IMG/VR virus record: IMGVR_UViG_3300005403_000005
Location: 26,308-90,307 of that record
From: a virus
Taxonomy: Duplodnaviria; Caudoviricetes
Strand: one strand, 5' to 3'
DNA length: 64,000 nt
Shown: piece after piece, positions 1-64,000 of the stretch
How positions within the stretch are numbered: the first letter of the stretch is position 1
Layout of the letters: every line of letters starts with the position of its first letter
Position numbers and translations under genes: made by a program
The notes under the pieces: generated by a model
What the model was told of the DNA's origin: nothing
Database searches by the model: none
The model's input: only the letters and a program-made list of their open reading frames with translations

Positions 1-1
1 G

Positions 2-3000
2 GGAATACCAACAAACGGAAATGGAATCATTCCACCCTTTGTAACCAATGTCACGCTTTTTGAAGAATATGAACTTGTAGGCGACGTTTATAAGTCAGCA
101 CTTAGTGTAAGTTTTGAGCGCGTATCCCTCCCCAGCGAATCGGACGCATACATCAGGAACTACGAAATAATCTACAGTAATGATGAGGGCGAAACGTGGT
201 TATCTGCTGGGTTTGTATCCGGAATTGGCAATGGTCGCTTCCCAGTGGAAATTGGGGAAGCGTATGCGGTTTGCGTGAAGCCATATACCAATTATGGGAA
301 AACAAACGATATTGAGCTATCTGCAAATGCACTTGACCACCAAGCTTTCATATTGGGAAACCAAGCTACCCCACCAGCAGTAACATACATCAATGCCACT
401 GGGAAGACCTTTAGCATCATCATTGAAACCGACGTTCCAATAGACCCTACGCTTGATGCGATTGAGGTATATGCCGCCACAACAAACGACAGGGCTCAGG
501 CGGTAATCGTGGGGAGGAGCAAGTCTGGAAGGATTCAGCACACGGGAGTTGCCCAGAACCAGACTTACTACTATTGGGCGAAAGCCGTCAATACAGCAAA
601 GAAGGAGAGTGAGTGGTATCCGCTTTCTGATACTGCCGGGGTTGCTTGTCAATCCTCCACCGACCCCTCAGATGTTCTTGGGGTATTGTCTGGGGCGATT
701 ACCGACAGCGAGCTCTCCCAGTCTCTTCTCGACACGATAAACAATAATAGTGCCGGAGTACAGAGCGTCGAAGAGCTTCTTCAGAATCAGTGGACGATGA
801 AGATTACTGAGGGTAATCGCGTTACTGGCGTTGGTTCAATCATGTACCCCAAGTGGGATGTTGCTATGGCATACACTGTGGGAACAATGGTTGAGGGGAG
901 TAATGGTTCTATCTATAAGGCACTTCAATCAAGTACCGGAAAGGACCCGCTTTCAAATCCTACATACTGGCAGCTAGTTCCATACGGAGTAAAATCGGAA
1001 TTCACCATCCTATCCGATAAGTTCCAAGTCATGAGACAGGATGGGACAGGAAGTGCCATTACGCCATTCGTAATCGGTCTTGTAAATGGCGTTGATACTG
1101 TTGGCGTCAATGGTCAACTTGTAGTTGATGACTCAATCAGCGCCAGAAGCATCAAAACTGATGAGCTAATAGTAGGCGAAAATGTCACGATGGGGCCGAA
1201 TGCGGTTATAACTTGGGGTCAGGTAGCAGGAGGTCCTGCAACTTATCAACAATCCACCGACCCGATACCATTGCATCCGACATTCAGCCGTGCGTCAACC
1301 GCCTACCTCGCCAATGGTACCAAGATTGACAGCGGCAAGCCCCGGATTGAGCCCGGTAAATTCGGCGGGGCGATTATGGTGGAGGAGGGGACGACGAACC
1401 TGCTCCTGCCGGGGCAATACAACGCTTCTGATACCACACTATTTTCGGTAGATACTGACTGTGTCTTAAGCCTTGAAACAACAAGCCCGATTAGTGGTGC
1501 GAGTAGCATCAAGTGTGTGACCCCAGCGGTAGCTGTAAAGAGACTTTATTTCAGCATTAATAATAAACCAGCGGTAACAGCAGGACTAGCATATTCAGGA
1601 CAAATGTTGGTTAAAGGCTCAGGGACAGTCACATTTGTAATGAGGGCATATAATAGTTCTAATGTGGCAGTTGGAGATTCCGCATCAATAGACGTTACAT
1701 TAACTGCGACCCCACAATTAATAAAAATTGAGAACTTTATTATTCCTACTGGAGGTGTAAATCTACAGATAATCATTGGTTCGAAAAACGCCGAAGTTTG
1801 CACAATAATTGCCGATTGCTATCAGTTAGAACAAAAACCCTACGCCACCTCGTTTATCGATGGGACACGGGCGGCTGAATCTTTAACTGTGCCGTCAACT
1901 GGTATGTCTCCCGCTGCCGGAACGATAGAAATAGATATTGAAGTCACAGAGCAGACAAAGAGGGTATTGGTCCCAGGCACAAGTCATCTCCTATTCCAAA
2001 TCAGTCGAGCAAACAATGCGAATGCGCAAGGTATTTGCATCGCCCACAATAACAGCGGCTTCGTGTTTGTTACAGCGGATGATTCAAATGCTCAATCTTC
2101 ATCCGCCTATGTAACAAATGCCAATATGCCGAATGGGTGGCGCCGCTTTGCGGTAACGTGGGATGCAACTTCTGCAATATGGTATGTGGATGGAGTTCAG
2201 AAAGGTATAATCGAAGCTCCAAAACTCCCGTCAGCGTTCTCGTCACTCATCCACTTAGGTTGCCACCCTGTAAGCTCATTATCAACAGCTAACTCACTGA
2301 TTGATTGCGTGAGATTGAGTAACTATAAGAGGTCTGCCGCCGAAATACTCGCTTCAGCCACCAGCGGCCTACCAATGGAGCGTGATGCATACACTACGGC
2401 CCTATTCGATTTCAACACTGGCATCGAGTGGCTGAACAACGGCACACTCAAAACCTACAACGGCGTGGCGTGGGAGGATGCTGCTACTTGGGGAGCGCCA
2501 ACTGGGACGTATGTTGGAGCAACATTGGCGGATACCGTCAGCACTGTAGCCACGAACTTCAATACCCGTAATGACCGCAACGCCACCGCCGTTGTCGCCC
2601 CTACCGTCGCCGACGCCACCGGCACCATCGACCACACCGTGAACACGGACGGTTCGGTGGATGTCTCTTTCGAATGGTCGTGGGCTGGCACTGAGGCGGA
2701 TATTGACGGGTTCGTAGTCTACGTCCACGACAATGGCACTACGACCCCAACGAGCCAGAAGGTACTCGCAGCCACGGCGGACGCTTCGGTACAGGTGTTC
2801 TACCTCACCCCCCAACGTCGGGCTTTCATCCTCTACGGTGTCGCGACGAACCATTGGTACACGTTTGGGGTGCAGGCGTACCGGATTGTGGACCAAGATG
2901 TTGACGCCACGGGCACCAAGAAGAGCGCCATTGTCCAGCCCTTGAGCACGGCCACGGAAACGACCTACGGGGCTTATCGCCCTGCTTCGTCGGTGGCCTT

Positions 3001-4891
3001 CGCTGGTGATATTACCGGAACTATCGCAGGAACAGCGGCGAGTACGGTGGTGAGCAATGCAAATAGTGCCTATACGTTAGTCTCAGACATCGCATCTGAC
3101 AGCAAGCTCACCCCAGTCGAAAAACAAGACATCCGCAGGGAGTGGAATGCCATTTACTCGGAGAAATCCTCTCTGGACGCCCAGGCGACAGCACTCGGAA
3201 TCACGACTGAGAAGACGACTTATGACAACTCTATACAGGCGCTCGGCACCTACCTCAACGGTGGTACGGCTTACACCCTCGGTGCAACACCGCCATCTTG
3301 GATAACCGACGCCAACCTGTCAGCCACCACAACAATTGTGGGGGCAACGTTCAGGAGCACGTTCAAGACCTATTACGACGCCAAGATTGCCCTGATAAAC
3401 AAGATGGCGGCGGTGGCGGCTACAAAGGCGGATTGGACTGGGGTAAGTGGTACAGGTAAACCAGCCGACTACGCCACGAAAAACACCGCGTCCAGCGGCA
3501 CAACGCCCCACGCCAACCCGCAGGCCGGAGATACGTGGTTTAACTCTGCCACCACTGACGGCACCTATTACGCGCTGACCAGCTACAGCTACAACGGCAC
3601 TGCTTGGATACCCTCCTCACCGCGTGGGACGTACATCACGAATAATGGGGTGTATACCGGCCTGATTGTGGCCGACCAAGTACAGACCGGCGGGTTGCGT
3701 GGCATCAACGTCAACGCCGCCAGCCATACAACGAAGGGAAGCTATCTTACTCAGGCCTGCGCTGCTGGAGCGACCACGCTGTATGTGCATAATACTGAGG
3801 ATTTCCCGACGAGCGGTGAAGGCTGGTTATTAGGCACAGCGTCGTCCATCATATCCTGGACCGGGAAAACTGCAACAAGTTTGACTGGGGTTTCAGTCCC
3901 TCCTTCATCTGGGGCGATCCCGGCCCAAACTGCTGGCACTACCATTGTTCCGAACGAAAAAGTCATAGTTATAGATGATGCATCCAATGAGATTATTTTT
4001 CTGGGGAACAATGGCACTGTCAATACGTTGTTATGCTCAATCGGGATAGCTTCGGTCGATACAGACTCATATATAATTAATCTGCCAAATTGCGGTGATC
4101 ATTTTGGAATAAATCTCAGAGGAACCAATAAACTTATAAATGCAGTCGAGCAGTCTAGTGCCTATTACAACGATTTGATTTATGCCAAGACGATCAATCA
4201 GTATAGTGTTTCGTTCCACGGGATAGCTGTTGGTGCTGATGGCACTGGGGTGGTTGGAAGAGCGGAAGGAGCCCGTGGAGCTGGGGTTTACGGATATGCT
4301 CCTGGGGCTGGTAAGTTTGGCGTCTATGGTAAATGTGAGACTGCGACCACAGGGTACGATTTTTACGCAGGCGGAGCTGGGGTAAACTATGGACCGTTTA
4401 CTGGATCACACGACGGGCTGGTTCTCAAGGGCTTTTGCGCTCAACCAGGTGATATATTGGTTGATGTAGCAGTAGTTGAAAGAGCCAATGTCTCAAACGC
4501 TATCTGCCAAAACGATTTATCAACCGTGCCACAGCAGCAATGCGTTGTAGGTGTTTATTTGACCCATGGGCCCATGGACACAAAAAATCCGCCATCCGCG
4601 CTATGGGATAAAGTTATTGGGTTACCAAACCCAATAATATTAACGCTATGCGAAATCTACGACCTGGCTGTGTTTAATGCTGTTGGAGAAGGGTTGATTA
4701 ATGTCTGCAAAGATGGCGGAGATATTCAGGCAGGAGATTATATTTGTTCATCAAGTAGGCCAGGAAAAGGAATGAGACAAGATGATGACTTACTGCATAA
4801 CTATACGGTAGCAAAAGCAAGAGAAGATTGCATATGGGCGGAAGGCGAAGATGATATAAGGATGATTGCCTGCACATATCACTGCGGATAG
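2..4891 (+). CDS. Tail fibre / host-specificity protein, 5'-truncated; FN3-like, CBM-like, LamG-like and C-terminal chaperone-like segments
   Basis: Frame is open from base 2 (GIPTNG...) into the 245 ORF. Contains WDVAMAYTVG..IYKAL..YWQL (CBM5/12-like), PTFSRASTAY...VEEGTTNLL fibre motif, VTWD..SAIWYVDG...IDCVRLS (LamG-like) and FTGSH...GEGLINV...GDYI C-terminus; lies just before lysis genes. Confidence 0.8.
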   Translation, partial: GIPTNGNGIIPPFVTNVTLFEEYELVGDVYKSALSVSFERVSLPSESDAYIRNYEIIYSNDEGETWLSAGFVSGIGNGRFPVEIGEAYAVCVKPYTNYGKTNDIELSANALDHQAFILGNQATPPAVTYINATGKTFSIIIETDVPIDPTLDAIEVYAATTNDRAQAVIVGRSKSGRIQHTGVAQNQTYYYWAKAVNTAKKESEWYPLSDTAGVACQSSTDPSDVLGVLSGAITDSELSQSLLDTINNNSAGVQSVEELLQNQWTMKITEGNRVTGVGSIMYPKWDVAMAYTVGTMVEGSNGSIYKALQSSTGKDPLSNPTYWQLVPYGVKSEFTILSDKFQVMRQDGTGSAITPFVIGLVNGVDTVGVNGQLVVDDSISARSIKTDELIVGENVTMGPNAVITWGQVAGGPATYQQSTDPIPLHPTFSRASTAYLANGTKIDSGKPRIEPGKFGGAIMVEEGTTNLLLPGQYNASDTTLFSVDTDCVLSLETTSPISGASSIKCVTPAVAVKRLYFSINNKPAVTAGLAYSGQMLVKGSGTVTFVMRAYNSSNVAVGDSASIDVTLTATPQLIKIENFIIPTGGVNLQIIIGSKNAEVCTIIADCYQLEQKPYATSFIDGTRAAESLTVPSTGMSPAAGTIEIDIEVTEQTKRVLVPGTSHLLFQISRANNANAQGICIAHNNSGFVFVTADDSNAQSSSAYVTNANMPNGWRRFAVTWDATSAIWYVDGVQKGIIEAPKLPSAFSSLIHLGCHPVSSLSTANSLIDCVRLSNYKRSAAEILASATSGLPMERDAYTTALFDFNTGIEWLNNGTLKTYNGVAWEDAATWGAPTGTYVGATLADTVSTVATNFNTRNDRNATAVVAPTVADATGTIDHTVNTDGSVDVSFEWSWAGTEADIDGFVVYVHDNGTTTPTSQKVLAATADASVQVFYLTPQRRAFILYGVATNHWYTFGVQAYRIVDQDVDATGTKKSAIVQPLSTATETTYGAYRPASSVAFAGDITGTIAGTAASTVVSNANSAYTLVSDIASDSKLTPVEKQDIRREWNAIYSEKSSLDAQATALGITTEKTTYDNSIQALGTYLNGGTAYTLGATPPSWITDANLSATTTIVGATFRSTFKTYYDAKIALINKMAAVAATKADWTGVSGTGKPADYATKNTASSGTTPHANPQAGDTWFNSATTDGTYYALTSYSYNGTAWIPSSPRGTYITNNGVYTGLIVADQVQTGGLRGINVNAASHTTKGSYLTQACAAGATTLYVHNTEDFPTSGEGWLLGTASSIISWTGKTATSLTGVSVPPSSGAIPAQTAGTTIVPNEKVIVIDDASNEIIFLGNNGTVNTLLCSIGIASVDTDSYIINLPNCGDHFGINLRGTNKLINAVEQSSAYYNDLIYAKTINQYSVSFHGIAVGADGTGVVGRAEGARGAGVYGYAPGAGKFGVYGKCETATTGYDFYAGGAGVNYGPFTGSHDGLVLKGFCAQPGDILVDVAVVERANVSNAICQNDLSTVPQQQCVVGVYLTHGPMDTKNPPSALWDKVIGLPNPIILTLCEIYDLAVFNAVGEGLINVCKDGGDIQAGDYICSSSRPGKGMRQDDDLLHNYTVAKAREDCIWAEGEDDIRMIACTYHCG

Positions 4892-4901
4892 AGAGGATAC
4901 G

Positions 4902-5081
4902 ATGACAGAAAAAGACCTGAGCAGAGAAATCATGTTGGCTGATACCGTGGCCGAACGAGGCAGACAGGTGCTGCAACAGAGCCAGCAAATCGCCCAACTG
5001 GAGCATGAGGTTGAAAGACTTCGCGAAATCATCAAAACTATGGAGGACAGAAATGCACGTTGTAATGAAGTACCTCAGTAA
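4902..5081 (+). CDS. Small coiled-coil hypothetical protein
   Basis: GAGG RBS before ATG 4902; follows fibre stop. Confidence 0.5.
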   Translation: MTEKDLSREIMLADTVAERGRQVLQQSQQIAQLEHEVERLREIIKTMEDRNARCNEVPQ

Positions 5082-5301
5082 TGTGTGGCGTGCGCTCTGG
5101 GCAATCATCGTCGATATCGATAAGCTTCTCAATGCAATCGCTCTTGGCGACCCAGACGAGACAATCTCCTCCCGTGTAGGGAAACGAAGAGATGGCGCAG
5201 AGCGCTTCTGGGCGTGGGTGGTTGACAAGCTCTTCTTCTGGCAAAAGAACCACACGAAGAAATCAGTACAGCCCGATGAGGGTGGGGATTCAGTAGCATA
5301 A
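5053..5301 (+). CDS. Conserved phage protein (LNAI..GDPDETISSR motif)
   Basis: GGAGG RBS before ATG 5053; motif familiar from phage tail/lysis regions. Confidence 0.55.
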   Translation: MHVVMKYLSNVWRALWAIIVDIDKLLNAIALGDPDETISSRVGKRRDGAERFWAWVVDKLFFWQKNHTKKSVQPDEGGDSVA

Positions 5302-5520
5302 GATGTGACGATAGGGCGCTAGAGATAGCGCCCTTTTCATTTCTGGGAGGAACGATGGAGACACAGATTGTCCAAATCGAGCCGACAATACACCTTTGGG
5401 CTTTTCTATTTTGGATGGGGTTTGTTTTGTCGATAAAGGTTGGCTTCAATATTGTCGCACAGATGCGCCGCTGCGACAAGCTGAATGCCCAAATCGCAGA
5501 GAGGGATTCGGGGGGTGATA

Positions 5521-5787
5521 ATGCTCGACGTTTTGATGGACGATATAGGTCGCAAATTCGTCGATAACGCCGGGAAAATCTTCAGCTTCATTTTCGGCAT
5601 TGTCGGCTGGCTCGCTGGGAAGCTCCTCAAGAAGTTCGAGGAATCGATAAGTGCCGTAAACGAGAAATGCGATGAAAATCATGACGAGATGTACGCCAGA
5701 ACTGAAGCGCTTGAGAAAGAAATCTCGGCGCTCACAAGCAGGCTTGCAAAGCTTGAAGGCGCACATGAGGTCAATCACAAGGGGTAA
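5521..5787 (+). CDS. Small membrane/coiled-coil protein, possibly holin-associated
   Basis: One hydrophobic segment (IFSFIFGIVGWL) then coiled coil; directly upstream of endolysin. Confidence 0.45.
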   Translation: MLDVLMDDIGRKFVDNAGKIFSFIFGIVGWLAGKLLKKFEESISAVNEKCDENHDEMYARTEALEKEISALTSRLAKLEGAHEVNHKG

Positions 5788-5791
5788 TGTA

Positions 5792-6247
5792 ATGGACAGG
5801 AAGATTGATACCATCATCATCCATTGTGCGGCGACGCCCAATGGGAAGCACTTCACCGTAGAGGATATCGATAGCTGGCACAGGGAGCGGGGATTTGCCC
5901 GCTCCTATCGTGCCATGAGAGCCCTCAATCCCAGTCTCACTTCTATAGGCTATCACTTCGTCATCTACATCGATGGCTCAGTGCATACGGGAAGAGGAGT
6001 TGAGGAAATCGGAGCACACGCCGCAGGGATGAATGCCCACTCTATCGGAATATGCCTCATTGGGTCAGATAAGTTCTCTGATGCCCAATGGGATGCACTT
6101 CACAACCTCGTGAACAGCCTGAAAGCGACCATCGGCGGGGAAATCAAGGTTGTGGGACATCGGGATATTCCGGGCGTACATAAGAGCTGCCCCGGCTTTG
6201 ATGTGGCATCGTGGCTTGAGAAAGAGAAAGAATCGGAGGTGGCATAA
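5792..6247 (+). CDS. Endolysin, N-acetylmuramoyl-L-alanine amidase (Amidase_2, T7 lysozyme-like)
   Basis: IIIHCAAT, IGYHFVI, GAH...N..SIGICLIG, GHRD...KSCPGF Zn-amidase motifs. Confidence 0.9.
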   Translation: MDRKIDTIIIHCAATPNGKHFTVEDIDSWHRERGFARSYRAMRALNPSLTSIGYHFVIYIDGSVHTGRGVEEIGAHAAGMNAHSIGICLIGSDKFSDAQWDALHNLVNSLKATIGGEIKVVGHRDIPGVHKSCPGFDVASWLEKEKESEVA

Positions 6248-6726
6248 TGGGCGGATTCTGGGGTGCGCTCGCAGAGGGAGGCGTTACCGGGATATTCAAA
6301 GGCGTAGGAGAGTTTGCGAAGGATATCAGAGCTGCCGTCACCGGGGAGGAGGTTCTCTCATCGGAACAGAAGATGAAACTCCTTGAGCAGGCTGCGGCAC
6401 TAGAAGCCTCAGTCCTTCAAGCTGACCTCGCGGTAATACAGGGTCAAGTAGATATCAACAAGATTGAAGCGGCAGACCCGACCATTTTCAAAAGTGGGTG
6501 GCGTCCGGCAGTGGGGTGGGTTTGTGTCGCTGGACTCGCGTACACATTCGTATTAAAGCCGATATTGCCGTGGGCTGTTCAAGTAGGATGTCAGATTTTT
6601 GGCTATGAATCAGCTCTCCCAGTAATGCCCGATATCCCAATGGGGGATTTGGTGATTCTCCTCAGTGGCTTGTTGGGTTTGGGCGGATTCCGCACATTTG
6701 AGAAATTCAAGGGTGTCTCTCGATGA
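6247..6726 (+). CDS. Holin of 3TM (GTA-type) family
   Basis: GWRPAVGWVC...LLGLGGFRTFEKFKGV; TAATG coupling to endolysin. Confidence 0.8.
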   Translation: MGGFWGALAEGGVTGIFKGVGEFAKDIRAAVTGEEVLSSEQKMKLLEQAAALEASVLQADLAVIQGQVDINKIEAADPTIFKSGWRPAVGWVCVAGLAYTFVLKPILPWAVQVGCQIFGYESALPVMPDIPMGDLVILLSGLLGLGGFRTFEKFKGVSR

Positions 6727-7484
6727 GGGTGCGACAGTACAGATTTGACGATACCATCAGATTGTTCAATATCGGCGACCTGCATCGTGGCGATAAGTGT
6801 TGCGACGTGAAAGCCTTCCATAGGGTCGTGGAAGAGGTGAGGAGAAGTGATGATGCGTTTTGGGTGAGTACGGGCGACCTCCTCAATGTGGCGCTAAAGA
6901 CAAGTCTCTCGGACTGCTACAGCTCGCTCTCCCTTGAGGATGAGAAGCATGAACTCATCAAGGAGCTCAGTCCGATAGCGCACAAGTGTCTCGGCTTCGT
7001 GGGCTCCAATCACCACAGAAGACTCAGTAATGCTACGGGACTTAACCTCGACAAGGTTATAGCGAACGAACTGAAGATTCCTTATCTCGGGAAGATAGGG
7101 CTCATCAATGTCACGTGCGGCAGGGCAAGCTACTTCATTGCGATGCACCACGGGACTGGGGGAGGGAAGCGCAGGGGTGGCAAGGTTAACAACCTAGAAG
7201 ACCTCGCCTCGCTCATCCCAGGCGCAGATGTCTACATGGAGGGACATACACACGCATTCGCCCACTTCATCGATGAGCACCCATACATCGACAGAAAGCG
7301 TAACATCTTCTCAAGCCACCCGGCGCACTTCATAACAACTGGACATTATCTAAAGTGGGATGACAGCTACGCACAGGACTATAAGCTTCGCCCCATGCCA
7401 ATCGGCTCCTCCATCATCCAGCTCTTCGCCAATGGGGTAGGCGTTGGGAAGAATAAGATGGTCAAGGTTGATTTCTTCCAATAG
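6723..7484 (+). CDS. Calcineurin-like metallophosphoesterase
   Basis: GDLH, GDLLN, GSNH, HGTGGG, GHTH motifs. Confidence 0.8.
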   Translation: MRVRQYRFDDTIRLFNIGDLHRGDKCCDVKAFHRVVEEVRRSDDAFWVSTGDLLNVALKTSLSDCYSSLSLEDEKHELIKELSPIAHKCLGFVGSNHHRRLSNATGLNLDKVIANELKIPYLGKIGLINVTCGRASYFIAMHHGTGGGKRRGGKVNNLEDLASLIPGADVYMEGHTHAFAHFIDEHPYIDRKRNIFSSHPAHFITTGHYLKWDDSYAQDYKLRPMPIGSSIIQLFANGVGVGKNKMVKVDFFQ

Positions 7485-7525
7485 TGCGGATAAAATAAGT
7501 CCCACTGCATGATGCGGGAGGGCTT

Positions 7526-8658
7526 ATGAATATCGAGGTCAAAGAGAAGAGAGGCATTAAGCGCTGGTACTATGACTTCACGCTTGAGCGGAAACGCCAC
7601 CGTGATTTCCTCGACCCAGTAGAGAGCATGTCAAGAAGGCAGGCTGTGGCGGCAGTCGAAAGGATTCGCGCCGCCATCATCTCCAAGGGGAGCGAGTACA
7701 AGAGAGAGAAGCGCATCGACATCAAGGAGATATTCGACAGCTACAAGACATATCTTGAGGAGCACCGAAAGAGTACGTTCAAGAATTTTATGTATGTCTT
7801 CCACTCCTTCCGCGTATTCCATGATGGCGACATCACAATGGATGACATAGTAGAATAACAGAAGAAGCGCTCATCAGAGGAGGCTTCCGGAGCAACCATC
7901 AATCGGGAGATTGGGATAGCCAAAGCAGCATTCAATCGTGCTATTAAAATGGCATCTGGAAGCGCCAGAATCCCTTCCAGCTTGCCGATAAGTATGAAGC
8001 CGTAGAGAGGGAGCGCTATCTTTCCGAAGAGGAGCTTGTCAATCTCCTCGCAGCATGCAGGCTTGCCGCCAATCAGTACAATCCGCATATCTACGAGATA
8101 GTCATTCTGGGAATCATGACTGGACTGCGGAAAGAGAAAATCCTGACGATGCACGCGAGGAACTTCGGGGATGACCTTCAGACATATACCGTGAAGAAGA
8201 CCGGAACAAACAAATACAAAAAGAGCAATGTCGTCATCATTCCCCAGATGGCCTCCTCCATCATCAAGGATGCGGTGAAGCGAAGCAAGAGCGGCTACCT
8301 CTTCGAGAATCCCAGAACTGGGAAGCCGTACGGGAATATCAAGAGGACATGGGCAACTGCGCTGAAGTTTGCCAAGATTGAAGACTTCCGCTTTCACGAC
8401 CTGAGACATACATTCGGGACATACGCTCTTCTGGCAACGAGAGATTTGAAGGGCGTGCAGGAAGCGATGAACCACTCGACCATCGGACAGACATCCAAAT
8501 ACGCACACATCCTTAATGAGAGAAAAGCTGAAGTTATGGCCCTAACAAATAGTCTCATTTCGAGAATGGTCGTCAGGAATGTCGCAAAGATTGATTCGGT
8601 AGTTTCAAAGAATAGCTCTGGGAAAGGGCTCAGGACTAACCGAGGCATTCCCTCCTAA
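7526..8658 (+). pseudogene. int: Tyrosine integrase, disrupted
   Basis: In-frame TAA at 7856-7858 (DDIVE*QKKR...ATINREIGIAKAAFNRAIK); frameshift in A-run 7946-7949 (continues NGIWKRQNPF...ERERYLSEEE); intact TGLR, FHDLRHTF, HS...T..Y motifs downstream. Confidence 0.85.
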
Positions 8659-8746
8659 GGAAGGGGGTCGGATATTTTCGTGGATTCTCGAAACGATAAA
8701 TCCGGACACAGGGACTAGGGGAAATTCACATATTGCATCACGCAAA

Positions 8747-8822
8747 GTCCTTGTAGCTCAGTGGATAGAGCAATCGCCTCCTAAGCGATAGGTCGGCAGT
8801 TCGAGTCTGCCCAAGGACGCCA
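8747..8822 (+). tRNA. tRNA-Arg(CCT)
   Basis: Acceptor stem GTCCTTG/CAAGGAC, anticodon stem ATCGC/GCGAT with loop CTCCTAA, TTCGA T-loop, encoded CCA. Confidence 0.95.
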
Positions 8823-8826
8823 AATT

Positions 8827-8858
8827 AAATGGGCCTCATTTTAGAGGCCCATTTCTTT
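8827..8858. terminator. Probable bidirectional intrinsic terminator
   Basis: Hairpin AAATGGGCCTC/GAGGCCCATTT between convergent tRNA and thyX. Confidence 0.75.
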
Positions 8859-8887
8859 ATTCCAATCTCGACAAGAATCTTGACAAG

Positions 8888-9544
8888 TTATTTCTGAAGA
8901 TTCTCTACGATATCGCCGAAGAGCGCAGGCCATCTCCCAGCAAAGTCCATCAGCATCGGTATGGTAAGCTCCCGCATCTGTGGGTGTGCTGCACTATCAG
9001 TCCGGAGCTTGAAGAAGTGCCGCCACTCCCTGACATTCATCGTCATGAAGAGCTTCGTCTTGGTGTCATTGGGAAGTACGCCGCGAGCCCACTCCGCTGA
9101 TGCGCCATAACCTATGAGCTCCATGTAGCGCTGCTGCGCCTCCTCCATCGCCCCATACCAAACTTTGTAGATGGGCGTACCCTCCTTGAATTTAGAGGGC
9201 TTGATGAAGGCAATTTCGCCATAAAACTTCTCTTCGACGGAGTAATTGCAGTAGCGCTGTGATTCCTGCGAGTATGAGGCAATCCGATGCCGGACTATCT
9301 CGTGGGAGATGCTGCGATTCGTGATGACCTCGACAGAAATTGAGCCATGCTCAAGGACAGACTCATGACCCCGTCTGATGAGATTCTTGATGAACTCATC
9401 ACGCTTGACTTTCTGCTCCTCAATGGGAAACCACCCGTATTGCGGCTCAGAAAGATAGCACACACGAGCGGCACGCTCAATGTGCTGGATAAGATTCGGC
9501 GTTGATGCTACGATTTCAAAAGATTGTTCGACCAATTTTGGCAT
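8888..9544 (-). CDS. thyX: Flavin-dependent thymidylate synthase
   Basis: GHESVLEH, RSISHEIVRHRIASYSQESQRY, ARGVLPN, HFFKLR...AHPQMR. Confidence 0.95.
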   Translation of the reverse strand: MPKLVEQSFEIVASTPNLIQHIERAARVCYLSEPQYGWFPIEEQKVKRDEFIKNLIRRGHESVLEHGSISVEVITNRSISHEIVRHRIASYSQESQRYCNYSVEEKFYGEIAFIKPSKFKEGTPIYKVWYGAMEEAQQRYMELIGYGASAEWARGVLPNDTKTKLFMTMNVREWRHFFKLRTDSAAHPQMRELTIPMLMDFAGRWPALFGDIVENLQK

Positions 9545-9546
9545 GA

Positions 9547-9975
9547 TTAGCCCTCCATATACCCATTTTCAATCAGGAGATTCTCCCAAATGTCGATTAC
9601 TCCATACACAACGTCAGTAGGCGTCACAATGCCATTGGCCATATTCTTCGCATTAGCCCTCCGCCACTTTGCCCACGCTTTACCCTTCTTGACGACATCT
9701 GTAGCCTCGCGCATGCCTCCATCTGCGTAGGAGACTAGGATTACCAAGAACCTTTCATCTACCTCATCCAATTTGCAAACCAACTTATGAAGGTCGATTC
9801 GCGCAACCATCTTAACTTCGACGCTATTCTCGGAGCTGGAAGAGCCCATTGATGCGCCAAGTTTCAGCATATTCACAATCTTCCCAGTTGTTGCAGTTGG
9901 ATAATCCAATAGCACTGAACAATTCACGAGCCACGAAATAGCGTGGCTACCATCATCAAAAACCATTACACACAC
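9547..9975 (-). CDS. Hypothetical protein
   Basis: AGGAG RBS; fills the gap in the minus-strand operon. Confidence 0.55.
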   Translation of the reverse strand: MCVMVFDDGSHAISWLVNCSVLLDYPTATTGKIVNMLKLGASMGSSSSENSVEVKMVARIDLHKLVCKLDEVDERFLVILVSYADGGMREATDVVKKGKAWAKWRRANAKNMANGIVTPTDVVYGVIDIWENLLIENGYMEG

Positions 9976-9980
9976 TCCTA

Positions 9981-9994
9981 TTAAGTAGTTGATT
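9981..9994 (-). promoter_or_regulatory. Operator-like motif copy (AATCAACTACTTAA on minus strand)
   Basis: Matches the spacer motif of promoters at 20799 and 28502; just upstream of the RBS of ORF 9975. Confidence 0.5.
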
Positions 9995-9996
9995 TG

Positions 9997-10527
9997 TTAA
10001 GCCACATCTTTATATCGTTCGCCACTCTTTATCTTGGAAATTGTATTTTCACTTACGCCAAAAATCTCAGACAACTTCTTGCTTGAAAGCTTCGATGCGC
10101 GAATCTCCAAAACTTGAGAATCGGTCAACGCTCTTCTCATTCTGGAATATTTGGCTAGAACTTCCTTGCCAATGGTATTGCTACACTCCAACATCTTCTT
10201 ACGCTTCTCATCGCACCGACCAGAATCCCACGAATGCCGGATATTTTGCTTTGCGGTACACCACTCAAGATTTTCAACGCGATTGTCAGTCTTGTCAAAA
10301 TTCTTGTGATTTACGCACGGCAATTTATCTGGATTCGGGATAAATGCTTCAGCAACCAGACGATGCACATAGGCGAATTTGGGCTTTCTATTGGCGTAGA
10401 TATACGCCTGTCTATAGCCACACTTGGATGTAGCGAGTGATAATTCGCGGACATTTCCAGACTTATTTGAATAGATAAGCCCACGTTCATCCACGAAATA
10501 ACCGTCAAATCCATTTATCGGCATCAT
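9997..10527 (-). CDS. Free-standing HNH homing endonuclease (NUMOD4/HNH_3-like)
   Basis: YVHRLVAEAFIPNPDKLPCVNHKNFDKTDNRVENLEWCT. Confidence 0.9.
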   Translation of the reverse strand: MMPINGFDGYFVDERGLIYSNKSGNVRELSLATSKCGYRQAYIYANRKPKFAYVHRLVAEAFIPNPDKLPCVNHKNFDKTDNRVENLEWCTAKQNIRHSWDSGRCDEKRKKMLECSNTIGKEVLAKYSRMRRALTDSQVLEIRASKLSSKKLSEIFGVSENTISKIKSGERYKDVA

Positions 10528-12107
10528 AGAATTGTAAACCCCGGCTCATTTTTAATGAGTTCATACCTGCGCAAACTGTGTGCAAGGAGCTTTTGGTGAT
10601 GATTATCAATAAAATCTATGATTATGGCAAAATTCTCATCCTCCTTTCTTCTTATGGCCCTGCCAGTTCTCTGGAAGAGGGCTGGTGCTGATTTATTGCC
10701 TGCTGCCAATATTACAGCACCTATTTCCCCAACATCGATGCCTTCATCGAAAATTGAAGTCGTGATTATTACGTCGAGCTTCCCCTTCTCAAGCTGCTTC
10801 AGTGCTCTCTCACGTTCTGCATAAGAATTCTGACCGTCTACATAACTGGCGTTCACGCCCATATCATGAAGAACTCTTTCGATAATCTTGCCGTGCTTGA
10901 CCTCTTGAACGATGATGAGCGTCTTCTTCCCCATCTCGACCATCTTGAGTGCATTCGTGACTATCAACTTATTACGTGCCATATTCTTTACGATGCCATG
11001 CTCGTAAATATCTCTCCAGTGCGTAAGCTTCCGTTCAAGTGGGGTGTTTACTGGGATGAAGCGGAAGAAGGGGCGGGCAAGCACACCAGCGTCAATCAGC
11101 TCCTTTGCAGCCACGTTCGTAAGGATGTTCCCAGAGATGCCCTCAAGGTACATATCATCTTCGCAGTTTCCCTTCATAAAAGGAGTCGCAGTAAGCGCAA
11201 GGCGAAGCATAGCATTCTTGCAGGCAATTGCTGCTTCGTAAAATTGAGGTGAGCCTGAGCGATGCGCCTCATCTATGATAAGGAGCTGGAAGTTGGAGAG
11301 GAGCTCCTCAGTCGCCTTCTTGTCCTTCTTCATCATCGCCTGTATCGTCTGTACGGTCGCAATCGTGATGTTATTGGGAGAGAATTGGCCATTGCCAATG
11401 ATGCCAATCTGGTTGGCCATGTGCGGTAGCCGGTTGGCGAATCTTTTTGCAGTCTGGTAAAGGAGGTTTACACGATGAGTGAGAAAAATTGTGGGGACTG
11501 CTGCCTTCGCGGTTACAGCGATGGCAATTTCAGTCTTACCTGCTCCGGTGGCGAGTTTTGCAACTCCACGCCGCGCAGTGAAGAAGTCGATGATGGCACG
11601 CTCCTGATAGTCACGGAGGGTGATTCCCTTTAGCTGGGGAATATCCTTTGTAAACCAGTTGGCCATGACGCGTTGCTCGTCATAGCTGATTTCAAATGGC
11701 ACGCCATCCTTCCGGAGCGCATCTGCGACTCTGGGGAGGAAGCCTGAGAGAAAGCGACGATTCCGTGTGTCGTAGAATGACTTCGTGCCATCCCAATGCC
11801 GAAGCCTGGGATTCTGTTTGACGAGGCGCTTCTTGATGATGTCAAAGTTCTCCATCTTATAGGAGAGACAGTCATAAACTGTATGAAGCGCAGCCTCAGT
11901 GGGCTGGGACAGCATAGTGAAGACATTTCCGACAATCAGTTTTGTCATCTGGGAGCTCGTTTCCTTTCGGATGATTTCATCTGGGGAATTATACGGATGA
12001 GTTCTTCTCTGGAGCATTAGCGATAAATTATTTTTCTCTAATGAATCAGTCAACGCAGGGTCAAAGATGTTGTGAGCGGAGCGAACGCACATCGTCGACC
12101 CAAACAT
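10524..12107 (-). CDS. Superfamily 2 DExH helicase (UvsW/XPB-like); true start may be ATG 11948
   Basis: ATGAGKT, IIDEAH, ALTATP, FQRTGRAIR motifs. Confidence 0.9.
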   Translation of the reverse strand: MFGSTMCVRSAHNIFDPALTDSLEKNNLSLMLQRRTHPYNSPDEIIRKETSSQMTKLIVGNVFTMLSQPTEAALHTVYDCLSYKMENFDIIKKRLVKQNPRLRHWDGTKSFYDTRNRRFLSGFLPRVADALRKDGVPFEISYDEQRVMANWFTKDIPQLKGITLRDYQERAIIDFFTARRGVAKLATGAGKTEIAIAVTAKAAVPTIFLTHRVNLLYQTAKRFANRLPHMANQIGIIGNGQFSPNNITIATVQTIQAMMKKDKKATEELLSNFQLLIIDEAHRSGSPQFYEAAIACKNAMLRLALTATPFMKGNCEDDMYLEGISGNILTNVAAKELIDAGVLARPFFRFIPVNTPLERKLTHWRDIYEHGIVKNMARNKLIVTNALKMVEMGKKTLIIVQEVKHGKIIERVLHDMGVNASYVDGQNSYAERERALKQLEKGKLDVIITTSIFDEGIDVGEIGAVILAAGNKSAPALFQRTGRAIRRKEDENFAIIIDFIDNHHQKLLAHSLRRYELIKNEPGFTIL

Positions 12108-12501
12108 TTGAAATCGAGTAGCTCCGAAGGAGCTACGACTAATTTCAAATGTTTTACTATGTAGCTAGTCATAGCTGATAACTAGCTATTAATAGCTTTA
12201 TATAAGTCTTTATTCTAAAGACTTAAAAAACACTTCTAGCGCATGTGCGTATATGGCGCGTATATCACGTGCGCGTATATAGAGGGAATGAAACGAAAGC
12301 AAACAGTCCGATAACACTGGAGTGTTGTGCCGTTTTGTCACTCGCCAAGTGAGCTTCCCAGTCATCGGAATAGTCAGTCTCCAAATTTTCGATTTAAGCG
12401 ACTTTAACCATGAAGCAGTAGAGAGATGTGGCTTTAGTACGCGCAGTCGATTCTAGGGGCAATTCCGTTCGCAGGAGAATAGAATCTGAATCACTTTTCG
12501 C

Positions 12502-12530
12502 TTGACTTAATTAACCACTTAATGTAGAGT
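12502..12530 (+). promoter_or_regulatory. Sigma70-type promoter with conserved spacer motif
   Basis: TTGACT-17nt(TAATTAACCACTTAATG)-TAGAGT upstream of phoH. Confidence 0.65.
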
Positions 12531-12562
12531 AGCATTATTGCATCGGAAAAATGGAGGAATGA

Positions 12563-13888
12563 ATGTCAAACGCTTCTAAAACCGGAATCAAAAACTTCAT
12601 TATCGACACGAATGTACTGCTCCATGACCCAGACTGCATATTCAAGTTTGAAGAACACAACGTAATCATTCCGATGGTGGTGCTTGAGGAGCTTGACCAC
12701 TTCAAGAGCGAAAAGAGCGAGATTGGCGCAAATGCGCGTCACGTGGCGCACACGCTCGACAGACTCAGGGAGAAGAGCTATCTGGGTGACGGAGTGGATA
12801 TCAACGGCGCTGGTCGTCTGATGGTGTGGGCAAAGCCCGTGCCACCAATACAATCACTCGACATGGACAAAAATGACAACACCATTCTCGCCATTGCAGC
12901 CTATCACAGCGAGCAGTATGGCGAGACATTCCTTGTCACGAAGGATGTGAATCTTCGGGTGAAGGCTGATGCGCTGGGCATCCCAGCAGAGGATTACCGC
13001 GCTGACGCAACTGATGTCAGCGGAGTGGGCGATATCGAAGAGGTCTTTGTCGATGAATCCCTCATCGATGAGGTCTACAAGAGCAAATCGGTGAAGCATG
13101 AGCTCGCAGTTGATGGGCGATGCTACGTGCTGAAGTCTCATGAGGGTCAGAAGTCAGCGCTTGTCAGGAGTATCGATGGTGAGCTTCGCGTTATCTCCCC
13201 CAAGTGCGTCGTGTCAGGAATCAAGCCGCGCAACCATGAGCAGCGGTTTCTTGCCGAGATGCTTCTCGATGACTCCCTCGATATGGTCGTATGCGCTGGC
13301 GTAGCGGGAAGCGGGAAGACGCTACTGAGTATCGCGGCTGCGATAGCTGGTGTCGAGTGTGGCAAGTTCGATAAAGTCATCATTACAAAGTCAATCCAGC
13401 CCGTAGGAGCTGATATCGGCTTCGTGAAGGGCTCCAAGAAGGAGAAGATGGCTGAGTGGGTGAAACCCTTCTACGACAACCTTGAATTCGTCTATCACAC
13501 GATGAAGAAGAAGGGCAAGAGCATCCCAGCTTTCGGGGGAGGGAGTAATGCGCCGATAGGAGCGGAAGACCCCTTTGAGGATATCATCGAAATCGAGGCA
13601 ATCACCTATCTCAGGGGGCGCTCCCTGATGAATCGCTACGTCATCATCGATGAGGTCCAGAATCTCACGCCGAAAATAATGAAGACGATTGTAAGCCGCG
13701 TTGCCGATTCTGCGAAGCTCATTGTCCTCGGCGACCTTCAGCAAATCGATAATCCATATCTTGACGCAAAGAACAATGGGCTCGCGTACATCATGGCACG
13801 CGCAAAAGGGGAGCGGAACATTGGCGTACTCAATCTCAGGAAGTCTGAAAGGGGTCGGCTTGCGAGCTTCGCAATCGACAAACTGTAG
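12563..13888 (+). CDS. phoH: PhoH-family ATPase with N-terminal PIN domain
   Basis: FIIDTNVLLHDP PIN motif; GVAGSGKT; IIDEVQNLT; GDLQQID. Confidence 0.9.
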   Translation: MSNASKTGIKNFIIDTNVLLHDPDCIFKFEEHNVIIPMVVLEELDHFKSEKSEIGANARHVAHTLDRLREKSYLGDGVDINGAGRLMVWAKPVPPIQSLDMDKNDNTILAIAAYHSEQYGETFLVTKDVNLRVKADALGIPAEDYRADATDVSGVGDIEEVFVDESLIDEVYKSKSVKHELAVDGRCYVLKSHEGQKSALVRSIDGELRVISPKCVVSGIKPRNHEQRFLAEMLLDDSLDMVVCAGVAGSGKTLLSIAAAIAGVECGKFDKVIITKSIQPVGADIGFVKGSKKEKMAEWVKPFYDNLEFVYHTMKKKGKSIPAFGGGSNAPIGAEDPFEDIIEIEAITYLRGRSLMNRYVIIDEVQNLTPKIMKTIVSRVADSAKLIVLGDLQQIDNPYLDAKNNGLAYIMARAKGERNIGVLNLRKSERGRLASFAIDKL

Positions 13889-14455
13889 ATGGCGCAATTG
13901 AGCGAAAGAGAGTTGATGTCGCGGAAGTGGTGGGATTATCGCATTGTCACGCCCGATGTGGCGACAATGATGTTTATTGCGGAATATGCGCGGCAGTTCC
14001 GCGAGTATCTTGAGTATCTCGGCGAGAGTCGTCACGTGAACATACTGAAGGGCTTCGATATCGAAGCCCCTCATCAGTGGCACAACTGGGTGATGTCGAG
14101 CAATACGAGAAGATGGTGTGATGAACGGATGATTCGCTATGGGGATTACTGGAAGTATGCCATCGAAACACATGAGCGGAAGCGGAGGTGCAAGGCTCTC
14201 TACTCCATCATGTGCAGTTCAAAGATGAAGGATGAGGTTGAGTGGCGCATTTCGCAAATGGAGGAGGTTCCGTTCGCGGAGCATCCCGTATTCAAGGCTG
14301 AGAATTATTCCGGCTGTGCGCTTCAAGTTTGTTACTTCAAGTACCTCATGGCCAGGATTCGCAAGAAGTATGGCGACAATGAGCTAATCACAATAAGGAG
14401 GTTGGTTGATAATGGAGTCATCCCAGTCAAATTCTTCACGCTATCGCATAGATAG
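13889..14455 (+). CDS. Hypothetical protein
   Basis: ATG abuts phoH stop; operon continuity. Confidence 0.6.
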   Translation: MAQLSERELMSRKWWDYRIVTPDVATMMFIAEYARQFREYLEYLGESRHVNILKGFDIEAPHQWHNWVMSSNTRRWCDERMIRYGDYWKYAIETHERKRRCKALYSIMCSSKMKDEVEWRISQMEEVPFAEHPVFKAENYSGCALQVCYFKYLMARIRKKYGDNELITIRRLVDNGVIPVKFFTLSHR

Positions 14456-14780
14456 GAGCAGTGGCGTGAAGGCTGCGGAGGAGTATCTTAGGCGAAAGTA
14501 TGTTGAGCGTGAGGGGGCTCGCCTTATCGCACGTCATGTAGAGATGATGACGGGAGGGATGTGGAAGATGTTCCTCTTTGGTGCAGTGGCATCCTTCCTC
14601 TTCTGTATCTCAAGCAGGGCGCTTCTTGCATCTCTTGGCGATGTGCTGGGGATTGGACCCACAACATACGGGGCGTACGCCACACTCCTGTTGTTTTTTG
14701 CTTCAGTGGTTGTTGGAAGAAAGGTTATTCAGGCAGAAGAGAGCGTCAGTATTGTTGTTGAGGAGGGCGAGGATGAGTAG
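14406..14780 (+). CDS. Hypothetical membrane protein
   Basis: Two hydrophobic segments; start uncertain. Confidence 0.45.
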   Translation: MIMESSQSNSSRYRIDRSSGVKAAEEYLRRKYVEREGARLIARHVEMMTGGMWKMFLFGAVASFLFCISSRALLASLGDVLGIGPTTYGAYATLLLFFASVVVGRKVIQAEESVSIVVEEGEDE

Positions 14781-16107
14781 TAGCTGCTCTGGGCAGCAGG
14801 AAGAAAAGCCTGCGATTATCTCGGAACAAAAAGTCCTTGCCTGCATGATGCGGAGTAGGGATTTTTGCTCTGTAGCAGCGACTCACCTCAAGCCATCATA
14901 TTTCGAGAATCCCATCAGGCACAATCTTGCCAAGATTTCAGCAGACTACTACAAACTGTACGGAAGTCCTATAACTCTCGCAGCAGTGACAAGCGAGCTG
15001 TCAAAGCTCGTAAAATCAGGGAAGGTCAATGCAGCGGATGTCCCAGTCTACGCTGGGGAGATGAAGGATGTCTATGCCTCTGACATCTCAGATGCGCAAT
15101 ACGTTCTCAAGGAGCTCGTAACTTTCATCAAGCGCGCAGAGTGGCGCAAGCTGATAGAAGAGGCCGTCAAGAGTTATTTCCCCAAAGGGAAGTTTACGGA
15201 GATAGAGAAGGTTGCATCCGAGATAGCCGCCATCAGCACCTCTTCGCAAGTGGAGCCGATGGACTATTACTCCGACGCCGCAATCGTGGAGAGGACGAAG
15301 CGGAGGGAGGAGGAAGCGCTCAGGCCAACGATAGGTATATCGACCGGCATCAAACGGATGGATGATACGCTGGCAAAGGGTGGTTGGTATCCAAAGGAGC
15401 TCTACGTCATCCTTGCGCCCCCGAAGCGCGGGAAGACGATGAGCATGCTCTACTGGGCGAATGTCGCTACGTGGGCTGGGTTCAATGTGGCGTATTTCTC
15501 CTGTGAGGTTTCCAAGGAGGTTATTGCAGACCGCCTCGATGCTTGCAATACCGAGACTGAGATAAAGCAACTTCAGCTTCTGGCCAATATCAAGCTCATC
15601 GAGTCAGCACTCAAGTCGAAGAAGCCGACTGGAAAGCTTTTCGTCTACGAGTATCCGACGAAAGTGCTGACGAGTGGCGAGATTGAGCGGCAACTGAAGA
15701 TTGCGGAATCCAAGGGTGTGCGGATAGACATCATCTTTGTGGATTACGGGGATATTATGCGCCCTATGCGCCACTATGACAATCCGCTGAAGGAGGAAGC
15801 CTCGATATTCGAGGAGCTTCGTGGCATCGCTGGAAAATTCGTCATCCCAGTCGTAACTGCCACTCAGGTCAATCGCGAAGGCTCGGACAAGGAAATCATC
15901 AGGGGGAAGAATGTATCGGGAACGTGGGAGAAGATAATGGTTGCCGATTACATCATCTCGCTCTCTGCGACTGAAGCTGAACTGAAGGATAACATCATGA
16001 AGGTTCACTTTGCGGAGTGCCGCAATACACCAAGCAGGACGCTTAAAATTAAGACCGCCTATGGATTGGGGAAATTCTATAAAGAGTACATCGGGGAGGT
16101 TGTGTAA
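14773..16107 (+). CDS. dnaB: Replicative DnaB-like (SF4) helicase
   Basis: APPKRGKT Walker A, IFVDYGD, VVTATQVNR; GGAGG RBS before ATG 14773. Confidence 0.85.
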   Translation: MSSSCSGQQEEKPAIISEQKVLACMMRSRDFCSVAATHLKPSYFENPIRHNLAKISADYYKLYGSPITLAAVTSELSKLVKSGKVNAADVPVYAGEMKDVYASDISDAQYVLKELVTFIKRAEWRKLIEEAVKSYFPKGKFTEIEKVASEIAAISTSSQVEPMDYYSDAAIVERTKRREEEALRPTIGISTGIKRMDDTLAKGGWYPKELYVILAPPKRGKTMSMLYWANVATWAGFNVAYFSCEVSKEVIADRLDACNTETEIKQLQLLANIKLIESALKSKKPTGKLFVYEYPTKVLTSGEIERQLKIAESKGVRIDIIFVDYGDIMRPMRHYDNPLKEEASIFEELRGIAGKFVIPVVTATQVNREGSDKEIIRGKNVSGTWEKIMVADYIISLSATEAELKDNIMKVHFAECRNTPSRTLKIKTAYGLGKFYKEYIGEVV

Positions 16108-16134
16108 TGGTACATCGGGGAGGTTGTGTAATGG
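16086..16134 (+). repeat. 24-nt tandem duplication across a stop/RBS/start junction
   Basis: GTACATCGGGGAGGTTGTGTAATG x2. Confidence 0.95.
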
Positions 16135-16367
16135 AGTTTTTAGATGAAATTCCGAAGCACAAGAAGAGGTCGAAGAAGCGGAAGCGTCCATATCTTATCC
16201 TCTTCAGGTCAAGATTATTCTCCGATGATGCGAGATTCGACGAGTTTCGTGTCTGGAAGCGGTATGAGGATGGAGATGTCAGGGATACGGCATTTGATTT
16301 ACTTCAGCATAAGTTCGGAAGATTCTCCAACTCTATGGAGTTCGTGAAGCAAGATGAAGAACAATAA
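16107..16367 (+). CDS. Hypothetical protein
   Basis: TAATG coupling; alternative start 16131. Confidence 0.55.
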   Translation: MVHRGGCVMEFLDEIPKHKKRSKKRKRPYLILFRSRLFSDDARFDEFRVWKRYEDGDVRDTAFDLLQHKFGRFSNSMEFVKQDEEQ

Positions 16368-16385
16368 TGAAGGGAGAGGAGAGTT

Positions 16386-16907
16386 ATGCGCAGTAATGTG
16401 AATGTGGTGGAGCGAGAGGTTCTCAATGGGATGGTAGCTCCGGAGCTCAGGGTGAAGGAGGCGAGGATTCTTGCATCGCAGGAAGTTTCTACACAGAAAG
16501 TTGTCTATATTAATAGGGAGTCGGAGAAGGTTGAGTCAACAATGACTTCTGCACCCATGATTCCGATGCGTGATGAAGTCCGTATCGTCGAGCGTGAGGA
16601 GCCTATCCCAGCAGATGCGAAGAAGAAGTTCAAGCTCATCCAGCCTTCCAAGTGGAATAGGGCAGCGTGGTTGAGGGGCGTGAAGCGTGGCGATATCATC
16701 GCTATCCGGAGCTGGTCGCTGGGGCCGCTCGAAAGCGTAATTGTTGTGTCATACTGCACTCCCACGATGGTTGTGTCGATTTGTGGTAAGAAGTTCGACA
16801 AAAATGATGGCATCTCCAATGATGGCAAGCGTCTGATGCTCTATCCGCTGAATGATAAGTCGAGGTATCTCCTTGTCAGAAAAGTGAGGAAGGCTCATGG
16901 ACTGTAA
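16386..16907 (+). CDS. Hypothetical protein
   Basis: GGAGAG RBS; operon continuity. Confidence 0.55.
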   Translation: MRSNVNVVEREVLNGMVAPELRVKEARILASQEVSTQKVVYINRESEKVESTMTSAPMIPMRDEVRIVEREEPIPADAKKKFKLIQPSKWNRAAWLRGVKRGDIIAIRSWSLGPLESVIVVSYCTPTMVVSICGKKFDKNDGISNDGKRLMLYPLNDKSRYLLVRKVRKAHGL

Positions 16908-17166
16908 ATTTAAGGTCGGGGATTTGGTTCGCATCATTGAATTGCCACCAGGAGGACATACACAGTGCAGAGTTGGTGATGTCAGAGAAGTGAAGAAAAT
17001 CGAGCCACAGAATGGTGTTGGTTATAGGGTGTGGTTTTTTGGTCGCAATTGTGATGTTTGGTTTCGCGAATCAAGACTTGAGAAAGTCATGGAGGAGCCA
17101 GAGGAACTAGAGGAACTCCCGAAGCTATCCGAATATCGCAAAGATGCCAAGTGGAGATTGTCGTGA
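16897..17166 (+). CDS. Small KOW/SH3-like protein with C-terminal AKWRL tag
   Basis: FKVGDLVRII...; ends YRKDAKWRLS. Confidence 0.6.
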   Translation: MDCKFKVGDLVRIIELPPGGHTQCRVGDVREVKKIEPQNGVGYRVWFFGRNCDVWFRESRLEKVMEEPEELEELPKLSEYRKDAKWRLS

Positions 17167-18122
17167 GTGTCGATATGGATGCCTTCCGTGACTACCTTGA
17201 GGAATTCTTTTCGGTAGTCGAAGTTTCCGGCTCTACGCAATGGAAGCTTGAGGGTGGGGAATGTCCCTTCTGCGGCGAGAGCAGGACTGACCTTCGCCTC
17301 TATGTGAATTCCTCGACCGGGGTTGGCGTTTGCCATCACTGTAGCAAGGGATTCACTGCCGTTTCATTCATCATGGCAAATGAGGGCTGCTCCCACAAGA
17401 AGGCTGTCGGCATCCTTAATGGCCATGAGGATGGTTGGGCGACGGAGAGGCCGGAGGAAAAGGTTGTAGAGTCTGGTCTGATTTCTCCCAAATGTGTTTC
17501 GGCGCTTGACTCCCGCCAAGCACTCGACTATCTGATGAGTCGTGGCATTGGTGAGGTCGAAATCAAACACTTCCGCCTCCTTTGGGCAACAGAAAATGTT
17601 GTGATAAATGGCAAGACATACTGGACTGCAAAGCGGATAGTCATCCCCATCTTCGACTCCTCTTGTGTGATGGTTTCGTGGCAGGCTAGGGATACGACTG
17701 GGACATCTAGCCAGAAGTATCTCTTCCCGCCCGGATTCAAGGGGAGAGAGTATGTCTACAATATCTGCGGAATCCCAGATGACCCGGATTACTTGATAGT
17801 CTCCGAGGGTGTATTCGATGTTTTCGGCTGGTGGCGAAGTGGCTTCCGTAATGTCGTGGCTACATTCGGCAAGAAGATGACCGAAGAGCAGGCGCTCTTG
17901 ATACGCTCCAAGCGTCCGAAGATTCTTCTAGTTGCATGGGATACGGATGCGACGTGGAATAAGTATGAATTGGTTGAGAAGATAGGCTGCCACTTCCAAG
18001 ACGTAAGGATAATAGATTTGAAGGGGAGGGATGCTGACGAATTAAGGCGGGATGCCCTTCTTGAATCATTCAAGCAGGCATCCCGCTATAGTTGGGAAGA
18101 TAAGATTCTCTCGGCACTGTGA
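17151..18122 (+). CDS. DNA primase (Zn finger + TOPRIM)
   Basis: CPFC...CHHC; IVSEGVFD; AWDTD; DADE. Confidence 0.9.
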   Translation: MEIVVSVDMDAFRDYLEEFFSVVEVSGSTQWKLEGGECPFCGESRTDLRLYVNSSTGVGVCHHCSKGFTAVSFIMANEGCSHKKAVGILNGHEDGWATERPEEKVVESGLISPKCVSALDSRQALDYLMSRGIGEVEIKHFRLLWATENVVINGKTYWTAKRIVIPIFDSSCVMVSWQARDTTGTSSQKYLFPPGFKGREYVYNICGIPDDPDYLIVSEGVFDVFGWWRSGFRNVVATFGKKMTEEQALLIRSKRPKILLVAWDTDATWNKYELVEKIGCHFQDVRIIDLKGRDADELRRDALLESFKQASRYSWEDKILSAL

Positions 18123-18597
18123 TTATGCGTCGAGCGATAGTCTAATCTTGTCATAGATTTCACTTATCTCCTCATCTGGTGATTTTAGCGCATCCTTGAA
18201 CACTCTGGGTATTTCAGTCGCAAGAGAAAGAAACGCATCAAATGCGTCTTTGTGCATGACTCTGAGTATCACCAAGGCAAAATCTTTGCTAAAGCCATAC
18301 ACACTGACAAAATCAGATACGCGGTTGATGGGAATCTTGGACTTGCCAGCCTCAATCATAGAGATGAAGTTGAGGTTTGCATATCCAAGTCTCTTAGTGA
18401 CATCCCTTGACTAAAGCCGATTGCTTTTCTTTGTGTAAAAAGCAGTCTTCCAAGTTCCACAACTGTAATGTAATGGTTTCGATGTTTGTACCTTTGAGGC
18501 TTTTGATGCTCATAATATTTTCTCCGATTTTTGCATTAATGTCGTTAGTAATTGTGGCATTCGGAAGCCGCGCATTTCTTTGAGCAACTGCTTCCAT
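18123..18597 (-). pseudogene. XRE/Cro-CI-family HTH repressor, doubly frameshifted
   Basis: Removing a 5-nt duplication (18464-18475) and restoring 1 nt near 18407 gives ...ETITVVELGRLLFTQRKAIGFSQRDVTKRLGYANLNFISMIEAGKSKIP..., a typical XRE HTH; AGGAGG RBS before ATG 18597; AT-rich and divergent from the VWA gene. Confidence 0.75.
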
Positions 18598-18810
18598 GTT
18601 GAATTACCTCCTATTGGTTTAATTATCTGCTTAATGTAACCTTATACCAATTGTTTTTCCAATGTCAATAAACTTTTGTACCCGTGAATAAAAAAAAGTG
18701 CCTCATTGTAATGAGGCAATCTGCTTACAAATCTAAGGGTTTAATATTAATTGACTTTTGATGACATTTCAAGTATCTTATTAATAGAAATGATGAAGAA
18801 AGGAGGGTTT

Positions 18811-20772
18811 ATGAGCAATAAAGGGATGGGTGTGCTTGAAAAGGTCAGTCGAGCTATTGCGGCTGATTACGGAATTACAGTCACTTTTAGTGGCACGGCA
18901 GCTTATACGGATTGTCGTCACATCAATCTTCCGATGGTTCCTGATGAGATGTTGAATGAGGAATCCATCGACATGCTTCGCGGATACTGCGACCACGAGA
19001 TTGCGCACGTTCTGTTTAGCGATGCAAACATCATAAAGGAGCCGTGGTTCAATGCGCTTCCCGATGATGTGGTTCTTCTCACTGGGATTTTTGAGGATAT
19101 TCGCGTCGAGCACCTGATGTCAAACAAGTATGAAGGTTCTCGCGTGAACATGAATCGACTCACGGACATTCTTGCGAAGAAGACTGATAAGGAGCATCCC
19201 TTCGGCGCACTTCTACTTGAGGGTCGGAGGCAGTGTAACGGATATATCCTCGAAGACGTAGATGATTATGCAGGGAAGTTGAAGACTTTCTTCAATGAGC
19301 CAAGGCTGTTTGAGCGTATCTCGGCGCTCAAGAGTAGTCATGAGTCATGCGACCTTGCGCAGGAGCTTCTGAAGAAGCAGCAACAGCAGCAACAGCAGCA
19401 ACAGCAGCAACAGCAGCAACAGCAGCAACAGCAGCAACAGCAGCAAGGGGAGAAGCCTGAGAAGCCTGAGAAGCCTGAGAAGCCTGAGAAGCCTGAGAAG
19501 CCTGAGAAGCCTGAGAAGCCTGAGAAGCCTGAGAAGCCTGAGAATGACGAGGATGGGGAAGATGAGGGTGATAGCAGCGACGGAAAGGAGAAGGGGGATA
19601 AGGGCAAAAAGTGTGGCTCGGGCGATGGGAAGGATGGGGGCGAGGATGATGGGGCATCAGATAATGATGGGGCATCAGATAATGCTGGCTCTCCCAGTGA
19701 GAAATCATCAGTCACGGATGAGAATGGTGGTGAGTGTGGCGGAAATGTCAATGCTACGGGGAAATCGGTAGATATTGGCGATTGGTACGCAAAGGATTCG
19801 GGCGATTTTGATGACCCCATGAAGGCTGCTATGGATGAGTTTCTTGAGCAGAATAGTTCCACCATTTCTGGTCGCGACACTTACATTCCCTTCTCCAAGA
19901 ACTTCGACAAATTCGAGACAATTGAGGAAGCATCTGATACCACACAATATGGACGCCTCCTTGAGCGACTGGGGAATTTTTCCGGCGTAAAGCAGAAGAT
20001 AGCCACGATGTTCGCAACAAGGGTTGCAGGACACTGGATTCTCGGAAAAGACCAGGGACGCATCAATAATAGGGCTCTTGCTGGCGTGATTGCTGGGAGG
20101 AAGGATGTCTTCAAGGAGCGCTACGTCTGCAATGATGTCGATACTGCGATTACGTTCCTCATCGACCTCTCTGGTTCGATGTCTGGTGGCTACAAGATAG
20201 AGACTGCTATGGCTACAGCAGCAATGTTCTGCGAGATTCTCAATGCCACGCGCGTCAAGTTTGAGATTCTCGGTTTTACGTCTACTACGCCAACGATTGC
20301 AAGTAGGGCAGCATTGGAAAAATCATACAAACATGGCGGGAAGGAAGCAGGCTACTTTAATCGTTATGAACCCCTCTATACGTGCGTGTTCAAGGCATTC
20401 GAGGAGCCGATGGGAGCTAAGATTAAGAGAAGGCTGTCTAGCTGGAATAAAATCCAAAAGCGCAACAATTACGATGGCGAGAGTTTAATGATTGCCTTCA
20501 ATAGAATCATCCGGCGCAAAGAGTCGCGCAAAATCATCTTCGTCCTCTCCGATGGCGCTCCCTGCGGCGATTCCTGCGCTCGCAGGAGTGACGGGGGCGC
20601 TTATCTCAAGAAGGTCTGCGAATCAATCGAGGCTACTCCGGTGGAGCTGATTGGCATCGGCTTCATGTCACGCGTGGTAAGGAAATTCTACAAGAACCAT
20701 ATCCTAGTCGATAATGCGCGGGAGCTTCCGGAAAAGATGTTGAAGGAGTTGAAGCGGATACTCCATGTCTAA
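18811..20772 (+). CDS. VWA-domain protein (CobT-like) with N-terminal HExxH segment and low-complexity linker
   Basis: DHEIAH; FLIDLSGSM MIDAS; FVLSDGAP. Confidence 0.85.
   Translation: MSNKGMGVLEKVSRAIAADYGITVTFSGTAAYTDCRHINLPMVPDEMLNEESIDMLRGYCDHEIAHVLFSDANIIKEPWFNALPDDVVLLTGIFEDIRVEHLMSNKYEGSRVNMNRLTDILAKKTDKEHPFGALLLEGRRQCNGYILEDVDDYAGKLKTFFNEPRLFERISALKSSHESCDLAQELLKKQQQQQQQQQQQQQQQQQQQQQQQGEKPEKPEKPEKPEKPEKPEKPEKPEKPEKPENDEDGEDEGDSSDGKEKGDKGKKCGSGDGKDGGEDDGASDNDGASDNAGSPSEKSSVTDENGGECGGNVNATGKSVDIGDWYAKDSGDFDDPMKAAMDEFLEQNSSTISGRDTYIPFSKNFDKFETIEEASDTTQYGRLLERLGNFSGVKQKIATMFATRVAGHWILGKDQGRINNRALAGVIAGRKDVFKERYVCNDVDTAITFLIDLSGSMSGGYKIETAMATAAMFCEILNATRVKFEILGFTSTTPTIASRAALEKSYKHGGKEAGYFNRYEPLYTCVFKAFEEPMGAKIKRRLSSWNKIQKRNNYDGESLMIAFNRIIRRKESRKIIFVLSDGAPCGDSCARRSDGGAYLKKVCESIEATPVELIGIGFMSRVVRKFYKNHILVDNARELPEKMLKELKRILHV
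19378..19539 (+). repeat. In-frame 9-nt microsatellites: CAG-CAG-CAA array (23 Gln) then GAGAAGCCT x10 (EKP)
   Basis: Read directly from sequence; an 18-nt duplication (DGASDN x2) also occurs at 19648-19683. Confidence 0.95.
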
Positions 20773-20798
20773 ATGCTGGAAATCAAGTCATATACTCA

Positions 20799-20827
20799 TT
20801 GACTTAATCAACTACTTAATGTATAGT
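20799..20827 (+). promoter_or_regulatory. Sigma70-type promoter with conserved spacer motif
   Basis: TTGACT-TAATCAACTACTTAATG-TATAGT. Confidence 0.75.
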
Positions 20828-20855
20828 AGTGAAAAATCACGCGAAAGGGGGAATC

Positions 20856-21953
20856 ATGAAGGACTATCAGAGAGTTAAGTGTGAAATTTGTGGCGAGGAG
20901 GCTCACTTCATCGAAGCGCACCTGAAGAGCGCACATCCCGAGATGACCATCGATGATTACGCCGCCAAGTATCCCAGCTCTCCCATCATGTCGAAGATTG
21001 GTGAGGAGCGGCGTAAGGAGCTTATTTCCCAAAATCAGCAGTCTCCCATTATCGGGAGCATCAAGCGCCTGTTTGGATGTTCTCCCTTTGGGAGCGTTGA
21101 TGACATCATGATGTTCTCAGCGCCCCACAATACGACGCCGAAGATTGACGACGCGTACCACTTCGACAAGAAGCTTCTTGCCTCATGCCTCTATGCCATA
21201 GTGAACCGGAATAATCCGGTTCTCCTTACCGGACCCACGGGAAGCGGCAAATCCTCCATCATCACGCAGATTGCGGCACGCCTCAATCGCCCCTTCTTCC
21301 GCATCAACTGCGATACGGATGTGACGCGGGCTGATTTCGTAGGGCAGTGGGTGCTCCGTGGCAAGGATATGGTGTTCCAGTACGGCATCCTCCCTATCGC
21401 CATGAAGACCGGAGCGATTCAAATTGTCGATGAATGGGATACTGCCAATCCTGGCGTTGCAATGACGCTTCAAGCTGTCCTTGAGGATGACGGGAAGCTG
21501 ACCATTGCGGAGACTGGGGAAATCATCGAGCCGCACGAGAACTTCCGACTCTTCTGCACTGCGAACACCTTGGGGATGGGGGATGAGACTGGACTCTACA
21601 ATGGTACTCAGCCTCAGAACTTTGCGCAACTCGACCGATTCAAAATCGTCGAGCACGTAACGTATCCCAGCGCATCCGTTGAGCAAAGCATCATCAAGTC
21701 TAAGACGGGCATCGATGATAGTGACATCCTCAATAAACTCACGGAATTCGCCCGATTGGTTCGTGAGGCGTTTATCAAAGAGGAGATTCGCGTCACGATG
21801 TCCACACGCACCATAATCAACGTGGCAGAGAAGATTGTCGATTTCGGGGATGTGGGAACTGCATACCGCATGAGCTATGTCAATAAGTGCTCTGGCGAGG
21901 ATAAGAAGTTCGTCGGTGAGTGCTTGCAGAGAGTCTGGGCAATCCGGGCGTAG
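20856..21953 (+). CDS. MoxR/CobS-like AAA+ ATPase with N-terminal Zn finger
   Basis: CEIC...HL..H; GPTGSGKS; VDEWD; TANTLG...AQLDRF. Confidence 0.9.
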   Translation: MKDYQRVKCEICGEEAHFIEAHLKSAHPEMTIDDYAAKYPSSPIMSKIGEERRKELISQNQQSPIIGSIKRLFGCSPFGSVDDIMMFSAPHNTTPKIDDAYHFDKKLLASCLYAIVNRNNPVLLTGPTGSGKSSIITQIAARLNRPFFRINCDTDVTRADFVGQWVLRGKDMVFQYGILPIAMKTGAIQIVDEWDTANPGVAMTLQAVLEDDGKLTIAETGEIIEPHENFRLFCTANTLGMGDETGLYNGTQPQNFAQLDRFKIVEHVTYPSASVEQSIIKSKTGIDDSDILNKLTEFARLVREAFIKEEIRVTMSTRTIINVAEKIVDFGDVGTAYRMSYVNKCSGEDKKFVGECLQRVWAIRA

Positions 21954-21961
21954 GAGGAATC

Positions 21962-22525
21962 ATGTTTGATGCGAATCACAGTAAACTTGTGAAAAGCTAT
22001 GCCGATATTCACCATCGCTCCCTTCGGGCGATGGGCTTGTGGATTGAGAAGGAAGACCTTGAAGGGGAGTTCTTCCTCATCTTGGCTAAAGCGTACAAGA
22101 TGTTTCGTGACTCTGATGGTCGTAATGCCAAATTTGAAACGTATGTTATCTCGGCCATAAATAATAGGTTTCTGGATATTCGCAACAAGCTGATTTACGA
22201 CGCCAAGTGCGGGGCAGCGCACCGCCCGACAGAGCAGGGGAGTGGGCTGTACGGGATTCAGACTGTGGATGTCGTTTCGACGATAAAGGAGGTCTTCGCC
22301 TCCCTCTCGGCAAAGGAAAGGGAGGTTATGCGCGAGTTGATTTCCCCCACGGAGGAGATTGTCGAGCGCATACCTGATGGCTGTTCCCAGCGGGTCTATC
22401 TTGGCAAAGTCCAGAGAGCGATATCCGAAGTCCACGGATATTCCTACACTGAGGTTAAGAATATGGTTAAAAAGATTCGTGGTAAGGTTAAGAAATCACT
22501 TGCCTATTGTCAGAAAATAAAGTAA
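21962..22525 (+). CDS. Sigma70-family/ECF-like RNA polymerase sigma factor
   Basis: EDLEGEFFL...AKFETYVISAINNRFLD (region 2-like), LSAKEREV (region 4-like); AGGAGG RBS. Confidence 0.6.
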   Translation: MFDANHSKLVKSYADIHHRSLRAMGLWIEKEDLEGEFFLILAKAYKMFRDSDGRNAKFETYVISAINNRFLDIRNKLIYDAKCGAAHRPTEQGSGLYGIQTVDVVSTIKEVFASLSAKEREVMRELISPTEEIVERIPDGCSQRVYLGKVQRAISEVHGYSYTEVKNMVKKIRGKVKKSLAYCQKIK

Positions 22526-22560
22526 ATACTTAATATGAATCACGAAAGGAGGATGCTGTT

Positions 22561-23037
22561 ATGACCCCACCAAAAAAGGAAGACAATCTCTCAAAGCTTG
22601 AAGTTCGCATTCACGAGTTGGAGCGCTATATCGCTGATAAGTCGTGCTTTGGTTTGAAGATGGATGGCGCTGATGGCTGCGCTAAGTGTGAGCTGGGCGA
22701 TATCTGCCCCGAGTACATCGATGAGCGGCTTGTGATGGAAGAACGCTCCATGTGGGCAGAAGAGGCAGAAGAAGCTGTCGATTCCGAGCTTGAGGAGCTT
22801 GGTGAGAAGAAAGTTGTCGAGAAGAAAGAGGATGATTCCGCAGATTCAGTCTGGGTGAAAGCAGTGAAGCGCATCACCAAGGATAAGCCCTCGACGCTCG
22901 ATGGCGTGGTTCGCATCATGGTCGAATTCGGCATGAGCGATGTGGTTGCGGGGAAAGCTTCGGCAGCGGTCATCAAGAATCTCGTTGCAAGTGGCATCAT
23001 GGAATTCGATGGCTCTGCTATCACGTGGAAGAAGTGA
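22561..23037 (+). CDS. Hypothetical protein with Cys cluster
   Basis: SCFG...CAKC...IC; AAGGAGG RBS. Confidence 0.6.
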   Translation: MTPPKKEDNLSKLEVRIHELERYIADKSCFGLKMDGADGCAKCELGDICPEYIDERLVMEERSMWAEEAEEAVDSELEELGEKKVVEKKEDDSADSVWVKAVKRITKDKPSTLDGVVRIMVEFGMSDVVAGKASAAVIKNLVASGIMEFDGSAITWKK

Positions 23038-23453
23038 TGGGCGAGGATGATAAGCTCGACGCTTTTGTGTACGCAGTCAATGCGCTCCGCAATGGCTCCG
23101 ATTATAGCATCGAGGATTTTGAAGGCTGCGTTACGTTCTATTACGAGGATAGGCGAAGAAATCACGACGAAGAGAAGGGAGGGGACGGCATGGAATGGGT
23201 GAGATTGACGATGAAGTGGGGGAAGTCGTGTAGCGAGTGTGGTGTAAGCCTCCCTGTGGGAGCTGTGGCATTTGGCAGACGCGAAGATGCGACTGGGGGG
23301 TGGATATTCAAATGCCACGATTGCAATGTCTCGGGGCGGGATTCCGACATCAACAGAAGCATCGAGCCTGAAGTAAAGCCTCCTCCTCCAAAGCCAAAGA
23401 AATCGCCACTCGAAGAGATAAAGCTAAAGGCACGATGGAGGCTTACTGAATGA
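23037..23453 (+). CDS. Zn-finger protein with C-terminal ARWRL tag
   Basis: CSEC...CHDC; ends PPPPKPKKSPLEEIKLKARWRLTE. Confidence 0.6.
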   Translation: MGEDDKLDAFVYAVNALRNGSDYSIEDFEGCVTFYYEDRRRNHDEEKGGDGMEWVRLTMKWGKSCSECGVSLPVGAVAFGRREDATGGWIFKCHDCNVSGRDSDINRSIEPEVKPPPPKPKKSPLEEIKLKARWRLTE

Positions 23454-23875
23454 GCAAATACGTAGCACGATACAGCATCGCATCATCAAGTTCAAGTTCA
23501 CGGCACTATACGGTTTCATTTGCACCTGATGGCGTTGGGCAATGCTCCTGTGTCGCATGGACTCGAAAGCGCATCAGGTGCAAGCATATCGCGGAGGCAG
23601 AGCGTGTTCATCACGATGATATCGCAATGACATTCCTCAGGTACTATCGTGACATCCATAAGACACTGCCCATTACGATAGCCGCGAGAGAATGGTATAA
23701 CAAGGGAGTTGGGATTGAGGCAAATCCGCTCACCAACCAGAAGCCTGATATATGGGCTGACGAGCCACCTCCACCGAAACCACCGCGAAAGCAGAGGGGG
23801 AAGCCTGCTGTCAGCGATGATGACAAGACAGCTTTGGAACGCATTAAGGACAATGCGCGGTGGAGGCTGAAATGA
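23450..23875 (+). CDS. SWIM Zn-finger protein with C-terminal ARWRL tag
   Basis: QCSC...RCKH; ends LERIKDNARWRLK. Confidence 0.7.
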   Translation: MSKYVARYSIASSSSSSRHYTVSFAPDGVGQCSCVAWTRKRIRCKHIAEAERVHHDDIAMTFLRYYRDIHKTLPITIAAREWYNKGVGIEANPLTNQKPDIWADEPPPPKPPRKQRGKPAVSDDDKTALERIKDNARWRLK

Positions 23876-25935
23876 TTCCATTTGTTCATCTCCACCTCCA
23901 TTCGCATTATTCGACGCTCGATGGCCTGGGGAAGGTCGATGAGATTGTGAAGCGTGCAGTCGAGATTGGTTCTCCCGCTGTCGCAGTCACGGACCACGGC
24001 TCGATATCCTCGCTCCCCGAGCTGTTTGCGGAATGCGAGAAGGCGGGAATCAAGCCAATCCCCGGCTGCGAATTCTACGTTGTTGATGATGTAGAGGGGA
24101 AGAAGGGGGAGCGCAGGATTCACCTCACGGTCTGGGCGAAAAGCTGGAAGGGTGTTCAAAACATCCTTTCCCAGCTTACCGCCGCAAACAAGCAATTCTA
24201 CCATCGTCCACGGCTTACGTGGGAGCAGGCGATGCAGTTCGAGGAGTGTTGTATCGGCACTGCATGTACCGTTGGGCCGCTCATGTGCGATGACTACGAG
24301 GATAGGGTTGTGAAGCTATCCTCCGTCTACGGGGAAGACCTCTACCTTGAGATAATGCCAAACGTAATATCGGAGGATGGGCAGGATATCCAGAGCATCG
24401 CCAATAATCGTGCGATTGAGATGTCCCAGAAGTACGTCATCAAGCTGATAGCAACCAATGATGCGCATTACGTTCGCCGGGAAGACTCCTTCACCCACGA
24501 AATACTCCTCGCCATCCAGAGTGGCTCCACGCTCAAAGACCCGAACCGCTGGAAGTTCGGGAGTGACGCCTTCTACATGAGGGATGGCGCAGAGATGATT
24601 TCCGCATGCCAGAGCGTCGGTATCCACTCGTCACACACCATCTCCGCAATAGCAAACACCATTGAGCTTGCCAACAAGATAAATGTCGAGATGCCCAAGT
24701 TCGAGGTGAAGCTTCCCAGCCTCTATCCAGATGATGCCGCAGTCTTTCAGCAGAAGGTGATGGATGGCTGGAATAAGCTGATTGTGGCAACAGGGAAGGT
24801 GAATCAGGAATACAGGGAGCGTCTTGTCTATGAAATTGGCGTTATCAATAAGCTTGGTTTTATTCGCTATTTTCTTATTGTTGAGGACATCATCAATTGG
24901 TCGCGTGCCAATGGAATTATGGTTGGTCCTGGTCGTGGTTCTGCTGCTGGCTCCCTTGTGTGTTATCTCATGGGTATTACACAAGTTGACCCAATTCGTT
25001 TCGGACTATATTTTGAGCGATTCCTGAACCCGGAGCGGATTGACCTCCCTGATATCGACGTAGATTTCGCGGACAATCGCAGGGATGAGGTTTTCGCATA
25101 CATCAAGGCGAAGTATGGCGATGATAAGGTGGGGCGGATAGGGACATTCAACGCCATGCAGATTGCCGGGGCTTTCCGCGATGTCGCCAAGGTCTATGAT
25201 GTCAACCTCCTGACCGTAAACATGCTCTCCAAGCAGATAGAGGATGTCGAATCCTTTGAGAAGGTTCCGGAGCTTGCGAAATTCAAGGCGGATAATGCCG
25301 CTCTGATGGAGCAGGTCTTCAAGATAAACGGGACGATTCGCAGTCTCGGGACTCACGCATGCGGCTTGGTCATCTCCTCCGAGCCCCTCGTAAATACGGG
25401 TGCCATTGAGAAGCATGGCGATAGCGAGACAATCAACTGGGATAAGAATGTGGCTGAGAAATTCGGACTCCTGAAGGTTGATATTCTCGGACTATCGACA
25501 CTCTCCATCCTCTCCAAGGCGAGGGATATCATCAAGGTTCGTCGTGGCGTGGATATCGACTTCACATCAATCCCGCTCGACGACCAGAAGACGCTTGAGC
25601 TCTTCCGCAGGGGTGAGGGTGTCGGGGTGTTCCAGTTCGAGAACTGTATCTCTGGCGATGCGATTGTTGATGGGGTTAAGCTTAAAGACCTTTATGTGAA
25701 AAATGTCTATAAATCTATTCGCTGCCTAGATGAATCGTCAATGGTGATAAAGAAGGGCAGGGTAAAGAAGGTTGTTTACTCTGGGGTGCAGAAGGTCTTT
25801 AAGCTGAAGACGAAAAATGGCAAGGAGCTTAGGCTCACAGAGGAGCATCCAGTTTATGTAAGGGGCGCAGGGTGGGTAAAATTGAAGGATGTTAAGGAGG
25901 GTGATGAAATCCTTACGATAAGGAGGAAGTTGTGA
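23872..25935 (+). CDS. dnaE: DNA polymerase III alpha, N-terminal half, fused to N-intein
   Basis: HLHLHSHYS PHP, TDHG, TNDAHY, GRGSAAGSLV, PDIDVDF, THACG, KVDILGL, GVFQFEN then intein Cys1. Confidence 0.95.
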   Translation: MIPFVHLHLHSHYSTLDGLGKVDEIVKRAVEIGSPAVAVTDHGSISSLPELFAECEKAGIKPIPGCEFYVVDDVEGKKGERRIHLTVWAKSWKGVQNILSQLTAANKQFYHRPRLTWEQAMQFEECCIGTACTVGPLMCDDYEDRVVKLSSVYGEDLYLEIMPNVISEDGQDIQSIANNRAIEMSQKYVIKLIATNDAHYVRREDSFTHEILLAIQSGSTLKDPNRWKFGSDAFYMRDGAEMISACQSVGIHSSHTISAIANTIELANKINVEMPKFEVKLPSLYPDDAAVFQQKVMDGWNKLIVATGKVNQEYRERLVYEIGVINKLGFIRYFLIVEDIINWSRANGIMVGPGRGSAAGSLVCYLMGITQVDPIRFGLYFERFLNPERIDLPDIDVDFADNRRDEVFAYIKAKYGDDKVGRIGTFNAMQIAGAFRDVAKVYDVNLLTVNMLSKQIEDVESFEKVPELAKFKADNAALMEQVFKINGTIRSLGTHACGLVISSEPLVNTGAIEKHGDSETINWDKNVAEKFGLLKVDILGLSTLSILSKARDIIKVRRGVDIDFTSIPLDDQKTLELFRRGEGVGVFQFENCISGDAIVDGVKLKDLYVKNVYKSIRCLDESSMVIKKGRVKKVVYSGVQKVFKLKTKNGKELRLTEEHPVYVRGAGWVKLKDVKEGDEILTIRRKL

Positions 25936-26615
25936 TTGAGTATCAAGCGAAGAATGGTCGGTGGTATGTGAGGTTTTCGACTATGAGTGATGCCCACTTG
26001 ATAGAGCGATTTGGCAAGGATAGGATGTTTAGGTCGCATTTTGTATATTGTTGTGCGCATGGTTTAAGCTCCATTCCTGAAAATTGTGTAATTCACCACA
26101 ATAATCGGGATAAATCTGACGATTCTTTGTCAAATTTGACACTTCTTGGCGTCGACGAGCATATTGACATCCATAAGGTTGAAAATGCAGAAAGGGCCTC
26201 TAAGGTTCATAGGGGAAGAAAGTGTAGTCAGAAAACTATTGAGCGTATGCGAAGCGTAGCAGGAAGGCGCGGCAATAATGGCATGTGGGAGAGCAAAGTG
26301 TGCCACTCTAAGGAGACAAAAAAGAAGATGTCAGAGTTGCAGGCAGGAAAAGACAACTCTTGTTTTCGGAGTGATATCGACCCAGAGTTGGTGAGGCTGG
26401 AGTATTTTGAGGAGCCCAATATTGCGAAGATTTCAGACAAGTTTGGGTGCTCAAATATAGCGATTAGAAACCGAGTTCAAGACTTGAATGACGGCTGCGA
26501 CATTGAGTGGAGCGAAGTCCTCTCTATAGAGGAGGATGGAGAAGATGATGTTTATGATATTCAGATGGAGGGGAATTCACCATCATTTGTGGCAAATGGT
26601 GTAGTTGTGCATAAC
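25645..26615 (+). mobile_element. Split intein (IntN 25645-25935; HNH+IntC 25932-26615) in dnaE
   Basis: CISGD start, LTEEHP block B, VYDIQM...FVANGVVVHN end followed by Cys; stop/start overlap GTGA with AGGAGG RBS inside the intein. Confidence 0.85.
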
Positions 26616-28088
26616 TGTGGCATGCAGTCGCTTCTTCGTGGCATCGAGTGCTCCACTTTTGATATGGCGACTGATACGACAGCGCTCTTCCGTCCGGGCT
26701 CGCTCAATTCCGGGCAGACTGCCCAGTACGTCCGTATCGCGAAGGGCGATGAGTATGAGTATTATGAGACTCCGCTTCTCAAGCCTATCCTTGGACCAAC
26801 GAAGGGAATCCTCGTCTACCAAGAGCAAATCATGCAGATATTCGTTCAGCTCGGCGGCTTCTCATGGGCTGGCGCTGACAAGATGAGAAAGATTATCGGC
26901 AAGAAGCTCGGCAAGGATGAGTTCGAGAAGCATCGTGCTGGCTTCGTGGATGGCTGCGTGGTGAATGGGATAGATGCCAATGCTGCTTCATCCCTCTTCG
27001 ACAAGATGGCGGAATTCGCCGCTTACTCCTTCAATAAGTCGCATGCAGTGGCATACACAATGCTCTCCTTCTGGTCGATGTATCTCAAGGCCCACTTCCC
27101 AGCCGAATTCTTTGCCGCACAACTGGGGAACAGCTCGGATGAGCGGATAACGCTTCTTTCCCGCGAAGCGGAGCGGTGCGGAATCAGGATTAGGTTGCCA
27201 GATGTCAACCTATCAACAGATGAGTATGTGATTGACGAGGATGGCGCAATAGTGCCTCCGCTGGGCATCGTGAAGGGGATAGGCACAAAGGCTGTTGAGG
27301 AGATTCTCAGGGCTCGCTCCGATGGTGCATTTCTCTCTGAGGCTGATTTTCTCTCCCGCGTCCAGAAGCGTCAGTGCAATTCGAGAGTTCATGGAGCTCT
27401 TGTCCGTGCTGGTGGCTTTGAATCTCTGGGCGTGCGGGAGGACAGGGAAGAGGAGCGTGTCAAGAATTTCTCCGAACTGCTCCCCACGTACAACAATACG
27501 CCAAAGCTGGCGAAGGGTGGTGGGAATCTCAATCTCGCGGAGTTGAAGTCGATTCTCACCAATAGTGCGGTTTGTGCTTCAACTGCGAAGCGGAAATACC
27601 TCATGCCAGTATTCCCACAGAACACTGCGAAGCCGAGTATCATGATAATCAACAACCCGGTGAAGCGGGAGTACAAGCATCTGACGGCGGATAGCACAAA
27701 GTTTCTCGTCACTGAGCTGAAGGAGGTTGGGATTCTGGCAAGGGATATCTACTACACATCCCCCGTCAAGTGCTTCTTCGACCCCAAGGGTTCCCCAGCA
27801 CAACCAACAAAAGAATGCGAGGGGAAATGCACCGATTATCTCCGTCAGGAGATAGTAGCAGTGGGGCCGAAAATAATCGTCTGCTTCGCTTCAAGCCTTG
27901 TGCATCTCTTCACAGGGGATAAGAAGGCGAAGATGTCATCCCTGCAAGGTCAGGTGATATACAGCAAGCAGTTCGGCTGTTACGTTCTATTCTCCTGCTC
28001 CCCGCAGTTCGCATTCTTCAGCGAGGGTGGCGAGAATATGGATAAGTTCAGGGCGGCAATTCAGACGCTCGGTGGAATCTTCAAGTGA
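25932..28088 (+). CDS. dnaE: HNH endonuclease + C-intein + DnaE C-terminal half + UDG-like domain
   Basis: IHHNNRDKSDD..SNL HNH; NUMOD3-like HSKETKKKMS; LFRPG, YQEQIM, YSFNKSHAVAY, VKGIG; tail YYTSPVKCF...LRQEI....PKIIVCF. Confidence 0.9.
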   Translation: MIEYQAKNGRWYVRFSTMSDAHLIERFGKDRMFRSHFVYCCAHGLSSIPENCVIHHNNRDKSDDSLSNLTLLGVDEHIDIHKVENAERASKVHRGRKCSQKTIERMRSVAGRRGNNGMWESKVCHSKETKKKMSELQAGKDNSCFRSDIDPELVRLEYFEEPNIAKISDKFGCSNIAIRNRVQDLNDGCDIEWSEVLSIEEDGEDDVYDIQMEGNSPSFVANGVVVHNCGMQSLLRGIECSTFDMATDTTALFRPGSLNSGQTAQYVRIAKGDEYEYYETPLLKPILGPTKGILVYQEQIMQIFVQLGGFSWAGADKMRKIIGKKLGKDEFEKHRAGFVDGCVVNGIDANAASSLFDKMAEFAAYSFNKSHAVAYTMLSFWSMYLKAHFPAEFFAAQLGNSSDERITLLSREAERCGIRIRLPDVNLSTDEYVIDEDGAIVPPLGIVKGIGTKAVEEILRARSDGAFLSEADFLSRVQKRQCNSRVHGALVRAGGFESLGVREDREEERVKNFSELLPTYNNTPKLAKGGGNLNLAELKSILTNSAVCASTAKRKYLMPVFPQNTAKPSIMIINNPVKREYKHLTADSTKFLVTELKEVGILARDIYYTSPVKCFFDPKGSPAQPTKECEGKCTDYLRQEIVAVGPKIIVCFASSLVHLFTGDKKAKMSSLQGQVIYSKQFGCYVLFSCSPQFAFFSEGGENMDKFRAAIQTLGGIFK

Positions 28089-28097
28089 GGTGAACGT

Positions 28098-28292
28098 ATG
28101 GGTATGAAGTGGGAGCAGATTGACGATTATCATGTCAGGGCTAAGATTCCTGGCGGCTGGCTTGTGAAGGCATTTGAGGGTGTTTGTCACAACATGATAA
28201 GTGATGGAAGGGGCATGATGGATGGTTATGATTTCAGAGTCGCCATGTGTTTCGTTCCAGACCCCAAGCATGAGTGGGCCATCGAGGAGTAA
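28098..28292 (+). CDS. Hypothetical protein
   Basis: GAGGTG RBS. Confidence 0.55.
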   Translation: MGMKWEQIDDYHVRAKIPGGWLVKAFEGVCHNMISDGRGMMDGYDFRVAMCFVPDPKHEWAIEE

Positions 28293-28501
28293 GAAATGTT
28301 CTTTTCAACAGAAGTAGCGTGTGAGTGTGGCGTAAAATTGGCGGCAGATAAGTCGTACAGTGATGTCCTCAGAATCACCTGCCCCAGATGTCTTAGAGCT
28401 ATTCCCTTGGAGCTTGTTGGCATTGGTATCAATGACTGTACGCTCGTTCGCAGTGCCAAGAGAATTCCTGAGAAAAAAGCGCTTCATGGCTCGCTTTTAT
28501 A

Positions 28502-28530
28502 TTGACTTAATCAACTACTTAATGTATAGT
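28502..28530 (+). promoter_or_regulatory. Sigma70-type promoter with conserved spacer motif
   Basis: TTGACT-TAATCAACTACTTAATG-TATAGT, identical to the 20799 copy. Confidence 0.75.
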
Positions 28531-28608
28531 GATTGCAGATGATGCGCGGAAAGTGGATTAAATCATGATGACATTAAGCAACTACACGATAGAGAGGAGG
28601 TGAACATC

Positions 28609-29031
28609 ATGAGCGATATGACGAAATTGCGGAATCTGGAAATCGACCAAACAAAGCTTGATGAGGAGCTTTGCACCCAAGCATCGAACTTTCTGTTCGT
28701 TGCAGAGAAATCCGTGGAGTTGGAGGCGAAGTACCTTGCCGCGAAGCTTCAGCATGACACACTCTGCGCCCAATTGGATGGCGAAATCAGAGTCGAGCTT
28801 GATGCAAAGGGCCAGAAAGCAACTGAGAAGATTGTCGAGGCGCAGTTGCTTCTCAATGAGAAGTATCAGTCCTCGGCGAAGAATCTCAACATCATCCGGG
28901 CGCAGAAGGAAACCATCAAGGCTCTCAAGGAAGCATGGTACATGCGCAAAGACCTTCTGATTCGCATCGCCATCAATCAGCGGTCGGAAATCGAAGGACT
29001 CACGTCGACATCGGTAAAGGAAGCGGCATAG
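28609..29031 (+). CDS. Helical protein, possibly UvsY-like recombination mediator
   Basis: KATEKIVEA...KY...KALKEAWYMRKDLL pattern and position before SSB-like/RecA; inference. Confidence 0.45.
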   Translation: MSDMTKLRNLEIDQTKLDEELCTQASNFLFVAEKSVELEAKYLAAKLQHDTLCAQLDGEIRVELDAKGQKATEKIVEAQLLLNEKYQSSAKNLNIIRAQKETIKALKEAWYMRKDLLIRIAINQRSEIEGLTSTSVKEAA

Positions 29032-29064
29032 TCCGCACATCACGTAAACAAAAAGGAGAAGTAA

Positions 29065-29967
29065 ATGGCTAAAGAACTTGCACTCAATGACGATTTTCTA
29101 CGCGAAGTGGCCGGGATGACATCTGCGGAGGATGTTTCCGATGTGAAGTCCCTGCCTGTTCTCAAGATTAATTACGACAGCGATTCGACGTATCCGCAGG
29201 GAACGTGGGTGCTCGGTCAGCGGAAGAAGGGTGATGCCATCATCGAAGAGGGTGTCAAGGTCAAGGGGCTCGTCGTTCTCGCAGTACGCAATCGCTATGC
29301 GTACTACGTTGAGGACGACACTACGAAGAACTGCAATTCGCCGCTCCACATGCAGGGCGATACGGTCTTCGGCTCCAATTACAAGCAGAAGTGCGGCAAG
29401 ACCTGCTCCTATCGGGCGGATGGAATCGACCCGCGCTGTCAAGCTCAGAAGGTTGTCTTCGGACTGGCGCTCACGGAAGACGATAAGCTCGTTGAGTGCG
29501 TGGCGTACCTGAAGGGCTCCGGCTACATGCCTTTCGCGGAGTACATCGAAGAGATGGTCAAGGTCAAGCAGGGGAGTAAGTTCATCACGGTTCCCACCTT
29601 CACCTTTATCACGCTCCTCTCCTCCAAGAAGGCGAAGAAGGGCACTGTTACATACTGGATTCCGGAATTCACTCGTGGGCCGAGCTTTACGATTGCCCAA
29701 ATCAAGTCCTTCGAGGAGAAGCGCCGGTTTGCGCAGGAGTACATCGAATCACTCAATGCCAGCATCGGCGCCCCCCGCAGGGAAGATGATGATGTGACGG
29801 CTTCCACTGCCACCACTCCACGCCCCGCTACGGAGATTGTGAATGAGGTTCCCCTCGGCGTGGTGAATGTGGGCGAAGAGACTCCTCCGTGGGAAACTGA
29901 TGCGTCTGCGGCTCCCGCAGATGACATCGAAGCCGCCATCCAAGCTGCGCTTGGCTCCATGAAGTAA
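29065..29967 (+). CDS. Putative single-stranded DNA-binding protein
   Basis: Beta-rich core, acidic flexible C-tail, position next to RecA; inference. Confidence 0.5.
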   Translation: MAKELALNDDFLREVAGMTSAEDVSDVKSLPVLKINYDSDSTYPQGTWVLGQRKKGDAIIEEGVKVKGLVVLAVRNRYAYYVEDDTTKNCNSPLHMQGDTVFGSNYKQKCGKTCSYRADGIDPRCQAQKVVFGLALTEDDKLVECVAYLKGSGYMPFAEYIEEMVKVKQGSKFITVPTFTFITLLSSKKAKKGTVTYWIPEFTRGPSFTIAQIKSFEEKRRFAQEYIESLNASIGAPRREDDDVTASTATTPRPATEIVNEVPLGVVNVGEETPPWETDASAAPADDIEAAIQAALGSMK

Positions 29968-29987
29968 GCGTTTAATCGGACAACGAG

Positions 29988-30012
29988 AAGGGTGGCGAAA
30001 GCCACCCTTTTT
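29988..30012 (+). terminator. Intrinsic terminator
   Basis: AAGGGTGGC-GAAA-GCCACCCTT followed by T run. Confidence 0.75.
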
Positions 30013-30027
30013 CCGCAGGAGACATTC

Positions 30028-31032
30028 ATGAGTGATTTCATTACAGACCTCTATAAGTCGATTGGCAATAATACAGAGATACAGGATGTGTCCGATTGGC
30101 TCGATACAGGGGTTCTTCAGCTTAATAAGGCGATTGGCGGAAAGTACGATAGAGGCTTCCCAGTCGGTCGCATCATTGAAATCTATGGCGGCGAATCTTC
30201 TGGGAAGACACTCATCTCGACCTTTGCGCTGAAGAGTACGCAGGAGCGGGGCGGGCTTGCGGTATTTCTTGATTACGAACATGCCTTCTCGCTCAATCGG
30301 GCGAAAGCGCTGGGATTGGCTGATGCTCCAGAAAAGTGGGTGTATCGGCAGCCGGATACCGCAGAGGAGGGCTTCCAGATTATTGAAAAGGTCGTGGAGC
30401 TTGCCCGGAAGTACGATGCAAAGAAGCCCATCACGATTGTCGTGGATTCCGTGGCGTCGATGATGACGAAAGCGGAGCTGGAAGCCGATTATGACGAGAG
30501 CAATATGAAGACGAAGCTCTCACTCGCCGCCCTCCTCTCCCCCAGTCTGAAGAAGCTCGCCGCCCTTGTGAACAAGAGCAACATCACGCTCATTTTCCTC
30601 AATCAGGTGCGTGATAATCCCGGCGTAATGTATGGCGATAAGGAGAGTACTCCGGGTGGCAGGGCGCTGAAGTTCTACGCTTCCGTCCGCATCAAGCTTC
30701 GTAAGGGCGATAAAATCAAGGGCTACGACGATAGCATCATCGGTCAGCGGGTGATAGCACAAGTCGTCAAGAATAAGGTTGCTCCCCCTTTCTCTGAGGC
30801 TGAGTACGATGGCTCCTTCATAGAAGGTGTCAATCTCGCGTCAACACTTATCGATGCTCTTCTTGACGAGGAGCTTTTGACGAGGGCTGGTGCGTACATT
30901 CAGCTTCCCGATGGCTCGAAGAAGTACCGCTCCGTCCTTGAGAAAGAGCTCAAGGCTGATAAGGCGAAGTACGATGCGCTCCTCAAATCAGTCCTTGATG
31001 CAGAGAAGGTGAAGTTGGCGAAGGCATCCTAA
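30028..31032 (+). CDS. recA: RecA/UvsX recombinase
   Basis: GRIIEIYGGESSGKT, VVDSVA, PGGRALKFYASVRI, VKNKVAPPF. Confidence 0.95.
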   Translation: MSDFITDLYKSIGNNTEIQDVSDWLDTGVLQLNKAIGGKYDRGFPVGRIIEIYGGESSGKTLISTFALKSTQERGGLAVFLDYEHAFSLNRAKALGLADAPEKWVYRQPDTAEEGFQIIEKVVELARKYDAKKPITIVVDSVASMMTKAELEADYDESNMKTKLSLAALLSPSLKKLAALVNKSNITLIFLNQVRDNPGVMYGDKESTPGGRALKFYASVRIKLRKGDKIKGYDDSIIGQRVIAQVVKNKVAPPFSEAEYDGSFIEGVNLASTLIDALLDEELLTRAGAYIQLPDGSKKYRSVLEKELKADKAKYDALLKSVLDAEKVKLAKAS

Positions 31033-31044
31033 TGGAGGTTATTT

Positions 31045-31422
31045 ATGAAATCTGAAGACATAATCCACAATGGCAGGAAGGTGGGTGTGAAGATAGGGAA
31101 TACCTATCTCTCATATCGCAAGCAGAGCAAACATCTATATCGAGGCGGCGCACCCACCGTAGCGGAAGCGAAGAAGCGTGGCTCTGCATCGTGGGGCATT
31201 GATGCTGAACTCGTGAAGCTCCTCAATGTTTGTGGCGTGCGGATATTCGCTATTCACGAATCGGAAACGAAGAAGACTTACTACATGAGCTCCATGCGTT
31301 TTGCGATGAATGCGCGGTATCTGGAATTCGACCACGGACTTCAGCAGTTTGTGGAATTGAGCAAGTGGATGGTTGCCGATAACCTCGGGGAATTCATCGA
31401 AACGTGCGAAAAGGTGGTGTAA
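31045..31422 (+). CDS. Hypothetical protein
   Basis: GGAGG RBS; operon continuity. Confidence 0.6.
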   Translation: MKSEDIIHNGRKVGVKIGNTYLSYRKQSKHLYRGGAPTVAEAKKRGSASWGIDAELVKLLNVCGVRIFAIHESETKKTYYMSSMRFAMNARYLEFDHGLQQFVELSKWMVADNLGEFIETCEKVV

Positions 31423-32465
31423 TGACACAGAAACTTCCATTGGCTTTTGCAGCCGACCTGCATATCCACGCATACAAGGCTCACTCACGGCTCCTCGATG
31501 GACTCTGGAATTCCAGGGTCCATTTTGCCATGCACGCCCTTGCCAATGTGTGCGCCATAGCCAAACAGAATGAGGCGATGGACATCATCCTCGCGGGCGA
31601 CATCTTCCACGTTCGGGGAGCGCTCCGTCCCTCTACGCTTACATCGACAATCACGATGCTGAAGCGTCTGATTGGGCGTGGGCATCGCTTTTGGATTATC
31701 CCCGGCAATCATGACATGGAGGGCTCCTCCGCAGAATGGGCAACATCGGTAGATTCGCTTTCCGGATTGCTGGGGGCTGTCACGGTGTTCAAGGAGCCGA
31801 CCAATACGCTCGTGGGTGGGCATCGCATTGCGTTCATCCCTTACACGCATGACATCGAAACATTCAAGAAGCTCGTCAAGGCATACGATGGGAGCGTCGA
31901 TATCATCGTGTGCCATCAGGGTATCGATGACTTCAAGCCAATGGCCGGGATGCCCGACACCGGACTGAGTGCCAAGTGGCTTGCGGAAAATTTCAGCGGC
32001 GAAATCTATGCCGGCCACTATCACTCCCCAGCCATCAATGGGAGGATAGCCCAGATAGGCTCCATGACGCAGCTTGATTTCGGGGATGAGGGCTCCACTC
32101 GGGGCGTGCTTATCAGGAGTGATGCTGGCGTGGCTCTCCATGAGGTTCGTCATCCGAAATTCCTGACGATTGATATCACCGCCAATGGGAAGGTGATGCT
32201 GCCCTCTCCATCTGAGGTAAAGGGGAACTTCATCAGGATAGTCTCCAAGTCTGCAAAGGACGCGGCTACTGCGAAGGCACTCTGTACCGACTATGGTGCA
32301 GAATCAATCACGATTCAGCTTGTCAGGGAGTTCTCCAAAGCGAAGACGGAGACAATCAAAATCACGACGCCAGCGCAGATGATTTCGGACTACATCGATA
32401 TCATGCCGAAGCTGGCACCCTTCAAGACTAAGATACTCAAGGAATACGAAAGGATAATGTCATGA
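31422..32465 (+). CDS. SbcD/Mre11-like nuclease (gp47-like)
   Basis: ADLH, GDIFH, GNHD, GHYH; paired with SMC-like ATPase. Confidence 0.85.
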   Translation: MTQKLPLAFAADLHIHAYKAHSRLLDGLWNSRVHFAMHALANVCAIAKQNEAMDIILAGDIFHVRGALRPSTLTSTITMLKRLIGRGHRFWIIPGNHDMEGSSAEWATSVDSLSGLLGAVTVFKEPTNTLVGGHRIAFIPYTHDIETFKKLVKAYDGSVDIIVCHQGIDDFKPMAGMPDTGLSAKWLAENFSGEIYAGHYHSPAINGRIAQIGSMTQLDFGDEGSTRGVLIRSDAGVALHEVRHPKFLTIDITANGKVMLPSPSEVKGNFIRIVSKSAKDAATAKALCTDYGAESITIQLVREFSKAKTETIKITTPAQMISDYIDIMPKLAPFKTKILKEYERIMS

Positions 32466-32743
32466 GCGTATTGGATGGGGCGATGAGGATGGCTGCGGTT
32501 TGTGGTCTTTCCACTGTCAGGGAGGCAGTGCTCAACTACGATAGATACGCGATGTCTTTTCTGCCATATCCGGACATCCCCGGCAAGCTGACCCAGCTAT
32601 ACAACGAGCTGGATGAGTGGGAGCGGAGCGGGAAGTCACCAGAGATTCCACAGGAGATAGTGGATGAGGTCAATCGGGAGATGGACGAGTATTTCTCACG
32701 GATGGAGCAGAGGCAGGAGGCATTGTGCGAATCAGAAGAGTGA
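32462..32743 (+). CDS. Hypothetical protein
   Basis: ATGA overlap with upstream gene. Confidence 0.55.
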   Translation: MSVLDGAMRMAAVCGLSTVREAVLNYDRYAMSFLPYPDIPGKLTQLYNELDEWERSGKSPEIPQEIVDEVNREMDEYFSRMEQRQEALCESEE

Positions 32744-34614
32744 TTATTGAGAACTTCCTCTCCATTGGCGAAATGGAGGTCGATTTCGAGAATTACACGG
32801 GGCTCACCCTTATTGAGGGTGTGAACAGCGATTCTCCGACCGCCAATAGCAATGGGGCCGGGAAGTCATCGCTCTACGAGGCGATATTCTGGTGTCTCTT
32901 CGGGAAGACAAAGCGTGGACTCAATGGTGATGATGTCATCAATCGCTCTGTTGGGAAGGATTGCGCCGTAACGCTCCAATTCGACGATGTGATTGTCACG
33001 CGAGCGAGGAAGCATTCCCTCTACCCATCGGGGCTCCATCTCACTGTCGGTCCCGATGACAGGACACAGGGAACCATCAAGGATACGCAGGCTATTCTTG
33101 ATTCGCTCGTCGGCATGGGAGAGCTTACCTTCTCCAAGGTGGCGAATTTCGGACAGGGTGATATCAAGGATTTTGCGGCACTGACCGACTCTGAGCTCAA
33201 GGAAGTTTTCGAGCAATCCCTCGGGCTAGGCTTCTTTGCGGACTCCCTCAAGCGCACGAAAGAGCGTCGTGGTGAGCTCAATGCGAAGGTAGCCAGCGTG
33301 CAGTCCCAGATAGAGACTCTTGCGCGGGAGATTGATTTCACCTTTGACAAGATTGCCACGCTGAAGCGAGCCGACAAGGATGTGGAGGATGCTGCCCAGC
33401 GAATGATTGCCCAGTACGAGCAGGATGTCGCAGATGCGGAGGCTCAGAAGAAACAAAAGGAAACAGAGCTTGCACAAAAGCGTGTTGCGATAGATAAGGC
33501 TTCCGCACTCATCACGAAGGCATCCGGGGCGATGCAGAAGTTTCAGGAGGAGTTGGGGGAGGTCAGGAAGGCCTTCGATGCGGCAAAGATGAATGTGGCG
33601 CTCTGGAATGAGCGTGTCTCCCAGCTATCGACAGCGCTCAACAAGACGGTGGCTGCGTTGAAGTCGGTTCCGAAGGATTGTGACAAGTGTCTCCGCCCAC
33701 TGGATGAATCAAGCGTAAAGGCGCATGTGGAATCGGCCGCAGAAGAGACGAGAGTTGCCCTAGAAGCTCGTGAGGCAGCGAAAGCCTCACTCACCCTTGC
33801 GCTGAATGAGCAAGAGGCTCAGAAGTCAAAATTGGAAGCTCTGGCAAAAGAGGGCGAGAAATACGCCAGCATCGAGAAGCATGCGGCGGAGCTTGCAGTG
33901 GAGCGTCGCCATCTCGCCATGCTCGAAACTGAGATTGAGAATTACGCCAATCGTATAATTAACGTACAGGCGCAAATCGCGAGTATCAAGGGACAGAAGC
34001 GGGGCAATGGCGAGGAGATAGAGCAGCTCACGAAGAAGGCGTCTACCGATACGGCTGCGCGGAAGGGTCTTGAGCGCGAATTGAAGGAGTTGGAGGAGAC
34101 TCTTGAAACCACAATGATGTTGGAGGAGATTCTTGGCAATGGAGGCTTGAAGAGCTACGTCCTCGACAATATCACTCCGGAACTCAATCGGATTGTCTCC
34201 GAGTACATGAATGTCCTCAATCCCGCGATTGCCATCGAGATATCGACGATAAGCAAGCTGAAGAGCGGCGAGTATCGTGACAAGTTCAGCATCAAGGTCA
34301 CTACGGAGGATGGCGCTGGGGATTACAAGGGGAATAGTGGTGGCGAGCGGCAATTCGTGAACTTCGCAATTTCGCTCGGCTTCAACTCCCTTTGTAGGGC
34401 GATGTCGAGTGGAAGTCTCAATATCCTCTTCCTTGATGAGCCATTTGAGTCGCTTGATGATGCGGCTGCGGAGAATGCCGTGGAGCTCTGCAAACGCTTT
34501 GCCTCCAATATTGAGCATCCGTTCATCATCACGCACAATCCGGCAATCAGGGATATCGTGAGTTCGCGCATGAAGGTTGTAAAAAAGGGTGGGAAAACTA
34601 CATTAGGAAAGTGA
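32725..34614 (+). CDS. SbcC/Rad50-like ATPase (gp46-like)
   Basis: NGAGKSS, coiled coil with central CDKC hook, SGGERQ, FLDEPF. Confidence 0.9.
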   Translation: MRIRRVIIENFLSIGEMEVDFENYTGLTLIEGVNSDSPTANSNGAGKSSLYEAIFWCLFGKTKRGLNGDDVINRSVGKDCAVTLQFDDVIVTRARKHSLYPSGLHLTVGPDDRTQGTIKDTQAILDSLVGMGELTFSKVANFGQGDIKDFAALTDSELKEVFEQSLGLGFFADSLKRTKERRGELNAKVASVQSQIETLAREIDFTFDKIATLKRADKDVEDAAQRMIAQYEQDVADAEAQKKQKETELAQKRVAIDKASALITKASGAMQKFQEELGEVRKAFDAAKMNVALWNERVSQLSTALNKTVAALKSVPKDCDKCLRPLDESSVKAHVESAAEETRVALEAREAAKASLTLALNEQEAQKSKLEALAKEGEKYASIEKHAAELAVERRHLAMLETEIENYANRIINVQAQIASIKGQKRGNGEEIEQLTKKASTDTAARKGLERELKELEETLETTMMLEEILGNGGLKSYVLDNITPELNRIVSEYMNVLNPAIAIEISTISKLKSGEYRDKFSIKVTTEDGAGDYKGNSGGERQFVNFAISLGFNSLCRAMSSGSLNILFLDEPFESLDDAAAENAVELCKRFASNIEHPFIITHNPAIRDIVSSRMKVVKKGGKTTLGK

Positions 34615-34794
34615 GGTATCATCTTGAACGCATTTATGTATGACAAAAATGTTGAGGCTCCGAGGCCAATGAGAAAGCAACTTATCGCAATCGCTACGCT
34701 GAATGGCGAGCGGGGTGGCAGGGTTGAGAAGGTTTGTCAAGTCCTGAAGGAGTTCAATCTGAGCTTTGACAGCTATAGCGCGTAGGAGGGTTAA

Positions 34795-35337
34795 ATGTGC
34801 ATTTTGGCATGCGATGTAGGCTTTCGCGCATTCGGCTGGTCGGTAATCAAGAAGGGTGAAGTGATTGACTGCGGGACAATCATCACGGAGAAATCGGCGA
34901 AGAAGACGACCAGGACTGCCGATGACTACTACTCCCGCTCCACAGTCATCGCATCAGCGCTGGCGGAAATCATTAAGCGCCATGACATCAAGGGAATCGT
35001 GGGCGAGCTTCCCAGCGGCGGAGCGCAATCGGCAAAGGCGATGGTGATGATGAACATGGCGACCGCAGTGGTAGCATCCGTGGCGGCGATACTCAGCATT
35101 CCCTGCGAGTGGTGTAGTCCAACAGAAGTAAAAATTGCAGTCTGTGGTTATCGAAGTGCGACGAAGCATGAAATAATGACCATGATTAAGAATAGATTTG
35201 CTGGAAGGGGCGCAGAATTGTTTCCAGAACAACTGGGGCATTTTGAACATATTGCTGATAGTGTGGGGGCATATCTCGCATTAAGCAATGGGAATATTGT
35301 TCGTATGTTTGGGGGCATGGATGGAAGACTTGCATGA
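34795..35337 (+). CDS. ruvC: RuvC-like Holliday junction resolvase
   Basis: ILACDVG...GWSVI, GELP, K..V.G...ATK, HIADS. Confidence 0.75.
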   Translation: MCILACDVGFRAFGWSVIKKGEVIDCGTIITEKSAKKTTRTADDYYSRSTVIASALAEIIKRHDIKGIVGELPSGGAQSAKAMVMMNMATAVVASVAAILSIPCEWCSPTEVKIAVCGYRSATKHEIMTMIKNRFAGRGAELFPEQLGHFEHIADSVGAYLALSNGNIVRMFGGMDGRLA

Positions 35338-35842
35338 ATTAGAGGAGTTTCCCGGCTATGCTGTAAATGCAATGGGTGAAGTATTTTCCCTGAACTATAG
35401 GGGTGAGCGTGGCAGGGTGTCCAAATTGAAAGGAGGCTATAATTCAAAGGGATATCACTACATAAACTTTATGAAGAGTGGCACAAAGATTCAACGCGCA
35501 GTACACAGGTTGGTTGCGACGGTCTTTGTCTCAAATCCAGATGGCAAACTTGAGGTAAATCATAAAGATGGCAATAAACGAAATAATCGTGCTGATAATC
35601 TTGAGTGGTGCAATCATGGAGAAAATGTAAAGCACGCCTTTGATACGGGGTTGATGAATCCTGCAATATTGGCCTTGAAACGCTCTAAGTTGTCACTGGG
35701 TCAAATAGAAGAGGCGGCAAAAATGAGGATTTCTGGCATGTCGTATGATGACATAGGGAAACATTTTGGATGTTCTGGCAATTGCGTCAATAATAGCATC
35801 AATGGTAGGCAAGGGGCATTGAGATGGTCAAATAGGCTTTGA
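35321..35842 (+). CDS. Free-standing HNH homing endonuclease
   Basis: VHRLVATVFVSNPDGKLEVNHKDGNKRNNRADNLEWC. Confidence 0.9.
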   Translation: MEDLHELEEFPGYAVNAMGEVFSLNYRGERGRVSKLKGGYNSKGYHYINFMKSGTKIQRAVHRLVATVFVSNPDGKLEVNHKDGNKRNNRADNLEWCNHGENVKHAFDTGLMNPAILALKRSKLSLGQIEEAAKMRISGMSYDDIGKHFGCSGNCVNNSINGRQGALRWSNRL

Positions 35843-35868
35843 CATTAAGTAACTACTTAATGTATGAT
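35839..35868 (+). promoter_or_regulatory. Sigma70-type promoter with perfect TTAAGT-N4-ACTTAA palindrome
   Basis: TTGACA-TTAAGTAACTACTTAATG-TATGAT. Confidence 0.75.
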
Positions 35869-36235
35869 GTAGGAAATCATGATGAATTATGAAGGGAGGG
35901 AGTATGGCATGTGGGAAAATGGTGAGTGTTGGCGTACTTAATGGTCATCAAAGCCACCTATGTTCTGATTGTCATTTTATGGACACTCAAATTTCGGAGG
36001 AGCCATGCATTTCCTGTTTTGAAAGAAGTGATGGCTGTTGCTTCTTGGATGCGGAGACAGGAGAGTAATCATGGCATGTGGAAAATTCCAAGAGTCTGGA
36101 CATCATAATCACACATGCCCCCGTTGCCACTTTTACAAAACTGAAATTGACGAGATACCTTGTCGCCTTTGTGGAACGCGGCGAGATGGCGGTAAGCGCG
36201 AATGTTACTTTTTGGACGCAGAGAAAGGAGAATAA

Positions 36236-36679
36236 ATGTTTTCACTTGTTGTGAGTGTCAAGCGGGTCAATTCCCGCGCAAAGATTCCGGCATACAAGAC
36301 TTGCAAGGCTGCGGGGTTTGACCTCGCTTCGATTGAGGATGACTTCCTGCTTCGACCCGGAGAGACTAAGCTTGTGGGAACTGGGCTTGCATTTGCGGTT
36401 CCGGCTGGCTTCGAGATGCAGATTCGTCCCAGAAGCGGCTTGAGCCTCAAAACGGAGCTTTCCATTAAGAATGCACCGGGAACGATTGACAGCGATTATC
36501 GGGGCGAAGTGAAAATCATCGTCACGAATCGCGGGACAGCGCCTATTGAAATTACTGAGGGGATGCGTATCGCGCAGGGCGTGATAGCTCCCGTCCTTCA
36601 AGCAATCCTCCTTGAAGTCGAGGAGCTTGATGAGACTGAAAGGGGTGCTGGCGGTTTTGGTCATACCGGCACGAAATAA
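36236..36679 (+). CDS. dut: dUTPase (trimeric)
   Basis: AAGFDL, RPRSGL, GTIDSDYRGE, RIAQ, RGAGGFGHTG. Confidence 0.95.
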   Translation: MFSLVVSVKRVNSRAKIPAYKTCKAAGFDLASIEDDFLLRPGETKLVGTGLAFAVPAGFEMQIRPRSGLSLKTELSIKNAPGTIDSDYRGEVKIIVTNRGTAPIEITEGMRIAQGVIAPVLQAILLEVEELDETERGAGGFGHTGTK

Positions 36680-36710
36680 CCAAGTAAATACTTAATTGAT
36701 GGAGGTATTC

Positions 36711-37226
36711 ATGAAGAAACTCATTATCGCATCATGCCTGATTGGAATGATAATTCCGAAGATTGCGGGTTGTGGCGATTTCAGCATCAAGAGTGACATC
36801 GACCATGTGACGCTGAATAAAGCCGGGATTATCGAGGTCATCCCCCAGAATAAGGATATCAGGAGCATTGCCAGATTCGCACTGAAGTACGGCGTGGAGC
36901 GGGATATCGCTCTTGAGTTCGGGATGGTGTTGGCCGAGACGAAATACCCGAAGACGCTTGCCGCAATTGCGGCCAGAGAGAGTGGCTTCAGGACTGGGGT
37001 AGTGGGGAGGGATGGCGAGCGTTCGGCATTCCAGATTCTCGATTGGCCCAGGGGTAAGAATCCCAAGAGCATCAGGGTGAGTGCAAATGAGGCGGAGGCA
37101 GTGCTGGACAGAAAGATAGCGGCCTCCAAGGGGAATTTCTGGAAGGGTGTCGAGCGCTACAATGGCGCAGGAAAGCAGGCTAGATTGTACGCGCAGAACA
37201 TCCGGAGATTGAGGGCGCAGATATGA
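36711..37226 (+). CDS. Lysozyme-like/SLT transglycosylase-like protein with N-terminal signal/anchor
   Basis: MKKLIIASCLIG; AIAARESGF...FQI...RYNG. Confidence 0.6.
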   Translation: MKKLIIASCLIGMIIPKIAGCGDFSIKSDIDHVTLNKAGIIEVIPQNKDIRSIARFALKYGVERDIALEFGMVLAETKYPKTLAAIAARESGFRTGVVGRDGERSAFQILDWPRGKNPKSIRVSANEAEAVLDRKIAASKGNFWKGVERYNGAGKQARLYAQNIRRLRAQI

Positions 37227-37372
37227 ACTGGAATGAGATGAGTGCGGTCGATTTGGCGAAGTATGTCATCGACAATTCGCACGACAAGATACAGAGGCTT
37301 CTCGCTACAGAAGTCCTCGTGTGTCACGGAGTAGAGCACACACCAACACAAGAGCCGAGGAGAGCGTGACAG

Positions 37373-39223
37373 ATGCCCATTGATGTACGAGTAACAGTGA
37401 ACCCCATCGTAGACGAGTATCTACAGAAAGGTGATGTCTCAAGCGAGAATGCGAACTGCATGTGGACCCCCAATGGACTCCTCATGGCTGTGGGCGGGGA
37501 ATGTCTCGGCAGGGATAACATCTTCAGAATAGAGCAGGCGGGGTTTGACAATCTCGCCCAGAAGCACAAGGATGGCGAGGTCCACATCCATGACCTTTCG
37601 CTATCGCACGCCACGCCGTATTGCGCCGGGAATTCACTCCCCACGCTTCTGGCTGGCGGAATCACATCTGCCATGTCAGTGAGCAGACCCGCGAAGCATC
37701 TGCGGACTGCGATAAATCATATCATCAATTTCGTGGGCGCAATGTCCAATGAATTCGCGGGCGCACAGGCGTTCAATGAGGTGGATGTCCATCTTGCCCC
37801 TTATGCGTACAAGGCATATCTCGACTATCTGGCTTCTGGCGCTGATACGGCAATTGCACTCACGCTTACGAAACGTGAAGTGAAACAATGTATCCAAGAG
37901 ATGATGTTCCATTTGAACTTCAATAGCAGATGGGGCTCGCAGACGCCTTTCACCAATATCACGCTCGCCATCACCTGCCCCAGCGACCTGAAGAACTCAG
38001 CAATCCTCGTTGCTGGGAGGCCACTCCATGAGCTCGGCTATCCGGATGCGGAAGGGAAGACGTACGGGGAGATGCAGGGGTGGCAGGGGATGATTGTGAA
38101 TGCCATCCTTGACTGCTTCATTGAGGGGGATGGGCAGGGGAATGGCTTCACATTCCCCATCCTGACGATAAATGTCACGGAGGACTTCTTCGACCAGCCC
38201 ATCAAGGATAAGATTTTCGAGCTTACTGCGAAATACGGCACGCCCTACTTCCAGAACTTTATCAATGGGGAGAGTGGTGGACAGAAAATCAATCCCGACG
38301 ATGTTCGCTCGATGTGTTGCAGACTCATGATTGATAAGAAGGAAATCCAGAAGCATGTCGGCGGACTATTTGGGCACGCTGACCAGACTGGCTCGCTTCA
38401 GGTCGTTACCATCTCCCTTCCCTTCGTCGCAATGAGGGCGATGGAACGGACTGGGAAGGATAAGCAGCTTGCAATCAAAGAGTTCTTCCAGCTCATCACG
38501 GAGACTATGGAGGAGATACGGGATGAGCAGCTATGGAAGCGTGAGGTGGTAATCGACCACTTCAAGCGGGGCTTCTTTCCCATGGCCAAGTCCAATTTTG
38601 GGCGAGGGTTCGATACGTTCTTCACTACAGTCGGATTTATCGGGCTTTGGGAATGTGTCCAGATTCTTCTTGGCAGAGAAGATTCCCTCCTCTCCGAGGA
38701 TGGCTTGGTATTCGGAGAGTCCATCCTTGATTTCATGGCAGGGAAGGTAGGCGAATTCACGGAGCAGACCGGGAAACTCTTCAATCTCGAAGCTACGCCA
38801 GCAGAGAGTGCCACCTACAAGCTGGCAAAGAAGGCGCTTAAAATCTTCCCCGATATTCCGCATCGGGGCTTGAAGAAATCGCCGTACTTCACAAATAGCT
38901 GCCACATCCCCGTCGAGTATCAAGACGACCTCAATGCGGTGTTCCGGACGCAAAATAGCCTACAGACCATTCCCAGCGGTGGCACGGTGGTTCACTTCTA
39001 CCTTGGGGAGAGCATGACGCCCAAGCAAGTGGAGGATGCAGTTCGCTTCATCTGCGAGAACACGAAGCTGCCATACTTCAGCATGACCGCAGTGTACTCC
39101 ATGTGCGAGATATGTGGTCGCATTCCGGGCGCACATGCAGTATGCCCCAATGAGCATACGGACGAGGAGCTCACGGCGCTTGCGGAGCGTAGGCCGGAGC
39201 TTGTGCGGGAGGGCTTTGCGTAA
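37373..39223 (+). CDS. nrdD: Anaerobic (class III) ribonucleotide reductase large subunit lacking the glycyl-radical tail
   Basis: IHDL, FAGAQAF, QTPFTN, RSMCCRL, EATPAES, YFTNS, GGTVVH, PYFS...CEIC; no RVxGY. Confidence 0.9.
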   Translation: MPIDVRVTVNPIVDEYLQKGDVSSENANCMWTPNGLLMAVGGECLGRDNIFRIEQAGFDNLAQKHKDGEVHIHDLSLSHATPYCAGNSLPTLLAGGITSAMSVSRPAKHLRTAINHIINFVGAMSNEFAGAQAFNEVDVHLAPYAYKAYLDYLASGADTAIALTLTKREVKQCIQEMMFHLNFNSRWGSQTPFTNITLAITCPSDLKNSAILVAGRPLHELGYPDAEGKTYGEMQGWQGMIVNAILDCFIEGDGQGNGFTFPILTINVTEDFFDQPIKDKIFELTAKYGTPYFQNFINGESGGQKINPDDVRSMCCRLMIDKKEIQKHVGGLFGHADQTGSLQVVTISLPFVAMRAMERTGKDKQLAIKEFFQLITETMEEIRDEQLWKREVVIDHFKRGFFPMAKSNFGRGFDTFFTTVGFIGLWECVQILLGREDSLLSEDGLVFGESILDFMAGKVGEFTEQTGKLFNLEATPAESATYKLAKKALKIFPDIPHRGLKKSPYFTNSCHIPVEYQDDLNAVFRTQNSLQTIPSGGTVVHFYLGESMTPKQVEDAVRFICENTKLPYFSMTAVYSMCEICGRIPGAHAVCPNEHTDEELTALAERRPELVREGFA

Positions 39224-39382
39224 TGGATGATTCAGTCACGATAGAGAGGGAGTTCCTCAAAGAGGACCAGATATCCGTTCTGAATTTTCTCCTCACAGAG
39301 GTTGCAATGGACAGGTATTTTCTGAAGAGCGTCGTCTTCATGCCAAATGGATTGGTAAAGGTTGAGGCGCAGGAGAAGAGAG

Positions 39383-39967
39383 ATGTCACGGGAGAGTAAG
39401 CCAATATATGGGCTAATGACGGGATTCCTCGATTTCCCAGGTCGCTACGCGGTGACACTCTATCTCACGGGCTGCAATGTTTGTTGTCCGTGGTGTCACA
39501 ATCGCGATGTCGTGATGGGGAAGGGGAATATCTCCGCAAGTCAGGCGGAAGCCTTCATCAAGCCACTTGCCACATCGTTCCTTGGGGGCTTGGGTGTCGT
39601 GTTTTCTGGTGGTGAGCCCACCTCCAACCCGCACTTCCGCAGCCTCGTGGAGCGCTTCGGCAATCTCCCACTTGGCATTCATACAAATGGCTTGGTGCTT
39701 CCCGAGTGGCCCACTGGGTTTGAGTCGGTAGTTTTATCGCTCAAATCCCCTACGGTTGTAGACATGACGACTGGGGAGTATCTGATGAAGGTTCAGGATG
39801 CCATTCGCTACTACAGTCCATGCAAGCGGAGGCAGATTCGCTACGTGGCGGATACGGTTCCGCTGGATATAGTCAGTGCGGCGCATTCGATAGCGGAAAC
39901 TCTCGCTCCGGGCGAGTGGGAATTCGAGTGCGTCCCAGATTCCACGATAAAGGGGGTGTTTATTTGA
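39383..39967 (+). CDS. nrdG: RNR-activating radical SAM enzyme
   Basis: GFLDFPG...YLTGCNVCCPWCHN; VFSGGEPT. Confidence 0.85.
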   Translation: MSRESKPIYGLMTGFLDFPGRYAVTLYLTGCNVCCPWCHNRDVVMGKGNISASQAEAFIKPLATSFLGGLGVVFSGGEPTSNPHFRSLVERFGNLPLGIHTNGLVLPEWPTGFESVVLSLKSPTVVDMTTGEYLMKVQDAIRYYSPCKRRQIRYVADTVPLDIVSAAHSIAETLAPGEWEFECVPDSTIKGVFI

Positions 39968-40101
39968 AGGTGCTTACGAGTGGTGTATTTGCGAGAGTGT
40001 GCGGGTACTATCGGAGAGTGTCGGCGTGGAATCCCGGCAAGCAGAATGAGTGGCGGGATAGGAAGTTCGTCGATATGCGGAAGATGGAGAAGGGCGTCTA
40101 A
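39964..40101 (+). CDS. Stand-alone NrdD glycyl-radical domain
   Basis: TTG start overlapping nrdG stop; FARVCGYYRRVSAWNPGKQNEWRDRK. Confidence 0.8.
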   Translation: MKVLTSGVFARVCGYYRRVSAWNPGKQNEWRDRKFVDMRKMEKGV

Positions 40102-40106
40102 AAGGA

Positions 40107-40132
40107 GGGGCGGGATAACTCCCGCCCCTTTC
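40107..40132. terminator. Intrinsic terminator hairpin
   Basis: GGGGCGGGA-TAAC-TCCCGCCCC + TTT between convergent genes. Confidence 0.65.
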
Positions 40133-40135
40133 CCA

Positions 40136-40405
40136 TCACATCAGGTGGAATTCGATTAACACTGAATTCTCTGGTGTCGGCACCGCGAGGGTAATCTTGT
40201 CCTTGGATTTTTTGACGAATGCCCCCAAGTCTTTTACTGGGGTGAAATCATCGGTCGAAATGATGTCAGACGCCGCACACCTCATTGTAACACTGCCATT
40301 AAAATCACTCATCATTCCTCGCTCTCTCCTTTCTAGGTTAGTAGCGAATTGGCGAACAGGAGCGCTACTATCGGTTGTCATTTGATTAAAAATAGCGTGT
40401 TGCAT
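40136..40405 (-). CDS. Hypothetical protein in AT-rich island
   Basis: Own minus-strand promoter TTGACA-17-TATAGT at about 40417-40445. Confidence 0.5.
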   Translation of the reverse strand: MQHAIFNQMTTDSSAPVRQFATNLERRERGMMSDFNGSVTMRCAASDIISTDDFTPVKDLGAFVKKSKDKITLAVPTPENSVLIEFHLM

Positions 40406-40513
40406 TTGACGAATAAACTATATAGCAATTGCTTAAATGTGTCAATAGTATTTTAATATTTAAGTCTTGATTCATAGGCATTTGCGAAATGTGCAGTTTT
40501 GGAGAGTAAAACA

Positions 40514-41047
40514 ATGGTTATACAAAATAATAGAATTTTGGTTGTCATAAATGGTCGTGCACGTGCTGGTAAGGATTATTTCGCAAGCAGCGTTGCCGCA
40601 AATTATAATGGCCATTGCGCGGTGATTTCCTCGGTCGATGAAGTGAAGCTCGCTGCCCGTCATCTTGGCTGGGATGGAGTAAAGGATGAGCGTGGGAGGC
40701 AATTCCTTTCCGACCTGAAGGATATGGCAACCCGCGAGTACGATGGTCCCATGAATAATATGGCATTGCGGATTGACAAAATATGTCGCGAGTGGCATTG
40801 GCCCATTATTTTTGTGATGATTCGGGAGCCGGAGGAAATTGCGAAGTTCTGCAAGCGCTTCCCAGATGCCCTGACGCTTCTCGTTCGCAGAGATGGACTT
40901 GAAGAATTCTCCAACCACGCTGACTCAAACGTGGAGAATTACAGCTACGATATCATCGTAGAAAACAATGGCACGTTGGAAGATTTGGTAGATAGTTCAA
41001 GGAGTTTCCTCGATTTGATGCGGCGCAAATTTTCGCCAATCGTATAA
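40514..41047 (+). CDS. P-loop kinase, dNMP-kinase-like
   Basis: VINGRARAGKD, VK..A..LGW...KDE..R.FL..L, IREPEE, NHAD. Confidence 0.65.
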   Translation: MVIQNNRILVVINGRARAGKDYFASSVAANYNGHCAVISSVDEVKLAARHLGWDGVKDERGRQFLSDLKDMATREYDGPMNNMALRIDKICREWHWPIIFVMIREPEEIAKFCKRFPDALTLLVRRDGLEEFSNHADSNVENYSYDIIVENNGTLEDLVDSSRSFLDLMRRKFSPIV

Positions 41048-41098
41048 ATAGGTATATCGTCAGTTTGGCGAGAAGCTTTAGGAAAAGGAGTTATTTAC

Positions 41099-41692
41099 AT
41101 GAGTGGTTTTGAGATGTCCAAAGAGATGAAGATTGTCATGTTCCCTACGGCGAACCTTGAGCTCGCTGACTACAACCCGAGGAGTATCTCGGCATCAGAG
41201 TTGGAGAAGTTGAAGAAGGGGTTGCAGGAATTTGGCTGCGTGCAGCCGGTGCTTGCCAATACCGCAACTGCAATCGTCAAGGGTAACGCAAAGGTTGTTG
41301 GCGGTCATCAGCGACTCACTGCGGCAAGAGCGCTGGGGTGGACGGAAATCCCTACCATCATCATCAGTGAGCCGAGCGAAAAGCGCGAGAAAGCCCTAAA
41401 TCTTGCGCTTAATAGAATCAGTGGCTCGTGGGACTTCGACAAATTGGGGAGCTTGCTCTCTGAGCTGAATGATGGCGATTTCGATGTTGAGCTTGCTGGT
41501 TTCGACGAGATTGAAATCAAGGAGCTTGATGGCATCGATGACAGCATCGCAGAGGGTGCCTTCGGTGGGTTTGAGCCAGCACGCCCCGCTGCCCCGCCCA
41601 CAGAATTCAAGACATTCGACGAGGCAATAGAGACTGACTACTGCTGTCCTAAGTGTGGCTACGCTTGGAGTGGCCGTCCTAGGGGGAATTAG
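41099..41692 (+). CDS. ParB-N-like domain protein with C-terminal Zn ribbon
   Basis: LADYNPR, FG.VQPV, VVGGHQRL, NLALNRISGSWD, CPKCGY. Confidence 0.85.
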   Translation: MSGFEMSKEMKIVMFPTANLELADYNPRSISASELEKLKKGLQEFGCVQPVLANTATAIVKGNAKVVGGHQRLTAARALGWTEIPTIIISEPSEKREKALNLALNRISGSWDFDKLGSLLSELNDGDFDVELAGFDEIEIKELDGIDDSIAEGAFGGFEPARPAAPPTEFKTFDEAIETDYCCPKCGYAWSGRPRGN

Positions 41693-41696
41693 CATC

Positions 41697-42226
41697 ATGG
41701 AAGAGGTGTGGAAAGATATCGATGGGCTTCCGTATAAGGTGAGCAATATGGGAAGGGTAGCCTCTTTTGTGTATCACAAGGATGGCAAATTGCTAAGCCA
41801 AGAAGAAATCGCGATGGTTATCTTTCAGTAGTTTTGTTTCGTGGCGATGGCAGCAATGTTCGCACAACAATGGCTATTGCCAGAATGGTTGCGAAAGCAT
41901 TTTGCGACAACCCCGACAACAAGCCTGAAGTGAACCACAAGGACGGCAATAAACAGAATAATAGCGCCGACAATCTAGAATGGTGTACTCGCGGAGAGAA
42001 TGTTAAGCATGCTTTTGATGCTGGACTACAGCAACCAACATATCATTTCACACCAGAGCAGAATAGAGAGTTTGCCAGAAAGAAGCGGAAGCTCACAGAT
42101 GAGCAGGTTAGGTCTATTCGCCGTGATACTAGGACGCTAAAACAAATTGCGGGAGATTACGGAATGTCATTTTCTAAGATTTCAGATGTTAAGCGCGGAA
42201 ATACTTACAGGGATGTGAGTCCATGA
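41697..42226 (+). pseudogene. NUMOD4-HNH endonuclease, frameshifted
   Basis: MEEVWKDI...YKVSNMGRV...KLL then frame change at about 41795 to KPRRNRDGYL...VNHKDGNKQNN..NLEWC. Confidence 0.8.
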
Positions 42227-42407
42227 ACTACCTCCCTACGCCGAAATTCACGCTTGGCGGCTTCAATAATCTGGTGATGCAACTCCCGATTCCGCAGAAT
42301 AGGGAGCAGGCATCATATCTCAGGCGCTTGGAGCGCTTGGCAAAACGAAAGTAAACAGTAGGCGTACGATATGGTGTTGCGCTGAATTGGAATTGGAGGA
42401 TGGACTG

Positions 42408-42689
42408 ATGGACAAATTGGAACACATAGTAACATGCATCTCCGAGGAGTGCGCCGAGATTTCCCAGATAGCGAGTAAGTCTCTCCGCTTCGGCCTTAAC
42501 GACACATATGAGGAGAAATCCAACATCGAGCGGCTCAATGAGGAAATCAATGACCCGATTGCCGTGATTGAACTTCTGAGCGAGGAGTGCGATGTGGTCA
42601 TCAAAGTGAATGACCGACACATCGAGGAGAAGAAGGCGAAAGTCCTCCGCTACATGCGTTACGCAAGGGAACGCGGGACGCTAGAATGA
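42408..42689 (+). CDS. MazG-like nucleotide pyrophosphohydrolase family protein
   Basis: EECAEISQIASKSLRFG...LNEEIND pattern. Confidence 0.6.
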   Translation: MDKLEHIVTCISEECAEISQIASKSLRFGLNDTYEEKSNIERLNEEINDPIAVIELLSEECDVVIKVNDRHIEEKKAKVLRYMRYARERGTLE

Positions 42690-43882
42690 GCAAGATTGTC
42701 GGTGTTGTGGGGGTGGGAACGAACGTCAGCTACAAACCACGATGGCAGTCGCCACATTTGCCATCCACGACGATACTTGCAAATGGACCCCTGAAGCCGG
42801 GGGATAGCGGGTGGGTGCAGATAGGGGAGTATGACCCGGAAGAGGACAAGAGGATGGCGCAGGAGAGTGGAGTTGTAAAGCCTCCATATACGATACCAAC
42901 GATGGAGGAGATACGTGCGATACCGTGGAATGGATTTAATGTTGTTTCTACGTTTTCTGGCGGTGGAGGTAGTTGCCTTGGGTATCGTATGGCTGGTTTT
43001 AGGGTGCTTTGGGCAAACGAGTTTGTCGAAGCAGCCCAAGACACATACAAGGCGAATCACCCGAATAGCATCCTTGACACGCGGGATATCCGGACGATTA
43101 AACCCGAGGAGATTCTGGCGGCGACGGGACTCAAAGTAGGGGAGCTTGACATCTTCGATGGCTCCCCTCCATGTTCCGCATTCTCCACGGCTGGGAAGCG
43201 CGAGAAGGGTTGGGGGAAGACGAAGAACTATTCTGATGGAAAGGAACAGGTCGTAGATGACCTCTTCTTCGAGTACGTCCGGATACTGAAGGGGCTTCAA
43301 CCCAAGGTGTTCATCGCGGAGAATGTCTCCGGCTTGGTGAAGGGCGCTGCAAAGGGCTACTTCCTGATGATTCTCAAGGCGCTCAAGGATTGCGGCTACT
43401 CCGTAGAGGCGAAGCTCCTCAATGCAGAGTGGCTTGGTGTTCCCCAGACAAGACTGCGGGTTATATTCGTTGGGGTGCGGAATGATTTGGTCGATGAGCG
43501 GGGCGTATCTCCTGTTCATCCTCAACCCTTCCCGTATCGCTACTCTCTCAGGGAGGCAATTGCTGACCTTGAGTGGTATCGTGCCGGGGGCTACTTCGAC
43601 AGATGGAAATCAGCAGATGAGCCCTACGGGACTGTACCCGCAGATGGACATCGACTGCTCTACTCGGCATACATGAGCGCCAATGGCTACGTGATGGATA
43701 AGGCGGGCGATAAGCGGAAGCTGATGATTCCGGAAGTGAAGCGCCTCTGCTCCTTCCCAGATGACTTCATCTTGACTGGAAATGAGGCCCAACAATGGGA
43801 ACGCTGTGGACGCTCAGTGCCGCCACTGATGGCAAGGGAGATTGGCTTGTCTGTGCTCAATGGCATATTGAGGAAACTATGA
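42686..43882 (+). CDS. C5-cytosine DNA methyltransferase homolog, predicted carboxymethyltransferase (CmoX-like)
   Basis: FSGGGG, DGSPPC, ENV, PQTRLR; motif X reads GRSVPP instead of GNSVPP. Confidence 0.85.
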   Translation: MSKIVGVVGVGTNVSYKPRWQSPHLPSTTILANGPLKPGDSGWVQIGEYDPEEDKRMAQESGVVKPPYTIPTMEEIRAIPWNGFNVVSTFSGGGGSCLGYRMAGFRVLWANEFVEAAQDTYKANHPNSILDTRDIRTIKPEEILAATGLKVGELDIFDGSPPCSAFSTAGKREKGWGKTKNYSDGKEQVVDDLFFEYVRILKGLQPKVFIAENVSGLVKGAAKGYFLMILKALKDCGYSVEAKLLNAEWLGVPQTRLRVIFVGVRNDLVDERGVSPVHPQPFPYRYSLREAIADLEWYRAGGYFDRWKSADEPYGTVPADGHRLLYSAYMSANGYVMDKAGDKRKLMIPEVKRLCSFPDDFILTGNEAQQWERCGRSVPPLMAREIGLSVLNGILRKL

Positions 43883-44091
43883 TAATGATAGAAATCAACT
43901 CTTGGATGATTCCGCTGGCAGTCTCCCTCATTACGTCATTCCTCTTGTTTCAAGAGGCCAATAGAGTCTCAAGTTCAGGATTCTTGGGGAATGCCCTTGA
44001 GATGATGTTCGCCATGATAGGCTCGGTTATATTCGGCTTGGTTGTGTGGCTTGTGTGGGCTCTCGGCAAGTTATTGGGATGGTGGATATGA
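43879..44091 (+). CDS. Small membrane protein
   Basis: ATGA overlaps on both sides; two hydrophobic segments. Confidence 0.6.
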   Translation: MIMIEINSWMIPLAVSLITSFLLFQEANRVSSSGFLGNALEMMFAMIGSVIFGLVVWLVWALGKLLGWWI

Positions 44092-44960
44092 TTCAAAGGA
44101 TATACGATAAGTTGAAGTATGAGTATCTGAGAGCCGCCACAAACGGCTCTTCTTTCTTGAAGAGCAATCCGTCTAAGCAATCCCTTGTGTTGAAGTACGC
44201 ACAAGAGGATGTTCCGGAGCTCTTTGTCAATGTCATGGCGGCAAAGCTCTCTGATGGGACTTGTGGAGCCAAGGTCATCCGGGTCGATGAGAAGACTGGG
44301 AATACGACCTCATACACCACTGTCTATAAGCCTGACGGGACTGCGATGATTGTGGAGAGTGCCGACCTGACACGGTTGCGCTGCGGCATGATGGCGGCAC
44401 TCTCCGCAGAGTTCTACCTCGGTCGGTCTGCTCTCAACAGCGAAACGAGGGTGGGCTTCATCGGGAACGGTAGGACGAACATCAAGACTGCACAAGTGTT
44501 CTTTGAACTTTTTGGCATCCGGAAATTCGTCATTTGTGGGCACCCCAGTTTCCCCGCCCGTAATTACGATAAGTTCATCGAGTATGGCAACGTCGAGGTC
44601 GCAAGCAGGGATAATGGTTACGAGCCGCTACGCAAGTGCGATATCGTCATCTCCTGCACAAATACTGTCAGTGAATGCGACATCCTTGAGTATGAACAAC
44701 TCAAGGGACCGAGGCTTTTCATCTCTCAAGATGGGGGCTACATCTTCGGCGAATCCTTCCGCAAGGAATGTGGCACATTCAGCGACCATCCGACACAACT
44801 TCTCCATGCTGCCCCTCACGAATTCCCGTGGGACAAGGGGGAGCTGAGTGTAGTCTTCCCGATTGAGATGCTGGAAAAGCTTCCTGTCTCGGATAAAGTC
44901 CCTGCGGTCTATCTCTATGGCATTGCGCTTGCGGATGTCGTAGTGGCAATTGGGGGTTGA
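44088..44960 (+). CDS. Ornithine cyclodeaminase / mu-crystallin family protein (divergent)
   Basis: LTRLRCGMMAALSA (cf. LTxxRTAAxSA), VGFIGNGRT Rossmann loop, CDIVISCT. Confidence 0.7.
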   Translation: MIQRIYDKLKYEYLRAATNGSSFLKSNPSKQSLVLKYAQEDVPELFVNVMAAKLSDGTCGAKVIRVDEKTGNTTSYTTVYKPDGTAMIVESADLTRLRCGMMAALSAEFYLGRSALNSETRVGFIGNGRTNIKTAQVFFELFGIRKFVICGHPSFPARNYDKFIEYGNVEVASRDNGYEPLRKCDIVISCTNTVSECDILEYEQLKGPRLFISQDGGYIFGESFRKECGTFSDHPTQLLHAAPHEFPWDKGELSVVFPIEMLEKLPVSDKVPAVYLYGIALADVVVAIGG

Positions 44961-44961
44961 G

Positions 44962-45861
44962 ATGGCTTTGAAAGAGATGGTTGCTACAAAGGAAGAGTTG
45001 GCCATATACGAAAGGATGCGCCACTCAATCACGGACTCAGACATTGGAGCTTTCCGCAACCTCTGCCTGAAGCGGATTGAGCAGATTGACCCCAATAGAA
45101 ATGCGGCGCTTGCACTCTCCGGTGGCACGGATAGCGTGACGATACTCTTCTCGATGTTGGCGATGGGGAGGAAGCCTCGGTGTTACACGTTCCATGTCGA
45201 TGGGATTGTCTCCACTGACCTCCTCTCCTCGCGCAACCTGTGCAAGCACTTTGGCCTTGAGCTCGTCGAGCTGACGCTTCCCAGCGACCCTGACGCCATT
45301 GCTGGGGATATCCGGCAGTACATCAACCACTGCCACACGATTAAGAAGACGGTCGTGCAGTGCATGCACCCGTGGCTCTATATCTATCCGGCAATGGCAG
45401 AGCGGGGCGATACGCTCATCCTCAATGGCTTGGGCGGGGATGACCTGTACTGCAATCAGCGCAAGGTGAATGTGGCGCAACAGCAATTCGGCGAGGCGGC
45501 CATCATCCCGTGGCGCAAGGTGTGGTCGGATGATATCAAGTTCAGTGCGGCGAATATCATCCTCTGGGGCGATACGGAATTCGGGATTACCAATACCGAC
45601 TTCTACAAGTTCCCAGAGATGGAAGAGTGGTTCCTTCAGTTCCCGATTCGCTCCCTCCATCGTCCCGTCGAGAAGTATCCCTCCGCAGCCGCCTTCAAGG
45701 AGATGTACGCCAAGGGGAACTTCTACAGGAAGCATGACAGCTACCAGATTAACAGTGGGCTCAAGAAGACCCACGAGAAGCTCCTCGACACGCCGTACAA
45801 TCTGAAGGGGGCGAAGGATATGATTACCATCTACAATGATTTCGCCAATGGGAGGCTGTAA
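44962..45861 (+). CDS. Asparagine-synthase-like PP-loop ATP-dependent amide ligase, no glutaminase domain
   Basis: ALSGGTDS PP-loop; LNGLGGDDLY; about 300 aa. Confidence 0.75.
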   Translation: MALKEMVATKEELAIYERMRHSITDSDIGAFRNLCLKRIEQIDPNRNAALALSGGTDSVTILFSMLAMGRKPRCYTFHVDGIVSTDLLSSRNLCKHFGLELVELTLPSDPDAIAGDIRQYINHCHTIKKTVVQCMHPWLYIYPAMAERGDTLILNGLGGDDLYCNQRKVNVAQQQFGEAAIIPWRKVWSDDIKFSAANIILWGDTEFGITNTDFYKFPEMEEWFLQFPIRSLHRPVEKYPSAAAFKEMYAKGNFYRKHDSYQINSGLKKTHEKLLDTPYNLKGAKDMITIYNDFANGRL

Positions 45862-46634
45862 TGGGTGGCGGAGATATGAGAGTTGATTCTGTGATTCCGG
45901 GCGAGAAGTGGGAGTTCGACGCAGAGGTCACAGCCTGTTTCGACAATATGCTGGAACGCTCGATACCCGATTACCACAATATGCGAGAGATGTGTTTCAA
46001 TGTTGGCTCCCGCTACGTGCAGCCGGGAACCTTCATCATCGATTTGGGCTGTAGCAGGGGCGAAGCGCTTGCGCCATTCGTGGAGCGCTACGGCACCGCA
46101 AATCGCTTTATCGGGGTGGAAGTATCTTCCCCTATGGCTGAAGCTGCAAAAGCTCGCTACGGTCATTTGTGTCACCCTGATGCAAATCCCGTCGTGGATA
46201 TCCAAACCCTTGATTTGCGGCGTGAATATCCCCTTCCGGTCAATCCGATGAATGGCTGGGAGGGGCGGGGCTCTTCGCTCGTCATGAGCATCCTGACGCT
46301 TCAATTCACGCCAATAGAGCATCGCCAGCGGATACTGCTCGACATCTACCGCAACATGGAGTTGGGTGGCGCACTCATCCTGGTCGAGAAGGTTCTTGGC
46401 GCTACGGCGGAGTTGGATTCGCTGATGGTGGATGCGTACTACGAGAAAAAGCGGGCAAATGGCTATTCGCAGGAGGATATCGACCGGAAGCGGCTCTCGC
46501 TCGAAGGTGTCCTCGTCCCGGTCACGGCACATTGGAACGAGGAGCTTCTGCGGGGCGCTGGCTTCCGTCACGTGGATTGCTTCTGGCGAAATCTGAACTT
46601 CGCCGGATGGGTTGCGATTAAGACGAGGGAGTAG
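45861..46634 (+). CDS. cmoA: Carboxy-S-adenosylmethionine synthase (CmoA-like)
   Basis: WEFDAEV..CFDNMLERSIPDY, DLGCSRG, LTLQF, GGALILVEK, GYSQEDIDRKR.SLEGVL, FWR..NF. Confidence 0.9.
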   Translation: MGGGDMRVDSVIPGEKWEFDAEVTACFDNMLERSIPDYHNMREMCFNVGSRYVQPGTFIIDLGCSRGEALAPFVERYGTANRFIGVEVSSPMAEAAKARYGHLCHPDANPVVDIQTLDLRREYPLPVNPMNGWEGRGSSLVMSILTLQFTPIEHRQRILLDIYRNMELGGALILVEKVLGATAELDSLMVDAYYEKKRANGYSQEDIDRKRLSLEGVLVPVTAHWNEELLRGAGFRHVDCFWRNLNFAGWVAIKTRE

Positions 46635-46639
46635 AAGAG

Positions 46640-47188
46640 ATGGCAGAGGAGAAGAGGGAACGCACACTCCCAGTCATTGTCAACGAGAAGACGGGGTGCT
46701 GGGAATTCCAAGGGACGCGCAATCCCAAGGGATATGGCTTGGTGAAGGTGAAGGGTGAGAAATGGCTCGCCCATCGCCTTTCTTATATGCACTACAAGGG
46801 ACCAATCCCGAAGGGGATGCTCGTCTGTCATTCTTGTGATAATCCGCCGTGCGTCAACCCGAATCATCTGTTCCTCGGCTCCAATCGTCTCAACATGATT
46901 GATATGGCGATGAAGGGGCGGGGCGGGAAGAAGAAGGGCGCTACGCACATTCAGTCGAAGTTCATTGACCCAGTGGAGTTCCAGAAAGCGCTTGACGAGC
47001 TGGGGCAGGATTATGATGCGCTGGCAGAGCGTTTCGGCTGTAGCTATGGCTACGTTATCCGCTATCTGCGGGGCGAAACGTGGCAGAAGTTCACACCAAG
47101 CAAACCGATGATTGTGGGGCGACGCAAGAAGCCGATTGGACCACCCACCAAGGATGCAAGTGTTGAAAAAAGCGAGAATCAGTCATAA
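46640..47188 (+). CDS. HNH endonuclease
   Basis: CWEFQG...GYG...AHRLSY...VCHSCDNPPCVNPNHL. Confidence 0.9.
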   Translation: MAEEKRERTLPVIVNEKTGCWEFQGTRNPKGYGLVKVKGEKWLAHRLSYMHYKGPIPKGMLVCHSCDNPPCVNPNHLFLGSNRLNMIDMAMKGRGGKKKGATHIQSKFIDPVEFQKALDELGQDYDALAERFGCSYGYVIRYLRGETWQKFTPSKPMIVGRRKKPIGPPTKDASVEKSENQS

Positions 47189-47193
47189 TTACT

Positions 47194-47222
47194 TTGACTA
47201 AAGTAACTACTTAATGTATAGT
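47194..47222 (+). promoter_or_regulatory. Sigma70-type promoter with conserved spacer motif
   Basis: TTGACT-AAAGTAACTACTTAATG-TATAGT. Confidence 0.75.
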
Positions 47223-47271
47223 GAATCCATCAAGATGATTGATAAAGAGAAATCACGAAAGGAGAGTCAAA

Positions 47272-47718
47272 ATGAAGAATGGCAAGTGGAGAATGTCTGA
47301 AGTAGCGCACGAAGTTCCCGAAGTGGATATGGCTGCAATCAATGCGGCAATCGCCGAAGCGCTCGGCGATACTCCGGATGGGGCTTCTGCTGCACCCGCA
47401 GCCGCAGAGGAGCCGAAGAAGGAAGAGACTCCCAAGAAGGGGAGGGGGTTGAAGCTGAAGGATGTGGGCGCTCCGGCTGCTGCCACTCCGAAAGAGGAGA
47501 AGCCGAAGACGCCGCGTGCTCCCGCACAGAAGGTTCCCGAGCAATCGGGGTTCGGCACTCCTATCATCCGGGCAGCGCACGATAACTGCGCAGTCTGCGG
47601 GAAGATTGTCAAGTGGTATAGCACTACTGATGGTGGTGGCGTAGCGGTCTGGGTCTGCTCCGTGTGTGGGCGCGTAGTGCCGCGCAAGGTGAAGAAGGCT
47701 GCTGCCAAAACTGAATAG
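47272..47718 (+). CDS. Ala/Lys/Pro-rich protein with Zn ribbon
   Basis: CAVC...CSVC; AAGGAG RBS; followed by terminator. Confidence 0.65.
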   Translation: MKNGKWRMSEVAHEVPEVDMAAINAAIAEALGDTPDGASAAPAAAEEPKKEETPKKGRGLKLKDVGAPAAATPKEEKPKTPRAPAQKVPEQSGFGTPIIRAAHDNCAVCGKIVKWYSTTDGGGVAVWVCSVCGRVVPRKVKKAAAKTE

Positions 47719-47724
47719 CTGAGA

Positions 47725-47757
47725 GTGGGGTTGGCTTCGGTCAACCCCACCTTTTTT
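47725..47757 (+). terminator. Intrinsic terminator
   Basis: GTGGGGTTGGC-TTCG-GTCAACCCCAC + T6. Confidence 0.8.
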
Positions 47758-47790
47758 CGTTTCAGCACACAAAACATCACGGAGGGAACA

Positions 47791-48162
47791 ATGAAAGAGA
47801 AGACTAAGAAGATTGAACACGAATCGTATGACATGACGAGCATCTACCGCTCCGAGATGGAGTCCCACGTTGATGCCCTCGGCAAGATTGCCGAACGCTA
47901 CAGCATCCCCTTCATTATGAGCTTTGTCGTGTCTCAGGATTCTGGCGGCGGTGCGCAAGTCCTGACATCACTCTTCATTCCGGGTCGCGAAAGAACTCCT
48001 GACCCCATCATCGCCGCCTCACTCCTGATTGGCAAAGAGGGCTACAATTACATGGTTGTTCCGCGCGATATCGCCAAGAAACTTGCAATGATGGCATCTT
48101 TTGTTGGCAAGCTTGAGGAGCAAAGGGCTGTAGCGGAAGCCAATTGCTCCACCAACCACTAG
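47791..48162 (+). CDS. Hypothetical protein
   Basis: GGAGGG RBS. Confidence 0.55.
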   Translation: MKEKTKKIEHESYDMTSIYRSEMESHVDALGKIAERYSIPFIMSFVVSQDSGGGAQVLTSLFIPGRERTPDPIIAASLLIGKEGYNYMVVPRDIAKKLAMMASFVGKLEEQRAVAEANCSTNH

Positions 48163-48167
48163 GAGGA

Positions 48168-48434
48168 ATGATGACCGACCAAGAGATAATTGACGACATG
48201 CAGAAGCTCTATTTCGAGATTGCCCCCGACCTCTTTGTGGATGATGACGGGAAATTCGACGAGAGCATCACGTTCACGGGGAGTGACCTTCAGAGCATCA
48301 TGGGCGATAAGTGGGCTGGCTGGAACGGGAGGAACTCCAAGGTCTTTGGGGATTTCCTCAATGAGCGCGGCTGGGAGGCTTGGGAGGAAATCAAGCGCAA
48401 GGCATTCCCAGATGCAGAAATCTACGGGTGGTGA
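48168..48434 (+). CDS. Hypothetical protein
   Basis: AGGAGG RBS. Confidence 0.55.
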   Translation: MMTDQEIIDDMQKLYFEIAPDLFVDDDGKFDESITFTGSDLQSIMGDKWAGWNGRNSKVFGDFLNERGWEAWEEIKRKAFPDAEIYGW

Positions 48435-48437
48435 GTC

Positions 48438-48830
48438 ATGAGCGATAAATCATACGTCACATTGGAGCAGATGGTGTGTCAGGTCTGCGGGAAGCAGTAT
48501 GACACGGGAAGCCTCCTCATCGACAAGAGGCTGTGCAAGAAGTTCGAGCATCATACGGTTACTGGATGGGGCTTGTGTGAGGAGCACCAGAAGCTCTTTG
48601 ATGATGGCTTCATCGCGCTGGTGGAGGCTACGGCTCCGGCAGGAGCCAAGATGCTCAAACAGGAGGATGCCAATCGGACAGGGAATATTGCCCATCTGCG
48701 GCGTCCCGCTTTCAATCGGGTCTTCAATACCGAGGCTCCCGTGGGTTTCCCGATGGTCTTTGTGGAGCCGGGAGTGATTGAGAAACTACAAGAAATGACA
48801 GAGAAGGGTGGCAAAAATGAAAATACTTGA
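48438..48830 (+). CDS. Conserved-looking phage hypothetical protein
   Basis: CQVCG...GWGLCEEH; operon continuity. Confidence 0.6.
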   Translation: MSDKSYVTLEQMVCQVCGKQYDTGSLLIDKRLCKKFEHHTVTGWGLCEEHQKLFDDGFIALVEATAPAGAKMLKQEDANRTGNIAHLRRPAFNRVFNTEAPVGFPMVFVEPGVIEKLQEMTEKGGKNENT

Positions 48831-49167
48831 CCAATACTTTGCTTTGCGGAAGGAGATTTTCGACTACTTTGGCTATGTTGAAGATTGGCGAGTGATTCCG
48901 ATTGACGATGCTAGAGAGTATTACTGGCACCTGACCGGGGAGGGCCCCGGCGACGAGGTTAAGTTTGCCAGGGAAGAAAAGAACCTCTTCGATGGAACTA
49001 AGGAGGATGGCTACTCCAACGAAATCTACACCCAGCGGTTCCTGCCGAAGTGGGTTTATCGTGGCAAAGACTACACAATGGTATGTGTAGATACTCACAT
49101 TGATGGCAATAAGTTCTTGCAAATCTTTGATAATGCGAAAGAGCGGCAGGAGGAGAGTGATGGCTGA
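48817..49167 (+). CDS. Hypothetical protein
   Basis: Overlapping operon chain. Confidence 0.55.
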   Translation: MKILDQYFALRKEIFDYFGYVEDWRVIPIDDAREYYWHLTGEGPGDEVKFAREEKNLFDGTKEDGYSNEIYTQRFLPKWVYRGKDYTMVCVDTHIDGNKFLQIFDNAKERQEESDG

Positions 49168-49480
49168 GAAGACGACCGACCTCAAGCAACTTGCAAAGGA
49201 TATCCATCGCAATGCGGTCTTCGGGTCGTGGCAGATTCAGAAGGGGGATGAAGCATTGCTGAGAGCCATCTTCATGCCCCTCGTATTCATAGCAGAGGAG
49301 GATGCGAAGAAGATGGTGGATGATGAAGTCATCCATGTCTACGAGTATTACGATGCCGCTCTTCCCGAAGCCATCAATGGCTATCCAATATTCGCCTCAC
49401 TCCGGATGCTGACTAAGGCTCAGTGGGATGAGCTTGTCCCGCTGGTGAAGAGGCTCGAAGAAATGGAGGCATCCCTGTGA
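49160..49480 (+). CDS. Hypothetical protein
   Basis: GGAGGAG RBS. Confidence 0.55.
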   Translation: MAEKTTDLKQLAKDIHRNAVFGSWQIQKGDEALLRAIFMPLVFIAEEDAKKMVDDEVIHVYEYYDAALPEAINGYPIFASLRMLTKAQWDELVPLVKRLEEMEASL

Positions 49481-50454
49481 GCACCGCAATAGACCTCATG
49501 ACATGCGATGATGACCTTGGGAAGTTCCTCAAGCGCTATACGGCCAATCAAATCATCGCTGGCTGCAAGCTTGATGGTGTTCGTTGTGCGGCGTATGTCG
49601 ATGCTGTCGAGCGCACCGTTCATTATTATAGTCGCAACTGGAAGCAGTTTCGGAATTTCGACTGCTTCAACGAAGACCTCTTGAAGCTGGCAGATGCGAT
49701 GGATGCGGCATTCATTGTATATGATGGCGAGGTGATATCTGAGGACAAGAAGTTCCAGAAGCTCATGATGCAGGTGCATCGGAAATACAATGTGGACAAT
49801 GGGAAGCTTCAGTTCATGATTTTCGATTGCTTCAACATGACGCCATACAGCATGGAGACCTCCCTTTACGGGAGACTACGCTATCTCTGCAATGGCTTTG
49901 CAAAACTCAAGGGCTCCAGCCGCCAGATTTTTGCCACAAATGGCAAGATTGCCCTCCTTACGCAAGCCCTCCTCTACGATTTTATGAAGGTTTATGGCCT
50001 CACAACAACACCTCAACCAACCCACGTTTCCATCGTAACAATCCACGAGTTGCGGGATGCGGTAATCGCTAAGGGATATGAGGGTCTTGTCCTTAAAAGT
50101 GCATACGGCACATATGAGCATAAGCGTTCATCCCAGTGGTGTAAGGTGAAGGAGTTCCATACCCTCGACCTCCCGGTTGTAGACTGGTACGTAGGTGTAG
50201 GGAAGCATGAGGGTCGTCTTGGCGCTCTAGTTGTAGAGTATAAGGGTAAGCGTGTCAATGTCGGAAGTGGTTTTACCGACCAAGAGCGGGAGGAGTTCGC
50301 ATTTCGCGACACCAGTGGAGCTTGGAGAACTGCGCTCCCCGGCATTATCGAAGTCTCCTATCAGGAGGAAACGAGCGGCGGGAAGCTCCGATTCCCGACA
50401 TTCATCAAAGTCCGCGATGACAAGAATGAAGTGGACGGAAAGGTGGCAGCATGA
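49477..50454 (+). CDS. ATP-dependent DNA ligase
   Basis: KLDGVR, VYDGE, YEGLVLK, WCKVK, VGSG, LRFPTF. Confidence 0.9.
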   Translation: MSTAIDLMTCDDDLGKFLKRYTANQIIAGCKLDGVRCAAYVDAVERTVHYYSRNWKQFRNFDCFNEDLLKLADAMDAAFIVYDGEVISEDKKFQKLMMQVHRKYNVDNGKLQFMIFDCFNMTPYSMETSLYGRLRYLCNGFAKLKGSSRQIFATNGKIALLTQALLYDFMKVYGLTTTPQPTHVSIVTIHELRDAVIAKGYEGLVLKSAYGTYEHKRSSQWCKVKEFHTLDLPVVDWYVGVGKHEGRLGALVVEYKGKRVNVGSGFTDQEREEFAFRDTSGAWRTALPGIIEVSYQEETSGGKLRFPTFIKVRDDKNEVDGKVAA

Positions 50455-50894
50455 GAGAATTCAAGGTTGCGCACTACTACTACCCCGATGGTCATGAGCT
50501 TGTCATTACGGCATGCCCGCACCGATTGATAGAGGACGAATGGGAGTATGCCATCAGGGAACCTAATGGGGAATATCCATTCTGCCCGGTTGGGAAGAGG
50601 AGATTGCCCCACCCACATGAAGAAGATGGGGTTGTTGGTATTCCGGAATACGTCGAGTTAGGCTTATACTATGGCTACGAGATGTTGGATTGGAATATGT
50701 GAGGCGGAGATGACCATTCAAGAGCTACGAAATGAGTTCGAGGACTTCGCAATACGATGTCACTTTGATATTCGGCGCAGGGATAATGGCGAATATCATG
50801 GGCAAACATTCATCCTGTGGGCAGGATATTGGGAGTGTGCGGTAAGGCGTGGAGCTCTTGTTGGAGTTGATGCCACCATTCAAGGAATGCACAA

Positions 50895-51377
50895 ATGAAC
50901 ATTCACGAGATAGCAGAGAGGGTCGGGAAGACTGGGGATGATATCCTCGACTGCGTGCGTCTATCGGTGGCGCTTGGCTACGGAAACCCCGATGATGTCA
51001 AGGAGGTTTCCGTAGTGCTAATGGAGCCATCGCTCAGGCGCAGGATAATGTATGATGTTTATCCCAAAGCCTGCTACCACAATACGTGGGAGGCGATGGA
51101 TGCACTGCGGCGTCGGGATGATGTTCGTTACGTTCTTGGCTACTGGCATAGTGTCATCCCAGTCGAGCACTGTTTCCTAAAGGTCGGCGATATCTATCAT
51201 GACCCGACTGGGGAGTTCCTCTTTCCAGATGACAAGCATCGCTACTTCTCGCTTCTTGAGTTGTCTCGTTCCGAGGTTATGGAAATCAAGAAGTTTATGC
51301 GCAGGAGGTTCCGCTCCAATGACCATATTGGCATCTGCGAGTACAGGCGGTGGCTTGCGGATTGTGGTGGGAAATGA
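50895..51377 (+). CDS. Hypothetical protein
   Basis: ATGA coupling to upstream small ORFs (50451-50702, 50710-50898). Confidence 0.5.
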   Translation: MNIHEIAERVGKTGDDILDCVRLSVALGYGNPDDVKEVSVVLMEPSLRRRIMYDVYPKACYHNTWEAMDALRRRDDVRYVLGYWHSVIPVEHCFLKVGDIYHDPTGEFLFPDDKHRYFSLLELSRSEVMEIKKFMRRRFRSNDHIGICEYRRWLADCGGK

Positions 51378-51398
51378 ACCATTGCAGTTTCTTATTGC

Positions 51399-51427
51399 TC
51401 GACAATTAAGTAACTGCTTGATAGAAT
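51399..51427 (+). promoter_or_regulatory. Sigma70-type promoter with conserved spacer motif
   Basis: TCGACA-ATTAAGTAACTGCTTGA-TAGAAT. Confidence 0.65.
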
Positions 51428-51462
51428 GATTTCACGATAATCATGAAGCGGAAGGAGCGACA

Positions 51463-51759
51463 ATGGAGATAAAGCCACAAGATACGGTGCTCATCAAGGA
51501 GTGGGATGAGTTGGAGCAGGAGTATGGCGTCGATAATGATGTCTGAATAGTGACTCCCGGCACACAACCCTATTTCCCCCCCGATATGAAGTCGCTGTGC
51601 GGGAATCTCGTGAAGGTGGAGATGCTTAATGATTACGAAATACGTGTTCGTGGCGTTAAGATGCCAATACCGATTTGCGCAGTGAAGCGTATCGTTTCCG
51701 ATGCTCCCGAGGGATTAAGGGAGATAGCCGAAAAAGCAAAGTGGCGCTATTCGGAATGA
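51463..51759 (+). pseudogene. Small protein with AKWRY tag, interrupted by in-frame TGA
   Basis: AAGGAG RBS and ATG 51463; TGA 51544-51546; reading continues in frame to LREIAEKAKWRYSE. Confidence 0.6.
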
Positions 51760-51781
51760 CAATAAACAAGGAGGTTCTGTC

Positions 51782-52315
51782 GTGAATACAGTTTGGTTTA
51801 CATCTGACGAGCATTACAGCCACTCGAAGATAATCAGACTCATGAATCGTCCCTTCGGCTCCGTCGAGGAGATGAACGAGAAACTAATTGAGAATCACAA
51901 CTCATTCGTGATGTCCGGAGATAGGGTTTATCATCTGGGCGACTTTGCGTGGAACAATGCTGAAATCTTCCTCAGGCGGCTCAATGGTCAGCACTTCCTC
52001 ATCCGGGGCAATCATGATTATAGAGATGTTAGGGAAAAGGGCTTCATCTGGGTCAAGGATGCGTATCAGCTTACAGTCTGGGAGCACACATTCTGGCTCT
52101 CGCACTACGCACACCGCGTATGGCCCAGGTCACACTTCGGCAGCTTCCATCTCCACGGCCACAGTCACGGGATGCTCGATGCTCAATACGGACTTTGGGG
52201 TAGAAGCATGGATGTTGGGGTGGATGCCCCCGGCATGTACTACTCGCCCATCAACGTGGAAGAGGTCATCAACATCCTCAAGGATAGGGAATTCAAAAAC
52301 CACCACCCAGAATAG
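51782..52315 (+). CDS. Calcineurin-like metallophosphoesterase
   Basis: FTSDEH, HLGDF, GNHD, LHGHSH. Confidence 0.85.
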   Translation: MNTVWFTSDEHYSHSKIIRLMNRPFGSVEEMNEKLIENHNSFVMSGDRVYHLGDFAWNNAEIFLRRLNGQHFLIRGNHDYRDVREKGFIWVKDAYQLTVWEHTFWLSHYAHRVWPRSHFGSFHLHGHSHGMLDAQYGLWGRSMDVGVDAPGMYYSPINVEEVINILKDREFKNHHPE

Positions 52316-52340
52316 GAAACAAAGAGAGGAGTGTTAAATC

Positions 52341-52604
52341 ATGAAATGGAAGTTTTGGAAGAAGGAAGAGGCTCCCAAGAGGGAGCTGAGGAGACTTGAG
52401 ATTCCTGCCGAGAGAGTTCGTGAAATCCGGAGACTCAGTGATGAATATTATGGTCTTCCCGCAAGACAGGATAAGGAGGCTCACTACATTCTCTGGACTG
52501 CTGTGGCGGAAATCTTCCCCGAGGTTAGGGAGGGGAGATGGCGACTTGAATTCCCGAATGCCTTTCGTGCCGAAGTGGTTGAGTGGGCGAGGGATGGGGA
52601 ATGA
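52341..52604 (+). CDS. Hypothetical protein
   Basis: GAGGAG RBS. Confidence 0.55.
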   Translation: MKWKFWKKEEAPKRELRRLEIPAERVREIRRLSDEYYGLPARQDKEAHYILWTAVAEIFPEVREGRWRLEFPNAFRAEVVEWARDGE

Positions 52605-53002
52605 TTGCGATAGTGAATGTTTCCCAAGAGCCGAAGCCTACGGGCGAGCAGGATTACGAGGTAAGAATCAATCGTCAAGTCATCACGCGGTTTAAGCACA
52701 ATCGGGAGGATGGCTTGGAGAAATGTCTTCGCTTGGCGGCTGATGCTGTTGTGCGATATAAGCGGGAAGAAGCTGCTAAGATAGTGAACTACCCGGAGGA
52801 ACCGATGGAACTATCAGAGAGACAGGAACGAATCATGAGGGCCGCACGTCGAGGCTACGAAGCATATTGTGGATACACTGGCTGCAAAAGCGCCGTAACA
52901 GGCGATCCGCTGCCTATCTGGGAGAGCCTACCGGGAGCCGTCAAAAATGCGTGGTTTGCCGCAGCAGCCGGTATTTTCCAGGAAATGCGGGGCGAACCGT
53001 GA
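52601..53002 (+). CDS. Hypothetical protein
   Basis: ATGA coupling. Confidence 0.5.
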   Translation: MIAIVNVSQEPKPTGEQDYEVRINRQVITRFKHNREDGLEKCLRLAADAVVRYKREEAAKIVNYPEEPMELSERQERIMRAARRGYEAYCGYTGCKSAVTGDPLPIWESLPGAVKNAWFAAAAGIFQEMRGEP

Positions 53003-53284
53003 GTGAATACCCTTGGGACATTGAAAACATGATGCTGGCACAGCACGACCAGCCCTGCGACTGCGCTATCTGCGATGAGATACATAGAGCAAGGGAGGCC
53101 AGGAAAAGCCGTGGAGCAAAATGCTTCCTGAACAACGACGGGACAAGCGATTGCGACCGGCTGAGAGCGGCTTTGCAGAAGATTGCGCGGGGGACTCTTG
53201 AGCCGGGGCATGTCTATCAGCAGGCAGTCATGATGCAGGACATAGCCCGCGAAGCCCTGGCCGACAGGCCATAAGCCAAGATGA

Positions 53285-53334
53285 TTATAACGGCTTGAGT
53301 TGAGCCGCACAACGGCTCGAACGTTTGGTTATGC
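53285..53334 (-). mobile_element. Integron attC site
   Basis: Minus strand: GCATAAC-CAAAC-GTTCGAGC...GCTCAAC-TCAAGCC-GTTATAA; extra C in L''. Confidence 0.8.
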
Positions 53335-53358
53335 GTTCGGGCTATAGAGGGGGGTACC

Positions 53359-53628
53359 GTGGATTTACTAAGGATGGACCATATAAACAGCCTGCCGCAG
53401 CCTTTCATTGCCCATTTCTATGGCGGTGACGAATGGCCTGTAAATGACATTGAAGCTGAAACAGGAATGATGCGAATTGGCGTAGTGGGCAAACTCCAAG
53501 TCACACACATTAGGGATGTTCGTTTTTTCCGCGATGCTGACGGCGTTGAGCACGATGCGGAAAGTTTCTACAGTGACTATGGATTGCTCGACGCTATGGA
53601 TGCTGTAGCGCAGGTAATCGAGCCATAG
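53359..53628 (+). CDS. Hypothetical protein inside attC-bounded cassette
   Basis: Lies between attC sites at 53285 and 53637. Confidence 0.55.
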   Translation: MDLLRMDHINSLPQPFIAHFYGGDEWPVNDIEAETGMMRIGVVGKLQVTHIRDVRFFRDADGVEHDAESFYSDYGLLDAMDAVAQVIEP

Positions 53629-53636
53629 GCAAGTAT

Positions 53637-53696
53637 CATAACTCGTTGAATTAAACTGCAAGCGTAGCGCAGACGGCTTTGAAAGTCTGGTTGTTG
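53637..53696 (-). mobile_element. Degenerate attC site
   Basis: Minus strand: CAACAAC...TTTCAAAG...CTGC-GCTACGCTT-GCAG-TTTAAT...GTTATGA. Confidence 0.55.
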
Positions 53697-53714
53697 CTCG
53701 GAAGGAGCTACGAA

Positions 53715-53903
53715 GTGCCAATCTACGTATATCAATGTGAGTGTGGCAATGAGGTCGAGGAGTTTCGGAAGTTCAGCAATGCGGATTCCCCAGTCGAGTG
53801 CGGGAAGTGTGGCAAGGGGATGAAGCGTGGGGTGGCCCTTACATCCGGCATCATCCTCAAGGGGAGTGGGTGGGCTAGAGATGGCTACTCATCGGAGTCA
53901 TAA
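53715..53903 (+). CDS. FmdB-family Zn-ribbon protein
   Basis: PIYVYQCECG..EE...CGKC...LKGSGW..DGY; AAGGAG RBS before GTG. Confidence 0.8.
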   Translation: MPIYVYQCECGNEVEEFRKFSNADSPVECGKCGKGMKRGVALTSGIILKGSGWARDGYSSES

Positions 53904-53906
53904 CCA

Positions 53907-54110
53907 ATGATAAAACCATGTCCATTTTGCGGAAATGAAAAAGAATTTGGCATTGGCAGGGGTACAAAAGACCGTGAGGGTTGGCCTACGTATATTTACT
54001 GCCCATCATGTGGGGCGCAAGGGCCATGGGTTTACACTACCGACAAGGCTGTTTTTGTCTGTACCGAGATTGCGGCAGAAAAGACGGGATGGAACAAGAG
54101 GAGCGAATGA
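53907..54110 (+). CDS. Lar-family restriction-alleviation-like Zn finger
   Basis: KPCPFCG...CPSCGAQGP...WNKR. Confidence 0.65.
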   Translation: MIKPCPFCGNEKEFGIGRGTKDREGWPTYIYCPSCGAQGPWVYTTDKAVFVCTEIAAEKTGWNKRSE

Positions 54111-54591
54111 TATGGAAGAGTTGAGCGAAAACATAGCCGAGTTGATTACTGCCTCGTTCATGCTGATTCTGCCCCACCTCGATGCCACTGGCGTTCCTGC
54201 CGGTGCTGATGAGGATGTCTGGGATGTCTTCCATGCCATCAACAATATCACGCCCATTCCCAGTCTGATTGAGAAGTTGAGAGAGGAGGGTCTTCATGAT
54301 TAATTTTCATACCATAATTGGAGTTGTGATTTGAGGGGCAAAACTGTAAAAATGCTGCGTAAAATATGGGCACATGATATGAGAAATTGGCGTTCAGCTA
54401 AGAAAATTTGGGCGTCCCGCTGCCACCAAAGGTTTTGTTTACGGAAGAGATACCGATTTGGGCAAAGGCGCAACTTGCATGTTGTGGCTTCACGGATTGG
54501 AAGAGTGACGCCCCGCAATGGATGCACGACGCGGTGAAAGAGGGCTGGAAGTGAGCTTCGTCTCAAAGTGACAAATGATGTTCTTTTATTC

Positions 54592-54620
54592 GTGACAATT
54601 AAGTAACTACTTGATAGAAT
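54592..54620 (+). promoter_or_regulatory. Sigma70-type promoter with conserved spacer motif
   Basis: GTGACA-ATTAAGTAACTACTTGA-TAGAAT. Confidence 0.7.
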
Positions 54621-54659
54621 CATCTCGTAAGTAAATCATACATGAGGGAGGAAGAAATC

Positions 54660-54893
54660 ATGGCATGGGATGCAAAACTTCACAAAACTATCTGCACAAA
54701 GGATGTCAACGTGAGCGAGAGCACTACGCTTGTCGTCGAGAAGTACAGCTACGATGACGGCGCTCCGAAGGTCAAGGTCGGAGCGCTCATCCGGCGCTCC
54801 AATGGGGAAGTCAATCACGCTCCCTTCCGTGGCGTCGATGCGAATCACGCGGCTGCACTTGCGGCAGCAATCCTTGAGGTTGCGGGGGCGTAA
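54660..54893 (+). CDS. Small protein, possibly PC4-like ssDNA-binding fold
   Basis: LVVEKYSYDDGAPKV pattern; weak inference. Confidence 0.4.
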   Translation: MAWDAKLHKTICTKDVNVSESTTLVVEKYSYDDGAPKVKVGALIRRSNGEVNHAPFRGVDANHAAALAAAILEVAGA

Positions 54894-54972
54894 GCTCCCG
54901 CTTTTCTTGTCGTATACGGCAGAGGCTTCATTCCCACATTAATCTGTGGTCAAATCAATCAGGAGGGCAACA

Positions 54973-55272
54973 ATGAAGAAGTTCAAGGTTACGTTCAGGA
55001 ATATCACCGTAGAAGCTGGCAAAATCCCCCACATCAAGTTCTTGCGGCAGCTTGCGCAACTGGGACTCAAGGACGCGAAGGATATTGTCGATTCGGAGCA
55101 GTATCAGCATGATATTGAATTCGGCAGGGACCTCACCTTCATCATCTCAGCAGAGCAGTACGGCATGTTCTGCTTCAGGCATGCCACAGCGCCCGACCCC
55201 AACTTCCGCCTCCTCAGCATCGAGGAGTACGTTGCGCCCTGGACTCCCATCGACCTTTCCGGCATTCAATAG
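54973..55272 (+). CDS. Ribosomal L7/L12 C-terminal-like domain protein
   Basis: KIPHIKFLRQLAQLGLKDAKDIVD resembles KIxVIKxVRxLTGLGLKEAKxLVE. Confidence 0.55.
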   Translation: MKKFKVTFRNITVEAGKIPHIKFLRQLAQLGLKDAKDIVDSEQYQHDIEFGRDLTFIISAEQYGMFCFRHATAPDPNFRLLSIEEYVAPWTPIDLSGIQ

Positions 55273-55479
55273 GAGTGTGACATGAGTGATACTATCTGCC
55301 CCAAGTGTGGCAAATCGGAAGGAAAGTGTCGGTATCGTCACTACGATATCTGCGACAAGTGTGGCTCCATCGCCCCGAGGGGCGATGGGGAGTACCTCAA
55401 GGGCGGCTTCAAGTGCGAGCACTGTGGACAAGTGTGGCGCTGGATTGCCCTTGACGCTTCTACAAAGCGGAGGTGAGCG

Positions 55480-55806
55480 ATGACTGCAAAGTGGCGATTA
55501 GCCGATGACAGCGTGACATCTGACAGCGTGACATCTGACAGCGTGACATCTGACAGCGTGGAGAGAACTCCAAAGATAACTCCACAACTCGGCGATAGGG
55601 TGAGATTTATTGCCCAGCGCTCAAGCCCCTCCTTCACGTTTGGTGGCTTGGAGGGGACGCTTTGCAGGAGTTGTTTCTACAACACGAATGATGACCCCGC
55701 CGATTCCAATGGTGATTATTGGATAAGCGACCACAATGGCGACAAGAGAATCCCGCGCATCTGCATTGGCAAGCGCGAGAACTTCGAGATAATCAAGGAG
55801 GCTTGA
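55480..55806 (+). CDS. KOW/SH3-like protein with N-terminal AKWRL and DSVTS repeats
   Basis: MTAKWRL; PQLGDRVRF; GGAGGTG RBS. Confidence 0.55.
   Translation: MTAKWRLADDSVTSDSVTSDSVTSDSVERTPKITPQLGDRVRFIAQRSSPSFTFGGLEGTLCRSCFYNTNDDPADSNGDYWISDHNGDKRIPRICIGKRENFEIIKEA
55507..55560 (+). repeat. 15-nt tandem repeat x3.6
   Basis: GACAGCGTGACATCT. Confidence 0.95.
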
Positions 55807-55956
55807 AATGACGATAGGTGCTGGCATCGCAATCGCAGGAGTTTGGATTTTTGCCGGAGTTGTCTGTGCAAGTAGAAGCGTATCTGGATTAGGCTTCGTA
55901 ATTGCAGTCATTGTGGCGATGGCGGCAATGGCTGTCATCTTGGGGGTGGTGCGAGT

Positions 55957-56265
55957 ATGAATCCGCTTAAACGACTTAGAGACATTATATTTCAGGACAC
56001 TCCTGTAAAAAGTGTTGTTGTGGGCGGAAAGTATAGGCTCATTCGCTCTGGCGAAGAGGGCAATCCATTCGCAGGGCCTGAAGTTATAGCTCGCGTCAAA
56101 GATGTGAAAGATGGCTGGGTGCTTTACGAGATAGTTCCCAGACGCATCTTTACAAATGAGTCAATGAAGGAAGAGGTGTTTTTGAACATCTTTACAAATG
56201 AGTCAATGAAGGAAGAGGTGTTTTTGAACATCTATAAACCTATCGAATTCCCAGACTCGGAGTGA
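55957..56265 (+). CDS. Hypothetical protein with 14-aa duplication
   Basis: IFTNESMKEEVFLN x2. Confidence 0.55.
   Translation: MNPLKRLRDIIFQDTPVKSVVVGGKYRLIRSGEEGNPFAGPEVIARVKDVKDGWVLYEIVPRRIFTNESMKEEVFLNIFTNESMKEEVFLNIYKPIEFPDSE
56145..56233 (+). repeat. 42-nt perfect tandem duplication
   Basis: CATCTTTACAAATGAGTCAATGAAGGAAGAGGTGTTTTTGAA x2. Confidence 0.95.
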
Positions 56266-56503
56266 GGTGAGTATGCCACGAACAATCAGGCTTGAGAATT
56301 GGCGAACTGATGGGGCGAGGATTTGCGGCAATGGCTACGATGATAGCGAGGGGTTCATCAAGAATGGACAGTTCATCAGGTCGGAGCCTATTGTTGGCGT
56401 CATCATGGCGGAGGATGATGTCACCTGTGAGGCTGTGGAGACTCTCGATGGCATCTACTATCTGGGCAAGCGGCTGGAAAGTGACGAAGCGGCTTAATCG
56501 TGC

Positions 56504-56532
56504 GTGACCATTAAGTAACTACTTGATATAAT
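56504..56532 (+). promoter_or_regulatory. Sigma70-type promoter with conserved spacer motif
   Basis: GTGACC-ATTAAGTAACTACTTGA-TATAAT. Confidence 0.7.
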
Positions 56533-57527
56533 TCTCTCATAAGCATTACACATCACGAAGATTCACGATGGAGGGCGTTATGAGCATGACGAAAGAAGAG
56601 CGGCTGAAATACATCAAGGCATCGTCGGAACGTATCCTCAAGCCATATCGCGATGCAAGAAGGGCTGCGGAGCGGGAGACAGCGAAGCTTGAGCGGGAGG
56701 CTCGCAAAGGCATCCAGCGTGCGATGAACAAATTCCTGAGTGCCTCCGATGATGAGTGCGACTACGAAGGGGGCTTCTAATTGGACCCCTTCAAAGTGCT
56801 GTTCATCATCGTATTCTGGGTTGTGATTGTAGCTGGATTCTTTCTGAAGATGGTTGTCAAAGCACTTGACGCAGCATTCAAAACTTTCACGAAAACAGAG
56901 GAGAAAGACAATGAGAGACAAGATGATGAAAAGAAATCGTAGGGTCTGGGGTTACGCGAAGCATGAGGGTTGCATCGACCTGCATCGGACGAAGTGTTCC
57001 TGTGGCGGCGAGATTGAGGAGTCCCACATCGAGGGCTTGGTCAAGCGGACCTGCAAGAAGTGCGGCGTCACGCGACTCTACTGAGTGCGATAGTAACATA
57101 AGGAGGCTGGCAATGATGTTTGAGATAGAACTTGAGTGTGTTGAGGATTCGCTTTTCGATGAGTTTTTGCGCGATGTTTATGCGCTGGGCGTAAAGGTCG
57201 AGGATTTGGGCCCAAGCCCCAATCATCACAAAATGCTTCGTCTCAGGGGAACGCTCCCTCAACTGCTTAAAGCCATCGCGCTCTATGAGCATGGCGACGT
57301 CTACAGAGGAAATATCGGCAATACACGTTATCGTGTTCTCGATGTCATTGAGCACGCCGAGCGCATCAAAGTTGTCGATGAGTCTTGAGCGTCCGACATC
57401 GTGGCGCTACGCCCACGCCAGAACCATCGACTCCGCGAACGCTACGGGGCCTAGGAGCGATTTTTGGAGTGAAAGCCCTATACGACTATCACTTGGGCGG
57501 GAAAGCGCATCTAGTGTCAAATAATCC

Positions 57528-57556
57528 GTGACATTCTATCAACTACTTGATAGAGT
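57528..57556 (+). promoter_or_regulatory. Sigma70-type promoter with conserved spacer motif
   Basis: GTGACA-TTCTATCAACTACTTGA-TAGAGT. Confidence 0.65.
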
Positions 57557-57604
57557 ATCATCATGGAAGGATGAGCACTAAGGGCATGGGGAGGGAGATA
57601 TCAC

Positions 57605-57877
57605 ATGGAGTCGATAAAATCACCCTACAAAGGGTACAGTCAGTCAGCTCAGAGGTGTCATCTCTACATCGAAAAGGATTGGGCGCAGGGCTGTGATGAC
57701 CCGGAGTTCGTGGAGTTCGCGGCAAGCTACGGCGTCGAGCTCATCGAGGGCGCTACGCTCTGGATGCTCCGAGGCACGTTCCCAGCGCTGGTAAAGCTTC
57801 TGGTTGATGTCTGGTACTACGACGACATCTCGGATATCCAACATCTCATCAATCGCATCGTCACTGGTGACGAATAA
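57605..57877 (+). CDS. Hypothetical early protein
   Basis: GGGAG RBS downstream of promoter 57528. Confidence 0.5.
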   Translation: MESIKSPYKGYSQSAQRCHLYIEKDWAQGCDDPEFVEFAASYGVELIEGATLWMLRGTFPALVKLLVDVWYYDDISDIQHLINRIVTGDE

Positions 57878-57895
57878 CAACAGAGAGGAGAAGTT

Positions 57896-58225
57896 ATGTA
57901 CCAAACAGACTCACAGAAGGCCATTACCACACTGGCGAAGAATCTCGCCAAGACAGCCACTCGCGAGGGGTTGGAGGCAGCGCTCCTCGGAGCTGTCGAA
58001 GTCGCCGTAGCCTACTCGGATATGGTGGCTACTGCGTCAGCAGAGCTTGAGGTGGATGGGGCAGTTTCGCAGAATGGCATCAATTGCCTGAAGCTCGCAA
58101 CCGAGAAGAGGAACATCCTCTTCTCCAATAAAATCTTCGAAGCATTTGGTGTCAGCGATGAAGATGGTCATCGGGCGATGTACGAAACGGACATGGAGTT
58201 GGGAACTTCCTACACCCCCAACTAA
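57896..58225 (+). CDS. Hypothetical early protein
   Basis: GAGGAG RBS. Confidence 0.55.
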   Translation: MYQTDSQKAITTLAKNLAKTATREGLEAALLGAVEVAVAYSDMVATASAELEVDGAVSQNGINCLKLATEKRNILFSNKIFEAFGVSDEDGHRAMYETDMELGTSYTPN

Positions 58226-58243
58226 CGCGAGAGGAGAGGTGAC

Positions 58244-58594
58244 ATGACGGAAGAAAAGGGCATCACGACGCTGGACGACGAGAAGATTAAGATTGTCGCC
58301 CGAAAGCTGGCGGAGACTGCGGGGCATGCGGAGCTGGTATCCGCATTTATCTCGGCAGTCGAGCTCAACATCATGCTACTCAAGACGATATCAGCCGTAT
58401 CGGCGGAATTGGAGCAGACTGGAAGCGCCTGTGAGGAGGGTCGAGAAACACTCAAGATTCTCTCTGGCAAAACCACGTTAATCTTTATCTCCATTATGGA
58501 GAAGGTCGGCTTGAGCAAGCTCTCCAAGAATGACATCGACCAGCTCATGTACGAGATTGATGAGGAGATAGCCATCGCAGCGGGCGAGAATTAA
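58244..58594 (+). CDS. Hypothetical early protein
   Basis: GAGGTG RBS. Confidence 0.55.
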   Translation: MTEEKGITTLDDEKIKIVARKLAETAGHAELVSAFISAVELNIMLLKTISAVSAELEQTGSACEEGRETLKILSGKTTLIFISIMEKVGLSKLSKNDIDQLMYEIDEEIAIAAGEN

Positions 58595-58615
58595 GCCTAA
58601 AGTGTCGAATCGTTC

Positions 58616-58644
58616 GTGACAGTGAAGTAACTACTTGATAGAAT
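58616..58644 (+). promoter_or_regulatory. Sigma70-type promoter with conserved spacer motif
   Basis: GTGACA-GTGAAGTAACTACTTGA-TAGAAT. Confidence 0.7.
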
Positions 58645-58933
58645 GAATCATGAAGTACATCACGAGGCATCACGAAGGAGATACGCTATGGCACGCAGGA
58701 AGACTCGCTATCTGGTAATGGTACAATTTCCCGGCTCCCCGATGAAGAAGTTTTCCCAATGGTCAAAATTCTGGCTCGCACTCAAGGACTTGAAGGAGTT
58801 CTACGAGCGCAATGAGCGCATCGGCATCACACACTTCCGGGCTCTCGTGGTTCGGAGGAAAGTAAGGGTTTAATCGAATGGACTGGGAGTGCTCCTCCCA
58901 GTCCCAACTTTATTCGCGACAAAGGAGAGAGTA

Positions 58934-59998
58934 ATGTCACATTTCACAGTTTTGGTAATCGGAGAAGACATCAAGAAGCAACTCGCGCCATTCCAAGAGA
59001 ACAACATGGGCGATTGTCCCGAGAAGTTCATGGAGTTCAATGATGTTGAGCCGGAATATCGCGAACGGTACGAGAATGATACGGAAACTCGCTATAAGCG
59101 GGTGGGCGATGAAGACCTTTATGAGGGTGGTGAGGACATCTTCTATCGCGTCGCTGCTCCCGAGGAGGTTGTGGAGTTCAACTCCCTACCATATTTTGAG
59201 CGGAGCATGAAGTTCCCCAGACATAAGTATTGTGATGGCGGCGAGTTGTATCTCCACATCGGCTTTGATGATTTCGAGCTTATTGAAGTCCCGGTCAAGG
59301 AGATTTACCCCACCTTCGACAAGTACATGACCGAGTACGCCGGCTACAGGCTTGATGAGAAGACCGGGAAGTACGGCTATTGGGAGAACCCCAACAGTAA
59401 GTGGGACTGGTACACAGTCGGGGGTCGCTGGACTGGGGTTTTCAAGCTTAAAGAGGGTGCCAAAGGTGAAGTTGACTCGGCTGGAATCATGACCGAACGT
59501 GCGAAGCCCGGATATGCTGATTCGGCACTCAAGGGTGACATCGACTTCGAAGCTATGCGCGATGCGGCGGGCGAAGAGGCCGGGTCCCGCTGGGATGCCG
59601 TTGATGCGAAGCTTTCTGGCATCCCCCGCGAGGATTTCGTCACGTGGGATAAGGCGAGGGATGAGATGTTCCCCGGCGATATCGATGCAGCACAGAAGTT
59701 CTACAATGAGCAGCCCCTCGCAGTGGCGTTCAAAGGGTGCTCCGATACTGTCGGCTATTTCGCCGACATCAGCGATTATCTCGTCCCACGCGAGAAATTC
59801 ATCCAGACAGCCCGCGATGGCGCAGTCTGCACATTCGCAATCCTCAAGGATGGCAAATGGTACGAGCGGGGCGAGATGGGATGGTGGTGTTGCGTCGCCA
59901 ATGAGAAGGACAAGGATGACTGGAATTCCCAGTTCGCCAAGCTCATCGATGAACTCCCCGATGATGCCCGCCTCACGGTCGTCGACTGCCACATCTAA
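58934..59998 (+). CDS. Conserved phage hypothetical protein
   Basis: MSHFTVLVIG, NPNSKWDWY.VGGRW, DGKWYERGEMGWW, TVVDCHI. Confidence 0.75.
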   Translation: MSHFTVLVIGEDIKKQLAPFQENNMGDCPEKFMEFNDVEPEYRERYENDTETRYKRVGDEDLYEGGEDIFYRVAAPEEVVEFNSLPYFERSMKFPRHKYCDGGELYLHIGFDDFELIEVPVKEIYPTFDKYMTEYAGYRLDEKTGKYGYWENPNSKWDWYTVGGRWTGVFKLKEGAKGEVDSAGIMTERAKPGYADSALKGDIDFEAMRDAAGEEAGSRWDAVDAKLSGIPREDFVTWDKARDEMFPGDIDAAQKFYNEQPLAVAFKGCSDTVGYFADISDYLVPREKFIQTARDGAVCTFAILKDGKWYERGEMGWWCCVANEKDKDDWNSQFAKLIDELPDDARLTVVDCHI

Positions 59999-60221
59999 TG
60001 GGCGTTTCTATGCGGGACTGTAAATCAGTCCCGCATATCCAAAATGGAGGTGATGGCATGGGTATAGCAAGCGTATTTTTTTTTGTTGTTGGCATCTTAT
60101 GGATGCTTAATGCGATATTATGCGTGAGGGTGAAAAGAAATTTGTCAGCTTTTGTATTTGCCATCATAAGCATAATAAACTTTCTCGTCGTGGCGGTCAT
60201 TTATAATAGTGGAGTTCTAAG

Positions 60222-60365
60222 ATGAGAAGCGTTTGTTCAGTGGTGAGTGATGGCTACATCCTTCGCAGGAATGGAAGGGTTGCTGGCCGCTTCAAGACAG
60301 TGTAAGATGCCTTCGCTACCGTGGAGGATGATGAGGAGCTCGAACGGAACGAGGACTTCATCTGA
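60222..60365 (+). pseudogene. Small ORF interrupted by in-frame TAA
   Basis: TAA 60303-60305 in KTV*DAFATVEDDEEL. Confidence 0.4.
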
Positions 60366-60428
60366 TTATAACGGTTAGCCGATGACCCGCGCAGCGAAGC
60401 GGAGTCGGCGTCTATAGGCGGGTTATAT
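60366..60428 (-). mobile_element. Integron attC site
   Basis: Minus strand: ATATAAC-CCGC-CTATAGAC...GTCATCG...GTTATAA. Confidence 0.7.
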
Positions 60429-60446
60429 CACGAAAGGACTGTTGAT

Positions 60447-60755
60447 ATGGAATGGATAAGCGTCAACGACCGTCTACCTGAGATACCAGAGGGCCGATAC
60501 GGAGTGCAGATATTGATAGCCGAGTTCGACTCTATTTATGAGGAATGCAATCCCGGTCAAGGTTATAGAGTCAGTCAAGCCAGCTATCATTTCATCTCTG
60601 ACGCTGAGCGTAAAACTTGGGGTTGGTCAGAAGCAGTAAAAGCGGATTTCATGCAACTTTACAGCGGGCCAACTGGTAGCGAGTGGGGGCCATGCGCGGA
60701 TGTTGTCACACATTGGATGCCTCTTCCGGCACCACCGACGACAAAACCAGAGTGA
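60447..60755 (+). CDS. DUF551-like protein (cassette ORF)
   Basis: MEWISVNDRLPE...VTHWMPLPAPP. Confidence 0.75.
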   Translation: MEWISVNDRLPEIPEGRYGVQILIAEFDSIYEECNPGQGYRVSQASYHFISDAERKTWGWSEAVKADFMQLYSGPTGSEWGPCADVVTHWMPLPAPPTTKPE

Positions 60756-60813
60756 TATAACGGCCAGCCGATGACCGGACGGCTTTATGTTCCGGTCGAT
60801 AGGCGGGTTATCC
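60755..60813 (-). mobile_element. Integron attC site
   Basis: Minus strand: GGATAAC-CCGC-CTATCGAC-CGGAAC...GTCCG-GTCATCG...GTTATAT; two unpaired bases (C, A). Confidence 0.85.
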
Positions 60814-60846
60814 CTTTTGGGTGGCCCGCAGGGAGGAATTGAGATT

Positions 60847-61137
60847 ATGAGCAACACTCTGACCTGTGTTTACTGTGGTATGGCCTATCCCGAGGGGACA
60901 CCTCCGCACGGCTCGCAAGTTCTAACCGACCATATCAAAGTCTGCGAAAAGCACCCACTCCGCGCTGCCGAAACAACGATTGCAAAACTCCGCTCCGCCC
61001 TGGTCGGGTTGGTGGGGGTTGACGGCAAAGAGGAGTTGGAACAAATGGAGGCAATGATACGGATGTCTGGCGATGCGTCGACCAAAGATAAGGCAGTCGC
61101 AATTGACGCAATCCACGCCCTACTGGATACGTTGTAG
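60847..61137 (+). CDS. Hypothetical protein (cassette ORF)
   Basis: CVYCG...HI..C..HP; bounded by attC sites. Confidence 0.6.
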   Translation: MSNTLTCVYCGMAYPEGTPPHGSQVLTDHIKVCEKHPLRAAETTIAKLRSALVGLVGVDGKEELEQMEAMIRMSGDASTKDKAVAIDAIHALLDTL

Positions 61138-61189
61138 GGATAACGGTTACTAAGGTGAGCGGCTTGACCGCTCCGGCGAATTGTTATCT
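61138..61189 (-). mobile_element. Integron attC site
   Basis: Minus strand: AGATAAC-AATTC-GCCGGAGCGG...CCGCTCACC...GTTATCC. Confidence 0.7.
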
Positions 61190-61384
61190 TCGGAGGCAAT
61201 TTTGAAAGAGGGAAATCGATTAACCTGTGATTGCTGCGCTCGGCAAATTATCCACGGCAGCGGAAAAGGTGATAAATGGGTGACATTCGGGCCGGTCACT
61301 CTGTTGGGAATAAATCAGCATTGTTGTTCGGAATGTTCTATTGATCTGGATGAAAACGGGCTGTTTCCAGAAGAAAGAAGATAA
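61181..61384 (+). CDS. Cys-rich hypothetical protein (cassette ORF)
   Basis: CDCC...CCSEC; stop TAA lies within the next attC R box. Confidence 0.5.
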   Translation: MLSSEAILKEGNRLTCDCCARQIIHGSGKGDKWVTFGPVTLLGINQHCCSECSIDLDENGLFPEERR

Positions 61385-61431
61385 CGGCCATGCGTTTGAC
61401 CTGCTCCGGCAGGTCGTAACGCTGGTTATAC
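61379..61431 (-). mobile_element. Integron attC site
   Basis: Minus strand: GTATAAC-CAGC-GTTACGAC-CTGC...GCAG-GTCAAAC...GTTATCT; extra C in L''. Confidence 0.85.
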
Positions 61432-61441
61432 GGGAGGTACA

Positions 61442-61645
61442 GTGAGCAAAGAAGAGTACATCAATCAATTATCAAGTCTTCAGCAACAGTTAAACAATCA
61501 CCTGATGGGTGCATACCAGCACGATCTTAAATACAAGCTGGAAATCAATGAGGCCCGTTCAGCCTCAAAGGATGATGACCGGCAAGTCATTGGCATAACC
61601 GTAACCAGTGCCAAGCCGGTTTATAAAAGTGACGGGGTGCCGTGA
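61442..61645 (+). CDS. Hypothetical protein
   Basis: GGAGGT RBS right after attC. Confidence 0.5.
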   Translation: MSKEEYINQLSSLQQQLNNHLMGAYQHDLKYKLEINEARSASKDDDRQVIGITVTSAKPVYKSDGVP

Positions 61646-61794
61646 TGATAGCCATAGTTAACATAACTCAGCCCTGTGAACCCGAAAGCGACGATACTGC
61701 TCCGGACGAAGACTGGATGCTTCCCGAATGACTACATTGCCGGGGATGCCATCATTGTGACGAATCAAGAACTAAATGGGAATGAGGATTAACA

Positions 61795-62070
61795 ATGGGA
61801 CTCAAGGAAACTCTGACGAAGGATGTGGGAACAAAGATGCGCTTCAAGAACCCGCAGAATGGTTACGTTGAAGAGGTCAATACGCCGCCCTTTCTATGCT
61901 GTCTGCTCTTCGGCACGCTCTACTTCGCCAGCAAGGGTATCTGGACGCATGCTGTGGTCAGCTTCCTCCTTGCAATCTTCACGTTTGGCATCAGTTGGCT
62001 CATCTATCCCTTCTTCGCGAAAGGCATCGTTAGGCAAAGCTATCTCCGGAAAGGATGGTCTGAGGCATGA
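61795..62070 (+). CDS. Small membrane protein
   Basis: Two to three hydrophobic segments; GAGGA RBS. Confidence 0.6.
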   Translation: MGLKETLTKDVGTKMRFKNPQNGYVEEVNTPPFLCCLLFGTLYFASKGIWTHAVVSFLLAIFTFGISWLIYPFFAKGIVRQSYLRKGWSEA

Positions 62071-62564
62071 GGCACAAAGTCGGCGATATCGTCCGTATCA
62101 CGGTAGGTGGCAAGCACGCCACGGGATTTGGCGAAGGTCATGAATTTGAGGTGGGCGAAGAGGTAAGAATCGTCAAGGTCAGGGTCAAGGAGGATGACGG
62201 GTCGCCATACTACCATGCAGAGTACCTTGATGTCAGAGATTCGTGGATTATCGATGACAACTGCTGCGAGGCGATTGAGGTGAAGAAGCCCCAAGTGGGC
62301 GATAAAGTCAGGATAATTCTCAGTGGCAATTATGGAAGGTGTGGGCATGGCTTTGATATCGGCGAAGTGGTAGAGCTCATCAACTATGACCCTAGCGATG
62401 ACACTTACAATGCTATAGATAGTCGGAAAGTAAGTTTCTGGATAGCCCCAGAGCACTTCGAGCCGATAGAAGCTGGGGAGTGCAGGGACAAGAATCCAAT
62501 GCCGAAGAAGCAAGACTCACTAGAGGCCATTGTATCCAACGCCAAATGGCGTCTGGCAGTGTAG
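62067..62564 (+). CDS. Tandem KOW/SH3-like domain protein with C-terminal AKWRL tag
   Basis: HKVGDIVRI...GHEFEVGE and PQVGDKVRI...GHGFDIGE repeats; ends LEAIVSNAKWRLAV. Confidence 0.65.
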   Translation: MRHKVGDIVRITVGGKHATGFGEGHEFEVGEEVRIVKVRVKEDDGSPYYHAEYLDVRDSWIIDDNCCEAIEVKKPQVGDKVRIILSGNYGRCGHGFDIGEVVELINYDPSDDTYNAIDSRKVSFWIAPEHFEPIEAGECRDKNPMPKKQDSLEAIVSNAKWRLAV

Positions 62565-62939
62565 GGAGAGTTATAGTGGCAAATCTCGAACGTGATAAAT
62601 TCATTACTGAGGCAATGGGTGAGTGTTGGCATGAAGTAGATATGACCACACCCAGAAAGTCACACGGCCTATGTGCTTGCGGGAGGACTTTATTTCGCAG
62701 ACGCAATCTACGAGTACCTGAAGGAGGCGAAGTAATGGAATGCCCCAAGTGTGGCAGTAGCGTAGAGATAATGGTAGATGTCACCATGCTCATCCCAGCC
62801 GAGATGGAAGCCAATCTCTCCAAGAAGAACATCAGGGATAAAAGGGTGAAGCTTTACGCGGCGAACTGGGAGCGTGCAGCCTACTTTTGCAAGAATGGAG
62901 AGTGTCGCTGGATGATGCGGCCCAACAGGAGATAGTGCA

Positions 62940-63419
62940 ATGACCCAAGATGATATCACCTCAATACAGAGGGCAATAGACTACGCAACCAAAGTGCTCC
63001 TGCTTCCCCACAGCCTACCCAAATCACTCGACAGAATCCTCCAAAGGCTCTGTGAATTAGAAACTGAGCTCCAAGAGGCCCAGTCAGAGAACGAAAAAAT
63101 AAAAGACCACGCCGAAAAAATAAAGGCGTTCGCAGATGCTCGGGATGATAGTTACCAAGATGCCATCAGAGCCAGAGACGAGGAAATCCACAAACAACAG
63201 GAGCTCCTTAAAGCAGCCAACAATGCCCTTTTACGAAAGGACTGGGAGATGGAAATACAAGGCCGGCACATCAAGTACCTTGAGGATAGGCTTAACGCCA
63301 GTCTTAATGCCATTCAATCACAGCAGCACAAGCCCACCAAAGAAAACCCGGAAAAAGAGGCAGAGATAAATGCAGTCATCGAAGCCTACAAACAGATGGC
63401 CAAAGAAAGCGGCTACTAA
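62940..63419 (+). CDS. Coiled-coil hypothetical protein
   Basis: Long heptad-rich ORF with A-rich composition. Confidence 0.55.
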   Translation: MTQDDITSIQRAIDYATKVLLLPHSLPKSLDRILQRLCELETELQEAQSENEKIKDHAEKIKAFADARDDSYQDAIRARDEEIHKQQELLKAANNALLRKDWEMEIQGRHIKYLEDRLNASLNAIQSQQHKPTKENPEKEAEINAVIEAYKQMAKESGY

Positions 63420-63699
63420 GCCACAATTCATCACAACACCCAACTGTTTACCATCTGTTTATATTCGTTCACCAAAACCACCACTAAACACACCAATCCA
63501 AACAACCCCGTTTAGATGAACAAAATCCCGCCAGACTAAACAAATCCCAAAAGACTAAAAGAACAAGAAGACTAAGGGAAAAGAAGGAAGAAACTGGGAA
63601 TATCGTAAAGCCCTGAAATTACGTCATAGAGCATCCCAGTTCCCTAGTAGAACGTATAGAAGAACACTGATAAGAAGAGAAGTAACACACAACTGACTG

Positions 63700-64000
63700 A
63701 ACTATTCATAAGCCAACTGACTGACAAACCAACTGATAGCCATAGAACTGTGTAGAGCCGGGGGACTGATAGCTATAAAGGGGACTGATAGCTATAAACC
63801 AGCCATAAACCGGCCATAAACCGGGGGGACCAATAGCCATAAACCAGGGGACTGGGCGTGTCACTCTTTCCAGTCCACCCAGCCCCTCCCGTCCTCTCCC
63901 GCATGTCACCCAACTGAATGGCCATGTGCGTCAACGGCAACGTCTAGGTGGAAACGAGAATGGCCATGCGCGTTGACGGGTAAACGTCCGCCAACTGACG
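63700..64000. repeat. Non-coding short-repeat region
   Basis: GGGACTGATAGCTATAAA x2 (63762, 63781), CCATAAAC x3, GAATGGCCATG(T/C)GCGT x2. Confidence 0.75.

Follow-up and report, generated by a model that had tools for sequence, protein, structure and literature searches.

In an uncultured groundwater phage, dnaE, an essential DNA-metabolism gene, is present as two adjacent halves on the same strand, each carrying a part of a split intein, with a nuclease-coding region at the break. This raises the question of how a single polymerase is obtained from the two halves, and how the nuclease came to be attached to one of them.

Layout of the interrupted dnaE gene

We examined the locus within the window, the whole 64,000-nucleotide stretch of viral DNA analysed here. 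Its features are as follows, in window positions.

23860-25935, + strand: ORF1, DnaE-N and IntN, 691 aa
23860..25644, + strand: DnaE N-extein, 595 aa, with PHP domain, Pol III alpha core and finger positions 1-49; ends in ...GVFQFEN
25645..25932, + strand: IntN, 96 aa; Cys1 (CISGD) as block A and LTEEH as block B (TxxH)
25920..25935, + strand: putative translational-coupling junction, with Shine-Dalgarno sequence, spacer, and GTG overlapping TGA
25920-25926, + strand: Shine-Dalgarno sequence AAGGAGG, 5-nt spacer to the ORF2 GTG
25933-25935, + strand: ORF1 stop codon TGA, directly 3' of IntN
25932-28088, + strand: ORF2, HNH module, IntC and DnaE-C, 718 aa, GTG start
25932-25934, + strand: ORF2 GTG start; GTGA (25932-25935) shared with the ORF1 stop
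25932..26498, + strand: predicted HNH homing-endonuclease module, ORF2 residues 1-189
26499..26615, + strand: IntC, 39 aa, ORF2 residues 190-228; block F DVYDIQM...SFVANG and block G VVVHN
26616..28088, + strand: DnaE C-extein, 490 aa and stop; Cys+1 (CGMQSLL), finger positions 51-165, HHH_6 and a UDG-superfamily tail

The two ORFs are out of register, ORF2 being read in the -1 frame with respect to ORF1, and a gene-caller version of ORF1 (P0158, 687 aa) begins at an ATG four codons downstream of the ORF1 start. The preliminary description had ORF1 run through GVFQFEN/CISGD and LTEEHP to a terminal IRRKL, ORF2 start at a GTG overlapping that stop (GTGA 25932-25935) behind AGGAGG, and ORF2 proceed from HNH/NUMOD3-like motifs through VYDIQM to VVVHN/CGMQSLL; these elements were found where it placed them. 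The insertion site FQFE, in the finger domain, is indeed distinct from the cyanobacterial one.

Inspection of Pfam matches revealed that positions 1-49 of DNA_pol3_finger end the ORF1 extein and positions 51-165 lie directly after VVVHN/C in ORF2. The Intein_splicing profile is divided in a similar way, with positions 10-93 in ORF1 (30.5 bits) and 106-155 in ORF2 (29.6 bits), each score being below the 35.8-bit cut-off for what are complementary parts of one profile. Since the segments of both profiles are complementary, there is one gene, one interruption point and one two-piece intein. We consider it probable that the locus is a naturally split class-1 intein within dnaE, derived from a fractured-gene cassette. 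The cassette (GC 0.41-0.46, GC skew 0.24-0.51) looks foreign in composition to the flanking dnaE sequence (GC 0.50-0.55, skew about 0.03-0.16).

The intein halves and their predicted association

The residues characteristic of a splicing intein were found in both halves. CISGD, with the block A nucleophile, stands immediately after FQFEN; its counterpart is CLAGD in L054 (IMGVR_UViG_3300037010_000836, the same locus as L062 and L169), a distant phage with the same intein, also split, at the same finger-domain site. In block B, LTEEHP aligned with TPSHP and THDHP of solved inteins, and in blocks F and G, DVYDIQM...FVANGVVVHN/C aligned with the C-terminus of DnaB mini-inteins, the His-Asn pair and Cys+1 being present. 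In solved inteins, the part that aligned with IntN was residues ~20-125 (Pho RadA and DnaB mini-inteins; E values 1.5e-6 to 1e-4), with TEEH placed on TxxH, and the part that aligned with IntC was the final 43 residues of DnaB mini-intein 4o1r (E 9e-6). In PDB searches the nearest solved inteins were Pho RadA, DnaB mini-inteins and, weakly, NrdJ-1, and no match to gp41-1 was found at E <= 1. In mini-intein numbering, the stop and restart fall between ~93 and ~100, the canonical endonuclease-insertion and split point of the HINT fold.

A recount of charges gave the values of the earlier hand count: 23 K/R and 12 D/E in IntN (25645-25932; net +11), and 11 D/E with zero K/R in the 39 residues of IntC before Cys+1 (26499-26615; net -11). 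The claim of reversed polarity stands against cyanobacterial DnaE but not as a novelty, since it is shared by L054 (+5/-11) and was already known for gp41-1, in which a basic IntN and an acidic IntC are opposite to Npu and Ssp DnaE (bioRxiv 10.1101/546465). The position of the break at the endonuclease-insertion loop and the complementary charges support the reading of the two halves as a naturally split intein.

Association of the halves was also examined by complex prediction. IntN with HNH-IntC scored 0.81, versus 0.00 for the best of three controls; 51 of 78 solved complexes and 2 of 108 mismatched pairs reach this mark. At least 81% of contacts agreed between runs, with a partner pLDDT of at least 60. 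The predicted IntN interface on ORF2 comprises residues 188-229 only, IntC being the sole part of ORF2 involved. Because split-intein complexes have already been solved, this score may reflect likeness to them and not independent support.

As all splicing residues are intact, trans-splicing is the most likely means of joining the two polymerase pieces. ORF1 and ORF2 would share a transcript, and the GTGA overlap together with the strong Shine-Dalgarno sequence would couple their translation, giving roughly equal amounts of DnaE(1-595)-IntN and HNH-IntC-DnaE(C, 490 aa). Pairing at the ORF2 GTG was calculated at -12.2 kcal/mol, versus -9.1 for the next best of 15 in-frame start candidates within the first 200 codons. 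That value belongs to an internal ATG at codon 133 with a fair Shine-Dalgarno sequence and a 12-nt spacer, which could give a shorter form of ORF2. No terminator was found between the two ORFs, and no hairpin beyond chance (z = -0.32) at the junction or over the ORF2 start, of the translation-attenuating kind seen at the loci of Dassa et al.

The basic IntN (+11) and acidic IntC (-11) would then associate and fold as a single HINT domain, and Cys1, the TEEH block, His-Asn228 and Cys+1 would carry out standard protein splicing. The expected product is a polymerase of 1085 aa with the junction FQFEN-CGMQ, a predicted length that matches the open frames of intein-less relatives (1086 and 1077 aa), and its expected tryptic junction peptide is ...FQFENCGMQSLLR. 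IntN and HNH-IntC would be released as by-products; as had been proposed, splicing should thus remove the nuclease, which shares a polypeptide with IntC. With a 96-aa IntN, a 39-aa IntC, Cys1/Cys+1 and charges of +11/-11, the pair is a candidate split intein for protein engineering; by sequence its lineage matches NrdJ-1 only weakly and gp41-1 not detectably.

Integrity of the break and alternative readings

Logan contigs of two further groundwater studies, X3 (8.5 kb) and X4 (19 kb), cover 23800-28150 with nine substitutions each and no gaps, in a comparison of assembled contigs, which drop rare variants. These independent assemblies cross the junction without an indel and bear out the earlier claim of two separate ORFs. 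Contigs from X5 end at 25930 and restart at 25961, this gap being one of six where coverage was low; those from X6 (wastewater) reach 25575 and restart at 26678, covering the extein flanks with none bridging the intein. Across four runs, 30 of the 36 variant sites in both genes were synonymous and 6 non-synonymous, and neither half contained a stop or indel in strains sampled from 2017 to 2025. Both gene halves are under purifying selection. The independent strains are ~99.8% identical, and the fusion therefore has a single shared origin.

A contiguous allele, which the preliminary description had suggested looking for among relatives, was absent from the protein collections searched, including an exhaustive search of 1.84 billion representatives. 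A search for longer proteins returned only unrelated intein-bearing polymerases matching IntC, and a word-based search with the IntN region returned only the window's own protein. At the DNA level, a blastn search of 50,697 GenBank phages with the locus gave zero matches, as did a degenerate pattern for the empty FQFEN-x-GMQS site in viral contigs.

Relatives of the locus were sought with the ORF2 N-terminus, the proteins P0078 and P0081, an IntC alignment (A4) and an HNH alignment (A1). These scans revealed one IMG/VR contig with this intein at the site, L054, while the 80 loci returned by a metagenome scan with the IntC alignment were all in other host proteins or at other dnaE sites. In P0078 and P0081, Met-IntC is followed directly by DnaE-C at the same site. 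These two are known as proteins, so that the DNA-level comparison with diverged relatives covers one locus, L054, which is organized as follows.

2083-4269: DnaE-N and IntN
4235-5005: free-standing HNH gene, 256 aa
4998-6695: IntC-DnaE-C

The HNH stop of L054 overlaps the IntC ATG by 8 nt, and its IntC has 38 aa with its own Met. L054 resembles the window in intein family, dnaE site, HNH family and DnaE-UDG architecture, but differs from it in that the HNH gene is complete and IntC begins at an ATG of its own. The two junctions are strongly diverged at the DNA level. Identity is 45% in IntN and 68% in IntC, versus 35% and 29% in the exteins; inteins more alike than exteins fit a mobile cassette. 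Intein-less relatives read FQFEN-SGMQ (L002), FQFEG-AGM (L003) and FQFES-ES-IQSLL (L004) at the site, the +1 residue being Ser, Ala or Glu where the window has Cys.

These observations bear on readings other than a split intein. The -1 frame relation of the two ORFs could mean that the locus is really a contiguous cis-splicing HNH intein whose frame was broken by an error of assembly or sequencing or by a very recent mutation, and contiguous inteins with IntN, HNH_3, NUMOD3 and IntC do occur in proteins of the NrdD, portal and SNF2 kinds. We regard this as very improbable, given two independent assemblies that are gap-free over 4.3 kb, an L054 IntN frame that ends at the equivalent place with the HNH gene separate, a strong Shine-Dalgarno sequence and GTG exactly at the stop, and protein collections in which the contiguous allele was not found. 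Slightly less credible still is a programmed -1 ribosomal frameshift or transcriptional slippage that joins ORF1 and ORF2 into a cis-splicing precursor. Besides the frame relation, the SD-like AGGAGG slightly upstream would suit such an event, and SD-like sequences stimulate frameshifting in dnaX and prfB. However, the 28 nt open in both frames (25908-25935) contain no X XXY YYZ heptamer and no homopolymer or A/T run, downstream structure is not significant (z = -0.32), and the L054 locus consists of three ordinary separate genes.

A loss of function was likewise weighed. If dnaE had been inactivated by the insertion, with the phage relying on a host or other polymerase, the gene should be decaying; the 30 synonymous against 6 non-synonymous variants, the lack of stops and indels from 2017 to 2025, and the intact state of all DnaE domains make this the least probable of the alternatives. 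A non-splicing clasp, in which the intein halves hold the polymerase pieces together non-covalently and no peptide bond forms, is unlikely though the strongest of them. A fragmented RNR is reported to assemble non-covalently (PMC3045599), such assembly has been suggested for the Aeh1 NrdA split and for fractured genes whose intein relics are degenerate, and charge complementarity would by itself suffice for binding. Against it, Cys1, TEEH, His-Asn and Cys+1 are all present and are conserved in L054, P0078 and P0081, whereas a plain clasp need not keep them; the Cys at +1, in place of the Ser, Ala or Glu of intein-less relatives, is as expected of an active intein.

The nuclease module and comparison with known systems

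The HNH module comprises an HNH_3 motif (residues 48-72), NUMOD3 (125-144), an HTH-like segment (~160-183) and a short linker, LNDGC. HNH_3 (23.5 bits, cut-off 24.8) and NUMOD3 (20.0 bits, cut-off 20.4) both score slightly below the Pfam thresholds, while the three relatives examined (P0010, P0011 and the L054 HNH) pass HNH_3 at 31-34 bits. Residues H55, H56, N68, H77 and H81 of the HNH motif are invariant in an alignment with five relatives, and the module matches PHROG HNH families (best E 3e-12). The best matches to ORF2 residues 4-190 are stand-alone HNH proteins of ~260 aa (E 4e-39 to 1e-19). The module is colinear with free-standing HNH proteins of 256-265 aa and lacks their first ~27 and last ~55-60 aa, the missing C-terminal region being HTH_28 in P0010 (Pfam). 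By this colinearity, the nuclease is derived from a free-standing HNH family. It may have lost specificity or activity with the missing ~27 N-terminal and ~55-60 C-terminal residues, the HTH included.

The fusion of the nuclease to IntC reflects the loss of three elements: the nuclease stop codon, the C-terminal domain of the nuclease and the start of IntC. We propose that a lineage-specific deletion took all three, so that the nuclease would now be translated as an N-terminal extension of IntC-DnaE-C. The sole in-frame candidate nearby for a separate IntC start is a TTG at codon 185, with negligible Shine-Dalgarno pairing (-2.5 kcal/mol). A nonsense or frameshift mutation within the nuclease would now cut the C-half of the polymerase short; as this half depends on the nuclease frame, the selfish nuclease frame is protected by selection on the polymerase. 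The 189-aa extension could slow association of the halves, which makes the locus a natural test case for the effect of a large N-terminal IntC cargo on trans-splicing.

We infer that the nuclease is active and homes at the FQFE site. When relatives that lack the intein co-infect, it probably cleaves their dnaE alleles close to the sequence coding for FQFE, and repair of the cut allele would copy the 971-bp cassette into the relative. In a sister strain of the window phage, a separate cis-splicing HNH intein (P0002) lies at FNK/SH, presumably three residues from the cyanobacterial site, if that is the AEY/CFNK junction. This second intein of the same dnaE is polymorphic for presence and absence in one phage population, and homing thus appears to be ongoing in the groundwater phage population.

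Fractured genes consist of adjacent gene halves with split-intein parts and a free-standing homing-endonuclease gene between them, and include three DnaE loci (PMC2677866). The window resembles them in its phage-type origin, adjacent same-strand halves, break at the endonuclease-insertion point and complementary charges. The endonuclease coding region runs into the IntC start by 6-69 bp at 15 fractured loci (PMC2677866) and by 8 nt in L054, which has the typical fractured-gene arrangement of Dassa et al. 2009. The nuclease of the window, unlike theirs, is not a free-standing gene: it has its own start and no stop, and its 3' end is in frame with IntC, a half-completed step IIIa, "loss of the flanks". 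The endonucleases of the fractured genes described there were GIY-YIG or Vsr-like, HNH having been only predicted to be capable of fracturing genes (PMC2677866).

Step IIIa belongs to a route by which a free-standing nuclease gene invades an intein, loses its flanks and becomes an intein endonuclease (Dassa 2009, PMC2677866), and the step from free-standing nuclease to fusion has been modelled there and by Gosselin et al. (bioRxiv 10.1101/2025.01.02.630785). No description of the HNH-IntC fusion step as a natural locus was found in the literature searched. L054, with its free-standing HNH, and the window, with HNH fused to IntC, form a comparable pair that documents the modelled step. We suggest, tentatively and as a doubtful possibility, that the locus is a living intermediate in endonuclease acquisition, its 3' flank lost and its 5' side one base out of frame, and that IntN and HNH-IntC form a two-piece homing endonuclease in which the reconstituted HINT domain replaces the lost DNA-binding domain. 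An analogue is found in contiguous intein endonucleases, where the splicing domain aids DNA recognition.

Among other split inteins, gp41-1 shares with the window a basic IntN and acidic IntC, a short IntC and a metagenomic origin, but has no nuclease on IntC; the loci of Dassa 2009, gp41-1 included, were judged likely to be phage-derived (PMC2677866). In Ssp and Npu DnaE, as is proposed for the window, Pol III alpha is made from two genes via a split intein with Cys1 and Cys+1. They differ from it in their FNKSH-region site versus the finger-domain FQFE, in opposite charge polarity, in halves at distant loci where those of the window are adjacent and coupled, and in the absence of an attached nuclease. 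The contiguous HNH inteins of NrdD, portal and SNF2 helicase proteins (P0152, P0028, P0003-P0009) have the same order of IntN, HNH_3 (sometimes with NUMOD3/HTH) and IntC, and over ~35 aa the SNF2 inteins share 50-73% identity with the window IntC; these contiguous inteins are single cis-splicing polypeptides, whereas the window has a stop and restart between IntN and HNH-IntC. The arrangement derives from the published fractured-gene class and introduces no new principle; what is new here is the in-frame fusion of HNH to IntC on an intact split intein.

Layout and reality of the split

The window lies in an IMG/VR record of 90.3 kb with direct terminal repeats, and the majority of the runs holding the stretch are groundwater metagenomes. 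DnaE is encoded there by two adjacent genes.

dnaE genes of the window and the N-intein (IntN)
23860-25935: ORF1, 691 aa; PHP, Pol III alpha core, finger-domain profile positions 1-49, then IntN
directly after ...GVFQFEN in ORF1: IntN, 96 aa; CISGD ... LTEEHP ... IRRKL, then stop
25932-28088: ORF2, 718 aa; HNH_3 motif, NUMOD3 motif, C-intein (IntC), DnaE-C

ORF2 starts at a GTG overlapping the TGA of ORF1 (GTGA), with AAGGAGG 5 nt upstream. Its IntC ends in VVVHN and is followed by Cys, finger-domain positions 51-165, HHH_6 and a UDG-superfamily tail. The coordinates and residue counts of the preliminary description proved exact on re-reading, including the charged residues (23 K/R and 12 D/E in IntN; 11 D/E and no K/R in the last 39 residues before Cys+1), and the FQFEN/C junction does differ from the cyanobacterial DnaE site.

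The UDG-superfamily domain (Pfam PF03167, E 5e-10) forms the C-terminus of the window DnaE (27553-28088). The same fusion is found in three distant relatives, the phage contig L054 (IMGVR_UViG_3300037010_000836; 6240-6550) and the proteins P0078 and P0037, so the UDG tail is conserved in this clade of phage DnaE. In the finger domain just after the intein (26757-26765), the window reads GDEYEYYETP where P0001, a 90%-cluster representative, has GDEDEDYETP. These two Tyr/Asp differences were not seen in the four metagenome runs compared with the window.

Because ORF2 reads in the -1 frame with respect to ORF1, an error of one base might, in principle, conceal a contiguous intein. Logan contigs from two further studies of groundwater, X3 (8.5 kb) and X4 (19 kb), cover 23800-28150, and each differs from the window by nine substitutions and no gap; being contigs rather than raw reads, they would miss rare variants. 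A further run, X5, leaves the junction unbridged: its contigs have six low-coverage breaks, one of them at 25930/25961. No contiguous allele turned up when 1.84 billion representatives were searched exhaustively with HMMER or when longer proteins were sought, and the ORF2 GTG has the best Shine-Dalgarno pairing (-12.2 kcal/mol) among all in-frame start candidates. Across both genes, 30 of the 36 variant sites in four runs are synonymous and 6 non-synonymous, which indicates that both halves are functional genes in the phage population sampled from 2017 to 2025. An assembly error is poorly supported in the face of these results, and decay of dnaE fares no better against the excess of synonymous variants. 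Programmed frameshifting from ORF1 into ORF2 is likewise poorly supported, since the 28 nt that are open in either frame hold no slippery heptamer or homopolymer run, and the junction has no hairpin beyond chance (z = -0.32). No terminator was found between the two genes.

Predicted splicing competence

The window IntN aligns with residues ~20-125 of solved inteins, with TEEH on block B, and IntC with their last ~43 residues, with VVVHN on block G, which places the break at the canonical endonuclease-insertion and split point. All class-1 catalytic residues are present, and the splicing residues are kept in L054 and in two proteins that start with Met-IntC, P0078 and P0081. Complex prediction for IntN and HNH-IntC scored 0.81 (best of 3 controls, 0.00), a mark that 51 of 78 solved complexes attained, as did 2 of 108 mismatched pairs; runs agreed in at least 81% of contacts, with partner pLDDT of at least 60. 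The predicted IntN interface on ORF2 is confined to residues 188-229. Because split-intein complexes have already been solved, this prediction is a likeness and not independent proof.

Trans-splicing of the two products is most likely how the locus works, judging from its sequence. One transcript with translational coupling would yield both proteins, IntN (+11) and IntC (-11) would associate, and splicing would produce a 1085-aa polymerase and release IntN and HNH-IntC. The most serious rival is a clasp that does not splice, in which the intein halves only hold the polymerase pieces together; it leaves unexplained both the retention of all splicing residues and the Cys at +1. The length expected from trans-splicing is matched by the open frames of three intein-less relatives, of 1086, 1077 and 1076 aa, which read FQFEN-SGMQ (L002), FQFEG-AGM (L003) and FQFES-ES-IQSLL (L004) at the insertion point.

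Relatives of the cassette and the HNH-IntC fusion

L054 is one IMG/VR contig in which the cassette can be read at the DNA level.

dnaE locus of L054
2083-4269: gene 1, DnaE-N + IntN, finger positions 1-50
4235-5005: gene 2, complete 256-aa HNH gene
4998-6695: gene 3, 38-aa IntC + DnaE-C with finger positions 52-163, HHH_6, UDG

The HNH gene begins inside the coding region of the IntN tail, and at its other end the stop and the following ATG share an 8-nt overlap (ATGCTTGA). In P0078 and P0081, Met-IntC is followed directly by DnaE-C at the same junction as in the window (...VVHN/CGM or CNM). Window and L054 are 45% identical in IntN, 68% in IntC and 32% in the HNH, and only 35% and 29% in the exteins. 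Conservation is thus higher in the cassette than in the gene that harbours it, which fits horizontal spread by homing. The window cassette also stands apart in composition, with a GC content of 0.41-0.46 and strong GC skew, the flanking dnaE having 0.50-0.55. In a wastewater relative (run X6, 95-99% identical), both extein flanks are covered and the stretch with the intein cassette (uncovered over 25575-26678) is not, with no bridging contig; this allele could be intein-less or differently occupied.

ORF2 residues 4-190 are closest, in the representative search, to stand-alone HNH proteins of ~260 aa (P0010-P0022; E 4e-39 to 1e-19). Aligned with the L054 HNH and four stand-alone relatives, the window HNH lacks the first ~27 residues, although NPYDKEEV survives as a relic of them further upstream, in frame and separated by two stops; ORF2 starts at the GTG codon of a conserved V-I-E. 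Also missing are the last ~55-60 residues, read by Pfam as HTH in P0010. As claimed earlier, the nuclease is joined to the C-intein: the frame runs uninterrupted through a five-residue linker, LNDGC, to the residue matching the L054 IntC Met, and Shine-Dalgarno pairing of in-frame candidates gave no usable internal start at IntC. These features together indicate that 3'-flank loss fused the nuclease to IntC, its 5' end being still out of frame with IntN. Loss of the flanks is step IIIa in the model of Dassa et al. (2009), and this route to endonuclease-bearing inteins is also argued for by Gosselin et al. (bioRxiv 10.1101/2025.01.02.630785). Contiguous inteins in NrdD, portal and SNF2 proteins have the same module order (IntN, HNH_3, NUMOD3, IntC), so the end state of such a route is viable. 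P0085 (169 aa) and P0082 (353 aa), predicted proteins from other hosts, begin with a short HNH module followed directly by IntC and extein, and may be further fusions or truncated gene calls. Since its HNH motif residues are invariant among the aligned relatives, the window nuclease may still promote homing into dnaE alleles that lack the intein; in view of the truncations, we rate this as no better than about even.

Other dnaE inteins and comparison with known systems

A sister strain (X5 contig, another groundwater study; P0002) has an extra insertion of ~834 nt in dnaE-C. This is an HNH intein of the contiguous, cis type (CISGD...VTCN) that splits the conserved FNKSH motif after FNK, next to the cyanobacterial split-intein site. 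The window allele is empty at this point (27039-27042), so that a second intein is polymorphic within the population. In L137 (3974-5230), the dnaE C-half opens with IntC at a further site (HN/CEELGAVKLDLLGL), so phage dnaE carries split inteins at several positions. Phage dnaE is fractured at a different site, ...LFRPG/C..., in L058/L065 (2574-7514), L060/L070 (1326-6857), L092 and L093, where split-intein halves flank a 351-358-aa ORF with a zinc-finger-like N-terminus and, at a guess, a nuclease domain at its C-terminus; in L060 the gap holds two more ORFs. This group may be the counterpart of the Vsr-like loci described by Dassa et al. (2009).

That study (PMC2677866) already listed three DnaE fractured-gene loci, and reported endonuclease/IntC coding overlaps of 6-69 bp in fractured genes. 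The three-gene order of L054 is this arrangement; its endonuclease, however, is HNH, whereas those of the 2009 loci are GIY-YIG or Vsr-like, HNH being only predicted there to act likewise. What sets the window apart is that its split intein is intact and, at the same time, carries the HNH fused in frame to IntC; we found no description of this pairing in a limited literature search, an absence that is weak evidence. The reversed charge polarity held against cyanobacterial DnaE and fell as a general novelty: the window and L054 share the basic IntN and acidic IntC of gp41-1 (bioRxiv 10.1101/546465), opposite to cyanobacterial DnaE.

Follow-up and report, generated by a model that had tools for sequence, protein, structure and literature searches.

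The five genes of an operon on the + strand of the genome of an uncultured phage (42686-46634; coordinates are those of the window, that is, the whole stretch of 64,000 nucleotides that was analysed) are likely to specify a cytosine hypermodification pathway of the CmoA-CmoX-CmoY type, with an additional OCD/mu-crystallin-like (OCD-like) enzyme as the partner of the ligase and an amide of 5-carboxymethylcytosine (5cxmC) as the product. The core finding, a CmoX-CmoA pair, is already known from a paper of December 2025 (Yang et al., Nat Commun 2025, PMC12783734), the report of a natural phage CmoA/CmoX pair with a key Arg to which the original prediction had referred. The OCD-like partner is absent from that paper, which makes no mention of a cyclodeaminase, crystallin, dehydrogenase or reductase, and in the literature we found no report tying the OCD/mu-crystallin family to DNA modification. 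The genes of the operon and its neighbours, all on the + strand, are as follows.

41099-41692, +: ParB_N-domain protein (Pfam PF02195, E 4e-8) with a Cys-rich C-terminal tail
41655-42226, +: homing-endonuclease-like ORFs in two pieces, NUMOD4 (Pfam, E 9e-8) and HNH_3 (Pfam, E 1e-8)
42686-43882, +: cmoX-type gene, 398 aa; candidate DNA cytosine-C5 carboxymethyltransferase with the SPPC Cys and Arg376
43879-44091, +: 70-aa ORF, membrane type, with two hydrophobic helices; ATGA overlaps at both ends
44088-44960, +: OCD-like gene, 290 aa; NAD(P)-type enzyme of the OCD/mu-crystallin family, directly upstream of cmoY
44962-45861, +: cmoY-type gene, 299 aa; amide ligase of the AMP-forming type with the PP-loop LSGGTDS and no glutaminase domain
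45861-46634, +: cmoA-type gene, 257 aa; carboxy-SAM synthase type
46640-47188, +: HNH endonuclease gene (Pfam HNH_3, E 4.9e-10), directly downstream of cmoA

The operon is tightly packed, as had been predicted: ATGA overlaps join cmoX to the 70-aa ORF (43879-43882) and this ORF to the OCD-like gene (44088-44091), a 1-nt gap (44961) separates the latter from cmoY, and cmoY and cmoA meet in a TAATG (45859-45863), by which the two are translationally coupled. A CmoA-like gene does close the run, as its matches to TIGR00740 and to CmoA structures in the PDB confirm. The original prediction did not include the three genes that lie between cmoX and cmoA, namely the 70-aa ORF, the OCD-like enzyme and the PP-loop ligase.

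The product of the first gene is matched by Pfam DNA_methylase (E 9.5e-57) and by TIGR00675, and its translation contains FSGGGGS, DGSPPCSAF, AENV and PQTRLR, in agreement with the C5-methyltransferase (FSGGGG, SPPC, ENV) read from the sequence beforehand. The SPPC catalytic motif within DGSPPCSAF is used by Yang et al. as a criterion for CmoX (PMC12783734). Motif X had been read as G-R-S-V-P-P; indeed, 43796-43828 translates to WERCGRSVPPL, and the codon of Arg376 is exactly 43811-43813. In phmmer alignments against the PDB, this residue stands opposite Arg350 of SpCmoX (8YF3; position counted by hand) and opposite the motif-X Asn of M.HaeIII (GNAVP), so the Arg does occupy the place of that Asn. 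SpCmoX is the best PDB match (E 1.6e-75) by about 48 orders of magnitude, and the full-length homology between the two proteins amounts to 40% identity over 354 columns (E 3e-85); the M.MpeI structure 4DKJ is matched over residues 153-274 only. No other homologue of C5-methyltransferases occurs in the 90-kb phage record. The engineered M.MpeI N374K (cited in PMC12783734) shows that a C5-methyltransferase can use Cx-SAM when a basic residue takes the place of the motif-X Asn; such a residue is common to both enzymes, although M.MpeI N374K carries a Lys and targets CG, whereas the phage enzyme carries an Arg.

The last gene encodes a CmoA homologue that is 30% identical to SpCmoA. It is matched by TIGR00740 with an E of 3.5e-43 and 148 bits, below the cut-off of 193.3; as the experimentally active SpCmoA reaches only 115.6 bits, this cut-off does not suit phage CmoAs. 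In the PDB, it is matched best by E. coli CmoA (4GEK, E 2e-31, and 4IWN) and YecO (1IM8), and its R211 aligns with native Arg199 (position 213 of the 4GEK chain, which has a 14-residue tag; counted by hand), a residue that in E. coli CmoA forms a salt bridge with the cofactor carboxylate (PMC3663124). Although the protein thus belongs to the fold family of the CmoA that acts with CmoB in the E. coli tRNA cmo5U pathway, CmoB was not found in the phage, which makes a tRNA role unlikely, and the predicted acceptor is instead DNA cytosine via CmoX. The pairing of a CmoX-type carboxymethyltransferase candidate with a CmoA Cx-SAM synthase, also part of the original prediction, holds.

The CmoY homologue is matched by Pfam Asn_synthase (PF00733, E 1.9e-9) over residues 47-164 and consists of the synthetase domain only. 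This PP-loop domain is common to CmoY and the AsnB-type amide synthetases, such as asparagine synthetase B (1CT9) and beta-lactam synthetase (1MC1), and the C-terminal half of a natural OCD::CmoY fusion gives fold matches to beta-lactam synthetase and AsnB. By contrast with these enzymes, CmoY lacks the N-terminal glutaminase domain and, judging from its homology to SpCmoY, its acyl substrate would be the side chain of a DNA base. Identity to SpCmoY is 24% (E 2e-22), and 53 close relatives share 37-72% identity with the phage protein. In a small CmoY tree, the OCD-linked ligases are not resolved as one clade. Given the low identity to SpCmoY and the OCD-like partner, glycine is uncertain as the amine of this ligase.

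The OCD-like enzyme is matched by Pfam PF02423 with 27.3 bits (cut-off 24), and its AF2 model has a pLDDT of 92 and a pTM of 0.92. In a Foldseek search of the PDB, the 29 best of the matches listed all belong to the OCD/mu-crystallin family (TM about 0.7, E about 1e-13), and the modelled fold can be confidently assigned to this family. Over its whole length, it shares the fold of this family, which includes the cyclodeaminases of ornithine (1X7D) and lysine (5YU0), ketimine reductases (2I99, 6T3E), an archaeal alanine dehydrogenase (1OMO) and the L-Dap-forming SbnB (4M54) and CmnK (7CXS). Like the family, the enzyme has a Rossmann GxGxxN (its NAD(P) motif is GFIGNGRTN, the glycines of which are conserved in 109 relatives) and a Lys/Arg pair at the substrate-carboxylate positions. 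K30, K62, T95, R98, G126, G128, D215, R225 and D283 are kept in at least 90% of these relatives, K62 and R98 in all of them, and R98 aligns with the Arg of the TxxRT family motif in 8J1C and 1OMO. Unlike the family, however, it shares only 12-18% identity with any solved member, and it scores far below the cut-offs of the NCBIfam equivalogs (e.g., 21 vs 327 bits for SbnB). The subfamily is small and separate: 98 cluster representatives are found at E<=1e-30 among 1.84 billion, while canonical OCDs appear only near E 1e-9.

The OCD-like gene is not incidental to the cassette, as indicated by its synteny, its fusions to CmoY and its pairing with an unrelated PP-loop ATPase. About ten phage lineages have it either between cmoX and cmoY or next to them; the position between the two genes is found in all 11 IMG/VR contigs with a relative, and likewise in L006, L010, L014, L016-L018 and L042-L047, our labels for related loci. 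In every case, the adjoining CmoX has GR[SAM]VPP. Three diverged proteins of 569-573 aa from independent assemblies (73% identity) are OCD::CmoY fusions, and their cassettes read ParB-CmoX-fusion-LPG_synthase_C-CmoA. Additionally, three other phage contigs have the OCD-like gene immediately beside a PP-loop ATPase unrelated to CmoY (PAPS_reduct-like, WSGGKDS), and ParB genes are close by. An AdoMetDC-spermidine-synthase fusion, an aminoacyl-tRNA-type transferase or a Ddl-like ATP-grasp ligase is present as an extra in variant cassettes, which fits an appended group bearing further reactive amine or carboxyl functions. The gene is missing from some cassettes with a related CmoY (L019, L020, Synechococcus phage S-B43 and Staphylococcus phage F1), so the ligase reaction itself can do without it. 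Relatives also stand by themselves in bacterial chromosomes, where no neighbouring genes are conserved; consequently, the family extends beyond DNA modification.

The system shares with CmoA-CmoX-CmoY of S-B43 homologues of all three proteins (identities of 40% for CmoX, 30% for CmoA and 24% for CmoY), the SPPC Cys and the Cx-SAM-binding Arg, a ParB-domain neighbour and a ligase without a glutaminase domain. By contrast, the gene order is cmoX...cmoY-cmoA here and cmoA-cmoY-cmoX in S-B43, and only here are cmoX and cmoY separated by the 70-aa membrane ORF and the OCD-like gene. Between its motifs VIII and IX, CmoX has a variable region that is shorter than that of SpCmoX and cannot be aligned with it, so GC specificity should not be assumed for this enzyme.

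In the pathway that we propose, the chemistry of CmoA, CmoX and CmoY is that described in PMC12783734. CmoA would convert SAM and host prephenate into carboxy-SAM, and CmoX would transfer its carboxymethyl group to C5 of cytosines in the phage DNA by means of Arg376, which replaces the motif-X Asn. The CmoY-like PP-loop ligase, devoid of a glutaminase, would then adenylate the carboxyl group and join it to an amine. From the homologies, key residues, synteny and fusions observed here, we infer that the OCD-like enzyme is the partner of this ligase and, most likely, the source of its amine, which it would make or deliver starting from a free alpha-amino, alpha-imino or alpha-keto acid. An amide of 5cxmC would be the mature base, with an amine that need not be glycine. 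The product is probably such an amide rather than bare 5cxmC, and the phage DNA probably ends up with a base that is yet to be characterised. The original prediction had 5cxmC as the end product, but it is most likely an intermediate, because the operon has a CmoY homologue and a conserved OCD-like ligase partner; moreover, in S-B43, CmoY turns all detectable 5cxmC into an amide (PMC12783734). An anti-restriction role may be suggested by analogy with the in vitro HhaI result of the same paper. More broadly, the chances seem about even that phages have taken up a distinct small branch of the OCD/mu-crystallin family to serve PP-loop enzymes that adenylate DNA bases as a dedicated amine-supplying partner, either fused to CmoY or paired with a PAPS-reductase-like ATPase, and that a non-glycine amine (e.g., a diamino acid, a cyclic imino acid or ammonia delivered by the enzyme) leads here to an undescribed cytosine hypermodification.

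Other explanations differ in which of these steps they dispense with. It is very improbable that the operon holds an ordinary 5mC methyltransferase and a CmoA devoted to tRNA cmo5U modification or SAM depletion. The overall C5-methyltransferase motifs are canonical, but the candidate shares its Arg and 40% of its residues with SpCmoX, which accepts Cx-SAM as its sole cofactor and is inactive with both cofactors as the R350N mutant (PMC12783734); furthermore, the Arg is retained in every CmoX of the related cassettes, and the phage is without CmoB. Slightly less improbable, but still very unlikely, is the original reading of bare 5cxmC as the mature modification, with the two middle genes as unrelated passengers. 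Candidates for CmoX do outnumber ligases in PMC12783734 (5,615 vs 2,251); however, 5cxmdC is undetectable in S-B43 when CmoY is present (PMC12783734), and in this operon translational coupling ties in both cmoY and the OCD-like gene, which are kept at that place across many lineages.

Two further possibilities, each unlikely and to the same degree, retain the ligase and assign another task to the OCD-like enzyme. CmoY might add glycine, as in S-B43, to give 5-glycylcarboxymethylcytosine (5gcxmC), and the OCD-like enzyme might tailor the group after ligation or act outside the pathway. The CmoY found here is a true homologue of SpCmoY, OCD-free cassettes occur, and residues that bind the carboxylate of an alpha-amino acid are preserved in the largest cluster of ligases as well as in several smaller clusters (PMC12783734). 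Against this, the fusions to CmoY and the fact that the OCD-like gene strictly adjoins either of two unrelated PP-loop ATPases argue that the task of the OCD-like enzyme is tied to the ligase step, glycine is plentiful and would need no dedicated supply, and the CmoY subfamily is remote from SpCmoY (37-72% identity inside vs 24%). Alternatively, the OCD-like enzyme could supply the glutaminase-less ligase with ammonia, which it would release from an amino acid by cyclodeamination or oxidative deamination, and the base would be 5-carbamoylmethylcytosine. Cyclodeaminases of the OCD family, such as the fold matches 1X7D and 5YU0, release NH3, the 299-aa ligase is a synthetase domain only, and a domain fusion would suit channelling. 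Amidation with ammonia is also natural elsewhere, since the second-largest ligase cluster has a glutaminase domain (PMC12783734). However, we know of no precedent for an ammonia donor from the OCD family, and it is not obvious what the aminopropyl-transferase, aminoacyl-transferase or ATP-grasp genes of the variant cassettes would act on in a plain carboxamide.

Which amines besides glycine are joined to 5cxmC is a question left open in PMC12783734, and CmoA, CmoX, the OCD-like enzyme and CmoY offer a concrete route to it: the four form a conserved and compact set, partly fused in some phages, that therefore lends itself to expression in E. coli with nucleoside mass spectrometry as the readout. 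Should the amine come from the OCD-like enzyme, the list of natural DNA bases would grow, a metabolic enzyme family would gain its first link to DNA modification, and a clue would be had to what chemistry the uncharacterised modules of ParB and PAPS-reductase-like proteins in other phages perform. With 5gcxmC as the product, the locus would simply be another member of the published system.

Regarding the remaining genes, the 70-aa ORF gave no match in Pfam or NCBIfam and, by phmmer, has no counterpart in any related locus; among these loci, it is seen in this phage alone. The ParB_N protein is a conserved upstream companion of cmoX, with homologues directly upstream of it in L006, L014, L016, L017, L019, L022-L032 and L042-L047, and the ParBc association is noted in PMC12783734. 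parB is immediately followed by cmoX in most related loci, whereas here the NUMOD4/HNH_3 ORFs are inserted between them. An HNH gene also lies downstream of cmoA in L010, at the same position as in this phage.

It is highly probable that the window carries a CmoA/CmoX/CmoY core. The central claim of the original prediction, DNA carboxymethylation by CmoX and CmoA, is right but not new, since the pathway of Synechococcus phage S-B43 has already been published (Yang et al., Nat Commun, December 2025, PMC12783734); this is the phage CmoA/CmoX report with a key Arg to which the original prediction referred. In S-B43, CmoA produces carboxy-SAM (Cx-SAM), CmoX deposits 5-carboxymethylcytosine (5cxmC) at GC sites, and the Asn-synthase-like CmoY joins glycine onto 5cxmC; the glycyl amide is present in the phage DNA, where 5cxmC is undetectable (PMC12783734). 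According to the same study, viral data including IMG/VR hold 5,615 candidate CmoX, 4,257 CmoA, 2,251 ligases and 1,660 ParB-domain neighbours (PMC12783734). The locus is new relative to the S-B43 system because it adds to the known pathway a conserved, undescribed partner of the CmoY ligase, an enzyme of the ornithine cyclodeaminase/mu-crystallin family (OCD-like). The S-B43 study is silent on cyclodeaminases, crystallins, dehydrogenases and reductases (PMC12783734), and a full-text search of the literature returned no link between cyclodeaminases and phage hypermodification. The OCD-like gene is one of three between cmoX and cmoA that had been passed over:

42686-43882, + strand: CmoX candidate, homologous to C5-cytosine methyltransferases (Pfam E 9.5e-57; FSGGGGS, SPPC, ENV and QTRLR motifs)
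43879-44091, + strand: 70-aa ORF with two hydrophobic helices
44088-44960, + strand: OCD-like protein, 290 aa, placed by Pfam, above threshold, in the ornithine cyclodeaminase/mu-crystallin family
44962-45861, + strand: PP-loop ligase, 299 aa, a CmoY homologue without the glutaminase domain
45861-46634, + strand: CmoA homologue

The genes are as tightly packed as had been claimed, with junctions formed by ATGA, ATGA, a 1-nt gap and TAATG. The 70-aa ORF has a counterpart in none of the other loci compared.

By far the best match of the window CmoX among all PDB sequences (phmmer) is SpCmoX, the S-B43 enzyme (8YF3, E 1.6e-75), followed by M.HaeIII (5e-27). The predicted Arg codon does lie at 43811-43813 (43796-43828 translates to WERCGRSVPPL), and in the phmmer alignments this motif-X residue stands opposite residue 350 of 8YF3 and the Asn of HaeIII GNAVP. 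In SpCmoX, R350 replaces HhaI Asn304 and touches the carboxymethyl group of Cx-SAM, and its change to Asn abolishes activity (PMC12783734). The two CmoX proteins are 40% identical. The last gene of the operon had also been read correctly as CmoA-like: it scores 148 bits on the CmoA equivalog model, under the NCBI cut-off, although SpCmoA, whose activity has been shown by experiment, reaches no more than 115.6 bits. Arg211 of the window protein aligns with E. coli CmoA Arg199, the ligand of the cofactor carboxylate. Identity to the S-B43 CmoA is 30%. In a BLAST alignment, SpCmoA (L002:2443-3138, in S-B43) has a Glu at this position and an Arg four residues further. The residue that contacts the cofactor carboxylate may lie one helical turn away in S-B43.

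The window CmoY is 24% identical to that of S-B43 and has no match among PDB sequences by phmmer. Since the operon encodes a CmoY homologue, with its gene coupled in translation, 5cxmC is by analogy most likely an intermediate in this phage too. Thus, the prediction of a phage that writes 5cxmC was right about the CmoA/CmoX system and probably wrong in taking 5cxmC as the end product.

The AlphaFold model of the OCD-like protein, built from 17 relatives, is confident (pLDDT 92, pTM 0.92). The best 29 PDB matches listed by Foldseek are all OCD/mu-crystallin enzymes aligned over the whole length, and the ESM Atlas agrees; these matches include cyclodeaminases, ketimine reductases, amino-acid dehydrogenases and the L-Dap-forming SbnB and CmnK. 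When its profile was compared with 1.84 billion representatives, no more than 98 clusters reached E<=1e-30; beyond a gap, ordinary members of the family set in near E 1e-9, and by this measure the OCD-like proteins form a small branch of their own. In 109 members of the branch, conservation is 90-100% at the Rossmann glycines, at two Lys, at one Arg and at several Asp, and the Arg aligns with the residue that binds the substrate carboxylate in the family. An active enzyme with an alpha-amino, alpha-imino or alpha-keto acid as its substrate would be expected to show such a pattern.

Neither a tblastn search of 50,697 deposited phage genomes nor a single-sequence scan of IMG/VR matched the OCD-like protein; its relatives were recovered by profile-based scans only. 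All 11 IMG/VR contigs with such a relative have the order ParB-CmoX-OCD-CmoY-(0 or 1 gene)-CmoA. The cassette core is shared by assemblies L006, L010, L014 and L016-L018 and by metagenome loci L038, L042-L047 and L056, and a 4.5-kb contig (L039) carries ParB-OCD-CmoA. Every CmoX of these OCD-bearing cassettes retains the GR[SAM]VPP motif, and their ligases range from 65% identity with the window CmoY down to barely detectable similarity. Other cmo cassettes, in S-B43, Staphylococcus phage F1, L019 and L020, have no OCD-like gene, and orphan relatives are carried by bacterial chromosomes. In a maximum-likelihood tree of 15 CmoY sequences the branches are long and unresolved, and a single clade of OCD-linked ligases is neither supported nor excluded.

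One sublineage has the OCD-like and CmoY-like parts joined in a single protein of 569-573 aa, both halves of which are confirmed by fold matches, in a ParB-CmoX-fusion-LPG_synthase_C-CmoA cassette. Three versions with a mutual identity of 73% come from separate assemblies, and on this ground an assembly error in locus L041 was rejected. The folded 569-aa protein reaches pLDDT 92.5 in both domains with a pTM of 0.60, so the domain arrangement and interface are not fixed by the model. A second phage module has an OCD-like gene as well, adjoining a PAPS-reductase-like PP-loop ATPase of about 265 aa, similar to CmoY detectably at the PP-loop only. ParB genes and a second PAPS-reductase-like gene accompany it, together with an ABC permease and a substrate-binding protein in two of the three cases:

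L011:3558-9054: OCD/PAPS-reductase-like module
L013:4306-10021: OCD/PAPS-reductase-like module
L012:4888-10117: the same module, without the permease and substrate-binding genes

The gene order is ABC permease, NMT1-like substrate-binding protein, OCD-like, ATPase (WSGGKDS), ParB-like, second PAPS-reductase-like and ParB_N. The module looks like another DNA-base modification system sharing the OCD-like partner.

Its place beside PP-loop adenylating enzymes from two different families, together with its fusion to one of them, suggests that the OCD-like enzyme acts at the ligation step. In the simplest version, it would make or hand over the nucleophile, and we lean slightly towards the view that it determines the amine. 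Alternatively, it could turn phenylpyruvate, the by-product of CmoA, into phenylalanine for ligation; we give this a low rating because the same enzyme occurs in modules without CmoA. Delivery of ammonia to the ligase, which has no glutaminase domain, and tailoring of the appended group after ligation are both less likely alternatives.

Variant cassettes also bear on the amine, as they contain one of three additional genes, located between cmoY and either cmoA or cmoX:

L022:8789-9934: AdoMet-decarboxylase and spermidine-synthase fusion (two lineages)
L024:8515-9396 and relatives: LPG_synthase_C-type, aminoacyl-tRNA-dependent transferase
L018:7888-8720: D-Ala-D-Ala-ligase-like (Ddl-like) ATP-grasp enzyme

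These genes may mark more elaborate cytosine adducts, and their types suggest that additional amine or carboxyl functions can be present on the appended group. We infer that a diamino acid would fit such functions better than glycine or ammonia.

The source record has 90,307 bp with direct terminal repeats, and the window covers its bases 26308-90307. Replication genes in the window encode a DnaB-like helicase, a split DnaE-type polymerase, SbcCD-like nuclease subunits, NrdD and PhoH. The polymerase occupies two ORFs (23860-28088), the second of which opens with an HNH-endonuclease-like region (PHROG matches). DnaE comparison revealed no close cultured phage relative (best identity 37%), and neither CmoB nor chorismate mutase (PF01817), a possible source of prephenate, was found in the phage. 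There is one lone tRNA-Arg(CCT) gene (8747-8822). A weak dNMP-kinase-like gene (40499-41047; PF21448, E 8.6e-4, under the cut-off) precedes parB, and this DNMK-ParB-CmoX order is also found in L006.

Some cassettes differ in CmoX itself. The window enzyme bears an N-terminal extension of about 80 residues (42686-42934), absent from SpCmoX and kept in the second CmoX of L006 (VVxVGxNxSYKPxWxS...LPS). The latter locus has two CmoX paralogues in tandem (L006:3664-6011), both with the motif-X Arg (GRAVPP, GRSVPP), whose unlike variable regions suggest two target specificities. In Staphylococcus phage vB-SscS-F1, the methyltransferase beside the CmoA-like and CmoY-like genes (L003:5810-6817) has neither SPPC nor GRxVPP, and thus the acceptor enzyme of this cassette may not be of the CmoX type. 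Finally, CmoX genes of roughly double the usual length lie at L014:5830-8052 and L019:4423-6621; judged by Hint/intein and LAGLIDADG matches in its product, the former contains an intein.

Follow-up and report, generated by a model that had tools for sequence, protein, structure and literature searches.

The closest described relative of the locus analyzed here is the modification system of Synechococcus phage S-B43, in which CmoA makes carboxy-SAM, CmoX places a carboxymethyl group on C5 of cytosines within GC motifs, and CmoY adds glycine by ligation (PMC12783734). The products are 5-carboxymethylcytosine (5cxmC) and then its glycine amide, 5-glycylcarboxymethylcytosine (PMC12783734; PDB 8YF3). 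The S-B43 ligase (SpCmoY) is itself devoid of a glutaminase domain, a glutaminase-fused type forms the second-largest CmoY cluster, and the CmoY ligases of other clusters may take other amines (PMC12783734). The same study noted the co-occurrence of ParBc with cmoX clusters. For the ornithine cyclodeaminase (OCD)/mu-crystallin superfamily, a catalytic tetrad and residue equivalences have been defined; a Glu (Glu56; Glu63 in LCD) is conserved in OCD and LCD alike, and the opine-forming tauropine and strombine dehydrogenases are members as well (PMC4141209).

Organization of the locus

We analyzed a stretch of 64,000 nucleotides (the window) from a virus record of 90 kb with direct terminal repeats. 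A C5-methyltransferase (C5-MTase) gene, a 70-aa ORF, a 290-aa ORF of the OCD fold, a 299-aa ligase and cmoA follow each other on the plus strand with abutting or overlapping starts and stops, and a ParB gene is located upstream of the C5-MTase gene (Table 1). The ORF coordinates thus bear out the preliminary description, which had placed the OCD and ligase genes between the MTase and cmoA; the 70-aa ORF, probably a passenger, was missing from it. In locus L026 an HNH gene occupies the slot of this ORF. The cmoX start is overlapped by a gene for a MazG-like NTP pyrophosphohydrolase (phrog_4856; 42387-42689), and L026 contains an ORF of similar size.

Table 1. Predicted genes of the modification cluster in the window.
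Feature	Position	Strand	Remarks
ParB_N-domain protein	41099..41692	+	PF02195 E=4e-8; usual companion in cmoX clusters
CmoX, predicted DNA cytosine C5-carboxymethyltransferase	42686..43882	+	Best PDB match 8YF3 SpCmoX E=1.6e-75
Hydrophobic 70-aa ORF	43879..44091	+	Unconserved in related clusters
OCD/mu-crystallin-fold oxidoreductase, 290 aa	44088..44960	+	Member of a subfamily linked with phage DNA modification; may supply the amine
ATP-dependent amide ligase of the CmoY type (with only the AsnB synthetase domain), 299 aa	44962..45861	+	Clade distinct from glycine-using SpCmoY
CmoA, carboxy-SAM synthase homologue	45861..46634	+	TIGR00740 E=3.5e-43; phrog_4752

In the window CmoX, the SPPC motif is intact, as is the counterpart of SpCmoX R350, an Arg within ERCGRSVPP. 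The window CmoA shares 30% identity with SpCmoA and scores 148 bits against TIGR00740, for which the equivalog cut-off is 193. The preliminary description presented the cluster as a candidate for an undescribed system, a proposal that does not stand as worded, since cmoX, cmoY and cmoA form a known scaffold and the glutaminase-less ligase is a described CmoY type (PMC12783734). The carboxymethyl scaffold is published; the new part is the OCD-fold enzyme within a cmo cluster. No link between the OCD fold and phage DNA modification was found in the literature searched.

As a separate observation, the tetramer GATC is nearly absent from the window (0.01 of expectation over positions 1-64000, far under every other tetramer), which suggests a GATC-directed restriction or a Dam-dependent system of the host.

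The OCD-fold enzyme

The 290-aa protein contains the two motifs that had been reported, RCG (residues 98-100) and GNGRT (residues 126-130), and matches PF02423 with 27.3 bits (gathering score 24). Its AF2 model (pLDDT 90) shows the two domains of the OCD fold. Foldseek matched this model with OCD/mu-crystallin structures only (E~1e-13), and the ten best structural neighbours all belong to the same superfamily (Z 23-26, other folds at most 12.3). The proviso attached to the preliminary description, that a structure prediction might reveal another fold, therefore falls away.

A profile search over 1.84 billion representatives returned 99 subfamily proteins at E<=1e-30 and 119 at E<=1e-10, and full-length ordinary OCD proteins start only near E 1e-9 to 1e-7. 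The subfamily is a discrete, mostly phage family of about 120 clusters. No cultured phage with the family came up when four members served as tblastn queries against 50,697 phage records (INPHARED); BFVD yielded no match, and none was found in plasmids.

Seven residues (K30, K62, R98, G126, G128, G278, and D283) are invariant in the 99 aligned members, and the catalytic tetrad K30-K62-R98-D283 is complete in each of them, with the tetrad and subfamily-marker positions mapped by HMM alignment to AfAlaDH. The dN/dS values of the family lie mostly between 0.03 and 0.23. Because the tetrad is whole throughout and dN/dS is low, the enzyme is presumably active. The position of the cyclodeaminase Glu56 (residue 48) holds Asn, Thr or Ser, with Glu in 0/99 members and Arg never; Lys at the equivalent of Lys232 (218-220) is likewise found in 0/99, which leaves the Asp (D215, 98/99) as the single retained residue of the cyclization triad E56-D228-K232. 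An equivalent of AlaDH Arg52 also occurs in 0/99 members. Where Rossmann strand 2 ends, the expected site of the NAD-specific Asp, four of the 99 have an acidic residue, and the consensus reads Gly-Ser followed by basic residues. We infer that the subfamily consists of active NAD(P)-dependent 2-oxo acid/imino acid oxidoreductases, distinct from canonical OCD, LCD, and AlaDH. Proline, pipecolate and alanine, which the preliminary description listed as products of OCD-family enzymes, are thus disfavoured, as the marker residues of the corresponding enzymes are missing in 99/99.

Scores against named families agree with this view. The archaeal AlaDH model TIGR02371 gives 16 bits (cut-off 409) and the SbnB equivalog 21 bits (cut-off 327). 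A canonical SbnB, involved in diaminopropionate synthesis, was considered and rejected on account of this low score and of the OCD loci read, in which no PLP cysteine-synthase-type neighbour (the SbnA-type partner) is annotated. The best profile match is 8J1C, an NADP-bound amino acid dehydrogenase (E=4e-13), which likewise has Asn at the Glu56 position.

The ligase

The 299-aa protein carries the motif SGGTDS at residues 53-58 and, as the preliminary description stated, has no Ntn glutaminase domain, PF00733 being the sole Pfam match. Its structural model (pLDDT 97) resembles the synthetase half of AsnB and beta-lactam synthetase. An AsnB synthetase domain with a PP-loop, without a glutaminase, and adjoining cmoA and cmoX, is the profile of a CmoY-type ligase. 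The proposal that the ligase amidates the carboxymethyl group accordingly gains support, and the protein is predicted to act on 5-carboxymethylcytosine (PMC12783734).

The glycine-ligating SpCmoY cluster is defined by about 30% identity or more and shared motif residues; the window ligase has neither, with 24% identity to SpCmoY. In a tree of 27 ligases (FastTree, with long branches and only seven ligases on the SpCmoY side), a branch with support 99 parts SpCmoY and six OCD-less relatives from the group that contains all OCD-linked ligases. Pocket residues, assigned from alignments, follow the same division: at positions 133, 161 and 264 the ligases of the window clade have Q, an acidic residue (43/49), and N (44/49), and those on the SpCmoY side have E, G/S/L/N, and mostly G. 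The ligase of L004 is 48% identical to that of the window and has the motifs in common. The window ligase is thus probably among the clusters with ‘alternative amine substrates’ (PMC12783734), and the base in the phage DNA very probably differs from the glycine amide.

Linkage of the OCD gene with the ligase

Outside the window, 13 distinct loci (L001, L004, L007, L008, the L009 group, L012, L023, L024, L026, L028, L031, L038, and L041) have an OCD gene upstream of a CmoY-type ligase, directly adjacent in 11 of them. Twelve of these loci also contain cmoX and 11 contain cmoA, the exceptions being truncated sequences, and the ParB neighbour is present in most OCD loci. The adjacent locus tags LPL29_14490 and LPL29_14495 represent one further pair. 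All cmoX genes checked in OCD loci, a set that leaves out the intein-containing cmoX of L023, retain the diagnostic Arg. The linkage of OCD, ligase, cmoX, and cmoA is conserved in many unrelated phages, and the OCD-cmoA linkage, on whose absence the preliminary description would have been abandoned, therefore holds.

To avoid circularity, loci were also retrieved via the ligase alone. Where the upstream DNA was intact, an OCD gene was present in 5/5 loci at a ligase identity of at least 43% and in 0/4 at 40% or less. Three loci (L042-L044) encode related ligases without OCD, so the OCD enzyme appears dispensable for part of the ligase clade. Resolution in the trees of OCD and ligase is too low to support a claim of co-divergence.

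The 112-kb element of the cultured Azospirillum sp. Sh1 (L041:5285-10989) encodes parB, OCD, ligase, cmoX, and a divergent cmoA, and is the only cultured source found for the full cluster. Locus L028 (2852-5199) contains two cmoX genes in tandem, both with the diagnostic Arg, and L023 (7722-12266) contains two ligase paralogues besides its intein-containing cmoX.

Other combinations occur around related genes. In L046 (3-2729) genes for a DegT-family aminotransferase and CmoA lie downstream of a CmoY-like ligase, with the contig ending upstream of the ligase; an amino-sugar amide on 5cxmC is a possible product. The best 80 of 443 cmoA matches are dominated by one redundant phage group. A large group of IMG/VR phages (L075-L154; e.g., L093:3296-6726) encodes parB, a 504-aa tandem-ParB/Rossmann protein, a small ORF, and cmoA, but lacks cmoX. 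The 504-aa protein has LDFGAG and VLNSVPF motifs and belongs to phrog_5475, which has no known function. CmoX gave no match in four records of this type (74-100% complete), with a control record matching. The protein is a candidate adenine-N6 or cytosine-N4 carboxymethyltransferase, an activity for which PMC12783734 reported finding no enzyme.

Accessory genes and a second partner class

Some OCD operons contain additional genes. Spermidine synthase (SpeE) and SAM decarboxylase (SpeD) genes are found in L004 and L007, and an LPG_synthase_C gene (aminoacyl-tRNA-transferase-like) in L008, L009, and L024. In these gut phages the latter lies between the ligase and cmoA (L008:7696-8598, L009:7515-8396, L024:1176-1845) and could serve a tRNA-dependent extension of the modified base. 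An ORF between OCD and ligase in L023 was considered as another aminoacyl-tRNA transferase and rejected (hhalign probability 0.2). Both kinds of neighbours suggest side chains that bear additional amino groups. The window genome encodes neither SpeD/SpeE homologues of the L004/L007 type nor accessory genes of the L008 type. The polyamine link is therefore indirect, and a di- or polyamine or a basic amino acid of the host would have to serve.

Sampling of other branches of the OCD tree revealed a second partner. Four loci (L022, L056, L059, and L155) have the order QueC1-OCD-QueC2-DpdA/TGT-like, and in two of them QueD and a radical SAM gene of the QueE type are present as well. As PP-loop ATPases, QueC and CmoY each adenylate a carboxylate linked to the base, and a nitrogen nucleophile then attacks the adenylated group. 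Given this similar chemistry, the common need of both pathways would be an amine. No link to a cyclodeaminase was found in the DpdA/QueC phage literature searched, a single mention in one genome-mining paper aside.

OCD-family genes also lie near N6/N4-type methyltransferases and ORFs of no known function at the P0064 locus and in L057 (4947-7894). No PP-loop ligase was detected at either site, and these contexts possibly represent a third pathway. One further member lies among replication genes with no recognizable partner. In bacteria, three separate captures of an orphan OCD were counted, and five rumen orphan loci represent one misbinned piece of DNA and are not independent. Stand-alone copies of the phage type in Syntrophobacterales and Clostridia genomes (L002:6001-6888, L030, L035, L037) are nested among phage sequences. 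Purifying selection acts on the orphan copies in Syntrophobacterales (dN/dS 0.16-0.23); the (incomplete) Syntrophobacterales genome that bears one yielded no ligase.

Proposed pathway and alternatives

We propose a post-replicative hypermodification of cytosine by four enzymes, in which the OCD-fold enzyme supplies a free amine other than glycine by reductive amination; this reading has, in our judgement, about an even chance of being correct. CmoA would make carboxy-SAM and CmoX would carboxymethylate cytosine at C5 in the phage DNA, as was shown for the S-B43 homologues and as the intact motifs suggest here. The OCD-fold enzyme would reduce the imine of a 2-oxo acid and an amine with NAD(P)H, probably NADPH, to give a free amino acid that is missing from the host's own pool. 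The ligase would then adenylate the carboxylate of 5cxmC and amidate it with this product via its remaining primary amine, giving a non-glycine 5cxmC amide that presumably helps to evade host nucleases. The ligase chemistry is predicted from its family; the OCD reaction and the identity of the amine are what we infer. An opine-type condensation is preferred for the former because the superfamily includes the tauropine and strombine dehydrogenases and because the accessory genes suggest amino-rich side chains. The product that we prefer, though with low confidence in this exact class, is an opine-type compound, i.e., a di- or polyamine or basic amino acid capped with a 2-oxo acid and keeping one free primary amine.

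The OCD enzyme could instead act on DNA, capping or deaminating a host diamine or amino acid that the ligase has already attached. The resulting base might not differ from that expected with a free amine, and tailoring by a 2OG-Fe oxygenase can follow ligases of the SpCmoY group: in Salmonella phage Sen-NF (PV359490; L072:4983-6506) such an oxygenase gene, of the 2OG-Fe(II) type, is located behind a CmoY-like ligase. We found no cmoA or cmoX within 5 kb of that ligase, and in Erwinia phage pEa_SNUABM_5 and Pseudomonas phage PaBG a 200-aa ORF of no known function occupies the oxygenase slot. Against an action on DNA, the median pI of the OCD family is 5.6, with 5% of members above 8; CmoA has a median of 5.3, CmoX of 8.9, and the ligases of 8.1, whole-protein pI being a crude indicator. 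In addition, orphan OCD copies are conserved without a ligase, and characterized OCD-fold members use free metabolites as substrates (PMC4141209). The acidity shared with CmoA and the conserved orphans would favour, though not decisively, a free metabolite as the substrate, and tailoring on DNA is an unlikely reading.

It is slightly less likely that NH3, released by the OCD enzyme through deamination of an L-amino acid, makes up for the missing Ntn glutaminase domain, which would give the primary amide 5-carbamoylmethylcytosine. QueC uses NH3 and glutaminase-QueC fusions exist, and the tetrad supports oxidative deamination; the size of the glutaminase-fused CmoY cluster (PMC12783734) points the same way. 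However, a primary amide needs neither SpeD/SpeE nor an aminoacyl-tRNA-transferase-like gene, so that the preliminary suggestion of an NH3 supplier leaves the linked SpeD/SpeE genes unexplained, and the equilibria of the OCD family favour amination (PMC4141209). Longer proteins also yielded no fusion of OCD with a ligase, which is weak evidence.

A true cyclodeaminase that makes proline from ornithine or pipecolate from lysine for subsequent ligation is decidedly improbable. Fold, tetrad, and the Asp228 equivalent would allow it, and pipecolate, which a single enzyme can make, is absent from most hosts, but the Glu56 and Lys232 equivalents are absent from every member and the NAD-specific Asp is gone; both OCD and LCD retain the Glu. 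We hardly credit a known glycine amide, or the amide of another common amino acid, with the OCD enzyme only raising supply or hitch-hiking: the ligase does retain the KKT motif of SpCmoY and part of its clade has no OCD, but OCD adjacency is maintained over ligases that are ~24% identical and over the unrelated QueC partner, and the pocket residues are unlike those of SpCmoY.

Beyond the cytosine pathway, the phage OCD family may constitute a portable amine-supply module that provides an opine-like amino acid to unrelated DNA-modification pathways (5-carboxymethylcytosine via CmoY, 7-deazaguanine via a QueC paralogue, and perhaps the amino-methyltransferase clusters), giving undescribed bases on cytosine and guanine. 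We advance this broader reading tentatively, at somewhat below even chance.

Comparison with known systems

The DNA of this phage likely carries a base that has so far escaped identification, with an amine attached to a carboxymethyl handle. As to which other amines CmoY enzymes use, a question raised in PMC12783734, the cluster points to a specific ligase clade with a dedicated partner enzyme. If the proposal is true, it adds a new DNA base and a new reaction of the OCD/mu-crystallin superfamily, for which no tie to nucleic-acid modification was found in the literature searched, and it implies a mix-and-match logic common to cytosine and deazaguanine hypermodification, with two modification pathways tied to one unrecognized enzyme family. 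Enzymatic labelling of DNA could also profit from a ligase that takes larger amines.

With the OCD/mu-crystallin superfamily (compared through AfAlaDH (1OMO), 8J1C, P2C/ketimine reductases, OCD/LCD, SbnB, and tauropine/strombine dehydrogenases) the window protein shares the fold, the Rossmann motif, and the [R/K]-K-R-D tetrad. It differs in having at most 18% identity, in an E-value gap exceeding 10 orders of magnitude that separates its subfamily, in the absence of the subfamily markers of OCD, LCD, and AlaDH, and in its context of phage DNA modification. The polyamine-modified bases alpha-putrescinylthymine and alpha-diaminopropanylthymine (PMC13458397) are similar in that an amine is placed post-replicatively on a pyrimidine C5 handle, but they rely on a thymine/hmU handle, other enzymes, and a host-supplied diamine, without OCD. 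Phage 7-deazaguanine modification (QueD/QueE/QueC/DpdA; PMC6884629, 10.1101/2023.04.13.536721) shares the activation of a base-linked carboxylate by a PP-loop enzyme, with the same OCD subfamily in its operons, and differs in the base. The S-B43 system remains the nearest: it has in common with the window cmoA, a cmoX that retains SPPC and the counterpart of R350, an AsnB-type ligase lacking the glutaminase domain, and ParB as a neighbour. Unlike that system, for which PMC12783734 mentions neither ornithine cyclodeaminase nor crystallin, the window has a ligase of another clade with different pocket residues, and adds the OCD-fold enzyme.

Follow-up and report, generated by a model that had tools for sequence, protein, structure and literature searches.

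Positions 60366 to 61431 of the phage DNA analyzed here hold four imperfect palindromes that alternate with small open reading frames (ORFs). The locus raises the question of whether an integron cassette array is present inside a phage genome and, if so, which integrase recombines its cassettes and how its genes are transcribed. The DNA comes from a 90,307-bp IMG/VR record (IMGVR_UViG_3300005403_000005) of an uncultivated groundwater phage with direct terminal repeats and 50.5% G+C. The window, to which all coordinates refer unless a contig is named, is the 64-kb (64,000-nucleotide) right-hand part of this record. A search of the phage collection found no close relative of the window phage among deposited phages, and exact-protein look-ups with ORF A, ORF D, the ORF of the S0 cassette, and a 55-aa flank gene mostly returned the window phage itself.

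Integrons are gene-capture devices of bacteria. The reading that best explains the locus is an integron cassette array that lacks an integrase, whose ORFs are inverted and transcribed by the phage, that is recombined in trans, and that has partly decayed; on the sequence comparisons described below, we regard this reading as very probable. The first-pass annotation had proposed an integron-type array with its top strand on the minus strand, with ORFs antisense to the attC sites, and with no intI gene, and this proposal is supported overall.

The four palindromes listed in that annotation are present, measure 50 to 63 nucleotides, and with their 7-mers occupy exactly the span 60366-61431. Their common pattern, ATAAC-N(35-65)-GTTAT, occurs five times in the window, compared with 0.73 expected occurrences, and five were reached in 0 of 100 shuffles. 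Copies at 60368-60426, 60757-60811, 61140-61187, and 61381-61429 correspond to sites S1 (60366-60428), S2 (60755-60813), S3 (61138-61189), and S4 (61379-61431). The fifth copy, at 53287-53332, was absent from the earlier list and corresponds to site S0 (53285-53334). All five sites read nnATAAC ... GTTATnn with invariant AAC and GTT, and they follow in part the purine/pyrimidine pattern of the RYYYAAC ... GTTRRRY consensus, which in integron attC sites delimits imperfect palindromes of about 55-140 nucleotides. In S1, the R'' box is ATATAAC and the R' box is GTTATAA. The palindromes are asymmetric, because ATAACGG is found in the window at the five sites only, and on the plus strand every time. 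Sites near-identical to S2 are present in three other contigs (L006, L009, and L011).

An extra L'' base had been claimed for the minus strand of these sites. In alignments, the base is clear in four of the five, but it is degenerate in S3, which is short and has a degenerate L box. With the extra base in brackets, the L''/L' boxes on the minus strand are GTT[C]GAGC/GCTCAAC in S0 and TAT[C]GAC/GTCAT in S2; S1 has TAT[A]GAC, and S4 has two unpaired bases versus one.

The 7-mer pairs noted across neighboring sites (GTTATCT/AGATAAC, GTTATCC/GGATAAC, and GTTATAT/ATATAAC) are right, and they widen to perfect inverted repeats of 9 to 10 bp around each enclosed ORF (GTTATATCAC, GTTATCCCT, and GTTATCTTC). 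Each R' box in the window array is therefore complementary to the R'' box of the next site, as in integron arrays. Eight arrays of this family provide 30 pairs of consecutive sites; their perfect repeats have a median of 9 bp, and 27 of the pairs reach at least 8 bp, whereas the median is 5 bp among 1414 non-consecutive control pairs, 5.7% of which reach 8 bp. These numbers uphold the interpretation of the offset as a footprint of cassette ends. However, the strand assignment cannot be taken from it, because the offset is identical on both strands.

The sites have no match in Rfam. They were searched with two home-built covariance models, whose E-values are rough. The first (R1) was built from 14 sites of the family and, in the whole genome, finds just S0 to S4 (45.6, 50.0, 68.5, 46.3, and 48.8 bits, respectively); it tells the strands apart, with S4, for example, scoring 48.8 bits on the plus strand versus 16 bits on the other. 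The second (R2) was built from the top strands of 12 attC sites of five annotated class 1 integrons on plasmids (aadB, catB8, aadA1, dfrA12, aadA2, blaIMP-1, aacA4, aac(6')-Ib-cr, blaOXA-1, catB3, arr-3, and dfrA27). It models the R box and the L box including the bulge, and was run with filters off on both strands of 90.6 kb (181 kb).

The best genome-wide matches to R2 are S0 (23.4 bits, E about 1e-3), S1 (16.0 bits), S3 (13.1 bits), one spurious match, and S2 (10.0 bits); S4 was missed at E<=10. The matches to S0 through S3 have modest scores, but all are full length and all lie on the minus strand. Thus, four of the five best matches to a class 1 attC model are sites of this family, on the strand predicted at the outset. 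In four contigs of relatives (L103, L105, L009, and L006), 12 of 13 R2 matches are family sites, always on the strand opposite intI. S0 is the closest of the five to class 1 attC sites: its minus strand reads GCATAAC, CAAAC, GTT[C]GAGC ... GCTCAAC, TCAAGCC, GTTATAA, compared with GTCTAAC, AATTC, GTT[C]AAGC ... GCTTAAC, TCAAGC, GTTAGAT for the aadA1 attC. Plasmid class 1 sites show the same L'' bulge (GTT[C]AAGC/GCTTAAC). By these sequence features, S0 to S4 are classified as putative attC sites of an integron cassette array.

If the sites are attC, whole cassettes should vary among related genomes. Such variation, which had been named as a check, exists in other metagenomes, as both loss and swap of whole units. 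A contig from another groundwater metagenome joins 60756 to 61140 and omits 383 nucleotides, the unit of ORF B, and the joint has seven letters common to both sides, ATAACGG. A contig from another metagenome has a different sequence in place of 61145-61380. The 1125-nucleotide contig L128, from another run, has the order end of S2 plus ORF B, foreign cassette, S4 plus ORF D. The foreign cassette, which occupies the place of S3 and ORF C, consists of a 113-nucleotide attC and an 81-aa ORF and has the ends GTTATCGC/GCGATAAC. In the c4 cassette of L128, ORF D is followed by a 68-aa ORF, then by the cassette end GTCCGTATAA|C, which matches GTTATACGG of S4, and then by an S1-type site. One contig links the left flank of the window phage itself (up to 60362) to the body of S2.

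Contig G002 has an exact tandem duplication of a cassette with a 547-nucleotide period and with CGTTAT at both borders of the identity. The duplicated unit, at 18097-19196 of this contig (L019/L020), is a DUF5662 cassette within a prophage-borne complete integron of at least eight attC sites.

In run X4, contigs break at site borders; the phage backbone has a depth of 13-18 and single cassettes one of 290-415, which implies further copies of these cassettes elsewhere in the community. The movement variants are metagenome contigs, some with 31-36 nucleotides on one side of the joint, and the variant arrays may sit in genomes other than that of the window phage. The same four cassettes recur in three independent assemblies of the window phage, which are 99-100% identical, so in this lineage the array may be static. 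As far as natural variants can indicate, the cassettes would move as units bounded by a G|TT crossover.

Four lines of evidence agree in supporting the minus strand of the window as the attC top strand. R2 matches lie on the minus strand only here and on the strand opposite intI in relatives; the G002 duplication is bounded by the R' boxes of successive sites; metagenome contigs show the 383-nucleotide loss and the replacement of 61145-61380; and the identity of a shared cassette, X91 (see below), ends exactly at ATAAC|G of S0. A crossover at G|TTAT of the minus strand is likewise supported by the tandem duplication, by the precise loss, by the swap, and by a cassette found in many phage contexts. 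The ORFs that adjoin an S2-type site are non-homologous between contigs, and co-travel of attC and ORF is therefore of no use for strand assignment.

With the minus strand as top strand, a mobile unit in plus-strand reading would comprise an attC and the ORF that lies to the right of it. The predicted cassettes are c1 (60372-60760), c2 (60761-61143, opened by S2), c3 (61144-61384, opened by S3), and c4 (from 61385, opened by S4). We infer that the crossover in S1 lies between 60371 and 60372 (ATAA|C on the plus strand).

The cassettes encode a DUF551 protein and small viral-type proteins, all on the plus strand. ORF A (60447-60755, 102 aa) lies in c1, with a 10-bp inverted repeat (GTTATATCAC/GTGATATAAC) on either side, and its initial description as DUF551-like is borne out by matches to Pfam PF04448 (E 5e-9) and phrog_924 (E 5e-11). 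ORF B (60847-61137, 96 aa) encodes a small Cys-rich protein that has no family in Pfam or PHROG, and its nearest ESM Atlas clusters are 86-100% viral. The product of ORF C (61202-61384, 60 aa) is also Cys-rich; the ORF has a TTG start behind GGAGG, and its TAA stop codon is inside the ATAAC of S4. ORF D (61442-61645, 67 aa), in c4, has a GTG start behind GGGAGG and is called as a 67-aa gene in sister contigs too. Ribosome-binding sites of the GGAGG type occur 12-40 nucleotides past each GTTAT, and stop codons are at or inside ATAAC.

ORFs that have family or ribosome-binding-site support are all opposite to the attC top strand and co-directional with the phage genes, in agreement with the original description. 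In intI-linked arrays, the same relative strand is found for genes encoding an N6_N4 DNA methylase (E 1e-20), YopX (E 2e-17), DUF5662 (E 4e-43), and an ASCH protein, and the cassette ORFs examined in all arrays are antisense to attC and co-directional with intI and phage genes. Promoterless ORFs that share the direction of the attC top strand and are expressed from Pc, as in the classical arrangement, are found neither here nor in the intI-linked arrays. A consensus scan detected no promoter-like or terminator-like site on the plus strand inside the array, and the nearest promoter-like site on this strand is at 58616-58644. Phage promoters, and not an integron Pc, most likely drive expression of the cassette ORFs by read-through.

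No intI gene is located in the window, as was first observed, and no integron integrase was found in the whole 90.3-kb genome. The array is therefore a cluster of attC sites lacking integrase (CALIN), and the genome does not have the intI gene and attI site that adjoin the array in a complete integron. The only tyrosine recombinase of the genome, at 7526-8658, has an IntI score of 32.7 bits, compared with a cut-off of 265 bits. The recombinase appears to be split into an N-terminal ORF (7526-7858) and a catalytic-domain frame that runs from about 7947, has its first start codon at 8116, and lies in another frame.

Integrases are, however, present beside the same attC family in relatives. A 20-mer common to S1 and S2 led to further viral contigs that carry arrays of the same family with the same end offset. 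Two matches to this 20-mer were set aside, as that in L007 is inside an apparent coding region and that in L010 is a shortened site only. Integrases that pass the 265-bit cut-off of NCBIfam TIGR02249 are found beside family sites in G002 (352 bits) and in G003 and G004 (290.6 bits). The G002 IntI is 43.7% identical to IntI1. L103 contains a complete array and an integrase that is 91% identical to that of G002, with six family sites directly upstream of it. In all four contigs, 0.1-0.7 kb separates intI from the first site, and the gene diverges from the top strand. The intI-bearing contigs are phage, with genes for the terminase large subunit (E 2e-115 and 6e-100), portal (E 4e-113), major head protein, and primase, and a replication initiator gene adjoins intI. 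G001 is a complete 57-kb phage with terminal repeats that, like the window phage, has family sites without intI. L104 encodes an IntI that is 77% identical to that of G002 and has no family sites within the locus.

The motif GAATCA[GC]A[AT]G|TTA is found 60-85 nucleotides upstream of three phage intI genes (at about 16566-16590 in G002, 1075-1095 in L008, and 6585-6605 in L009) and is a candidate attI crossover. It is overlapped by the stop codon of the first cassette ORF, and it has no clear counterpart in the window.

In the phage contig L130, seven or more attC sites of the family lie between the genes for SSB and DnaB (2509-5555), so arrays sit inside replication modules. Placement of the window array in an early region, as the first-pass annotation had it, is plausible, since related arrays lie between SSB and DnaB genes or adjoin primase genes.

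The annotation further proposed that a host integron integrase shuffles the phage cassettes. The shuffling part of this proposal agrees with the whole-unit variation in other metagenomes, but the integrase need not be that of the host. Shuffling by an integrase of a chromosomal integron in the bacterial host, and not by a phage-borne enzyme, is possible, given that the phage has no intI gene and that bacterial IntI1 recombines attC sites of virulent phages (Qi et al. 2023, PMC9892861). We consider this somewhat doubtful, in that all integrases detected next to sites of this family belong to phage or prophage contigs. Also, no bacterial IntI relative above 44% identity was found in 185,579 species genomes by a scan that relies on exact peptide words and can miss relatives; the scan returned distant tyrosine recombinases only, and no family sites beside them. 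Because the same attC family adjoins bona fide IntI genes in phage and prophage contigs, an IntI supplied in trans by a phage is no less likely than a host IntI.

A broader possibility, to which we give roughly even odds, is that a phage-specific integron lineage exists, in which early accessory genes pass from phage to phage through phage-encoded IntI proteins and an attC family of its own, and the window phage carries cassettes but uses an integrase in trans. The cargo of this lineage would include methylases, DUF551, YopX, and small zinc-binding proteins, and possibly counter-defence genes, in cassettes that are 'backwards' to suit phage promoters.

Other recombination processes may also have shaped the arrays, as seen at their ends. 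In a second array, the cassette X91 occupies 52789-53291 on the plus strand, with a 91-aa ORF at 52999-53274 and the end GATTATAA|C. The exact 91-aa protein is found on 21 contigs. Between 52789 and 53292 the window is identical to L130, L134, and L136, and the match breaks off at ATAAC|G of S0. The full cassette, in L130 and L136, has a 17-bp terminal inverted repeat, and the copy in the window is cut at 52789, inside a 133-aa phage ORF. This ORF (52601-53002) is an apparent fusion, in which the N-terminus (MIAIVNVSQEP...) is similar to the 68-aa second c4 ORF in L128 and the 3' portion, beginning at 52789, is identical to the 81-aa ORF of the X91 cassette in other phages.

The next unit, the S0 cassette (53291-53641), has the ends GTTATG/CATAAC and an 89-aa ORF (53359-53628, plus strand) that has no family in Pfam or PHROG. 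A degenerate site-like stretch behind it, at about 53638-53695, was read by eye only, and R1 reports none there. The sequence GATTATAAC, which is present to the left of both S0 and S1, was considered as a preferred target or attI remnant. This interpretation was rejected, because cassettes of a widespread type (L103, L130, L134, and L136) simply end in GATTATAAC.

At the right end of the main array (61645-61792, plus strand), the second ORF of c4 is cut after 13 codons at 61684; that this is a truncation is based on L128, which has the full cassette. At the cut, an 8-bp microhomology, TGAACCCG (61677-61684), links the ORF to the 3' portion of a DUF3846 gene of the backbone (61676-61792). The gene is truncated at its 5' end by the array and is intact (91 aa) in the sister contig L144, which is identical to the window from 61677. 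By its sequence, the right end is a non-IntI junction, which microhomology-mediated recombination would have produced. Because of this fusion and of the cut inside the X91 ORF, the arrays are regarded here as partly decayed, or as partly acquired by other kinds of recombination.

It could be proposed from the same junctions that the array is a frozen relic: a single illegitimate or homologous exchange with an integron-bearing prophage would have brought it into this phage, where it would no longer recombine, and the variation would belong to other elements. The microhomology join that truncates both a cassette ORF and the DUF3846 gene, the truncated X91 cassette, the identical array in three assemblies, and the genome without intI are all consistent with such an origin. 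We nevertheless judge it unlikely, because the contig that joins the phage's own left flank to the S2 body, and the array borders that differ among sister phages, speak against a single frozen event. Moreover, the attC sites and their 9-10 bp end repeats are intact, and they would not be kept without selection for recombination. That the palindromes are not integron sites at all, but phage intergenic stem-loops, such as terminators, RNA processing sites, or promoter/stem-loop modules of the kind known from T4-type phages, or sites of the phage's own non-IntI tyrosine recombinase, is very improbable: although they lie between co-directional genes, would fold in mRNA, and share the genome with the recombinase gene at 7526-8658, no T-run follows the sites and no plus-strand terminator was found by the scan, the predicted DNA folds are only weakly more stable than those of shuffles for most sites, the recombinase scores far below the IntI cut-off and is apparently split in two frames, and the sites show the cassette-end offset, the similarity to class 1 attC sites, the linkage to TIGR02249 integrases, and the unit-precise variation.

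In the preferred reading of an integrase-less, phage-transcribed array, an IntI-type recombinase would fold the bottom strand, which is the plus strand of the window, and cut at AA|C. Each unit on the plus strand would then start with an attC, continue with the ORF to its right, and end in the ATAA of the next site. Each ORF has its own ribosome-binding site just past the R'' end and the direction of the surrounding phage genes, so phage promoters would read through the cassette ORFs and Pc would not be used. The integrase would come in trans, most likely from related phages or prophages that have intI beside the same attC family, or from a host integron. Natural variants show cassettes that are lost, swapped, duplicated, and shared among phages at attC sites, and one array end would have been made by microhomology-mediated recombination, not by IntI.

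Integron arrays in phages are an already known kind of arrangement. Qi, Rajabal, Ghaly, Tetu, and Gillings (Front Microbiol 2023, PMC9892861) described 21 cases among sequenced phages, comprising three complete integrons, one In0, and 17 CALINs. A few temperate phages have complete integrons, the CALIN cargo includes DNA methylases, and cassettes are in the usual direction or have mixed attC directions (PMC9892861). Like those CALINs, the array studied here is a cluster of attC sites without an integrase inside a phage genome. In contrast to them, its sites belong to a single attC family found in many uncultivated phages, all ORFs run antisense to attC, the lineage of integrases is carried by phages, beside primase or terminase genes, and natural loss, swap, and duplication of cassettes are visible.

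The sites share with class 1 attC sites (aadA1, aadB, and aac(6')-Ib) the layout R''-spacer-L''...L'-spacer-R', the AAC/GTT cores, the extra L'' base, and the G|TT crossover. As in class 1 cassettes, the ends are complementary across neighboring sites, and intI is divergent from the attC top strand. However, with the ORFs on the opposite strand, their expression from a Pc near intI would be impossible. Also, the core is GTTAT instead of strict GTTRRRY, the end repeats are 8-17 bp versus about 7 bp, CC precedes R', the central spacers are more uneven, and the R-proximal spacers are more asymmetric. Sedentary chromosomal integrons, such as Vibrio superintegrons, likewise combine a homogeneous attC family with small, unrelated genes whose functions are mostly unknown. 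A minority of their cassettes are reversed and have their own promoters, for example toxin-antitoxin cassettes (PMC11014356). Unlike in Vibrio-type integrons, reversal is the rule in every array examined here, and the arrays are short and located in phage replication or accessory regions.

Repeated intergenic elements that flank small accessory ORFs in plastic phage regions are also a feature of the promoter/stem-loop shuffling of T4-type phages. That shuffling proceeds by homologous recombination between direct repeats and, to our knowledge, involves neither an inverted-end offset nor a dedicated integrase.

A literature search, the coverage of which was incomplete, found no earlier report of uniformly inverted cassette ORFs, of a single attC family in many uncultivated phages whose arrays adjoin primase genes or lie between SSB and DnaB, or of a phage-borne IntI lineage beside such a family. 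Uniformly inverted, phage-transcribed cassettes and a phage-borne integrase lineage therefore appear to be new. The mosaic accessory regions of phages are usually ascribed to homologous or illegitimate recombination, and small early genes are the class with most anti-defence genes. If phages run their own integron system, here with a separate integrase lineage, a common attC family, and cassettes that face the way phage transcription runs, it would provide a site-specific route to rapid turnover of small early genes. The direction of a cassette relative to its attC would then be set by who transcribes the array, and not by recombination chemistry.

Other elements occur near the two arrays. A perfect 12-bp stem with a 5-nucleotide loop (TATGCGGGACTG/CAGTCCCGCATA) is located at 60009-60037, directly after a gene that encodes a 369-aa protein. 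It is not an attC, and no T-run lies behind it. The palindromic sites are absent from three contigs (L003-L005) that encode relatives of this 369-aa protein. Directly after the second array, 53679-54110 encodes a Zn_ribbon_8 protein and a protein with weak similarity to Lar (restriction alleviation); both assignments are precomputed Pfam matches on a sister contig.
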